Source: a bacterium (GTDB lineage: Bacteria; Elusimicrobiota; Elusimicrobia; Elusimicrobiales; UBA9959). From it: 29,654 bases of DNA. The translations under genes and the position numbers were made by a program. Shown piece after piece: positions 1 through 29,654 of the stretch. How positions within the stretch are numbered: the first letter of the stretch is position 1; every line of letters begins with the position of its first letter. The stretch lies in NCBI GenBank assembly GCA_021845705.1, contig JAJZVJ010000001.1, positions 1-29,654 of the forward strand, given 5' to 3'. Below the pieces are notes generated by a model. That model saw nothing but the letters and a program-made list of their open reading frames with translations, had not been told where the DNA came from and made no database searches.

Positions 1-1
1 C

Positions 2-1585
2 GATCTGGAATGCGGTTTTGCCAACCACGTGGAGAAGAACTACTGCGACCAGTGCGGCTCGGTCCTGACCCTCCACCCCCCGCCCAAAAGCGAGATGCCG
101 CCCCCCCCGCCGGAGCCGCCCAAGCCTTTCAAAGTGGAGATGGAATCCATACAGGACACGGTGTCAGAACGGGCCACCTCTTTCAGGCTCAAACCCGTGG
201 AAGCGCCCCCGGCCGCGCCGCCGCCGCCAAAACCGGGAGCGGGCCCGGCGAAACCGCCTCCCCCGGGAAAACCGTCCGTGCTGGGCGTGCTTACCCCCGA
301 TTCCACGCGGCTGCCTAAGCAGACAGGCCTGCCCCGCGCCGTGGTCCAGACCAGGTTCAGAAGATTGCTGGGCCCGATAGTCACCACCATGATGGTTTCG
401 GTGCTGCTCGGCATACTTTACATGATCGCGGCCCCGTCCCTGCCGCGCCTGCGCCTGCTGATGACGGCGAAATCCTACCTTTCAAATATCTCGCAGGGCA
501 AATACGACAAGGCTTACGACCTGCTCTCCACCAATTCCAAAGCGGCCGTTGCGCTGGACGATTACGTGAAGAACAGCAAGGATTACTATTCGAAGGTTCC
601 GCCCTGGCAGTTCAAGGACGTGCAGGTTTTCGCCATGGAGAAGGACGCGGCCGTGATCCGCTACCAGCTTAAAGAGGGCACGACGGACTGGAAGAGCGAT
701 TATATCTCCTTTGTGCGCGAGAACGACCGCTGGGCGCGGCCGTATATCTGGGTCCTTTTCCAGCCTATCCAGGACGCCATGGACCAGCATGATTTCCCGC
801 ACGCCCTGTTCCTGGCCCAGCGGCTCTACCTTACCGACCCCATAGACCCGCGCTCCTCGGGCTATCTCTGCGACGCCGAGTTCTTTATGGGCCTTTACGG
901 GAAGTCCGTGGAATCCTGCAAGCGCACCATGGACTCGGCCGAGTCCTACCCGGTAGGCTACACCAGCCACATGATCTTCCTGTTCAACTGGCATTACGCC
1001 GACAGCCTGCGCTATCTTTCGCGGGACCGCGTCGCGCTGACCGAATACGAAAAGCTGCTTAAGTGGCCCGGCCTGACCACCGACGACACCTGCCCGCTCT
1101 ACCTGAACCGCGCCGATTCCTACGTGGCGCTTAAGGATTACGACAGGGCCCTGCGGGATGTGATGAAAGCCGATTCCATCTGCACCAAAAGCCCCTCCAA
1201 AGAAGAGGCCAAAAAGCGCCTGGCCTACATAAGCGGCAACGCCGGCGCCGAAGCCATAGCCTTCGCCCAGAAATCCCGCTTCCAGCCGGGCCAGCCGCCC
1301 ATCGGCGAGGCGCGGCAGCTGCAGCTTGCGGCCCTGAAGGTAAAACTGGGCAGGAAGAACGCGAGGCTGCTGCCCAGGGACAAGTGGCTGGCGGTGCACC
1401 TCGGAGGCCCGGAATACCGGGTGTTCCTGCGCCAGGAAAGCTTTAACCAGGCGAGTCGGAAAACCGAGACGCGGGATATTTTCATCTTCCTGGTGAACCT
1501 CTGGAGCAGCACCGGGAAAGTGGAAAAGTCCCCCGCGGCCGCGAACGCGGCGCCGGGAAGCGACGCCGGCGACGGCAGGCAGTGA
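2..1585 (+). CDS. 5'-truncated membrane protein: Zn-ribbon, Pro-rich linker, single TM helix, NTF2/DUF4878-like segment, TPR repeats
   Basis: The frame is open from base 2 (DLECGFANHVEKNYCDQCG, double-zinc-ribbon-like), so the GTG at 29 is probably not the start. It has poly-Pro runs, a hydrophobic helix LLGPIVTTMMVSVLLGILYMIAA, a YDKAYDLLS motif and TPR-like helices (LYLNRADSYVALKDYDRALRD). Confidence 0.75.
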   Translation, partial: DLECGFANHVEKNYCDQCGSVLTLHPPPKSEMPPPPPEPPKPFKVEMESIQDTVSERATSFRLKPVEAPPAAPPPPKPGAGPAKPPPPGKPSVLGVLTPDSTRLPKQTGLPRAVVQTRFRRLLGPIVTTMMVSVLLGILYMIAAPSLPRLRLLMTAKSYLSNISQGKYDKAYDLLSTNSKAAVALDDYVKNSKDYYSKVPPWQFKDVQVFAMEKDAAVIRYQLKEGTTDWKSDYISFVRENDRWARPYIWVLFQPIQDAMDQHDFPHALFLAQRLYLTDPIDPRSSGYLCDAEFFMGLYGKSVESCKRTMDSAESYPVGYTSHMIFLFNWHYADSLRYLSRDRVALTEYEKLLKWPGLTTDDTCPLYLNRADSYVALKDYDRALRDVMKADSICTKSPSKEEAKKRLAYISGNAGAEAIAFAQKSRFQPGQPPIGEARQLQLAALKVKLGRKNARLLPRDKWLAVHLGGPEYRVFLRQESFNQASRKTETRDIFIFLVNLWSSTGKVEKSPAAANAAPGSDAGDGRQ

Positions 1586-1637
1586 GCGGCTCCGGGAACG
1601 CCTTTCTTGACCGGCCGGGTATTTTAAAGGAGAAGTT

Positions 1638-2999
1638 ATGTTTAAAAAAGTTTTAATTGCCAACCGCGGCGAAATAGCCGTGCGCGTGATCCGCACGCTG
1701 CGCGAAATGGACGTGAAGTCGGTGGCGGTGTATTCCGAAGCCGACCGCTCCTCGCTCCACGTGCGCCTCGCGGACGAGGCCGTCTGCATCGGGCCCGCCA
1801 TGGCGCGCGAGAGCTACCTGAGCATCCCGGCCATAATTTCGGCCGCCAGGATAACTGGCGCCGACGCCATCCACCCCGGCTACGGTTTCCTGGCCGAGAA
1901 CGCGGATTTTTCCGCCGCCTGCCGCGACAACGGCATAACCTTCATAGGCCCCTCGCCCAAGTCCATACAGCAGCTGGGCCACAAGGCCGAGGCCAGGAAG
2001 ATGGCGGTCAAAGCCGGCATCCCGGTGACCCCGGGCACCAAAGAGTGCGTCGGCAAGGATTTCAGGAAAGACGCCGAGAAGGTGGGTTACCCGCTGATGA
2101 TAAAAGCGGCGGCCGGCGGCGGCGGCAAGGGCATCCGCATAGTGCGCGAAGCCTCCCAGCTGGCCAACGAGATGAACATGGCGCAGTCGGAGTCCAAGGC
2201 GGCCTTCGGCAACGACGAAGTATATTTTGAGAAATATATAGAACTGCCCCGCCATATAGAGGTGCAGTTCGCCCGCGATACCCACGGCAACGTGATAGCT
2301 TTCCCGGAGCGCGACTGTTCCATACAGCGCCGCCACCAGAAGCTGGTGGAGGAATCCCCTTCACCCGCGGTGACCAAGAAGCTCCGCGACAGCCTTGAAG
2401 AAGCCGCCGTAAAGCTGGCGGAAGCCGCCAATTACGTGGGCGTGGGCACGGTGGAATTCCTGCTGACCCAGCAGGGCGAGTTCTACTTCATGGAAGTGAA
2501 CACCCGCCTGCAGGTGGAGCATCCCGTGACGGAATTCATTACCGGCTTCGACCTGGTGCGCGAGCAGCTGCTGGCCGCCTCCGGCGAAAAACTTTCATAT
2601 ACCGGCAGCCACAGCGTTCCCTACCGCGGCCACTCCATAGAGCACCGCGTGAACGCCGAGGATTTTACCCGCAACTTCGCCCCCTCGGTGGGCAGGATAG
2701 ACGAGTGGCTGGTGCCCGGCGGCCCCGGCGTGCGCGTGGACACTCACGTGTACTCCGGCTACAACCTGCCCGTCTATTACGACAGCATGCTCGCCAAGCT
2801 CATAGTCTGGGCCCCGGACCGCGCTTCGGCCGTGGCCCGCTCAAGGCGCGCGCTGGAGGATTTCAAGGTTACGGGGGTAAAGACCACCATAGACGCCCAT
2901 AAACTCATAATAGAAAGCCCCGATTTCCAGGCCGGCAAGACCGATACCGGCTTCATGGAAAGGCTGCTCGCCCCGGCAGTGCCGGTAGCGGCCGAATAA
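1638..2999 (+). CDS. accC: acetyl-CoA carboxylase, biotin carboxylase subunit
   Basis: MFKKVLIANRGEIAVR start, HPGYGFLAEN, KAAAGGGGKG ATP-grasp loop, RDCSIQRRHQKL, EVNTRLQVEHPVTE, YYDSMLAKLI. AAGGAG RBS at about 1627-1632. Confidence 0.96.
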   Translation: MFKKVLIANRGEIAVRVIRTLREMDVKSVAVYSEADRSSLHVRLADEAVCIGPAMARESYLSIPAIISAARITGADAIHPGYGFLAENADFSAACRDNGITFIGPSPKSIQQLGHKAEARKMAVKAGIPVTPGTKECVGKDFRKDAEKVGYPLMIKAAAGGGGKGIRIVREASQLANEMNMAQSESKAAFGNDEVYFEKYIELPRHIEVQFARDTHGNVIAFPERDCSIQRRHQKLVEESPSPAVTKKLRDSLEEAAVKLAEAANYVGVGTVEFLLTQQGEFYFMEVNTRLQVEHPVTEFITGFDLVREQLLAASGEKLSYTGSHSVPYRGHSIEHRVNAEDFTRNFAPSVGRIDEWLVPGGPGVRVDTHVYSGYNLPVYYDSMLAKLIVWAPDRASAVARSRRALEDFKVTGVKTTIDAHKLIIESPDFQAGKTDTGFMERLLAPAVPVAAE

Positions 3000-3021
3000 A
3001 GCCACGGGCCGGGCGCCGAGA

Positions 3022-3516
3022 ATGAGAACAAGAGATAAGATAATATCCCTTAAAAAGGCGGTAGCCCTGCGCGCCGCCCTTAAGCGCGCGGGGAAGAAAG
3101 CCGTTTTCACCAATGGCTGTTTCGACCTTATCCACGCCGGCCATATAGCCTCCCTGGAGAAAGCCCGCTCCTTGGGGGATTTCCTTTTCCTGGGCCTCAA
3201 CTCCGACGCCTCGGTACGCCGGCTTAAGGGACCCTCCCGCCCCATAAACAAAGCGGCGGACAGGGCGGTGGTCCTGGCGGCCCTGCAGGCGGTGGACGCC
3301 GTGATAGTTTTCGCGCAGGATACCCCGCTCGAACTTATCCGGGCTTTAAGGCCGGACGTGCTCGCGAAGGGCGCCGATTACCTGAACAGGCCCGTGGCGG
3401 GCGCCGGCTTCGCCGGCCGGGTAGCGCTTATCCCGCTGCTGAAAGGCCGGTCCACGACGGTTTTAGCCGGGAAGCTGGCCAAAGCGAAGCCCGGCAGCCG
3501 CGGGAATAAGAAGTAA
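3022..3516 (+). CDS. rfaE2: D-glycero-beta-D-manno-heptose 1-phosphate adenylyltransferase (HldE domain II, cytidylyltransferase family)
   Basis: VFTNGCFDLIHAGH (HIGH motif), LGLNSDASVRRLKGPSRPIN, VFAQDTPLELIRALRPDVLAKGADY. Confidence 0.9.
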   Translation: MRTRDKIISLKKAVALRAALKRAGKKAVFTNGCFDLIHAGHIASLEKARSLGDFLFLGLNSDASVRRLKGPSRPINKAADRAVVLAALQAVDAVIVFAQDTPLELIRALRPDVLAKGADYLNRPVAGAGFAGRVALIPLLKGRSTTVLAGKLAKAKPGSRGNKK

Positions 3517-3636
3517 AAGCACAGGCCGCCCGGGCTTTCCGCCATAACAGCCGCCGCGCCCCGGACAAAAACCGCGCTTTTCATTGCCATTTTTTTTACC
3601 TAAACCCCCCTTAATTTAATAAAATATCAGGATACT

Positions 3637-4845
3637 ATGACAGATATTTTCGAGAAATGCAGGCACTTCACCATCGCCAAACAGCTGATGGAATCAGGCA
3701 TTTACCCCTATTTCAAGGAACTTGAATCCGAACAGGCCCCTGAAATAACGATAAAGGGTAAAAAATTCATAATGTTCGGCTCCAATAACTACCTGGGGCT
3801 GGCTAACGACCCGCGCATGAAGACAGCGGCCATCGACGCTGTTAAAAATTTCGGCACCGGCGTCGCCGGGTCGCGCTTCCTTAACGGCAACACCGTCCTG
3901 CACATGGAACTTGAGCGCAAACTGGCCGCTTTCAAAGGCCGTGAAGCGGCGCTTATTTACGCCACCGGCTACCAGATGAACCTGGGCGTTATCTCCGCCC
4001 TGGTGGGCAAGAACGATTTCGCCATCGTGGACAAGCTGGACCACGCCAGCATCCTGGACGGCTGCAGGCTTTCCCACGGCGAAATACGCCGCTACAAGCA
4101 CAACAACATGGCCGACCTGGAAAAAGTCCTCAAAGAAATAGGCCCCAGGCACGGCAAGCTGGTGATAGTTGACGGGGTCTTCTCGATGGAAGGCGATATC
4201 GCCCCTGTCCCCGAGATCTCCAGGCTCTGCAAAAAATACGGCGCCCGCCTTATGGTGGACGACGCCCACGCTACCGGCGTTATGGGCAAATACGGCCACG
4301 GGACCTCCGAACACTTCGGCCTTTCCCACAAGGAAGTGGACATCGTGGTTGGCACCTGCTCCAAGTCCCTGGCCTCGGTGGGCGGCTTCGCCGTGGGCGA
4401 CAAAGACATTATCCATTACATACAGCACCTTTCCCGCTCCATGATCTTTTCGGCCGCCCTGCCGCCCTCCTCCGTGGCCGCCATTTCCAGGGCCCTGGAC
4501 ATCATAGAAGAAGAGCCGGAGCGGATAAAGAAACTCTGGGACAACTCCAGGTACCTTATGAAGCGGTTCAAGGAAATGGGCCTGAACACGGGCGAAACCC
4601 GGACCCCCATCATCCCCGTGATCATAGGCGACAACGAAAAAACTTTCATGCTGTGGCGCATGCTTTACGATAACGGCCTGTTCACCAACCCGGTGGTCAG
4701 CCCCGCCGTCCCTCCGAAGCGCTCCCTTATACGCGTGGTAGCTACCGCTACACACACCCGCGAACAGCTGGACAGGGCCCTGAATATTTTCGAGACCTGC
4801 ATTAAAAAGATCCTAAAGAAAAAACCCGCCGCCCTGGTAAAATAG
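3637..4845 (+). CDS. spt: PLP-dependent alpha-oxoamine synthase, most like bacterial serine palmitoyltransferase
   Basis: N-terminal GIYPYFKELESEQ, FGSNNYLGL, GSRFLNGN, DKLDHASI, VDGVFSMEGD, VDDAHA, and PLP lysine in GTCSKSLASVGG (GTFSKS-like). These resemble Bacteroides-type Spt more than BioF or Kbl. The family call is secure; the Spt specificity is inferred. Confidence 0.75.
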   Translation: MTDIFEKCRHFTIAKQLMESGIYPYFKELESEQAPEITIKGKKFIMFGSNNYLGLANDPRMKTAAIDAVKNFGTGVAGSRFLNGNTVLHMELERKLAAFKGREAALIYATGYQMNLGVISALVGKNDFAIVDKLDHASILDGCRLSHGEIRRYKHNNMADLEKVLKEIGPRHGKLVIVDGVFSMEGDIAPVPEISRLCKKYGARLMVDDAHATGVMGKYGHGTSEHFGLSHKEVDIVVGTCSKSLASVGGFAVGDKDIIHYIQHLSRSMIFSAALPPSSVAAISRALDIIEEEPERIKKLWDNSRYLMKRFKEMGLNTGETRTPIIPVIIGDNEKTFMLWRMLYDNGLFTNPVVSPAVPPKRSLIRVVATATHTREQLDRALNIFETCIKKILKKKPAALVK

Positions 4846-4871
4846 CCAGGCGCGGCCGGAAAGAACCGCTT

Positions 4872-5984
4872 ATGCCTATTGAAATTCGGGAACTGGCCGA
4901 ATCGGAACTCGGCGACTTCGTGGACTACCCTTTCTCCCTCTTCCGGGAACACCCCTACTGGGTAGGGGAGCTGAAAAAAGACACCATCCACCTGCTTGAG
5001 CTCGGCCACCCTTTCTGGCGCCACGGCGAGCGGAAACTTTTCATGGCTTACAACGCCGGCCTCCCGGTCGGCCGCATAGCGGCCATAGTCAACAGCGCCC
5101 ATAATTCATTCCACGGCGAAAATTGCGGCTTCTTCGGCTTTTTCGACTGCGCCGAGGACCCGGAGGCCGCCGCCGGCCTTTTTACGGCGGCGGGGAAATA
5201 CCTGCGCGCGAAGGGGATGGACAAGGTGCGCGGCCCGGTCAACCCGTCCACCAACGAGACTTGCGGCCTGCTGGTGGAGGGTTTCGATTCCCCGCCGATG
5301 ATAATGATGACCTACAACCCGCCCTACTACGCCGGGCTGATAGAGGCCGCCGGCTTCTCCAAAGCAAAAGACCTGCTGGCCTATAACATGGCGGTCGCCG
5401 CCGGCTTCCCGGAACGCTTCGAGAAGATAGTGAAACGCATAAACAGGGGCGGCAACATAGCCGTGGAACTGGTGGACATAAAGAAACTCGACGAAGCCAT
5501 CGCGGAGATAAAAGACGTCTACAACTCCGCCTGGGAAAAGAACTGGGGCTTCATCCCGATGACGGACGCCGAGCTGGACGACATGGGCAAAGCCCTCAGG
5601 CCGATGCTCAAGCCGGATTACCTGTTCTTCGCCAGGGTGGACGGCAAGGCCGCCGCTTTCTGCCTTATGCTGCCGGACTTCAACGTACCCCTGAAAGCCG
5701 CGCGCGGCAGCCTTAACCCGCTGACCATCCTGCCTTTCCTTTATAACATGACCTTCAAGATCCGCGGCGGGCGCATGCTTACGCTCGGCGTCAAGAAAGA
5801 ATTCCGCGGCCGCGGGCTGGAGATGTTCCTCATAAAAAAAGCCATCGAGTCCGGCAAAAAGATGGGCTGGAAGAACGGCGAGATGTCCTGGACCCTTGAA
5901 GACAACACCCTTATAAACAACACTATAGAGTCCATAGGCGGAAAGGTGTACAAGAAGTACCGGATCTACGAGAAGAAGCTGTAA
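4872..5984 (+). CDS. GNAT-fold N-acyltransferase resembling bacterial ceramide synthase (bCerS)
   Basis: F..YP..L...P.W start, GRIAAIVN..HN, GFFGFFDC, RGPVNPSTNETCGLLVEGFDSPP..MTYNPPYY, WEKNWGFIPMT, LGVKKEFRGRG, EMSWTLEDN. It starts 26 bp after the spt-like gene. Confidence 0.7.
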   Translation: MPIEIRELAESELGDFVDYPFSLFREHPYWVGELKKDTIHLLELGHPFWRHGERKLFMAYNAGLPVGRIAAIVNSAHNSFHGENCGFFGFFDCAEDPEAAAGLFTAAGKYLRAKGMDKVRGPVNPSTNETCGLLVEGFDSPPMIMMTYNPPYYAGLIEAAGFSKAKDLLAYNMAVAAGFPERFEKIVKRINRGGNIAVELVDIKKLDEAIAEIKDVYNSAWEKNWGFIPMTDAELDDMGKALRPMLKPDYLFFARVDGKAAAFCLMLPDFNVPLKAARGSLNPLTILPFLYNMTFKIRGGRMLTLGVKKEFRGRGLEMFLIKKAIESGKKMGWKNGEMSWTLEDNTLINNTIESIGGKVYKKYRIYEKKL

Positions 5985-6008
5985 TTCCCTCCGGCCGGTC
6001 GCCATCGT

Positions 6009-6050
6009 TAATCTTTCCGTAATCTTTATTTAATCCCCCTCTGTTATAAT
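6009..6050 (+). promoter_or_regulatory. extended -10 promoter (TG-T-TATAAT) preceded by 11-bp-period direct repeats
   Basis: TG at 6042-6043 and TATAAT at 6045-6050, 6 nt before the ATG at 6057. TAATCTTT at 6009 and 6020, TAATCCCC at 6031. Confidence 0.6.
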
Positions 6051-6056
6051 TTCCAT

Positions 6057-7355
6057 ATGCGGTTCTCAGACCTGAAGAAGATAAAACAGCAAGCTTCCGA
6101 ACCTGCTTCCGGAAGGCGGGGCAGACCTGCGCCGGACCGGGGACCCGTTGCGGAGGAGGAGCTCGCGGGCGCGCGGCGGCCGGAACCGCCGGCAGCGCAG
6201 CCGCGGCCGGTCAGGCGGCCGGAACCCCCGATAGCCGAAAAACCCGCCCCTGAGCCTCTTTCAAAACAGCCTGAAGCCCCCGCGGCCGAACCCGGGCCGG
6301 GCGCGGCCGCCCCGGAACGGCCCGCTTCTAACTACGAAAGTCCCCAGAAAAGCCGGCGCGACGCCCGGGCCAAGGCCAGTGTTCCGCAAGCCGCCTTCAA
6401 GGACCTGGACGCAAGGGCCAGGGAAGTCTATTCAACACTTCTCGAACAGTCCGGAGCGTTAATAAAAGCCGTGGACCAGCCTTACACGGAAAAATACGAA
6501 GCGGTAGTTTCGGTCTGCAGGCTGGTTTCGGACACGCTCAGGACCAACGGCGTCCTTCTGAATTACACGACCTTCTCCACGGCCGACGACTATCTCCTCG
6601 CCCACACCGCCAATACTACGATACTTGCGCTGGCCATGGGCCTGGAAGCCGGCCTGGAGGAACCGGAACTCAGCCTGCTCGGGTTCTGCTCCATGGCCCA
6701 CGATATAGGCATGACGGAGTACTCTTCGCTCTATAACAGCCCGGAGCGCCTGGGCGAAAAAGAATTCGCGGAAATGTCGCTGCATGCCGAAGCCGGCGTG
6801 GCAAAACTTGAGCGGATAGTGGACCTGGACTACAGGATAAAAGAGCGGGCCAGGCACATAGTTCTGCAGACCCATGAGCGCGACGACGGATCGGGCTACC
6901 CGGACCGTCTTTCCGACGAGGAGATAGACCCCCTGGCCCAGCTGATAAGCATCGCCGACGTCTATGAAGCCCTGACGCACCCCAGGGCGTGGCGGGAAGC
7001 CATGAACCCGGCCGACGCGGTAAGGGACCTCGTGGAAAAGGAGGGCAGGGGTTTCAACGCCATGGCGGTAAAGGCGCTTATCTCCGCTATCTCTATTTAC
7101 CCGCCCGGTTCCATAGTGGCGCTTTCCTCAGGGGAGATAGCGCGGGTAATAAAGGCTACCCGCGGCTTCCTCACAAAGCCGCTTGTGGAGATCCTGCTGG
7201 ATCAGGATTTCTCCCGGTTACGGCCGTATAAACTCGACCTTTTCGAGCATCCTCTTGTCTCGATAGAACGCCCCGTCCCTTTTAAAGAGCTGGAAGCCCG
7301 CAACCCCAAGTTCGCCGCCGGCGTTGAAATGTCGCGCTGGTGGGTGGAGTGGTAG
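6057..7355 (+). CDS. HD-GYP domain protein (cyclic-di-nucleotide phosphodiesterase family, partly degenerate) with a disordered Pro/Ala/Glu-rich N-terminus
   Basis: LLAHTAN, MAHDIGM, QTHERDDGSGYP, ISIADVYEALTHPRAWR, and the typical C-terminal YPPGSIVALSSGEIARV extension. Confidence 0.85.
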   Translation: MRFSDLKKIKQQASEPASGRRGRPAPDRGPVAEEELAGARRPEPPAAQPRPVRRPEPPIAEKPAPEPLSKQPEAPAAEPGPGAAAPERPASNYESPQKSRRDARAKASVPQAAFKDLDARAREVYSTLLEQSGALIKAVDQPYTEKYEAVVSVCRLVSDTLRTNGVLLNYTTFSTADDYLLAHTANTTILALAMGLEAGLEEPELSLLGFCSMAHDIGMTEYSSLYNSPERLGEKEFAEMSLHAEAGVAKLERIVDLDYRIKERARHIVLQTHERDDGSGYPDRLSDEEIDPLAQLISIADVYEALTHPRAWREAMNPADAVRDLVEKEGRGFNAMAVKALISAISIYPPGSIVALSSGEIARVIKATRGFLTKPLVEILLDQDFSRLRPYKLDLFEHPLVSIERPVPFKELEARNPKFAAGVEMSRWWVEW

Positions 7356-7405
7356 CGCGCGGAACGAAAATACCACCCCGAGACCCTCCGGCCGCCCGGC
7401 AGAAC

Positions 7406-7780
7406 ATGGACAAAAAACAACTTTTATTCATCGAAGACGAGGGCTACGTCATCGACCGGGTGAACGAGATCCTGAACGCGTTCCCGCAATTCGAGGTAAC
7501 GCGCCTGAAAGAAGCGGAGGCCGCCCGGGCCCTGCTGGAGGAAAAGTCTTTCGATATAGTTATAACCGATATTTACCTGCGCGGCGCCAGCGGCCTGGAA
7601 TTCTCTTTCAAGGCCAGGGAAAAAAACAAGGACGCCTGCGTTATCCTGATCACCGGCCTGGACAACGCGGATATGGCCGCCAAGGCCGTCAGGGAAGGGG
7701 CTTTCGATTTTGTGATAAGACCGCCGGGGCTTGAACGGCTTACGAATATTTTAAAAATGGTCACGCTGGTGCGCGGGTAA
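7406..7780 (+). CDS. stand-alone response-regulator receiver domain
   Basis: LLFIEDE acidic pocket, DIVITDIYL phospho-Asp, VILITG, GAFDFVIRP. The ATG at 7406 is preferred over the GTG at 7340, which overlaps the upstream gene. Confidence 0.85.
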   Translation: MDKKQLLFIEDEGYVIDRVNEILNAFPQFEVTRLKEAEAARALLEEKSFDIVITDIYLRGASGLEFSFKAREKNKDACVILITGLDNADMAAKAVREGAFDFVIRPPGLERLTNILKMVTLVRG

Positions 7781-7806
7781 CGGTCCAGGGCTTTTTCAGC
7801 GGACCG

Positions 7807-8655
7807 CTAACGCCGCAGGATGGAGATAAGCAGCCTTAGGGGACGCAGCAGGTAGGCCGCCGCGGAAGCCGCGCCGTAGCGGCGCAGCATGAAGCGTTTC
7901 TCCGGCACCGCGTATTTCAGCAGCAGGACCGGCCGGTGCAGCACCGGCAGCAGGTATTCCAGCAGCACCGAATGTTCCCTGGCGGCTCTCTCGAAGAAGG
8001 CCGCCTTTACTTTTTCCAGGCCGCGCGGGGCCAGGGCGGCCAGCGCGCTTTCGGGAATGGCCAGCGGACCGCGGGCCAGGCGCCTGACCACCGGCCAGAT
8101 CACGGGCCGCATACCATAAACCCCCGCCTTACGAGCCGCCAAAGCCCAGAATTTTTCCCCGTCTCCCGGAGCGGAGAGGGCTATGCGCGCGCAGTCTTCA
8201 AGCGCGCGCGGGGTCAGTTCGCCGTGGTGCAGCAGCGGGTGCGCCGCCGCGTGCAAAAAAAGGTCCTCCAGGCCGAGTGAGAGGCCGCCGGGAGCCGGCT
8301 CAAGGCCCCAGTCGAACAGCTCGTCGGTATTTTTTATATGCCAGAGGCCGGTGTGCAGGTCCAATATTACCGGGGGGGCGCTGTTCGCGCCGGGGCGGAG
8401 CCAGGCGTCCGCGCTGTTGGGCATGGGCTGGTAGCCCAGGCCGGCAAGTATTCCCTCGAAAGCGGCCAGTTCTTCAGGGCGCACCAGCACGTCCGCGTCG
8501 CTCATCCCGCGCTCGCCTATTTTGTATATGCCAAGCTCGAGCAGGGCGGCGCCCTTGAGCGGGATTATTTCTATCCCCGCCTTTGCGGCGGAGGCCCGCG
8601 CCTCCTCAAAAGCTTCAAGAAGCAGGATCTCCCTGGCTATAATGGCTTTATCCAT
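7807..8655 (-). CDS. nucleotidyltransferase family protein (NTP_transf_5-like, pol-beta superfamily)
   Basis: IIPLKGAALL..GIY..GERGMSDADVLV (LKG...R..DxD) and ILDLHTGL. Confidence 0.75.
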   Translation of the reverse strand: MDKAIIAREILLLEAFEEARASAAKAGIEIIPLKGAALLELGIYKIGERGMSDADVLVRPEELAAFEGILAGLGYQPMPNSADAWLRPGANSAPPVILDLHTGLWHIKNTDELFDWGLEPAPGGLSLGLEDLFLHAAAHPLLHHGELTPRALEDCARIALSAPGDGEKFWALAARKAGVYGMRPVIWPVVRRLARGPLAIPESALAALAPRGLEKVKAAFFERAAREHSVLLEYLLPVLHRPVLLLKYAVPEKRFMLRRYGAASAAAYLLRPLRLLISILRR

Positions 8656-8712
8656 AAAGTATTACGGAGCCGCCGCGGCAGCCCCGGAGGGGACCGCGCG
8701 GGGCTTCCCGTT

Positions 8713-9033
8713 TTACCGCCAGTGGTCTTTTCTTTCGCCGGTGGGGTAGACTGTCTTGCAGGTGTCGAACTTTATGCCGTAGTGAATCGAGTTTTTTTCC
8801 CGGATGATCCTGACCACGCGCGCCTCTACCTCGATAACGCCTTTGTCCAGGAACCGCAGCCGCGCGCGGAACTTATCCGGCATTACTACGGGGTCCCCCA
8901 CTATAAAAGAAGCGCCCACCGAAGAAAAATCCTTAAGCCGGCCCGTGGCCGCCACTTTCCCCTCTACGTCGAAGATCTCTATCACCGAGTCGTGCTTATG
9001 CCTGGGAGCGCGCCTTTGGTCTTTTCCGGTCAT
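8713..9033 (-). CDS. single-domain PilZ protein (c-di-GMP receptor)
   Basis: QRRAPR (RxxxR), DFSSVGASF (DxSxxG) and a C-terminal YGIKF strand. Confidence 0.88.
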   Translation of the reverse strand: MTGKDQRRAPRHKHDSVIEIFDVEGKVAATGRLKDFSSVGASFIVGDPVVMPDKFRARLRFLDKGVIEVEARVVRIIREKNSIHYGIKFDTCKTVYPTGERKDHWR

Positions 9034-9039
9034 CCCTAG

Positions 9040-9068
9040 ATTCTAGGATATGCCGCCCCCTTAGTCAA
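9040..9068 (-). promoter_or_regulatory. sigma70-like promoter of the PilZ gene, apparently leaderless
   Basis: The minus strand reads TTGACT-N17-TAGAAT-N6-ATG(9033). Confidence 0.65.
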
Positions 9069-9090
9069 AAACCGGTCCGCTCTTTTTACG

Positions 9091-9096
9091 TATAAT
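9091..9096 (+). promoter_or_regulatory. -10 element of ygbA-like gene, apparently leaderless
   Basis: Perfect TATAAT 6 nt before the ATG at 9103. There is no SD and no clear -35. Confidence 0.45.
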
Positions 9097-9102
9097 AAAA
9101 GA

Positions 9103-9396
9103 ATGGAAAAAGAGACAAAGGAAGAACTGGCGACCATCGAAATAATGCTGGGGATCTACTGCCGGGACAAGCACGGCGGGAAAGCCCTTTGCGCGGCCTG
9201 CTCCGGACTGCTCTCCTACGCCGCCCTGCGCCTGCAGAAATGTCCGCATCACCCCAAACCCGCCTGCAAGAACTGCGCCACCCACTGCTATCTCCCGGAA
9301 AAACGCGCGCTTATGAAGGACGTTATGAAGTACGCCGGCCCCCGTATGCCGCTGCGCCACCCGCTGCTCACCCTCAAGCATTACTTTAAAAAATAA
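9103..9396 (+). CDS. ygbA: nitrous-oxide-stimulated promoter family protein (YgbA-like, Cys-rich)
   Basis: IYCRDKH..LCAAC..LL.YA..RLQKCP...KPACKNCATHCY....R..MK.VMKYAGPRM.LRHP. Confidence 0.88.
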   Translation: MEKETKEELATIEIMLGIYCRDKHGGKALCAACSGLLSYAALRLQKCPHHPKPACKNCATHCYLPEKRALMKDVMKYAGPRMPLRHPLLTLKHYFKK

Positions 9397-9414
9397 GCCG
9401 CTACAGGGTTGATC

Positions 9415-9479
9415 GCCCCGGCGCGGGTAGTCCCGCGCCGGGGCCGTCGAACTGCGCGGTGGAACGTTTTTTACCGCGC
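9415..9479. repeat. two GC-rich stem-loops between convergent genes
   Basis: Perfect 13-bp stem GCCCCGGCGCGGG-TAGT-CCCGCGCCGGGGC (9415-9444) and 7-bp stem GCGCGGT-N12-ACCGCGC (9454-9479). Neither has a trailing U-tract. Confidence 0.7.
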
Positions 9480-9482
9480 CCG

Positions 9483-10049
9483 TCAGTGCCTGCCGGACGT
9501 TTCGGGACGGCCGCCCTTCTCCGGCCTGTCCATCATTTCATGTTTTTCCGGCATTTCCATTTTTTCCATTTTGCCGGATTTTCCGGCCTTCCCGCTTTTC
9601 CCCATCTTGCCCGCGTTCCGCTGTCTATGTGCGGCGGCCGTTATTTTCTTCACCTTGCTTACGGCCGGACCAAGCTTGAACCCCAGTTCCTTGGCAATTT
9701 CGCCCCAGCCCATCACGGGCGGTCCCTGGCGCAGCGCCATCACCTTCTGCACATTGGCGTCGGTGATCCCGCCAGGCATCCCCTGGGCCAGAGACAGCAC
9801 TATGGAGACCTCCCCGTAGCCCATTTTCTGGTCGCGCAGCCCCTGCACGCGGGCGTCGTCCACCCCGAACTCCGCCTTTATTTTGTCCGTCACCGTCTTG
9901 GCGGCTTCGGGCTTGCCGGCTTCTTTATCCAGCTCTACCGAGGCTTTGTCCAGTTTCTTCTCTTCTGACGATTTCTGCTGCGCCAGCACCGGCATGGCCG
10001 CGCACAGAAAAAGACCCGCAAGTAACAGCCGCATTCCATTGTTTTTCAT
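9483..10049 (-). CDS. exported helical protein with a tripeptide-periodic Lys/Met/Glu tail
   Basis: Signal peptide MKNNGMRLLLAGLFLCAAMPVLA, strong GGAGGAGG RBS, GYGE/GWGEIAKELG motifs, and a tail GKM-GKS-GKA-GKS-GKM-EKM-EMP-EKH-EMM-DRP. Confidence 0.8.
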   Translation of the reverse strand: MKNNGMRLLLAGLFLCAAMPVLAQQKSSEEKKLDKASVELDKEAGKPEAAKTVTDKIKAEFGVDDARVQGLRDQKMGYGEVSIVLSLAQGMPGGITDANVQKVMALRQGPPVMGWGEIAKELGFKLGPAVSKVKKITAAAHRQRNAGKMGKSGKAGKSGKMEKMEMPEKHEMMDRPEKGGRPETSGRH

Positions 10050-10078
10050 TTATTCCTCCTCCCCCCGCTTTTTTTAAC

Positions 10079-10873
10079 TTAAAACCGCCGGCTCAGGCCC
10101 GCGCTCAGGCCCAGATCCGGGCTGCCGTCGGAAAGACCGAGAAGCAGCCCGCCGAAATAGTGATTGCCGTCAGAAGAACTATAATCCAGCGTGCCGCTGA
10201 GGTCCCTCGGATCGGAGTTGCCGTCGAGCAGGGCGCTGCGCGTTTCGTAAAGCGCGGTCAGCCAGAGGTCTCCGGACAGCTTGCGGGAGAAGCCCATATC
10301 CAGGGAGAGCTGGTTATTGAAGTCCACACCGGCCGGATCCCCGATTATGGTGTAATAACCGTCGGCCAGCACCGTCCAGCCTGGCGACACGTTCTTGGCG
10401 AACTCCAACCCCGCCCCTTCGTCCAGCTCGCCCGTGCCGAGACCTTTATTCTTATTGGCGGTGGGCAGCTTAAGCAGGCCGGCAAAGGAAAGGTCGCATG
10501 AACGCGGGCCCTCGTTGGCGACAATGAACGTGCCGCGCACCAGAATATCGCCAAGTCCGGATTCCGACGTGCTAACCGCTCCGCCTCCGCCTTTGGTCAT
10601 GCGCATGGGGCTGCCGCCTACCCGGATCACCTGGCCCGTGGAGCTTTGGCGCAATAACGGCACGGTTACGGCTATGTCCCCCTCGCTGTAATAGCGTTTA
10701 AGCGTGAACGGGATATAGATGGAATCGGTGCGGTCCGTGCCGCCGTATTTCCCGGTGTCGTAATTGAAGGAGGAACTGAACTTCCAGTCTTCCGCGCGCG
10801 CGGCCGGCGCCAGCAGCGCGGCGCAGAAAGCCGCGCAGAAACAGATATGCAAGCGGATATAAATGTTTTTCAT
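10079..10873 (-). CDS. outer-membrane beta-barrel, transporter/MetA-pathway-of-phenol-degradation-like
   Basis: Signal peptide, YDTGKYG..T...P, SGLGDI, LKLPTA...GLGTGELD, alternating hydrophobic strands and a C-terminal Phe. Confidence 0.65.
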   Translation of the reverse strand: MKNIYIRLHICFCAAFCAALLAPAARAEDWKFSSSFNYDTGKYGGTDRTDSIYIPFTLKRYYSEGDIAVTVPLLRQSSTGQVIRVGGSPMRMTKGGGGAVSTSESGLGDILVRGTFIVANEGPRSCDLSFAGLLKLPTANKNKGLGTGELDEGAGLEFAKNVSPGWTVLADGYYTIIGDPAGVDFNNQLSLDMGFSRKLSGDLWLTALYETRSALLDGNSDPRDLSGTLDYSSSDGNHYFGGLLLGLSDGSPDLGLSAGLSRRF

Positions 10874-10956
10874 AAACCTCGTTGACCGTCTGTAGAATAT
10901 TTTAAGGGATACGCGCGCGGCGCGCCTTCATTCCCGGAAAGCGTCCCCCCAAAGAG

Positions 10957-10985
10957 AAGTTAAAAAACTTTAAGCGCCGAGTCAA
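10957..10985 (-). promoter_or_regulatory. candidate sigma70 promoter for the barrel/exported-protein pair
   Basis: The minus strand reads TTGACT-N17-TAACTT. Confidence 0.35.
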
Positions 10986-10991
10986 CCCCCC

Positions 10992-11020
10992 TTTACCTTT
11001 GCCCCTATTAATAATAGTAT
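10992..11020 (+). promoter_or_regulatory. candidate sigma70 promoter for uraA
   Basis: TTTACC-N17-TAGTAT, followed by an AGGAG RBS at 11030-11034. Confidence 0.4.
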
Positions 11021-11039
11021 TGCACTTATAGGAGTACGG

Positions 11040-12332
11040 ATGCAGAAATTATATTACCCTGAAGATAAACTTCCGCTTTCCAGGCTGATCCCGATGGGGA
11101 TGCAGCACGTGGTGGCCATGTTCGGGGCCACGGTGCTCGCCCCCATACTGATGGGCTTTAACCCGCAGACCGCTATTTTTTTCTCGGGCGCCGGCACCCT
11201 TATTTTTATCGCCATAACCAGGGCCAAGGTCCCGAGCTACCTGGGTTCCTCTTTCGCCTTTATCGGGCCGGTACTGGCGGTGACGGGCGGGATGGCGGAG
11301 AATATCCCCTACGCCCTGTCCGGCATAGCCGGGGCCGCGGCGCTTTACGCGGTAGCCGCCGCGGTCACCATGAAATACGGGCCCAAATGGGTGGACAGGC
11401 TTATGCCGCCGGTGGTGACCGGGGCGGTGGTCGCCCTGATAGGCCTGAACCTCTCTTCTTCCGCCGTGGCCAATTTCTTCAACCAGGACTTCAGTCTGCA
11501 GACCCACGGCGACGCGCTGAGGCTGCTGGTGGCTTGCGTTACTTTCGTGGTGGCGGCTTCTGTCTCTATCTATTTAAAAGGTTTCATGCGCCTGCTGCCT
11601 ATACTCACAGGCGTTGTGGCCGGCTACGTTCTTTCCCTGGCCCTGGGCATAGTGGACCTGGCCAGCCTGGAAGCTATAAGGCAGGCGCCCTGGGCCGGCC
11701 TGCCGCCTTTTGTGGCGCCGGTGTTCAGTTTTAAAGCTATTCTGGTAATAGCGCCGGTCTTCGTGGTGCTGGTGGCGGAGAACAAGGGCCATATAGAGGC
11801 CATCTCCGGCTTTATGAAGCGGGACCTGAACCCGCACCTGGGGCGGGCTTACCTCGGCGACGCCGTGGCCACCTTCGTCTCCGCCATGGGCGGCGGAACC
11901 CCGCAGACCACCTATGCCGAGAACATGGGCGTAATGGCCATCACCCGCGTGTTCAGCGTTTACAATTTCATCGCTGCGGCCTGCATAGCGCTGCTGCTGG
12001 GCCTCTGCCCCAAGTTCGGCGCGGTGATACAGTCCATCCCCGCCCCGGTGCTTGGCGGCGTGACCGTTATACTGTACGGTCTGATAGCTATAATGGGCAT
12101 AAAGATCTGGCTGGACGCCAAAGTGGACTTCTGTTCCCATAAGAACCTTATAATAGCGGGCTCTTCCATAATAATCTCCACGGGCCTGGGCGTAAAAGGC
12201 TTTACGGCCGGCGGGATGAATATAGCCGGCATAGCCTTCGGCACGGTGCTGGCGGTAGTAATGAACCTGGTCCTGTCGTTCGGCGGCAAGGACCGGGACG
12301 CCGACAGGCAGGACGCCGAGGCGTGCGGATAG
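11040..12332 (+). CDS. uraA: NCS2 family uracil/xanthine permease
   Basis: MGMQHVVAMFGATVLAP, PSYLGSSFAFI, MPPVVTGAVVALIGL, NCS2 signature TTYAENMGVMAITRV, VLGGVTVILYGLIA. Confidence 0.92.
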   Translation: MQKLYYPEDKLPLSRLIPMGMQHVVAMFGATVLAPILMGFNPQTAIFFSGAGTLIFIAITRAKVPSYLGSSFAFIGPVLAVTGGMAENIPYALSGIAGAAALYAVAAAVTMKYGPKWVDRLMPPVVTGAVVALIGLNLSSSAVANFFNQDFSLQTHGDALRLLVACVTFVVAASVSIYLKGFMRLLPILTGVVAGYVLSLALGIVDLASLEAIRQAPWAGLPPFVAPVFSFKAILVIAPVFVVLVAENKGHIEAISGFMKRDLNPHLGRAYLGDAVATFVSAMGGGTPQTTYAENMGVMAITRVFSVYNFIAAACIALLLGLCPKFGAVIQSIPAPVLGGVTVILYGLIAIMGIKIWLDAKVDFCSHKNLIIAGSSIIISTGLGVKGFTAGGMNIAGIAFGTVLAVVMNLVLSFGGKDRDADRQDAEACG

Positions 12333-12349
12333 AATTTTCAGGGGGATAA

Positions 12350-13078
12350 ATGCGCTTATTCAAATTAGTTTTCGCGGCGGCTTTCCCGGTTTTGGCCTTC
12401 GCCACGGCGCAGGCCGGCCAGAAAACCGTGCACATCACGACCAAAGACGGCTGCCTGCTGGAGGCTTTTTACCTGGCTCCCTCTTCCGGCTCGTATATTT
12501 TCCTGAACGCGCACGGGCTGGGCTCCGATAAGAACGAGTGGGGAAGTTTCCAGAAAGAACTTGCAAGCGCGGGCTACGGCTACCTCTCGCTTGACCTGCG
12601 GGGCCATGGCAACAGCAGCACCTGCGGCGGCAAAAAAGTTAAATACCTGTATTTCTCGGAAGCGGACTGGAACCGCCTCTCACTGGATATAGAAGCGGGG
12701 GCGGCCTGGCTTAAAAAGCGCGGGGTCTCACCCCAAAAAATGGTCTTCTGCGGCGCCAGCGTCGGCGCCAACCTCTCCCTGAAGGCGGCTTCGGAAGGGG
12801 CCATAAAACCCGCGGCCCTGGTGCTGCTTTCCCCCGGGCTGGAATACGCCGGGGTAAAAACGGAAGATTATTTTACCCGGCCAAGGTCTTTCCGCGTACT
12901 GAGCGTAGCGGCCCGCGAGGACGGCTACGCGTGGCAGAGCGTGCAGCTGCTTAACAGCGAGGCGATGAAAAAAGGCCTGCCGGCGCATTCCCTGGAAGCC
13001 GAGGGCGGCCACGGGGTGAATATGTTCAAAACGCCTTCGGTGATACCGGCTATTCTTTCCTGGGTAGAGGAAAAATAG
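12350..13078 (+). CDS. exported alpha/beta-fold hydrolase
   Basis: Signal peptide, HGLGS oxyanion loop, DLRGHG, nucleophile GASVG, LVLLSPG and C-terminal GGHG His. Confidence 0.88.
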   Translation: MRLFKLVFAAAFPVLAFATAQAGQKTVHITTKDGCLLEAFYLAPSSGSYIFLNAHGLGSDKNEWGSFQKELASAGYGYLSLDLRGHGNSSTCGGKKVKYLYFSEADWNRLSLDIEAGAAWLKKRGVSPQKMVFCGASVGANLSLKAASEGAIKPAALVLLSPGLEYAGVKTEDYFTRPRSFRVLSVAAREDGYAWQSVQLLNSEAMKKGLPAHSLEAEGGHGVNMFKTPSVIPAILSWVEEK

Positions 13079-13844
13079 GCGCCGCGGAAACGGGCGAGAT
13101 GAATTTAACCCCGTTAGTCCAGGAAAGTTCCGCGAGTTCTTCTACCGGCCGGCCAAGTATCTGCGCGGCGGCTGAAACCACCTCCACAATGCCGGCGGGC
13201 CCGGCGCGCCAACCCGGAGCGTCGGCCGCCGGCGCCTCGGTCTCAAAAAGCAGCCTTTCGGGCGGGACGGCCGGCAGGGCGCGGCGGAGTTTTTCCCTTT
13301 TAGCGTCCATTATGGCGCCGCTGAAAGAAAAATAAGCCCCCAGGGAAGCCAGCTCCGCCACCAGCTCCGCGGGCCCGCCGTAGGAATGAAGCAGAAAAGG
13401 GCCGGGCTTCTCCTCTTTTAATATTGCGGGCAGCCTGCCCCAGGCTTTTACGCAGTGCAGGCAGGCGGGGCGGTCCAGCTTTTTAGCCAGACGCAGCTGG
13501 ACGGTAAAAACACCTTCCTGCCGGGCCAGGTCGGTGGCGTTCTTACCGCCATCCAGGCCTATCTCCCCTACGCAGGAGGGGACGCGCACAAGAAAGAGCT
13601 CAAGTTCCTCAAGCCAGCCGGGCGGGCCCTCTTTTATGAACCAGGGGTGAAGGCCGAAACAGGGAATGACGCTTTTGTTCCCGACCGCCAGCTCAAATAC
13701 CGCTTCCCAGTCGGCCGGGCTGGTCCCGTTGCAGAGCATAAGCCCCACCCCGGCCTCCGCTGCCAGGCGCAAAGCCGCGGCGGCTTCCGTTTTAGAACCA
13801 TAACCCTGCAGATGGTCGTGCGCGTCTAAAAACCGTGGCTTCAT
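13050..13844 (-). CDS. tatD: TatD family hydrolase
   Basis: DAHDH, FGLHPWF, VGEIGLD, LHCVKAW, LHSYGG, LLFETEAP. Its 3' end overlaps the convergent hydrolase by 29 bp. Confidence 0.88.
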   Translation of the reverse strand: MKPRFLDAHDHLQGYGSKTEAAAALRLAAEAGVGLMLCNGTSPADWEAVFELAVGNKSVIPCFGLHPWFIKEGPPGWLEELELFLVRVPSCVGEIGLDGGKNATDLARQEGVFTVQLRLAKKLDRPACLHCVKAWGRLPAILKEEKPGPFLLHSYGGPAELVAELASLGAYFSFSGAIMDAKREKLRRALPAVPPERLLFETEAPAADAPGWRAGPAGIVEVVSAAAQILGRPVEELAELSWTNGVKFISPVSAAPIFPLPRKE

Positions 13845-13912
13845 AATTTAAAGTTTACACCATAAACCGCAAGGCAGGCAAAACCTGCGGTTACCTGGGA
13901 ATACCGAGAGAT

Positions 13913-13942
13913 AAAAAAACCGCGCTTGCGGCGCGGTTTTTT
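13913..13942. terminator. rho-independent terminator (bidirectional form) closing the C11 operon
   Basis: A7-CCGCGC-TTGCG-GCGCGG-T6, 18 bp past the stop of 13961..14551. Confidence 0.85.
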
Positions 13943-13960
13943 ATGGGCCCGGGGGGGAGC

Positions 13961-14551
13961 TTACGGCTTGCCCTTAAAACTTTTAGCTACTTTTTCAAAG
14001 ACGGGCAGGTTCTCTATAAAGGCCGTTTTTGGCGCGCTAAAATTCAGCACATAAAAGCCTTCTTTAGCCGGCAGCACATAAAGTTTCTCTTTTAGCTGAA
14101 CGCTGTCATCAGACTTGCTCTCAGGGTGGAGAAAAACCATCCTCTCGCGCGAAAGTATCACGCCTTTGCGGCCGCCTAAAGTAATTTTTTTTGCGGGCTC
14201 AAAGAGTTCCCGCGCTGTTTTTGTTTCTCCCGCAACATTCCTGGAGTTGCGGTGTATAAAATCATCAGGTCCGTTAAAATCCTCATTATCCTTTGCGTAA
14301 TAAGAAACGAATATCGAGACAGGAGCTTTTTCGGCTTTAGGTGAAAGAAGCTCTATTTCGTAGATCTTATATTCCTCATCTTTGTCTTTATCCCTCTCCA
14401 GGCTCCAGGAAACCGGGACGCTGCAGGAAAAATAATTATTATCCATGACATAATTCTTGAACTGACCCCCGCGGGTTTTAGCCTGCGGCCCGGCGCAGGC
14501 GGCGGAGGCCATAAGAGCAAGGACCGAGACCGTAAAAATCATGTTTTTCAT
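13961..14551 (-). CDS. exported or lipoprotein of unknown function, PsbP/DUF1795-like fold possible
   Basis: Signal MKNMIFTVSVLALMASAAC, FSCSVPVSW, ITLGGRKG, FYVLNFSAP..F...LPVFEKVAKSF. ATGA overlap with the upstream gene. Confidence 0.7.
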   Translation of the reverse strand: MKNMIFTVSVLALMASAACAGPQAKTRGGQFKNYVMDNNYFSCSVPVSWSLERDKDKDEEYKIYEIELLSPKAEKAPVSIFVSYYAKDNEDFNGPDDFIHRNSRNVAGETKTARELFEPAKKITLGGRKGVILSRERMVFLHPESKSDDSVQLKEKLYVLPAKEGFYVLNFSAPKTAFIENLPVFEKVAKSFKGKP

Positions 14552-16296
14552 ATAGCTGGCGGCGCCCCGGGTTTGGCTGCAGCGCCGGCCTCCATTGATT
14601 TAAGAGCTTTGCGCCCTTCCCTGTCCGAGGCGCTGTAGCGGCTTTTATAAACGCCAAGTTTGGAAAGGTCCGTCTGTATTTTAGCAAGAACGGGGGTCTG
14701 GATTTCTCCCACGGAGCCGGCCAGTTCGTCCGGGGACATCTCAAGCGCGTCGGACAGGTTAAGGCCGGTGGAATCCAGCTCCGCTTTCTCCGCGGCAGGC
14801 ATTACGTCACGGCGATCCAGTTCCGCGGTAACGGCTCCTAAAACCTGGGAAGCGGCGGAATCGATAGATGGAAGGCCGGAGAAGTAACGCTGACGCACAG
14901 TAGTGGCGAATTTTTTAGAACCGCTCAGCTCGAACTCGGTTCCGATCTCAAGTTTTTTGGAAGCATAGGAGGAAAAATCTCTGCTTGAGGTAAGTATACG
15001 ATTAAATTCCGCGTCCTTGCGGATCTTCTCCGTAGTGTAAAGCCCTTCCAGCGACATAGCCTCAATCTCGTCTTCCTGCACATGCGGCTTGTAGACGTTC
15101 CGGCTGGCGGCCCAGTCCGCCTGCATTTTGTGCCCCGCCTCGTAAACCACGGCAGGGGACATATACTTGGCTATCTCTCCCACCTGCGCGGGGCTGCCCA
15201 TAAGCGAGGCGGCGGTGTAGCCTTTCATGCGCATATACTGCTGTATAGTTTCGGAGTCGAGTATTATGGCGCCCGAAGCGGCGTCGTAGCGGGAATACCC
15301 GCCGCTCAGCGGGGCTATTTTTATCCTGAGCCCTCCGGGGAAGGCGGCCAGGGCGCGGTCCCCGGCTTTGGTCCCGGCCAGCTCACGGGCCGCGGCGGTA
15401 TTAAGCATGCTCCCCAGGAGTTCGCGCTGCTGGGCGGGCAGCACCTCCTGCGGCAGCGAGCCGCGGGCCGCGTTTATCTTGGCCTTCAGGTCCGGGCTCA
15501 CGTTAATATTGCTGCCGTCGAAAAAGTTGCCAAGCAGGTAGATCTTGTCTTCGAAACTTTTGCCGGAAAGCTGGGCCAGCTGCGAGGGCGAAAGCGCCCC
15601 GGAATTGATGACCGCCCGCACGGCCACGTCCACGGCCACCTGGTCCCTGGCCGCCGAGAGCTTTTCATCGCTGTAAAAAAGGAACTGGGGGTTAACCTCT
15701 ATTATTTTTTCTATCACGGCGTTGCGCTCGCGTATCACCATCCCCGCCCAGGCGGCCTTGGTGACGTTAACGGCCTGGCCCGAGCGCATATCCGCCTGGC
15801 CCCAGCTCAGCGCGCGCGTGCTGGTCATAGTCCCAAAAACCACGTCCCATTCCCTTATGGCTTTCCTTATGACCGCTTTTTTGGTCTCCGGGTAAGAGGG
15901 CTGGTACCTGGCAAGCCAGTCAAAGAGCTTTTCCGGCGCGGGGCCTACGCCCATCCTGGCCAGGGGCTTGTCCGCGTCTATCCTTATAGAGAGGGACTGG
16001 TTGAGCAGGTTTGCTTTAGAATCGTCCCAGGGCAGGGCCAGCAGTTCTTTAAGGTCTTTAAGCGCTTCGGCTTTGCCAAGCAGAACGGCGCCTTTCCGGG
16101 CGTCCGCCTCCGCGAGGCCGCGGGCTTCGTTATCGTTCAAAAAATCCGCGGCGGCCGCGGGGTCGCCGCTTGAAATGGCGGCGTCGTAGGCCGCAAGACG
16201 CTCCTGCACCTGCCCGGCCCCGGCGTTAAGGGCGCCAAGCAGCAGCCCGGCCGCTATGGCGGACAGGCGCAGTATTCTGGCGGGCGCGGAAGTCAT
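14548..16296 (-). CDS. exported hypothetical protein with a degenerate zincin-like domain (YExxH)
   Basis: Signal peptide, helical N-terminal half, GGYSRY..GAIILD, AVVYEAGHKMQ, QEDEIEA. It starts 1 bp after the C11 stop codon. Confidence 0.75.
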   Translation of the reverse strand: MTSAPARILRLSAIAAGLLLGALNAGAGQVQERLAAYDAAISSGDPAAAADFLNDNEARGLAEADARKGAVLLGKAEALKDLKELLALPWDDSKANLLNQSLSIRIDADKPLARMGVGPAPEKLFDWLARYQPSYPETKKAVIRKAIREWDVVFGTMTSTRALSWGQADMRSGQAVNVTKAAWAGMVIRERNAVIEKIIEVNPQFLFYSDEKLSAARDQVAVDVAVRAVINSGALSPSQLAQLSGKSFEDKIYLLGNFFDGSNINVSPDLKAKINAARGSLPQEVLPAQQRELLGSMLNTAAARELAGTKAGDRALAAFPGGLRIKIAPLSGGYSRYDAASGAIILDSETIQQYMRMKGYTAASLMGSPAQVGEIAKYMSPAVVYEAGHKMQADWAASRNVYKPHVQEDEIEAMSLEGLYTTEKIRKDAEFNRILTSSRDFSSYASKKLEIGTEFELSGSKKFATTVRQRYFSGLPSIDSAASQVLGAVTAELDRRDVMPAAEKAELDSTGLNLSDALEMSPDELAGSVGEIQTPVLAKIQTDLSKLGVYKSRYSASDREGRKALKSMEAGAAAKPGAPPAI

Positions 16297-16297
16297 A

Positions 16298-17566
16298 TCA
16301 CTTAAGCCTCTCGCTCATTATAGCCAGCAGGAAACTTCCCCACTGTGAATCGTTGGAAAAAGCCAGTCTCTCGTAATTAGCGGAATTGTAGCGCTGGTCG
16401 GGCACATAGATGGCCAGGCCGTTCGCCCGCGTATAGCTTTTCTGCACCGGCTGTTTTACCGCGTTGAGTATGACGAGCTTGGTTGAAATATAATCCTTTA
16501 GATCCTCACCGGCGCTCTTGACCGGCTGGCTGGCGGCCAACGCCGCGTCCACGCGGTCAACGTAGTCTTCCAGGTCTTTAGACTCTTCCTGCGCGAACCT
16601 GGAAGTGGAAGAGACAAGGCCGGCGTTCGCGGCCGCCGACAAGGCTTTTTTATCGGCTTTTACGGCCGAAACCCAGTTATCAAGAGCGCTCACGAACCCC
16701 GGCATAGCCGAGGTCCTGACGGCGGAAAGCGTAGCGTCGGCCCGGTAGCTGGCGCCATAAGCGTCCACCATAGCGCCGCCAAGAGCTTCCGCGTTCATCC
16801 CCGGGTTAGCGGAAAGCCGGCCCAGGAGCGTGTTGTAAGGATAACCGTCGTCCGGGATGGATTCCTCGGAGCCGACTATGACCGAAGCGGAATCTTTTAG
16901 TTCGTAAACTACGCTGGCCATCTGCATAAGGCACGCGTCGGTGGCGAAAACGTCTATCTTGCGGCCAAGGACCTGCTTTATCTGCGCCAGGGCGGCGCCC
17001 AGCTGGTCCACTTCCATATAGTTCTTGCTCACATCGTCGAAAGAAATGCCCAGCCTGCCGTCGCCGTGGTTCCAAAGTACGATAGCCGTTTTTTTTGCCG
17101 GGTATTTGCGTACAGCCCGCTTTACGAAGCGCACCAGATTGGCCGCGCTGCCCATATCGGAATCGTTGGATGAATAAATGACCGGGGAACTTATCCTGGA
17201 AGTGTCGGAATCCCTGGTAACGAACAGGGTTTTAGCCCCGCGCGGGAACTGCAGGTTGCGGCCGGAGGGATCGTCTATCCCAAGCACGCCGTATTCCACC
17301 ACCACAGCCATGCGGTCCGAGGAACCGACCTGCTCCATTTCATTTATATCTTTGTTTGCGTAGCCAAGTATGCCAAGGTCGTTGACGCCGTTTATAAAAA
17401 CCATCACCAGCCAGTCGCGCTCCGCGGCGGGGGCCGGGGCGGGCACGGCGGGGGAAGCCGCCGGGCGCGGCAGGTTTGACATGAGGCTGTCGAAAGAAGC
17501 GTCCTGGGCGTTTAAGCCCACCGCCATTGCGGACAGCGCCGCGAATATTAAAAATGCCCGTTTCAT
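16298..17566 (-). CDS. clostripain-related cysteine peptidase (family C11, clan CD), exported
   Basis: WLVMVFINGVNDL, DINEMEQVGS, MGSAANLVRFV....YPAKK..IVLWNHGDG (catalytic His), ATDACLM (catalytic Cys), IVGSEESIP..GYPY. Confidence 0.9.
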   Translation of the reverse strand: MKRAFLIFAALSAMAVGLNAQDASFDSLMSNLPRPAASPAVPAPAPAAERDWLVMVFINGVNDLGILGYANKDINEMEQVGSSDRMAVVVEYGVLGIDDPSGRNLQFPRGAKTLFVTRDSDTSRISSPVIYSSNDSDMGSAANLVRFVKRAVRKYPAKKTAIVLWNHGDGRLGISFDDVSKNYMEVDQLGAALAQIKQVLGRKIDVFATDACLMQMASVVYELKDSASVIVGSEESIPDDGYPYNTLLGRLSANPGMNAEALGGAMVDAYGASYRADATLSAVRTSAMPGFVSALDNWVSAVKADKKALSAAANAGLVSSTSRFAQEESKDLEDYVDRVDAALAASQPVKSAGEDLKDYISTKLVILNAVKQPVQKSYTRANGLAIYVPDQRYNSANYERLAFSNDSQWGSFLLAIMSERLK

Positions 17567-17683
17567 ACTAATATTTTCGCCTATTGTTTGACATTAATCA
17601 AAGGCCTTAAGCCCCAGAAGGCAATAGGTCCTAAGTCCTACTTCATACAAAACACAACAGGAGGCATCGACGGCTCCGTTAAT

Positions 17684-17711
17684 ATTATACGTGAATATCT
17701 TGACTTGTCAA
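17684..17711 (-). promoter_or_regulatory. consensus sigma70 promoter of the C11 operon
   Basis: The minus strand reads TTGACA-N16-TATAAT, with both hexamers perfect, in an AT-rich intergenic region. Confidence 0.75.
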
Positions 17712-17845
17712 GGCCATACCACATAGTGGCGGGAGGCCGAAAGCAGTTTTCTGCCGCAAGGCCGCAAATTGACCGACGTTTAAAGTTTACTTCGGTTTTC
17801 CCGCGGTTGACGCTGCTTAAAGAGGCCGCAAATTGTCTGGTAAAA

Positions 17846-18820
17846 TTAGAACTTCTTCTTCAGCGTTATGCGCTGCACGCTTCCCAGGCTGCCTTCCGGG
17901 GACATGGCGTAGTCCAGGTCCGCGTTCATTACTTTTATACCCGCCCCCGCGCTGAACGCGCCCGCGGCGCTTTGGCCGGAACCGCCGTTCACGCCGCCGC
18001 GCAGGGAAAGGCCGCTCATGGTACCCGGCCCGCCGAAAAGGGCGTACTCCGTGCCCAGGCTGTAGGCGGTGTGTTTGTCGTACACATAGCGCCGCGCGTC
18101 CAGGTTCAGCATAAAGCCCGCAACAGGCGTGAACATTATGCCGGCGCTTACGCTTAAAGGCAGTTGGTCGCGCTGGGAAATATATTTTATCCCCGTGCCC
18201 AGGTTCTGCACGGCAACACCCACGGACACCGGTAGCCCCCTAAAGCCGCGTTTTACGCCCAGGTCCACCGCGTAACCCGTCCCTTTTACGCCCGCAATAG
18301 AACTTTCTATGTACTTCACCGCCCCGCCCACGCTGTACCTGCCGTATTGTTTGGCCAGCGCAAGGCCGGCCGCCTGGTCGTAGGCGGAATAGCCGCCGGT
18401 TATGCCCCTTGCAGCCGTGCGGCCTTCCATTTCGCCGCTCGACAGCCGGGCGAAACTTAGGCCCAGTTTCCACTTGGCGGAACCGGGCAGGGCGAACCCC
18501 GCGCCCACAAAATCGTACGCCGTGCCAAGATACAGGGCGCTGTGGCTTAAGGCGGCCTCGCCGCGCTCCATTGAGGCGAGCCCGGCCGGGTTATACGAAA
18601 TGGCGCTTATCCCGACAGCGGAAGCCGCCCCCGCCGACGACATGGCCCCCGCCCGCGCGTCCGTGTCTATGCGCAGGAACTCCGCGCCGCTTTCAAGCGC
18701 CTGGCTTAGCTTTACCGACGGGGTAAACACAAAAACAAGCGCCGCGCCCAGCACCCAGGGCCTTGAAAGCAGGTAAACAATGCGGTTCAGCATCTCATGA
18801 GGGTTAATTTTAGTTTTCAT
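17846..18820 (-). CDS. PorV/PorQ-family (UPF0164-like) outer-membrane beta-barrel
   Basis: GAEFLRI...ARAGAM..A..A.......I.YNPAGLA, GGAVKYI..SI, DLGV, GVAVQNLG, LSLRGG, FSAGAG...DYAM, and a C-terminal Phe. Confidence 0.82.
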   Translation of the reverse strand: MKTKINPHEMLNRIVYLLSRPWVLGAALVFVFTPSVKLSQALESGAEFLRIDTDARAGAMSSAGAASAVGISAISYNPAGLASMERGEAALSHSALYLGTAYDFVGAGFALPGSAKWKLGLSFARLSSGEMEGRTAARGITGGYSAYDQAAGLALAKQYGRYSVGGAVKYIESSIAGVKGTGYAVDLGVKRGFRGLPVSVGVAVQNLGTGIKYISQRDQLPLSVSAGIMFTPVAGFMLNLDARRYVYDKHTAYSLGTEYALFGGPGTMSGLSLRGGVNGGSGQSAAGAFSAGAGIKVMNADLDYAMSPEGSLGSVQRITLKKKF

Positions 18821-18830
18821 GATCCCCCCC

Positions 18831-19145
18831 TTAACGGACCACCGCGAACTTGCCGGTTTTTTTCAGCTTCCGCCCGTCCTTTTTAGCCTCTATGTAGTAA
18901 AGGTAAACCCCGCTGGGGATATGGCCGCGCCAGGCGTATTCGTAGGCGTAGCTTAAGCCGTTGCCGTCGTCCAGCTCAAGCGGCGGCCCCATAAGCGTAT
19001 GCTCGTGCGCAAGCCTGCCGCTTATGGTGTATATTTTTATGTCCACGCTGTAGGCCAGGCCGCATTCTATATGGAACGCGGGCACGTCCGCGCCTTTGGC
19101 CGGGTTAGGGAACACGTAAACCTCGCCCAGCCTGAACGCCGGGTC
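18831..19145 (-). other. T9SS type-A-like / FlgD-Ig-like C-terminal sorting domain
   Basis: FPNP start, IKIYTISGRLA, W, SGVYLYYIEA and terminal K-rich KTGKFAVVR. Confidence 0.75.
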
Positions 19146-22100
19146 GGGCCCGGCGAGAACCCCGGAACCGCCGGAGGGCATAGCCGCCGCCCTGGTCTTT
19201 ATGCCGCCGCCCGGCCGCCCGGCAGCCGCGGGCAGAGCCTCCCCGGACTGCATAATATTGCCCATGCCGCTGACGGCGGCGGCCCTTACGAAATAATGCC
19301 CGCCCAGCAGCGCGTTGCCGCCCAGCTTCATGTCCGCGTACGGGGCGTAGACCGTTGCAACCAGGTTTGCCCCCCCTGTAAACGTGATAGTAGAGGAAGT
19401 TTTAACAAAAATGTTCAGGCTGGAAGCCGCGCCGGCGGCATTAAACGAACTGCCGCCGTTCATGTTGATATCTCCCGATACAAGTATGTCTACTTTTCCG
19501 TCTATCTTTACGTCGGCCCCGCCGGAAAGTTCGATGCCTTTAAAGTAGTAAGTCCCGGTGGACAACGTAAGCACGGCTTTGGAACTTACCGCCAATTTCC
19601 CGTCCACAAGATAGCCGGCGGGAGGCGTATTGCCCGCGCCCTCCTGAATGGCGCCCAGAGAAACAGGCTCGGGCTGCAATTGGGCCGCGCCGTTGACCGC
19701 CTGGCCGGTTATCTGCGCTTTGCCCTTAAGCGTGATAGTGGAGGCGTAGACGTCACCCAGTATGCGCGTGTTCCCCGAGAGCGCCGCTTCGGAATTGGAA
19801 TTAACCGCGCCCGAGATATCCGCCGTGCCCGACATGGCAAGCCCGGCCACGGCGTCCAGCGCGTCGTTCTGCAGCGTGCTCACCGCCAGCCGCGCCTGCT
19901 TATATGTCTCTATGTTGCCCAGGTTATCCACCGACCAGTAACGGATGTCCCAGGTGCCCTGCGGCAGGGTGAAGGGCTGCGTATAGCTGTACACCGCGGA
20001 CTGGCCCGTGGCCACGTTCACTGGCTGGTAGAATATTTGTTTAAGCCCGGAAGCTACTCCCGCCGAAACCACATCCCCGGCGGCAAGGGTTAACGGCGTC
20101 TCCGGCGTAAGCACCGGCAGGCCGAAAGCCTGGAACCTGGGCCCGCCCAGGGTTATGGACGTGGCGGGCGGCGTGTTGTCCACGGCGAGCTGCGCGGTCT
20201 TTAACTGCTCCGCATTATTCACACGGTCCAGGCTGTAGTATTCCAGCGTGTGCCTGCCTTCCGCCGTTATGGTGAAGCTGCCCGCGTAGATCTGCCAGTC
20301 GCCGCCGTCAACCCGGTACTTGGTCAGCAGCACGCCCGAGGCCGTGTCGTTGCTTGCGGGGTCGGCGGCGGTAAGGACTACGCCCGAGTTCCTCGTTATA
20401 TAGATAAGCCCGTCGGCGTCGTAGCGGGCGCCGCTTATGGAGAGGTCCGTTCCCGGCGGCGTGGCGTCCACCCAAAGCTCGGAGGTCTTTGCCGCTTCCG
20501 TGTTGGCAACCTGGTCGGCCGAGTAGAACGACACCGCGCGCTTGCCTTCGGCGGGCAATGTGAAGGCCGCGTAGTCCGCGTACGCGCCGCCGTCAATGGA
20601 GTATTTCGTATAGCGCACGCCGGAGGCGACCTGGTTTACAACAGGGTCCTCGGCGGTTATCAGCACCCGCGAGCGCGTACTGATGTAAACCTTACCGCCG
20701 CTGTACCTGTCACCGGATATGGATAGTTCGCTTGCAGGCGCGCTGCCGTCCACGTAGAATTGCGCTGACCTTGACGCCTCTATGTTGCCCGCCTTGTCTC
20801 CGGCGCGGTAAGCAACGTTGTGGATGCCTTCCGGGAGGTTGAACGACGAGGGATATACGCTGAACGGCACGGCATCCATGTAATACTCAATTGCATTAAC
20901 CCCGCTGGCGGCGCCGCTGGAAACAGGGTCGGAGGCCGTGAGCGCAATAAACGAGCGCAGGCTCAGGTATTCCTTCCCGCCATTCTTCCAATCGTCACCG
21001 GACACGGAAAGCAAACTATCAGGCGCGGTCTTGTCTATGTTTATGCCGCCTATGGAAGCGCTTGAACTGTTATCAGCGTAGTCCATGGCGTTGCCCATTG
21101 CGCCCTCGCCGTAGCCTTCGGCACTAAAAACCACTTCGGGCGGGCACAGCCTGACGCCGGAGAGCGCGTCGGCGCAGGTATAGGAGGCTGTGACATCCGT
21201 ATTGTTCCAGCCGTAAGTGTTGGCAAGCGGCACGCGCGCTATGCTCACCGTCGGGCTGGTAAGGTCTATGCTGAAATGCGCCGTAACCGTGCTGGAAAGG
21301 CCAGCGTAGTCGCGGCAATAGCCGGAAACCGCTATGTCCTTGCCTTCAACATCTATAGTTTTGGGCGGCTCGCAGTAAGCCAGGCCGGAGATGGTGTCGG
21401 TGCCGGTGAAGACCACCGCCGCCGCCCCGTTATGCCACCCGTACCGGTTGGCAGCGGGGATTACGGCATCGGACACCGACGGCGCGGTGAGGTCCAGCTT
21501 GAACGCCAGGCTCTGCGGCGCCTTGGTATTGCCAAGGTTGTCACTGGCGTAATACCAAAGCGTATGCTGCCCCTCGGCAGGCACGCTGAAGGCACCCGCG
21601 TATTGCGCAAAGGCGTCACCGGCGGCGCCGTCAACCCGGTAGTAGATGGCCGACACGCCTGACAATTCATCCACTGCGGACAGGTTTATAGTAACGGTGG
21701 AAACATACCAGCCATTATCGCCGGTGGCGCCCGCAAGCTGCGCGGAAGTCTCCGGCGCGGTATTGTCCAGCGCTATGGCGCTGCGCCGGACGGTTTCCGT
21801 GTTGCCAAGCACGTCCACGGCATTGTAGTCCAGGTAATACCTGCCGTCCGGCAGGGTAAACGCGGAGGCGAACGTGAACGTGGACACGAACGCTCCCCCC
21901 TGTCTGGGCTGCGGATTGTCAAACCTGGCGCTGGCCGCTACAGAACTGCCGGCCACAATGCCGACATTCTGCGCCTTGACGCCCAGCCCTATGCCGTCGC
22001 CCGCCGCCACCAGGTCGTCCAGGCTGGCAAGATCCAGCACGGAATCGCCCTTAAGATACGTCGTGCCGTTGCTGTCGTAATGCGTCCCGGCCACCGAGAG

Positions 22101-25100
22101 CGCGCTTGCGGGCTGCCTGACGTCGTGCACCACCTCGAACGCGCCGCCCACGGCGGAACTTGTGTTAAGCGCAAAGTCCGTTGCGTTCACCATCAACTGC
22201 CACATACCGTCGTCTATATCAAGCGGCTCCAGGGACTGGCCGGAGGTTACGGCTATCCTGTCGGGCCGCGAGCCGCGCGGGCTGCCTTTGTCCTCGGTCT
22301 CGACGAGGAAAGCCTGCATGGCCGGGGCCGGGTCAAGATTGTCGCTTACAGTAAAGAAAGGCTGTATCTTGTTCCGCGCGGCCACAAACACATTCCCGGC
22401 AACCGGCGAGGAGATGACTATCCGCGGCGGTGTTCTGTCTATGTTCGCGCGCGCCGTGAGCTGCGCCAGGTTCCCGGCCAGGTCGCTGGCAGCGGCTGTT
22501 GTGGAAACACCGACGCCCTCGCCGGCAAGAATAACATCCTCCGGACAGGATTTAATGCCCGAGAGCGCATCGCTGCATACGAACTTAACGGCCACGTCCC
22601 CGTTGTTCCACCCCGCGGCATTGGGAGCCGGCTTCAGCGAATAAGCCAGCTCCGGCGCGGTGGTGTCTATGCTCACCGTTACCGTGGCCATAGAGGAATT
22701 TGCAGCTTTGTCCCGGCAGTAGCCGCTGACCGCAATACTGGACCCTTGCACGGACACGGTTTTTTGCGGTTCGCAGAAATCAAGCCCGGACAAGGCGTCA
22801 CTGCCGGCAAAACTCACCGTCACCGGGCCATTGTTCCAGCCGTACCCGTTGGCAGGCGGCTCAGGCGCGGCCGAAGTTTCCGGTTTTGTCAGGTCCACAT
22901 TAACCTTCGCCGTGGCGTAGGCCACATTCCCCGCAACGTCACGGCACCAGCCGGGAACGCTCTGCGCCACGCCTTCAAGCGTCAGCGTCGCGGAAGAGCA
23001 CGCCTCAATACCCGACAGCGTGTCGGTCCCCGCGAACACCACCTGCACCGCGGTGTTGTTCCATCCCGCCCCGTTCGGCGCGGGAACCAGCGAATAGCTG
23101 GCCGCAGGCGCGGAAGAATCAAGTTTGAACGCAACTGATCTTTCAACCTCCGCGTTGCCCGCTTTATCCACGGCGTGATACTTAACCGTATGCGCTCCTT
23201 CCGTCGACACCTGCAATGGTGCGCCATAAACGGTATATGTCCCGCCGTCCAGCGAGTACATAACCGCGGCCACGCCTGAAAGAGCATCTGTGGAAGCCAG
23301 CACAACCTCTACGGGCGAAGAATACCAGCCGTTGCGGGAAACTCCGGAAAGCGCGGCGGTACTCACAGGCGCGGTTTTGTCTATCTTTATCCCGTCCGCC
23401 ACGGCTTCGGTGAAATTATCCGCGTAATCGTACACACTGGCGGAAGTGGAAATACCAACGCCCTCTCCGGAAAGAACTATATCCACCGGGCAGTTCCGCA
23501 CACCGGACAGATCATCAGCACAGGTAAACTTCAGGGTAACGTCGCTGTTGTTCCAGCCTGCCCCGTTAGCCGCGGGCAGGGCGGTATACCCGGCTTTCGG
23601 CGCGGTGGTGTCTATATTCACCACCAGCGCAGCCGTGGAGGACCAGCCGGCGTAGTCGGCGCAGTAGCCGGATATGGTCTGGCTGGAGCCCTCGGTCCCT
23701 ACAACTTTTACAGGCGTGCAATACGCCAGCCCTGAGACCGCATCCGTCCCGCTGAACACAGCGGACACGGCGCTGTTGTTCCAGCCATAGCTATTCGCCG
23801 CCGGGGTAGAAACCGCCGCTGCCAGGGGCGCGTTAAGGTCCAGTTTGAACGCCAGTTCTTTTTCGGCTTCTCTGTTGCCCGCCTTATCCACGGCGTAATA
23901 TTTCAGCGGATGCGCACCCGCGCCGGGAACCGCGAAAGACGAGGTATAAAGCGTAAAAGAAGAACCATCAATAGAATAATAAAGTCCTCCAACCCCGCTC
24001 AGGGTATCAGTGGAGGCAAGCGCCACCGCGGCCGGCGACAAGAACCAGCCGTTCTGGCCCGGCACCGCCGCAACCCCCGCGCCCGACACGGGCGGCGTGG
24101 TGTCTATGTTCAGACGGAAAGAAACAGTGGAGGTCCACCCCGCGTAGTCGGCGCAATATCCCGAAACGGGGATACCCGGCCCCTCGCCGCTCACGGTGAA
24201 CGAGGAGCTGCAATAGGCAACGCCCGACACCGCGTCGGTGCCCGCAAAAACCACGTTCACAGGGGCATTATTCCAGCCTTCGGAATTAGAAGCCGGGTTA
24301 TAGGAATAGCCGGCAACAGGCGTGGAAATATCAATACCAAAGGCGGCCGTACTGATCTTTTCAGCATTGGAAACATTATCTACCGAATAGTGCCCGATTG
24401 TATGCCTGCCTTCGGCCAAAACGGGGAAGGAGGAATTATAAACCGCGAAACTGGAACCATCCAGACTGTAAAGCGTTTTGCGGACTCCGGAACCGGCATC
24501 GGAGGAGATAATTATTACTCCGGTAACGGAAGTATACCAGCCAGTGCCGGCCGGGGTTCCGTTCAGCAGCAACGCGCTTACAGGCGCGGCAGTGTCTACA
24601 TACACGGATACTGCGCCTGGCACACCCGTATTGCCGACATTATCCCCGGCAGAATACCCCAGGGAATGCGCTCCGCCGGAAGAAAGGAATATCTCCGCTG
24701 CGCCCGAGAGCGCGGCATGGGTACTGCCGTCAACTGTATAGAACAACTCTTTCACCCCGGATCCCGTATCGGAAGAAACCAGTGTTACGGTGGAACCGGC
24801 CGAGGCATAAACAATGCCGCCGGCCGCAAAAGATGCACCGGCAACGTCATAGAGGACAGTCGGCGCATAACCATCCACGGAAACTTCAACGGCTTTGGGT
24901 TCTTCTATATTACCCGCCTTGTCGCCGCTGCGGAATTCAAGCCTATGCGTCCCCGTTGAAAGCGTAAACGGCCCGGCATAAGCCGCTAACGGCGCTGTGC
25001 TGGAAGCGTCCACCCGGAACCCGGTAAAAGCCACGCCCGAAGAGGTGCCGTACACCACCGGATCCGAGGCGCTCAACGCAACACTGGACCCGGCATTTAA

Positions 25101-28100
25101 ATAAAACCCGGTGGAAGAAACCCAGGAACTGCCCTGGACCGAAAACACCGTGGCGGGGGCGGTCCGGTCTTTAACCACTCCGAAGATACCGAACAGCGAC
25201 GCTATGCGCGTTACCGGCACGGTAATCTTATGGTTCAGCGTGTCCCGTACCTGGCCGGGCAGTTCTACCCAGCCGGTGCCGGTAAAATATTCATAAACCA
25301 CCGCGTCCGCCTCGGTAAGCCCGGCGGCCGCCAGCGCGGCGGTGGAGTAATAGAACATAAGCGCCGCCGGCGGATCATAAACGCCGTCGGGCTTTATTTC
25401 ATACATATTGCTCGCCAAAGTAAGGCCCTGTACTGCGGCGGAGCCGATGGCCACCGCCCCGGCGCCCGCAACCGTGCTTATCTGCGTAATATACGGCTGC
25501 ACCGGAGAAACCATGCCTATTTCAGGGTTTCCGTCTACTGTGCTGGTCGTCTTCACTACATATTTCGTGAATACGAAAGGACTATTGGATAGCGCGGAGA
25601 CGTTCCCGGCGGCATCATACGTTTTGAGCGCAAAGTAATATGACGTGCCTCCGGCCAATCCGGCAAGCGTAAACCGTTCCTGGGAGCCGGCGGGCCTTGG
25701 CAACGACCCGATATTTGCCGGCTGAGCGGCATTAAAAGCCGTATCGCTTAAAATTTCCGAGCCCCCATATCTAAGGTCATACCTGGAGGCAGTCCCGGAG
25801 CCGCCGTCGTTACCGGGGGCGGTCCAGAACACAGACACACCACCCTCATCCGTGTTTCCTGCGGACAAAACAACGGCGGAAGGCGGAGTAAGATCGGGCG
25901 CGTTTGCCGCATTAAGGAACGAGAAGAATGTTTCAATATTCCGTCCGCCGGCCAGTCCCAAATCGGAAGATGCCTGCAGTATATCTATCTTCCCATCAGC
26001 GTTTATATCCTCGGCGGAAATGGTCCCGCAAAGATGTCCGTACTGGACGTAGCCGCCGGTGGGAAGCGGAACAGGGGCGTCAAAAGTTCCGTCACCGCGG
26101 CCCGCCAGAACATAAATATTCTGTAGCCTGTAAGGGGAAAGGGCTATGTCGTGTATCCCATCCCGGTTAAAATCCGCCGCGACCCCTGTGTAATAGTATG
26201 CCCCCGTTATAGTCTGGGTCTTCTGGAACGACCTGGCGCCGGTCGCCATAAATACGTTAAACTCTTCTGCGCTCACTAACCCCGCATCCTTGTGTCCATC
26301 CTGGTTGAAGTCGGCAATAAGAAATTTCTTCACATCAGCGGTATACTGGTAGGAATAGGGCAAAATAATCTTCTGCCCGAAGCCGCCGGCGCCGTCGCCA
26401 TACAATATGGCGTTCCGGAACAAAATATCGCTTTTTCCGTCATTATCCATATCCGCCACCACTACGCCTCCGCCGCTGCTGGGCGGCAGTTCCGTTGGAA
26501 TAGGCGTGGAAACAGAAACGAGGAAGCCGCCCGGACCACCGAAATATATTTTAATATCGCTTCCGGCCGCCCCCACGATATCCGGATAACCGTCGTTATT
26601 AATGTCTCCCGCTCCTATCCAGGCGTGAGTTATTAGGTGGCCCAGCGTTACCGGGTCCTTAAAGGTTCCGTCGCCGTTACCGGCCAGAAAGACAAGGTCA
26701 TCGGCCGAATACGGGTAAAGCGGGTTAAAAACGGATACCATGATATCCAGCCGCCCATCACCGTTAAAATCAGCCGCCACCGCATCGTCTCCGCCGGAAT
26801 ACTGCGTATTCATACCCGGTAACCGGACGGTATATACGTATTGGAATGTTCCGTCGTTATTGCCTTTGTAGAATGTATAGTTCCCGCCCTCACTGAAACC
26901 AACCACATCCTTCTTTCCATCCCCGTCGAAATCCGCCACAACGGTAGCGCTGGTATCAAAAACTCCGGTGGCAGGGCCCGCGATCATTGAACCGAACAGG
27001 AGTGGGGCCATTGGCTTAACTGTAATACCAAGATAAGCGGCCGGCGGGGACATATTGCCCGCCAAGTCTGAATTCTCCACGCGCAGCAGGTGCGGACCGG
27101 CGGTTAAGCCGGACAGGTTCAGGGAAAAACCGCCGGTCCGGTCAGCCCAGACCCGCCCGACAAGCGTGCTTCCATCATAGACATCCGTCCGCGACGCGGC
27201 TTCCGCCAGCCCAAGCACCAGAGGCGCGCTGGAATAAACCACCGCCCCGGTCACCGGAGAGATTATCTGCGGCGCGCTCTGCGGCGGAGTATGGTCCGCA
27301 CCGTATATTTTCATGTCGTTCTTCGTACCGGCATACACCCGGCCGGAATAAGGATGAACTGCGGCAAATACGGGGTTCCCCATTACGACCATCTGCCGGC
27401 CGGCAGGAAGATCACCGAATGTTCCCAGAATTCCGCCGGTACTTGTATAAATATCCACTGAAGCACTCGCGGAATTAGAAAGATAAATATTCCCGAAAGT
27501 ATCCAGAAAAATAGAATTCGGCGCACTGGAAATGACGGGGATATCTGCCAGCAGGTTGCCTGCCGGGTCAAACTTTTTCACCTTTACGTCAGGGCTGGCT
27601 GAATAATCAACAGTGAACAGATTCCCCCCGCTGTCAGAAGCAAGCCCGGAATAGGCATACAAAACATTGATCGGAAACTTCCCTGTATAATTCCCGGCGC
27701 TGTCGAAACCCATTATTTGAGCGCTGGGCATTGTATTAGCGGCTACAAAAGGCTTATTTTCTCTATCGCACGTCACAAACCTTGGGAAAGCATAGGAAAA
27801 CTGCGGATTCCCCGAGATATCCATCTCCTTAAGAAGCTCACCGGAAGCGGAAAATTTCTTTAAGGCAAAAGAATACCCGCCGGTTACTTGTGCCAACGCC
27901 CAGAATGTGCCGTCAGGGCAGACAGAAAAGTCCTCAAGAGCCGTAAGATCGGAGGAAAAGCTTTTAAGATAGTTCCCCCCCTGATCAAAAATCTGTATCC
28001 TGCCCAGTTGTCCACCGTCCCCGGCCCAGACATTGCCTGCGGCGTCAAAATCTATCTTCCCCAGGCTGCTGAATTGCCCTACGCCGGAACCGGAAGCGCC

Positions 28101-29654
28101 GAAACCGCCCTGATATTCAAAATACGGCCAGGCGGCGGCGTCTCCATACCAGGAGGAGACGACATTCACGCTATAGCGCCTGAAGCCGCTCCCGTTACCG
28201 ACGTTATCCGTGGCTGAGACATATATAAGATGCCGGCCTTTGGCAAGCTGGAAAGGCGCGGCATACACGGGATTAAGACATGTTCCGGGCGGCGCTGTAG
28301 AAACAGACGGCACGTTCATATTACAGCTTAAGGGGTCAACATCCACCAGATATCTGGCGGACGCAACACCCGAAGCGGAATCCGTGGAGAGTATGGAAAT
28401 ATAAAATCCAGTAAGCGAACCAACTGTGTCCGTGTCCTGCCACACAACGTGGCCCTCCGGGGAAAGTTCGGCGGATGGGGCATTATTATCAAGAGTTACC
28501 GTCATAGTGCTGACAACACCTGCCTTGCCGCCTGTATCGGTGGAATAGTATTCAATGCTATAAGTCCCGGAGTTATTACCGGCAAGGCTGAAAGTTGAAA
28601 CAAAAATCTGCCCCGGCGCGGGCGCCGTATCATTGAAAACGAGTTGCCTGACAAGTTCCCCGCTGTTCCTTATATTAACAACAACGCTTGCCACCCCGAA
28701 CCCTTTATTATCACCGGCTTTAACAAGGTCATCAGCCGAGGTAATAGTAAAAGCTGTAGCCGACGACACAAAAACCGGGGAGGAACCGAAAGCCGGCGTC
28801 CCCACGGCCAACCCGCTGTGCGGAGGAAGATAATCCACCACCTGCATAAAAAGACCGGCCAGGTACGGTATCCGCTGCACCTCCGCAGCTATAAATGTTC
28901 CCGCCGGCTGAATACGCTGCCCTATGAGGCCGGAAACCTCCGGAGAGCTACTCAAAGTAACCCCGTCAAAAGAATAGACCGACAAAGTGCCGGTATCGGT
29001 AACCACCTTGGGGTCATACTTGAAGATTATGGAACCATAAGGGGAAAGGCTTCCACCTGATGTTCCAAAGGAATATACCGCCCCCGCGGGGAGCAACCCT
29101 TTGCTGCCGGCGGCGGAAACGAAAGCCACGGCCGCCGGGGAACCGGCAGGCATACTGGAAACTACCACGCTGGGATCAGCGGAATATAATTTTACCGAGC
29201 CGTCGTACGATACCGCGACTCCCGGAAAAGCCATTTTATTTACCACCGAGCTGCCCGTGAAAACCAGATTCCCCGCTTTATCCGGACAGATAGCCTGGGC
29301 ATAGAAAATATTCGCGAAGGCTGCCGGCATAGGCGACCCGGAGGGTATACCGGTGCCGGACCAGACCAACGCGCTGACCAGGCCCGTTTTACCAGCAAGC
29401 AGGTAAAGGCTGTAACCGTCGGTAATGAACAGGCTGCCGTCTTTGCCGGCTGCCACGCCGTCCACATACCCTATATCCCGCTGTAATGCCGGGGCGGTAT
29501 CCAAAAGGAGCGTACCCCCTCCGGCAACGGTGGTGACCGTCCCGCCGAGGACCTTGCGCACCCTTTTATTGTACACATCCGCTATATAGAGCTCGTTCAG
29601 GGAGTCGAAAGCAATACCGCCGACCACCGCGAATTTGGCGGACAGGGCAGGCCC
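18831..29654 (-). CDS. giant (>3607 aa, 5'-truncated) modular secreted surface protein or adhesin with a T9SS type-A-like C-terminal domain
   Basis: The frame is open to the window edge (GPALSAKFAVVGGIAFD..LYIAD, an NHL repeat). It contains NHL, FG-GAP, FN3, Ig-like and beta-solenoid modules and ends VYVFPNP...IKIYTISGRL...W...SGVYLY.I....KKTGKFAVVR. Confidence 0.9.
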   Translation of the reverse strand, partial: GPALSAKFAVVGGIAFDSLNELYIADVYNKRVRKVLGGTVTTVAGGGTLLLDTAPALQRDIGYVDGVAAGKDGSLFITDGYSLYLLAGKTGLVSALVWSGTGIPSGSPMPAAFANIFYAQAICPDKAGNLVFTGSSVVNKMAFPGVAVSYDGSVKLYSADPSVVVSSMPAGSPAAVAFVSAAGSKGLLPAGAVYSFGTSGGSLSPYGSIIFKYDPKVVTDTGTLSVYSFDGVTLSSSPEVSGLIGQRIQPAGTFIAAEVQRIPYLAGLFMQVVDYLPPHSGLAVGTPAFGSSPVFVSSATAFTITSADDLVKAGDNKGFGVASVVVNIRNSGELVRQLVFNDTAPAPGQIFVSTFSLAGNNSGTYSIEYYSTDTGGKAGVVSTMTVTLDNNAPSAELSPEGHVVWQDTDTVGSLTGFYISILSTDSASGVASARYLVDVDPLSCNMNVPSVSTAPPGTCLNPVYAAPFQLAKGRHLIYVSATDNVGNGSGFRRYSVNVVSSWYGDAAAWPYFEYQGGFGASGSGVGQFSSLGKIDFDAAGNVWAGDGGQLGRIQIFDQGGNYLKSFSSDLTALEDFSVCPDGTFWALAQVTGGYSFALKKFSASGELLKEMDISGNPQFSYAFPRFVTCDRENKPFVAANTMPSAQIMGFDSAGNYTGKFPINVLYAYSGLASDSGGNLFTVDYSASPDVKVKKFDPAGNLLADIPVISSAPNSIFLDTFGNIYLSNSASASVDIYTSTGGILGTFGDLPAGRQMVVMGNPVFAAVHPYSGRVYAGTKNDMKIYGADHTPPQSAPQIISPVTGAVVYSSAPLVLGLAEAASRTDVYDGSTLVGRVWADRTGGFSLNLSGLTAGPHLLRVENSDLAGNMSPPAAYLGITVKPMAPLLFGSMIAGPATGVFDTSATVVADFDGDGKKDVVGFSEGGNYTFYKGNNDGTFQYVYTVRLPGMNTQYSGGDDAVAADFNGDGRLDIMVSVFNPLYPYSADDLVFLAGNGDGTFKDPVTLGHLITHAWIGAGDINNDGYPDIVGAAGSDIKIYFGGPGGFLVSVSTPIPTELPPSSGGGVVVADMDNDGKSDILFRNAILYGDGAGGFGQKIILPYSYQYTADVKKFLIADFNQDGHKDAGLVSAEEFNVFMATGARSFQKTQTITGAYYYTGVAADFNRDGIHDIALSPYRLQNIYVLAGRGDGTFDAPVPLPTGGYVQYGHLCGTISAEDINADGKIDILQASSDLGLAGGRNIETFFSFLNAANAPDLTPPSAVVLSAGNTDEGGVSVFWTAPGNDGGSGTASRYDLRYGGSEILSDTAFNAAQPANIGSLPRPAGSQERFTLAGLAGGTSYYFALKTYDAAGNVSALSNSPFVFTKYVVKTTSTVDGNPEIGMVSPVQPYITQISTVAGAGAVAIGSAAVQGLTLASNMYEIKPDGVYDPPAALMFYYSTAALAAAGLTEADAVVYEYFTGTGWVELPGQVRDTLNHKITVPVTRIASLFGIFGVVKDRTAPATVFSVQGSSWVSSTGFYLNAGSSVALSASDPVVYGTSSGVAFTGFRVDASSTAPLAAYAGPFTLSTGTHRLEFRSGDKAGNIEEPKAVEVSVDGYAPTVLYDVAGASFAAGGIVYASAGSTVTLVSSDTGSGVKELFYTVDGSTHAALSGAAEIFLSSGGAHSLGYSAGDNVGNTGVPGAVSVYVDTAAPVSALLLNGTPAGTGWYTSVTGVIIISSDAGSGVRKTLYSLDGSSFAVYNSSFPVLAEGRHTIGHYSVDNVSNAEKISTAAFGIDISTPVAGYSYNPASNSEGWNNAPVNVVFAGTDAVSGVAYCSSSFTVSGEGPGIPVSGYCADYAGWTSTVSFRLNIDTTPPVSGAGVAAVPGQNGWFLSPAAVALASTDTLSGVGGLYYSIDGSSFTLYTSSFAVPGAGAHPLKYYAVDKAGNREAEKELAFKLDLNAPLAAAVSTPAANSYGWNNSAVSAVFSGTDAVSGLAYCTPVKVVGTEGSSQTISGYCADYAGWSSTAALVVNIDTTAPKAGYTALPAANGAGWNNSDVTLKFTCADDLSGVRNCPVDIVLSGEGVGISTSASVYDYADNFTEAVADGIKIDKTAPVSTAALSGVSRNGWYSSPVEVVLASTDALSGVAAVMYSLDGGTYTVYGAPLQVSTEGAHTVKYHAVDKAGNAEVERSVAFKLDSSAPAASYSLVPAPNGAGWNNTAVQVVFAGTDTLSGIEACSSATLTLEGVAQSVPGWCRDVAGNVAYATAKVNVDLTKPETSAAPEPPANGYGWNNGPVTVSFAGSDALSGLDFCEPQKTVSVQGSSIAVSGYCRDKAANSSMATVTVSIDTTAPELAYSLKPAPNAAGWNNGDVAVKFVCSDALSGIKSCPEDVILAGEGVGVSTTAAASDLAGNLAQLTARANIDRTPPRIVISSPVAGNVFVAARNKIQPFFTVSDNLDPAPAMQAFLVETEDKGSPRGSRPDRIAVTSGQSLEPLDIDDGMWQLMVNATDFALNTSSAVGGAFEVVHDVRQPASALSVAGTHYDSNGTTYLKGDSVLDLASLDDLVAAGDGIGLGVKAQNVGIVAGSSVAASARFDNPQPRQGGAFVSTFTFASAFTLPDGRYYLDYNAVDVLGNTETVRRSAIALDNTAPETSAQLAGATGDNGWYVSTVTINLSAVDELSGVSAIYYRVDGAAGDAFAQYAGAFSVPAEGQHTLWYYASDNLGNTKAPQSLAFKLDLTAPSVSDAVIPAANRYGWHNGAAAVVFTGTDTISGLAYCEPPKTIDVEGKDIAVSGYCRDYAGLSSTVTAHFSIDLTSPTVSIARVPLANTYGWNNTDVTASYTCADALSGVRLCPPEVVFSAEGYGEGAMGNAMDYADNSSSASIGGINIDKTAPDSLLSVSGDDWKNGGKEYLSLRSFIALTASDPVSSGAASGVNAIEYYMDAVPFSVYPSSFNLPEGIHNVAYRAGDKAGNIEASRSAQFYVDGSAPASELSISGDRYSGGKVYISTRSRVLITAEDPVVNQVASGVRYTKYSIDGGAYADYAAFTLPAEGKRAVSFYSADQVANTEAAKTSELWVDATPPGTDLSISGARYDADGLIYITRNSGVVLTAADPASNDTASGVLLTKYRVDGGDWQIYAGSFTITAEGRHTLEYYSLDRVNNAEQLKTAQLAVDNTPPATSITLGGPRFQAFGLPVLTPETPLTLAAGDVVSAGVASGLKQIFYQPVNVATGQSAVYSYTQPFTLPQGTWDIRYWSVDNLGNIETYKQARLAVSTLQNDALDAVAGLAMSGTADISGAVNSNSEAALSGNTRILGDVYASTITLKGKAQITGQAVNGAAQLQPEPVSLGAIQEGAGNTPPAGYLVDGKLAVSSKAVLTLSTGTYYFKGIELSGGADVKIDGKVDILVSGDINMNGGSSFNAAGAASSLNIFVKTSSTITFTGGANLVATVYAPYADMKLGGNALLGGHYFVRAAAVSGMGNIMQSGEALPAAAGRPGGGIKTRAAAMPSGGSGVLAGPDPAFRLGEVYVFPNPAKGADVPAFHIECGLAYSVDIKIYTISGRLAHEHTLMGPPLELDDGNGLSYAYEYAWRGHIPSGVYLYYIEAKKDGRKLKKTGKFAVVR
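19240..19880 (-). other. Gly/Ser/Asn-rich beta-solenoid domain
   Basis: Short repeats such as LAMSGTADISG, ALSGNTRILG, TLKGKAQITG, GTYYFKGIELSGG, INMNGGSSFN, VYAPYADMKLGGN. Confidence 0.6.
19881..25169 (-). repeat. about 20 tandem Ig-like modules (about 75-120 aa each)
   Basis: Each begins DxxxP and contains D..SG and (D/C)..(A/V)GN. I counted 20 by eye; 8 carry a Cys pair and a GW(N/H)N motif. Confidence 0.85.
25580..25895 (-). other. fibronectin type III-like module
   Basis: DLTPP...VFWTAPGNDG..GTASRYDLRY...LAGGTSYYFALKTYDAAGNVSALSN. Confidence 0.75.
25920..26990 (-). repeat. seven FG-GAP/VCBS repeats (Ca-binding beta-propeller)
   Basis: DFDGDGKKD, DFNGDGRLD, DINNDGYPD, DMDNDGKSD, DFNQDGHKD, DFNRDGIHD, DINADGKID. 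Confidence 0.88.
27300..28110 (-). repeat. NHL-repeat beta-propeller
   Basis: FGASGSGVGQFSSLGKIDFDAAGNVWAGD...RIQIFDQGGNYLKSF, GLASDSGGNLFTVD, VKKFDPAGNLL, IFLDTFGNIYLS. Confidence 0.8.

Follow-up and report, generated by a model that had tools for sequence, protein, structure and literature searches.

The locus described here raises the question of whether a bacterium of the phylum Elusimicrobiota can make ceramides. In the window, the whole stretch of 29,654 nucleotides that was analysed, a preliminary description had singled out two genes 26 bp apart, one encoding an alpha-oxoamine synthase with the motifs of a serine palmitoyltransferase (Spt) and the other a GNAT-like protein resembling bacterial ceramide synthase (bCerS), and had proposed that they belong to a sphingolipid pathway. 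Both open reading frames lie on the forward strand with the coordinates and spacing claimed, and every motif quoted is present in their translations, P0001 and P0002 (Table 1). The closest homologues of the gene pair, and the loci in which these are found, come from named Elusimicrobia and Elusimicrobiota MAGs.

Table 1. Features of the Spt-bCerS locus, in window coordinates, motif positions in the two proteins (aa), and the candidate reductase found elsewhere in the genome.
Feature	Position	Strand	Basis
Biotin carboxylase AccC, upstream neighbour	1638..2999	+	Pfam CPSase_L_D2, Biotin_carb_N, Biotin_carb_C
RfaE domain II-type heptose-1-phosphate adenylyltransferase (LPS core), directly upstream of Spt	3022..3516	+	TIGR02199, 172 bits
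Spt-like alpha-oxoamine synthase P0001 (402 aa)	3637..4845	+	NCBIfam, PDB search, tree
GIYPYF in P0001	aa 21-26		
GSRFLNG in P0001	aa 78-84		
DHASI in P0001	aa 135-139		
PLP-lysine motif GTCSKSL in P0001 (aa 239-245)	4351..4371	+	alignment to 8GUH/3A2B
bCerS-like tandem-GNAT N-acyltransferase P0002 (370 aa)	4872..5984	+	AF2 model, fold search, identity
GRIAA in P0002	aa 67-71		
GFFGFF in P0002	aa 86-91		
GPVNPSTNETCGLLVEGFD in P0002	aa 121-139		
YNPPYY in P0002	aa 148-153		
FRGRGLE, GNAT motif-A-like acyl-CoA-binding block (predicted), C-terminal GNAT domain of P0002	5802..5822	+	
HD-GYP-type protein (HDIGM and GSGYP motifs)	6057..7355	+	Pfam HD_5, E 2e-20
Response-regulator receiver protein, overlapping the end of the HD-GYP gene	7340..7780	+	Pfam Response_reg, E 8e-18
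CerR-like extended SDR, candidate	G000:C320:172-1116	-	bidirectional best match, motifs

P0001 belongs to the Aminotran_1_2/alpha-oxoamine synthase family (Pfam E 5e-60). Its best NCBIfam match, to the Bacteroidota Spt model SerpalmtaseCFB (NF047600), reaches 547.3 bits and falls short of the equivalog cut-off of 640 bits; for this reason we class the protein as Spt-type, with NF047600 as its closest family, without assigning it to that equivalog. The other models score lower, at 439 bits for a BioF/Kbl-related subfamily, 402 for BioF, 398 for Kbl, 336 for the alphaproteobacterial Spt and 248 for ALAS. In a search of the PDB the Spt of Sphingobacterium multivorum (3A2B/8GUH) scored 432 bits, and the other matches followed at 309, 260, 258, 197, 184 and 131 bits, with Kbl at 260, a cysteate acyltransferase at 258 and E. 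coli BioF at 197. The S. multivorum enzyme (PMC10196870) is the best solved relative of P0001, and its contacts to PLP and L-serine are all kept. Lys243, His136, Asp208 and His211 of P0001 align with Lys244, His138, Asp210 and His213 and preserve the catalytic lysine and the His/Asp/His PLP-binding set of fold-type I PLP enzymes; in S. multivorum numbering, the residues kept are Asn52, Gly80, Ser81, Asn117, His138, Ser185, Asp210, Ala212, His213, Thr241, Ser243 and Lys244. The L-serine contacts reported for that enzyme (Asn52, Gly80-Ser81, Ser243 and His138; PMC10196870) correspond to Asn50, Gly78-Ser79, Ser242 and His136 of P0001, which are invariant in 71 GNAT-linked homologues. Two positions differ: Phe242 is replaced by Cys, and Met271, which touches the substrate through its main chain, by Ile. 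A phylogeny, one of the checks put forward in the preliminary description, placed P0001 in a 72-member GNAT-linked clade with 97% SH-aLRT support, with E. coli BioF and Kbl both outside it; the references in this tree, in place of validated Spt sequences, were these two enzymes together with the Spt of an E. coli gene cluster and the Spt domain of a fusion protein, both of which fall in the same clade as P0001. Scores and tree together uphold the Spt-type assignment against BioF, Kbl, ALAS, CqsA and cysteate acyltransferase.

P0002 has a weak Pfam match to GNAT (E 0.0035, residues 212-333), and an NCBIfam search with it gave no match. Its AF2 model (pLDDT 96) is a tandem GNAT, for which the top Foldseek match in AFDB Swiss-Prot was the bacterial ceramide synthase of Caulobacter vibrioides, A0A0H3C8X0 (E 1e-44, TM 0.94/0.90, rmsd 2.1, 33% identity, residues 3-370). 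E. coli YghO was the second structural match (TM 0.94, 32% identity), and other GNATs reached a TM of only about 0.65. The homology to the Caulobacter bCerS, an enzyme characterised by both genetics and biochemistry, thus extends over the full length of the protein, in agreement with the original assignment. P0002 is also 38% identical to a GNAT from a Streptomyces gene cluster, and Gly315, within FRGRGLE, and Gly306, just upstream of it, are nearly invariant across 75 family members. A divergent paralogue with 26% identity is encoded at C177 of the same genome, so the family does not necessarily have a single function. In the GNAT tree, whose cluster-linked references are YghO, the Streptomyces cluster GNAT and the fusion domain and whose root on this paralogue is an assumption, the first branch leads to YghO, which leaves P0002 with the other two references in one clade (96% support).

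The genomic neighbourhoods of the family members give insight into its context. In non-K-12 E. coli, yghO adjoins genes for a fatty acyl-AMP ligase, an epimerase-type SDR, an ACP, spt and lptF/lptG; we had considered YghO as a non-sphingolipid member of the family, which the adjoining spt, ACP, SDR and ligase genes rule out. The yghO-spt cluster is interrupted by IS5 in E. coli K-12, and we know of no reported lipid product of the non-K-12 cluster. The cluster of the Streptomyces family member contains an AMP-ligase, an ACP, a synthase, a fatty-acid hydroxylase and a PAP2 gene, and a natural 780-aa protein joins an Spt domain to a bCerS-like domain, with an SDR and a PAP2 gene flanking the fusion gene. 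A search for related loci with a 12-sequence alignment yielded 80 loci from many phyla. In 61 of them the GNAT gene has an Spt-like gene within 6 kb; a CerR-like SDR is found near it in 40 of the loci, and 16 have a PAP2 gene; a dedicated ACP or acyl-ACP synthetase stands beside the genes in none of the 80, and the genome studied here has only generic ACP and ligase matches, away from the locus. Within the Elusimicrobiota, the bCerS-like GNAT gene is present in 172 of the 201 genomes searched, and in every case with listed coordinates for both genes an Spt orthologue immediately precedes it. The Spt-bCerS pair is a phylum-wide trait and is not peculiar to one genome.

From homology, conserved active-site residues, gene linkage, the natural fusion and this phylum-wide co-occurrence, we consider it likely that the gene pair encodes the first two steps of a ceramide pathway, in a Bacteroidota-like form without a dedicated ACP, with an unlinked SDR as the third. 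By homology, P0001 would form 3-ketosphinganine by condensing L-serine and a long-chain acyl thioester, the latter probably an acyl-CoA, and the tandem-GNAT P0002 would N-acylate this product from acyl-CoA; more tentatively, the SDR may then reduce the 3-keto group to give dihydroceramide. The proposed order of condensation, N-acylation and reduction is taken from Caulobacter crescentus, whose ceramide pathway was reportedly described by Olea-Ozuna in 2021 and Stankeviciute in 2022.

Comparison with known systems shows both shared and distinct features. The Caulobacter pathway comprises Spt (CC_1162), bCerS (CC_1154, A0A0H3C8X0) and CerR (CC_1164) (PMC11087976, PMC11324152), the same three enzyme classes as in the Elusimicrobiota genome; however, Caulobacter also has a dedicated ACP (AcpR) and acyl-ACP synthetase (AasR), the two functions missing beside the genes in the related loci. 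The Elusimicrobiota Spt and bCerS genes are adjacent, the Caulobacter genes being CC_1162 and CC_1154, the candidate reductase is unlinked, and the synthase is nearer to the Bacteroidota type than to the alphaproteobacterial one. The three ceramide genes of Bacteroidota are generally reported as unclustered (PMC11334938). The E. coli spt/ACP/epimerase/acyl-AMP ligase/lptFG cluster follows the Caulobacter pattern and includes the ACP and ligase that the Elusimicrobiota pair is without, and its SDR and Spt find the candidate SDR and P0001 as their best matches in our genome. The CerR-Spt-bCerS(-PAP2) operons of Nitrospirota, Acidobacteriota, Gemmatimonadota, Myxococcota, Endomicrobia-type Elusimicrobiota and others share the Spt-bCerS core with this locus, gene order and strand being unchanged. 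In the Elusimicrobiales type, by contrast, AccC and RfaE-II occupy the slot of the SDR upstream of Spt, the SDR is encoded at another site, and the search for a PAP2-type head-group gene was negative: a PAP2/IPC-synthase-like query had no match in the genome studied here (74% complete) or in five related genomes. A fatty-acid hydroxylase query likewise had no match in this 74% complete genome.

The assignment of the synthase has to be weighed against two other explanations. P0001 could be the BioF or Kbl of the organism, its proximity to AccC being coincidental or related to biotin, with P0002 an unrelated acetyltransferase; the biotin-dependent AccC is indeed encoded two genes upstream, and the 402 bits of the bioF model come near its cut-off of 426. 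However, the genome has a separate Kbl/BioF-type synthase (C376/C295; TIGR01825, 397 bits over a 286-aa fragment) that groups with E. coli Kbl, P0001 falls outside the Kbl-containing group, and the E. coli BioF structure scores less than half as high as Spt. The GNAT partner is a homologue of bCerS, its family includes a natural fusion to such a synthase, and the adjacency of GNAT and Spt orthologues recurs across Elusimicrobiota families and other phyla. This reading is already largely refuted, and we hold it to be extremely improbable. It is also unlikely that the pair makes an N-acylated long-chain amino-ketone lipid other than a serine-derived ceramide, for example one built on a cysteate-derived, sulfonolipid-type base or on a 1-deoxy base derived from alanine or glycine, and that Cys241 might mark the altered specificity. 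The alpha-oxoamine synthases of the clade of P0001 include the cysteate acyltransferases CFAT/SulA (28EH and 7U7H among the PDB matches), Cys241 is fixed within the Elusimicrobia class, and PMC10196870 reports turnover of Ala and Gly by S. multivorum Spt as well, at much lower efficiency. The CFAT/SulA enzymes resemble P0001 in fold and PLP chemistry, but their scores against it are far lower (258 and 246 bits, compared with 432 for Spt). Their pocket has Ala82 and Ala249 and lacks an Asn117-type feature (PMC13692747); P0001 has the Spt-type residues Ser79 and Ser242 in place of these alanines, together with Asn115, a comparison that covers these three mapped positions. At these positions P0001 does not have the remodelled side-chain pocket of CFAT/SulA.

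Cys241 itself stands in place of Phe242 of the S. multivorum enzyme, two residues before Lys243, the equivalent of Lys244. The preliminary description had suggested that this change, GTCSK for the canonical GTFSK, might alter specificity. Across 71 GNAT-linked synthases the residue is Cys in the 18 Elusimicrobia-class orthologues and elsewhere Phe (42), Tyr (8) or Ala (3), while the residues that contact substrate and PLP remain constant, and we find no support for the suggestion. In these alignments Cys241 is a lineage variant at a site that can also be Phe, Tyr or Ala.

The third step depends on a reductase that, as the preliminary description had stated, is not in the window; no CerR-like SDR is present on the whole of the window's contig. 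The genome search that it had also put forward found a candidate, the C320 SDR (Table 1). This protein is the best match in its genome for cluster-linked SDRs, with E values of 1e-28 to 1e-36 compared with 1e-6 to 1e-15 for the next match. The SDRs of three other Elusimicrobiota genomes (G031, G043 and G151) retrieved it at 1e-28 to 1e-32 (next 1e-6 to 1e-9), the fusion-locus SDR at 2e-30 (next 1e-14), and the E. coli cluster SDR, our proxy for Caulobacter CerR (CC_1164), at 9e-36 (next 1e-12). In G031, G043 and G151, where the SDR directly adjoins Spt-bCerS, it is also the reciprocal best match. The motifs TGGTGFVG (TGxxGFxG), S109/S110 and Y135 with K139 (YxxxK) are invariant in an alignment with the cluster-linked SDRs. 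Conversely, Spt and bCerS might act as we propose with the product either remaining an oxidised (3-keto) ceramide or being reduced by a non-homologous enzyme, and the C320 SDR would then be employed elsewhere, for example in a sugar-nucleotide or hopanoid-type reaction. Consistent with this are its separation from Spt-bCerS in its own family, where it adjoins tolA/tolR-like genes, an identity to the cluster-linked reductases of just 27-29%, and NCBIfam matches that are led by weak HpnA and OleD-type models. Yet the fusion-locus SDR has the same NCBIfam profile, orthologues of the C320 SDR are kept in same-family genomes at 58-59% identity, and the bidirectional matches with their large E-value gaps speak against this alternative; we regard the unreduced or separately reduced product as quite unlikely, and the C320 SDR as the probable reductase of the proposed ceramide pathway.

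The gene order AccC-RfaE2-Spt-GNAT is maintained in loci L062-L066, L070 and L080-L090, of which L089 belongs to a MAG labelled Elusimicrobium minutum; the Spt-bCerS pair is also present in the complete genomes G066 and G031. The HD-GYP-type gene starts 72 bp downstream of the bCerS-like gene and recurs in same-family genomes (L062 and L063), and its product is a possible co-transcribed regulator of the pair; the response-regulator gene is kept in L062, L063, L064 and L070. A scan for promoters and terminators gave nothing above shuffled expectation. LpxC is encoded in 198 of the 201 Elusimicrobiota genomes, including the one studied here, which rules out sphingolipids as a replacement for LPS. 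A wider speculation, to which we give little credence, is that ceramide lipids are a near-universal core membrane component of Elusimicrobiota, alongside lipid A and even in genomes of 0.5-1.3 Mb, and that in Elusimicrobiales the Spt-bCerS pair forms part of an envelope operon that also contains AccC and RfaE-II. With an HD-GYP phosphodiesterase and a response regulator encoded behind the pair, the output of sphingolipids would then be coupled to signalling by c-di-GMP. To our knowledge, no such link to c-di-GMP has been described for bacterial sphingolipids.

The preliminary description presented the Elusimicrobiota as a lineage not known for this pathway. A literature search for Elusimicrobia and serine palmitoyltransferase found no paper linking the two, the listed part of the papers that mention both Elusimicrobia and sphingolipids looks, from titles and abstracts, like unrelated microbiome or metabolome studies, and the available portions of the Black Sea paper supplements do not mention Elusimicrobia. 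The element of surprise in that statement was nevertheless overstated, as the bacterial ceramide pathway has been predicted in nine and later in about 40 phyla (PMC11334938). With the gene pair and the likely reductase, the already long list of phyla for which this pathway is predicted grows by one, and the Elusimicrobiota gene set does not reveal a new mechanism.

The set is compact, with two adjacent genes, an unlinked reductase and no dedicated ACP, which makes it well suited as a minimal system to reconstitute in a heterologous host. It also lends itself to testing whether natural variation between Phe, Tyr, Cys and Ala at the position ahead of Ser-Lys in the PLP motif has any effect. Should lipid analysis confirm the pathway, the sphingolipid-producing bacteria would gain a whole phylum, the Elusimicrobiota, with cultured isolates, termite-gut symbionts and groundwater lineages among its members. 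Such a result would have a bearing on the interpretation of sphingolipid signals from the environment and on the biology of outer membranes outside the Bacteroidota and Alphaproteobacteria.

The two genes of interest are separated by 26 bp, and the motifs quoted for them in the preliminary description were all found at the expected positions. Their contig comes from a 2.7 Mb metagenome-assembled genome (MAG) that is 74% complete. The closest homologues of the second gene product, P0002, are 60-89% identical and derive from Elusimicrobia or Elusimicrobiota MAGs wherever a source is named, and the named loci closest to the window are likewise from Elusimicrobiota; the earlier guess at this phylum was therefore right.

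The first gene product, P0001, matches Pfam Aminotran_1_2, and its top NCBIfam model is NF047600, the equivalog for Bacteroidota serine palmitoyltransferase (Spt), at 547 bits, ahead of the BioF/Kbl-related subfamily (439), BioF (402), Kbl (398), alphaproteobacterial Spt (336) and ALAS (248). The curated cut-off of NF047600 is 640 bits, and P0001 is therefore not an equivalog in the strict sense. Among all PDB sequences the best match is Sphingobacterium multivorum Spt (3A2B/8GUH; 432 bits), with lower scores for a Thermus BioF/Kbl-type enzyme (309), Sphingomonas Spt (288), Kbl (260), cysteate fatty acyltransferase (258), E. coli BioF (197), ALAS (184) and CqsA (131). Residues contacting PLP and L-serine in the S. 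multivorum structures (PMC10196870) were transferred to P0001 by alignment. Asn52, Gly80, Ser81, His138, Ser185, Asp210, Ala212, His213, Thr241, Ser243 and Lys244 (S. multivorum numbering) are kept, whereas Met271, a main-chain substrate contact, is replaced by Ile, and Phe242 by Cys241. At positions where cysteate acyltransferases are reported to deviate (PMC13692747), P0001 carries the Spt residues Ser79, Asn115 and Ser242.

A maximum likelihood tree of 82 synthases with SH-aLRT support included E. coli Kbl, BioF and cluster Spt, the Streptomyces cluster Spt and the Spt domain of a natural fusion protein as references. P0001 falls in a 72-member clade (SH-aLRT 97) comprising every synthase found to adjoin a P0002-like gene, together with the fusion domain and the Spt of the E. 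coli cluster. E. coli Kbl and BioF and the second Elusimicrobiota synthase lie outside this clade, as does the long-branched Streptomyces cluster Spt, whose placement is not resolved. In the window's own genome the top model of the second synthase is the BioF/Kbl subfamily; its two pieces lie at contig ends and span about residues 115-394 and 17-148 of the NF047600 profile, and are therefore probably one gene broken by assembly. Model and structure rankings, contact residues and the tree, which sets P0001 apart from E. coli BioF and Kbl and among the GNAT-linked synthases, agree with the original proposal, and on this sequence evidence P0001 is a predicted Spt-type alpha-oxoamine synthase.

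The suggestion that the GTCSK motif might alter specificity found no support. Of 71 Spt-like genes adjoining P0002-like genes, 42 encode Phe immediately ahead of Ser-Lys, 18 Cys, 8 Tyr and 3 Ala; every Cys is from the Elusimicrobia class and every Ala is Endomicrobia-type, while the contact residues are invariant. In this survey GTCSK is a lineage marker, with no sign of altered specificity.

Sequence libraries return nothing beyond a weak GNAT match for P0002, which belongs to a family of 7,322 clusters at 50% identity (E <= 0.001). Its AlphaFold2 model, built with 75 homologues, has a mean pLDDT of 96 and two GNAT-like halves. A Foldseek search of AFDB Swiss-Prot with this model ranks first A0A0H3C8X0, the 'Bacterial ceramide synthase' (bCerS) of Caulobacter vibrioides NA1000 (TM 0.94/0.90, rmsd 2.1 Å, 33% identity over residues 3-370), and second E. 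coli YghO (TM 0.94, 32% identity), followed by mycothiol acetyltransferases at a TM of only ~0.6; solved structures yield only generic tandem GNATs. This full-length fold match bears out the earlier reading of the 370-aa protein, and P0002 is a bCerS homologue.

The match to YghO supports the bCerS assignment rather than undermining it, because in non-K-12 E. coli the annotated yghO neighbours are a fatty acyl-AMP ligase, an NAD-dependent epimerase, an acyl carrier protein (ACP), a serine palmitoyltransferase, and LptF and LptG paralogues, a Caulobacter-type sphingolipid gene set (cf. PMC11324152). In K-12 all of these neighbours are absent, and yghO borders an IS5 element. DNA of yghO occurs in 4,757 of 5,426 complete E. 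coli genomes. Two further family members have gene neighbourhoods of the sphingolipid type. One, from Streptomyces and 39% identical to P0002, is clustered with genes for an AMP-ligase, an ACP, an alpha-oxoamine synthase, MMPL, a fatty-acid hydroxylase and PAP2_3. The other is the 780-aa fusion, in which an Spt-type domain (NF047600, 470 bits) and a P0002-like domain form a single protein; the genes on either side encode an epimerase-type SDR and a PAP2 protein. In a tree of 97 GNAT sequences, with the root assumed at the divergent own-genome paralogue on contig C177, YghO is the earliest branch, and P0002, the Streptomyces member and the fusion domain are placed together among sequences linked to Spt. 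The C177 paralogue (26% identical to P0002) does not adjoin an Spt gene but lies beside a LysE-type translocator and unannotated ORFs. A 784-aa metagenomic protein, P0127, carries two bCerS-like domains in natural tandem, the halves of which fall in different tree regions.

Genomic coordinates of the genes and loci discussed
Feature	Location	Strand	Remarks
Spt-like ORF	window 3637-4845	+	402 aa
bCerS-like ORF	window 4872-5984	+	370 aa
HD-GYP and response-regulator genes	window 6057-7780		72 bp past bCerS
Second bCerS-family gene	G000:C177:1205-2377	-	390 aa; locus L029
CerR-like SDR gene	G000:C320:172-1116	-	
TolA/TonB-like and TolR/ExbD-like genes	G000:C320:1945-3377	-	locus L028
Second alpha-oxoamine synthase, Kbl/BioF-type, pieces	G000:C376:2017-2877 and G000:C295:1-457	-	contig ends
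yghO with adjoining IS5	L078:11044-13341		E. coli K-12 MG1655
yghO with ligase/SDR/ACP/spt/lptFG set	L079:6506-12103		E. coli 2011C_3361
SDR-Spt-GNAT trios	L067:7717-11146, L068:7854-11198, L069		Endomicrobia-type and f30 genomes

P0002 homologues (E <= 1e-20) occur in 172 of 201 Elusimicrobiota genomes (142 of the 170 of high quality), and wherever coordinates of both genes are listed, the gene immediately upstream, in the same orientation, is the Spt orthologue. Genomes without the GNAT mostly hold weak synthase matches of the size expected for BioF/Kbl-type enzymes, and two have none at threshold. Within 6 kb at 80 loci from Nitrospirota, Acidobacteriota, Gemmatimonadota, Myxococcota, Ignavibacteriota, Verrucomicrobiota, Bacteroidota, Planctomycetota and other phyla, we found an Spt-like gene at 61, a CerR-like SDR at 40 and a PAP2-type gene at 16; a dedicated ACP or acyl-AMP ligase was found at none of the 80. 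Elusimicrobiota show two layouts: SDR-Spt-GNAT, in Endomicrobia-type and some other families, and AccC-RfaE-II-Spt-GNAT, the Elusimicrobiales type, which includes the window. The GNATs of the tight trios L067-L069 group with Nitrospirota and Desulfuromonadaceae, apart from the Elusimicrobia class; either gene transfer or poor resolution may account for this. Spt residue 241 is Ala in these loci. In G086, a genome of the window's family, the Spt orthologue is 77% identical and the best P0002 match reaches only E 6e-36, the paralogue level; the linked bCerS may have been lost or replaced. The HD-GYP gene (HDIGM, GSGYP; Pro/Ala-rich N-terminus) and the overlapping response-regulator gene beyond bCerS are kept in the same-family loci L062 and L063, and the regulator additionally in L064 and L070. 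These genes may indicate a link to c-di-GMP signalling; P0211, a fusion of PilZ-related and bCerS-like domains, points in the same direction.

The reductase (CerR) had been reported as absent from the window, and indeed the whole contig has no CerR-like gene. Independent SDR queries that all adjoin Spt-bCerS (the fusion locus, the E. coli cluster, and genomes G043, G031 and G151) each gave the C320 gene as the top own-genome match (E 1e-28 to 1e-36; runner-up 1e-6 to 1e-15), and the reverse search recovered exactly the cluster SDRs of G031, G043 and G151, making it a candidate reductase by bidirectional best match in these three genomes. It retains TGxxGFxG, the Ser pair and YxxxK, and has orthologues of 58-59% identity in same-family genomes. 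The reductase is the weakest step, because its identity to the SDRs compared, all of them cluster-linked, is only 27-29%. Its neighbours on C320, a short contig, are TolA/TonB-like and TolR/ExbD-like genes, an envelope context.

From these assignments we infer three activities, ordered as in the Caulobacter model (PMC11087976). Spt would condense L-serine with an acyl thioester, likely acyl-CoA as in S. multivorum because the genes are linked to neither an ACP nor a ligase; bCerS would N-acylate the product; and the C320 SDR would reduce the 3-keto group. Neither the window's genome nor any of five related genomes gave a match to PAP2 queries for a head-group enzyme, and the window's genome likewise gave none to a fatty-acid hydroxylase query.

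Bacterial Spt/bCerS/CerR sets have been described from 9 phyla, and Spt-like genes subsequently from ~40 (PMC11334938); our literature search found no paper linking Elusimicrobia to this pathway. The Elusimicrobiota gene pair is well supported as a further case of this known type of gene set. The same genes appear to be present in cultured relatives, so a lipid test should be straightforward. LpxC is found in 198 of the 201 Elusimicrobiota genomes, indicating that lipid A synthesis is retained, and a ceramide-type lipid would therefore coexist with LPS in these organisms.

Follow-up and report, generated by a model that had tools for sequence, protein, structure and literature searches.

Does a giant adhesin-like gene that ends in a type-A-like sorting domain, and that is followed at once by the gene of a PorV-like barrel, belong to a type IX-related system when its host lies outside the Bacteroidota? 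Type IX secretion is described as a feature exclusive to Bacteroidota or the FCB group (PMC7906972, PMC7463736, PMC10994853), and our literature search found no relevant paper linking Elusimicrobia with PorV, SprA or the T9SS. The window, which is the whole stretch of 29,654 nucleotides analysed here, is the entire contig C148 of a 2.7-Mb MAG of 436 contigs that is 74% complete. The closest homologues of its barrel (75–89% identity) are found in the NCBI records of Elusimicrobia bacterium GWC2_61_19, GWA2_61_42 and GWB2_63_22, and the window is syntenic with GCA_001799735.1. Together with the homologues of a SprA-like protein described below, these place the host in the Elusimicrobiota, a separate phylum outside the FCB group, in agreement with a sequence-only reading of the locus that had called the genome apparently non-Bacteroidota. 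The same reading took the one-cargo-one-barrel arrangement as the mark of a variant or simplified secretion or anchoring system. The idea of a variant holds up, with a systematic pairing, a non-FCB host and no canonical T9SS found. With moderate confidence, we regard the pair as a single cargo-carrier module within a type IX-related system for surface proteins that extends across the Elusimicrobiota, with the cognate barrel carrying or anchoring its cargo.

Both genes are on the minus strand. The cargo gene (18831..29654) is 5'-open at the contig end and encodes more than 3607 aa, an adhesin-like passenger and then the C-terminal domain (CTD). The passenger contains NHL, Big_3_3, Big_13, FG-GAP, fn3, 11 OmpL47-type and DUF7305 domains. 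The TAA stop of the cargo gene occupies 18833–18831 and the ATG of the barrel gene is at 18820. The spacer between them (18821..18830, minus strand) is 10 bp long, reads GGGGGGGATC on the coding strand and includes a G7 Shine-Dalgarno-like run before the barrel ATG. The earlier statement that the barrel gene starts 10 bp after the cargo stop with its own G-rich Shine-Dalgarno can thus be read directly from the DNA. No promoter-like or convincing terminator-like site is seen at this junction, and co-transcription of cargo and barrel is inferred from the 10-bp gap only.

On the other side of the barrel gene, a promoter-like site on the minus strand (17684..17711, TTGACA-16-TATAAT, 12/12 consensus) precedes a C11 peptidase operon and delimits the cargo-barrel unit on its downstream side. 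No convincing intrinsic terminator lies 3' of the barrel, where the 139-nt spacer folds no better than shuffled sequences (z −0.3), so read-through into the C11 unit is not excluded. The C11 (clostripain) peptidase gene (16298–17566, minus strand) is the first of a three-gene unit (13961–17566) with genes for 582-aa and 196-aa proteins. As a PorU-like sortase partner of the cargo the peptidase was rejected: it has its own consensus promoter, and the three-gene unit is absent from the related loci L174, L175 and L172. In the syntenic loci L174 and L175, tatD comes directly after the barrel gene with no C11 unit between. The three-gene unit is an insertion and not a conserved PorU analogue.

The barrel gene (17846..18820, minus strand) encodes a PorV/PorQ-family outer-membrane barrel of 324 aa whose N-terminus has a hydrophobic, signal-like stretch. 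Its homology to this family is observed at several levels. The NCBIfam family model NF033709 (PorV/PorQ family) matches it with 118.7 bits, over the cut-off of 90, and covers profile positions 2–325 of 326. A profile of the barrel family searched against the PDB has PorV (6h3i_F) as its sole significant match (E 2.4e-11). AF2 modelling of the barrel-family alignment gives a moderately confident barrel (pLDDT 68) of about 14 strands, and in Foldseek the PorV structures 6h3i_F and 8gl6_F are its top matches, ahead of FadL and TodX; TbuX is also matched. HMM, profile and fold thus all support the PorV-like identity that had been proposed. The finer assignment is less definite. The barrel misses the equivalog cut-offs of both PorV (NF033710, 42.5 against 250) and PorQ (NF033711, 78.7 against 220), as do five paralogous barrels, and the Pfam PorV model PF19572 gives 16.3 bits, under its cut-off of 27. 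For these barrels the PorQ model scores exceed the PorV model scores. In the tree, the Elusimicrobial barrels fall outside three Bacteroidota groups with weak support (73/59) and form a star-like radiation in which the window barrel sits on a long branch; a PorV or PorQ origin, or horizontal transfer, remains unresolved.

The tail of the cargo is a CTD-like sorting or anchor domain (18834..19142, minus strand; residues 3505–3607) with a type-A-CTD-like β-sandwich of eight strands. The motifs FPNP, IKIYTISGRL, SGVYLY and KTGKFAVVR, which the sequence-only reading had picked out, are all present in the last ~100 residues. The AF2 model of the tail has 8 strands with a pLDDT of 90.8, as expected for a C-terminal sandwich of ~80–100 aa and 7–8 strands, and its top fold match in the PDB is P. 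gingivalis PorU (6za2; TM 0.65, 23% identity over 105 columns). In NCBIfam, the models matched best are those of PorZ, M6-like and PorU, each at its C-terminal end. A CTD HMM built from the same genome matches the tail with E 3.5e-16. Membership in the curated families is not met: TIGR04183 gives 18.0 bits (cut-off 23) and PF18962 (Por_Secre_tail) gives 14.9 bits (cut-off 27). The TIGR04183 cut-off is passed by 15 other tails of the same genome. The window tail also carries an insertion, LMGPPLELDDGNGLSYAYEY, that is absent from its paralogues. A near-invariant lysine close to the C-terminus is important in type A CTDs (PMC10994853). A lysine near the C-terminus is found in 9 of 12 paralogous tails, including that of the window (tail end ...GKFAVVR). 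Fold and motifs thus make the tail type-A-like, although the curated HMMs leave it sub-threshold, and the earlier reading of it as a CTD-like domain stands on fold and on the own-genome HMM, not on TIGR04183.

The gene order observed here is not peculiar to the window. Searched with the profile of the window barrel, the same genome yields 15 strong and about 10 weaker paralogues, and NF033709 has 25 matches there, 13 of them over cut-off. With the own-genome tail HMM, a C-terminal CTD-like domain is recognised in 23 ORFs. A barrel gene on the same strand follows 15 of these 23, within −118 to +80 nt in 12 of the 15 cases and for the most part at −4 to +80 nt; among those without a following barrel, two lie at contig edges and six are internal. 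On contig C231, two CTD proteins precede one barrel. The paired cargoes span 115 to >3607 aa. The pairing is systematic in this genome and not due to chance, and the adjacent pairs that the sequence-only reading had proposed to count number at least 15. Paralogue identity within the genome is 19–38% for barrels and 17–49% for tails, and both sets of paralogues are old. Divergence of the CTDs is correlated with that of the barrels (Mantel r 0.48, p 0.004). Beyond this genome, TIGR04183 has 17–67 matches in each of five genomes that belong to other families of the phylum, and many of these matches are located immediately upstream of PorV-family ones. In five Bacteroidota control genomes, the PorV-family genes over cut-off number only 1–3 per genome.

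Comparison with related loci separates the tail from the passenger. The L172 barrel shares 89% identity with that of the window and is preceded by a cargo of 2835 aa with a different, Kelch/Big_2 passenger. The two cargoes have only the last 104 aa in common, at 81% identity. The same tail and barrel thus occur with a swapped passenger, so tail and barrel travel as a cassette and are conserved together, an inheritance that is observed. In L174 and L175 the orthologous cargo again adjoins the barrel, and in L174 the cargo is 61% identical over its last 768 aa. We count L172 as the strongest single piece of evidence for the linkage of tail and barrel.

The swapped passenger of L172 also bears on a different use of the pair, as an uptake device in which a FadL-like channel holds a docked surface binding protein with SusC/SusD-like logic. 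The passengers do consist of binding-type domains, and the fold search of the barrel does reach the FadL, TodX and TbuX channels. However, what is conserved alongside the barrel is the tail and not the passenger, cargoes of 115 to >3607 aa mean varied passengers, and the nearest relative of the barrel in both sequence and fold is PorV rather than FadL. We consider an uptake device very improbable.

A contact between tail and barrel is predicted. Modelling barrel residues 36–324 together with tail residues 3505–3607 gives a complex score of 0.91, against 0.00 for the best control. Among solved complexes 51 of 78 came up to that mark, as did 2 of 108 mismatched pairs. On the barrel side the predicted interface includes loops 96–100, 126–139, 173–178, 211–218, 281–286 and 311–312 and the N-terminal segment 40–51. 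The contacting inter-strand loops are alternate ones, and from the strand order they are inferred to form the extracellular face. The score may reflect recall, because a PorV-CTD complex has already been solved (8gl6). The prediction cannot tell which of the paralogues binds the CTD. The suggestion that CTD and barrel share an interface is therefore met as a prediction for a single pair, with the reservation about 8gl6.

The earlier proposal to search for sprA or sov found a SprA-like protein of 1782 aa encoded elsewhere in the genome (C425:3420–8768), under the curated cut-off. TIGR04189 (SprA/Sov) matches it in three colinear stretches with E 1e-36 and 125.6 bits (cut-off 200). The profile of its family has F. 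johnsoniae SprA as the sole match in the PDB (E 3e-15), a single-sequence phmmer search against the PDB found nothing, and its atlas neighbours carry SprA_N. The homologues across the phylum are 50–81% identical, all come from Elusimicrobia/Elusimicrobiota and bear the NCBI name 'hypothetical protein'. In a sample of 101 phylum genomes at least 85% complete, a SprA-like frame of ~1750–1900 aa is present in 96, none of them over the curated cut-off, and PorV-family genes are present in 100; the sole genome without a PorV-like gene is also without a SprA-like one. The SprA-like gene adjoins lptF/lptG, and since the protein is below cut-off and encoded beside these genes it could serve another outer-membrane role. 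A 653-aa ORF that appeared coupled to the gene upstream was discarded, since it merely shadows lptF/lptG, which are encoded on the opposite strand.

With this protein present, a mechanism in which the barrel itself exports its neighbour can be weighed. The barrel would act in a two-partner or autotransporter manner and the SprA-like protein would not be involved. As in two-partner secretion (TpsA/TpsB), a giant adhesin gene adjoins the gene of a dedicated outer-membrane barrel, and the SprA-like gene is linked to lptFG and not to the cargo genes. TpsB is a transporter of the Omp85 type, and the TPS domain that it recognises is N-terminal. By contrast, the Elusimicrobial signal is C-terminal, the barrel is a small 14-strand protein of the PorV/FadL type and not an Omp85-type transporter, and no homology to the TpsA/TpsB system was found. 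The predicted contact is at the loop face and not in the lumen, SprA-like and PorV-like proteins co-occur phylum-wide and are missing together from one genome, and the solved relatives of the barrel are carriers, not pores (PMC10994853). We see only a small chance that the barrel is the exporter. The sequence-only reading had allowed the barrel either to export or to tether its cargo; the presence of a conserved SprA-like protein favours tethering or carrying over export through the barrel.

Several parts of the canonical machine were not detected. GldK, GldL, GldM and GldN are all missing from the HMM search of the host genome (a MAG that is 74% complete). Among phylum genomes at least 95% complete, GldL and GldM are over cut-off in 0 of 61 each and GldN is found in 0 of 41, while each was found in 5/5 Bacteroidota controls, which were picked via a 16S signature. 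The samples for these three proteins included single-contig genomes; the absence of GldK rests on the host genome only. The PorU model NF033707 matches only CTD-like ends in the host genome and the catalytic part is missing. Peptidase_C25 occurs in 1 of the 61 near-complete phylum genomes, a search for which there is no positive control. The sequence-only reading would have been refuted by a Bacteroidota/FCB genome with a full canonical T9SS. That did not happen: GldL, GldM and GldN are not found in the near-complete phylum genomes, and GldK and the catalytic part of PorU are not found in the host genome. These absences are HMM-based, and very divergent homologues or analogues could escape.

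It is conceivable on this account that the phylum has an ordinary T9SS whose motor, ring and sortase are too divergent for HMMs, with the pairs as an expansion of carriers on a canonical machine. SprA itself is recognised only under the curated cut-off, showing how strongly T9SS parts have diverged in this phylum; GldL is short (247 profile positions), and the one genome with Peptidase_C25 could be read in the same way. The consistent lack of GldL, GldM and GldN over cut-off in 41 to 61 genomes at least 95% complete, with 5/5 controls positive, argues against it, as does the absence of GldK from the host genome. GldK has a sulfatase-modifying-like fold that is usually easy to detect. We consider a hidden canonical T9SS unlikely, and return to the cargo-carrier module.

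The module shares features with three known arrangements of type IX secretion and is identical to none. In Bacteroidota, one general PorV serves all type A cargo, GldLM provides power and PorU does the processing (PMC10994853, PMC12618676). The SprA-PorV-type A CTD cycle of F. johnsoniae (6H3I, 8GL6) has its counterparts here in the SprA-like, PorV-like and CTD homologues and in the predicted contact of the CTD with carrier loops. Unlike in that cycle, the Elusimicrobial carriers are private, the SprA-like protein is ~600 aa shorter, and GldLM, GldKN and PorU are undetectable. Type B tails have cognate PorP/SprF shuttles that are encoded nearby and serve one or few cargoes each (PMC12618676, PMC9143113). 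As in F. johnsoniae SprB-SprF and P. gingivalis PG1035-PorP, where the barrel is needed for secretion or anchoring, a cargo gene is linked to a barrel gene of its own. The likeness is confined to gene arrangement: the Elusimicrobial tail and barrel are of the type A and PorV-PorQ families, and the type B models TIGR04131 (tail) and TIGR03519 (barrel) have no match at E <= 0.1 for the window tail or barrel. In the Elusimicrobial pairs, the tails are type-A-like and the barrels are of the PorV/PorQ family, combined with the logic of a private shuttle that marks type B systems. Finally, the CTDs of PorU and PorZ are not removed, and the two proteins are kept at the surface by PorV and PorQ, respectively (PMC12365241, PMC10202324). 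The P. gingivalis PorZ-PorQ and PorU-PorV pairs resemble the pair of the window in having a PorV/PorQ-family barrel and a type-A-like CTD that is kept (inferred for Elusimicrobiota), and the window tail best matches the PorZ and PorU tails. They differ in that the Elusimicrobiota genes are adjacent and form at least 15 pairs in the host genome, against 1–3 family genes in the Bacteroidota controls, that the cargoes are adhesin-like and not sortase parts, and that the barrels are not PorV or PorQ orthologs.

How the favoured module might work can be outlined from these likenesses, in the absence of experimental evidence of any kind for the phylum. The giant adhesin-like protein would presumably reach the periplasm by Sec export, which is only inferred because the N-terminus of the cargo is off the contig (the ORF is open at 29654). 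Its C-terminal β-sandwich would be recognised by the extracellular loops of the downstream barrel, an interaction that is predicted, not shown. By homology, passage across the outer membrane is inferred to proceed via the SprA-like giant barrel, with the private PorV/PorQ-like barrel as carrier. The cargo would probably stay non-covalently tethered to its own barrel, as PorZ on PorQ and PorU on PorV. The tail is probably not cleaved, because no PorU-type sortase was found; its retention too is an inference. With no sortase and a tail most like the retained PorU and PorZ tails, the most economical model is that the barrel carries the cargo out of the SprA-like pore and the two stay docked. The energy source is likewise inferred: the GldLM-GldKN chain is undetectable, and a cassette of FliF/FliG-like and MotAB genes, linked to a subclass of the barrels, would be a candidate substitute.

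This cassette is located outside the window. On contig C231, one strand carries in order a giant CTD cargo, a small CTD protein, a 561-aa barrel, a FliF_C/FliG_C-like protein, a CheY-like receiver, a CTD cargo, a barrel, a TPR-LysM protein, MotA and two MotB. The genome has three further FliG-like genes, two of them with MotA and/or MotB alongside. None of 11 genomes of the family had an FlhA match, with four flagellated controls positive, while FliG_C genes are present in 10 of the 11; the FliF/FliG-MotAB cassette is thus not flagellar. Of the 21 FliG_C genes in six family genomes, 19 are within 5 kb of a PorV-family gene, against a chance of ~0.1 each (binomial tail 1e-17); this value overstates the case because the relatives are not independent. 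The cassette is a candidate substitute motor whose link to export is inferred. Its linkage to PorV-like barrels also means that, while the word variant fits the system well, the alternative word simplified in the sequence-only reading may be wrong.

A wider reading would make the Elusimicrobiota system a deep-branching type IX relative with a SprA-like pore and private carriers, powered by a non-flagellar FliF/FliG-like rotor and MotAB stators, whose genes adjoin those of a long-form subclass of the barrels, instead of GldLM, with a core that predates the Bacteroidota motor or arose independently. We put this forward tentatively, as possible and no more. A non-FCB phylum with a translocon-carrier-tail core and without GldLM/GldKN or PorU would bear on which machine parts are ancestral, on how carrier-cargo complexes exit the pore without GldLM, and on whether cargo was originally anchored by keeping its CTD docked on a cognate barrel, in the manner of PorZ-PorQ. 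For annotation, the pairs provide a rule that covers both the SprA-like 'hypothetical protein' and the giant 'hypothetical' surface proteins, of which each genome has dozens. The PGAP name 'PorV/PorQ family protein' is already on some of these genes.

The giant SprA-like barrel protein, the candidate outer-membrane pore, is encoded within a locus at positions 1057-8768 of contig C425 in the own genome. The lptF/lptG genes lie divergently adjacent to the SprA-like gene, and a ComF-like gene follows it. The same arrangement is found at the SprA-like loci of two distant relatives (L176 and L177), where the protein is 51% and 67% identical. This recurring neighbourhood hints that the SprA-like protein is linked to the biogenesis of LPS or of the outer membrane.

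On contig C231 (8000-23708), CTD cargoes and two PorV-like barrels are interleaved with genes for FliF_C/FliG_C-like, CheY-like receiver, TPR-LysM, MotA and two MotB proteins, all on one strand. No FlhA is found in the family to which the own genome belongs, and the cassette is therefore non-flagellar. Five barrels of the own genome are long forms of 490-570 aa with a C-terminal extension of 150-250 aa (C109:2391-4106, C61:2486-3991, C231:9052-10737, C367:182-1663 and C230:816-2303); that of C109 shows a weak TPR/PilW-like match. Barrels adjoining FliG-like genes in relatives likewise occupy long frames.

CTD proteins without a PorV-like barrel downstream include C61:685-1845 (-), C180:1278-3194 (-), C429:1465-4767 (+) and C240:2576-4306 (+). 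The genes of these four are followed by those of other signal-peptide proteins, which may represent unrecognised partner families. Outer-membrane barrels end in an aromatic residue, and two of these proteins do so (...GYDVAF and ...RYNYSF).

In the window, the cargo (18831-29654, minus strand) contains eleven OmpL47-type domains, which together score 505 bits on NF047446; the domain takes its name from a surface protein of Leptospira. Compared with L174 and L175, two loci syntenic with the window, a three-gene unit (13961-17711, minus strand) is inserted between the barrel gene and tatD. It encodes a C11 clostripain-family peptidase and unknown proteins of 582 and 196 aa, and has a perfect TTGACA-16-TATAAT promoter. 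The spacer between the barrel stop codon and this promoter holds two copies of the repeat AGGCCGCAAATTG (17758-17770 and 17822-17834), 64 bp apart.
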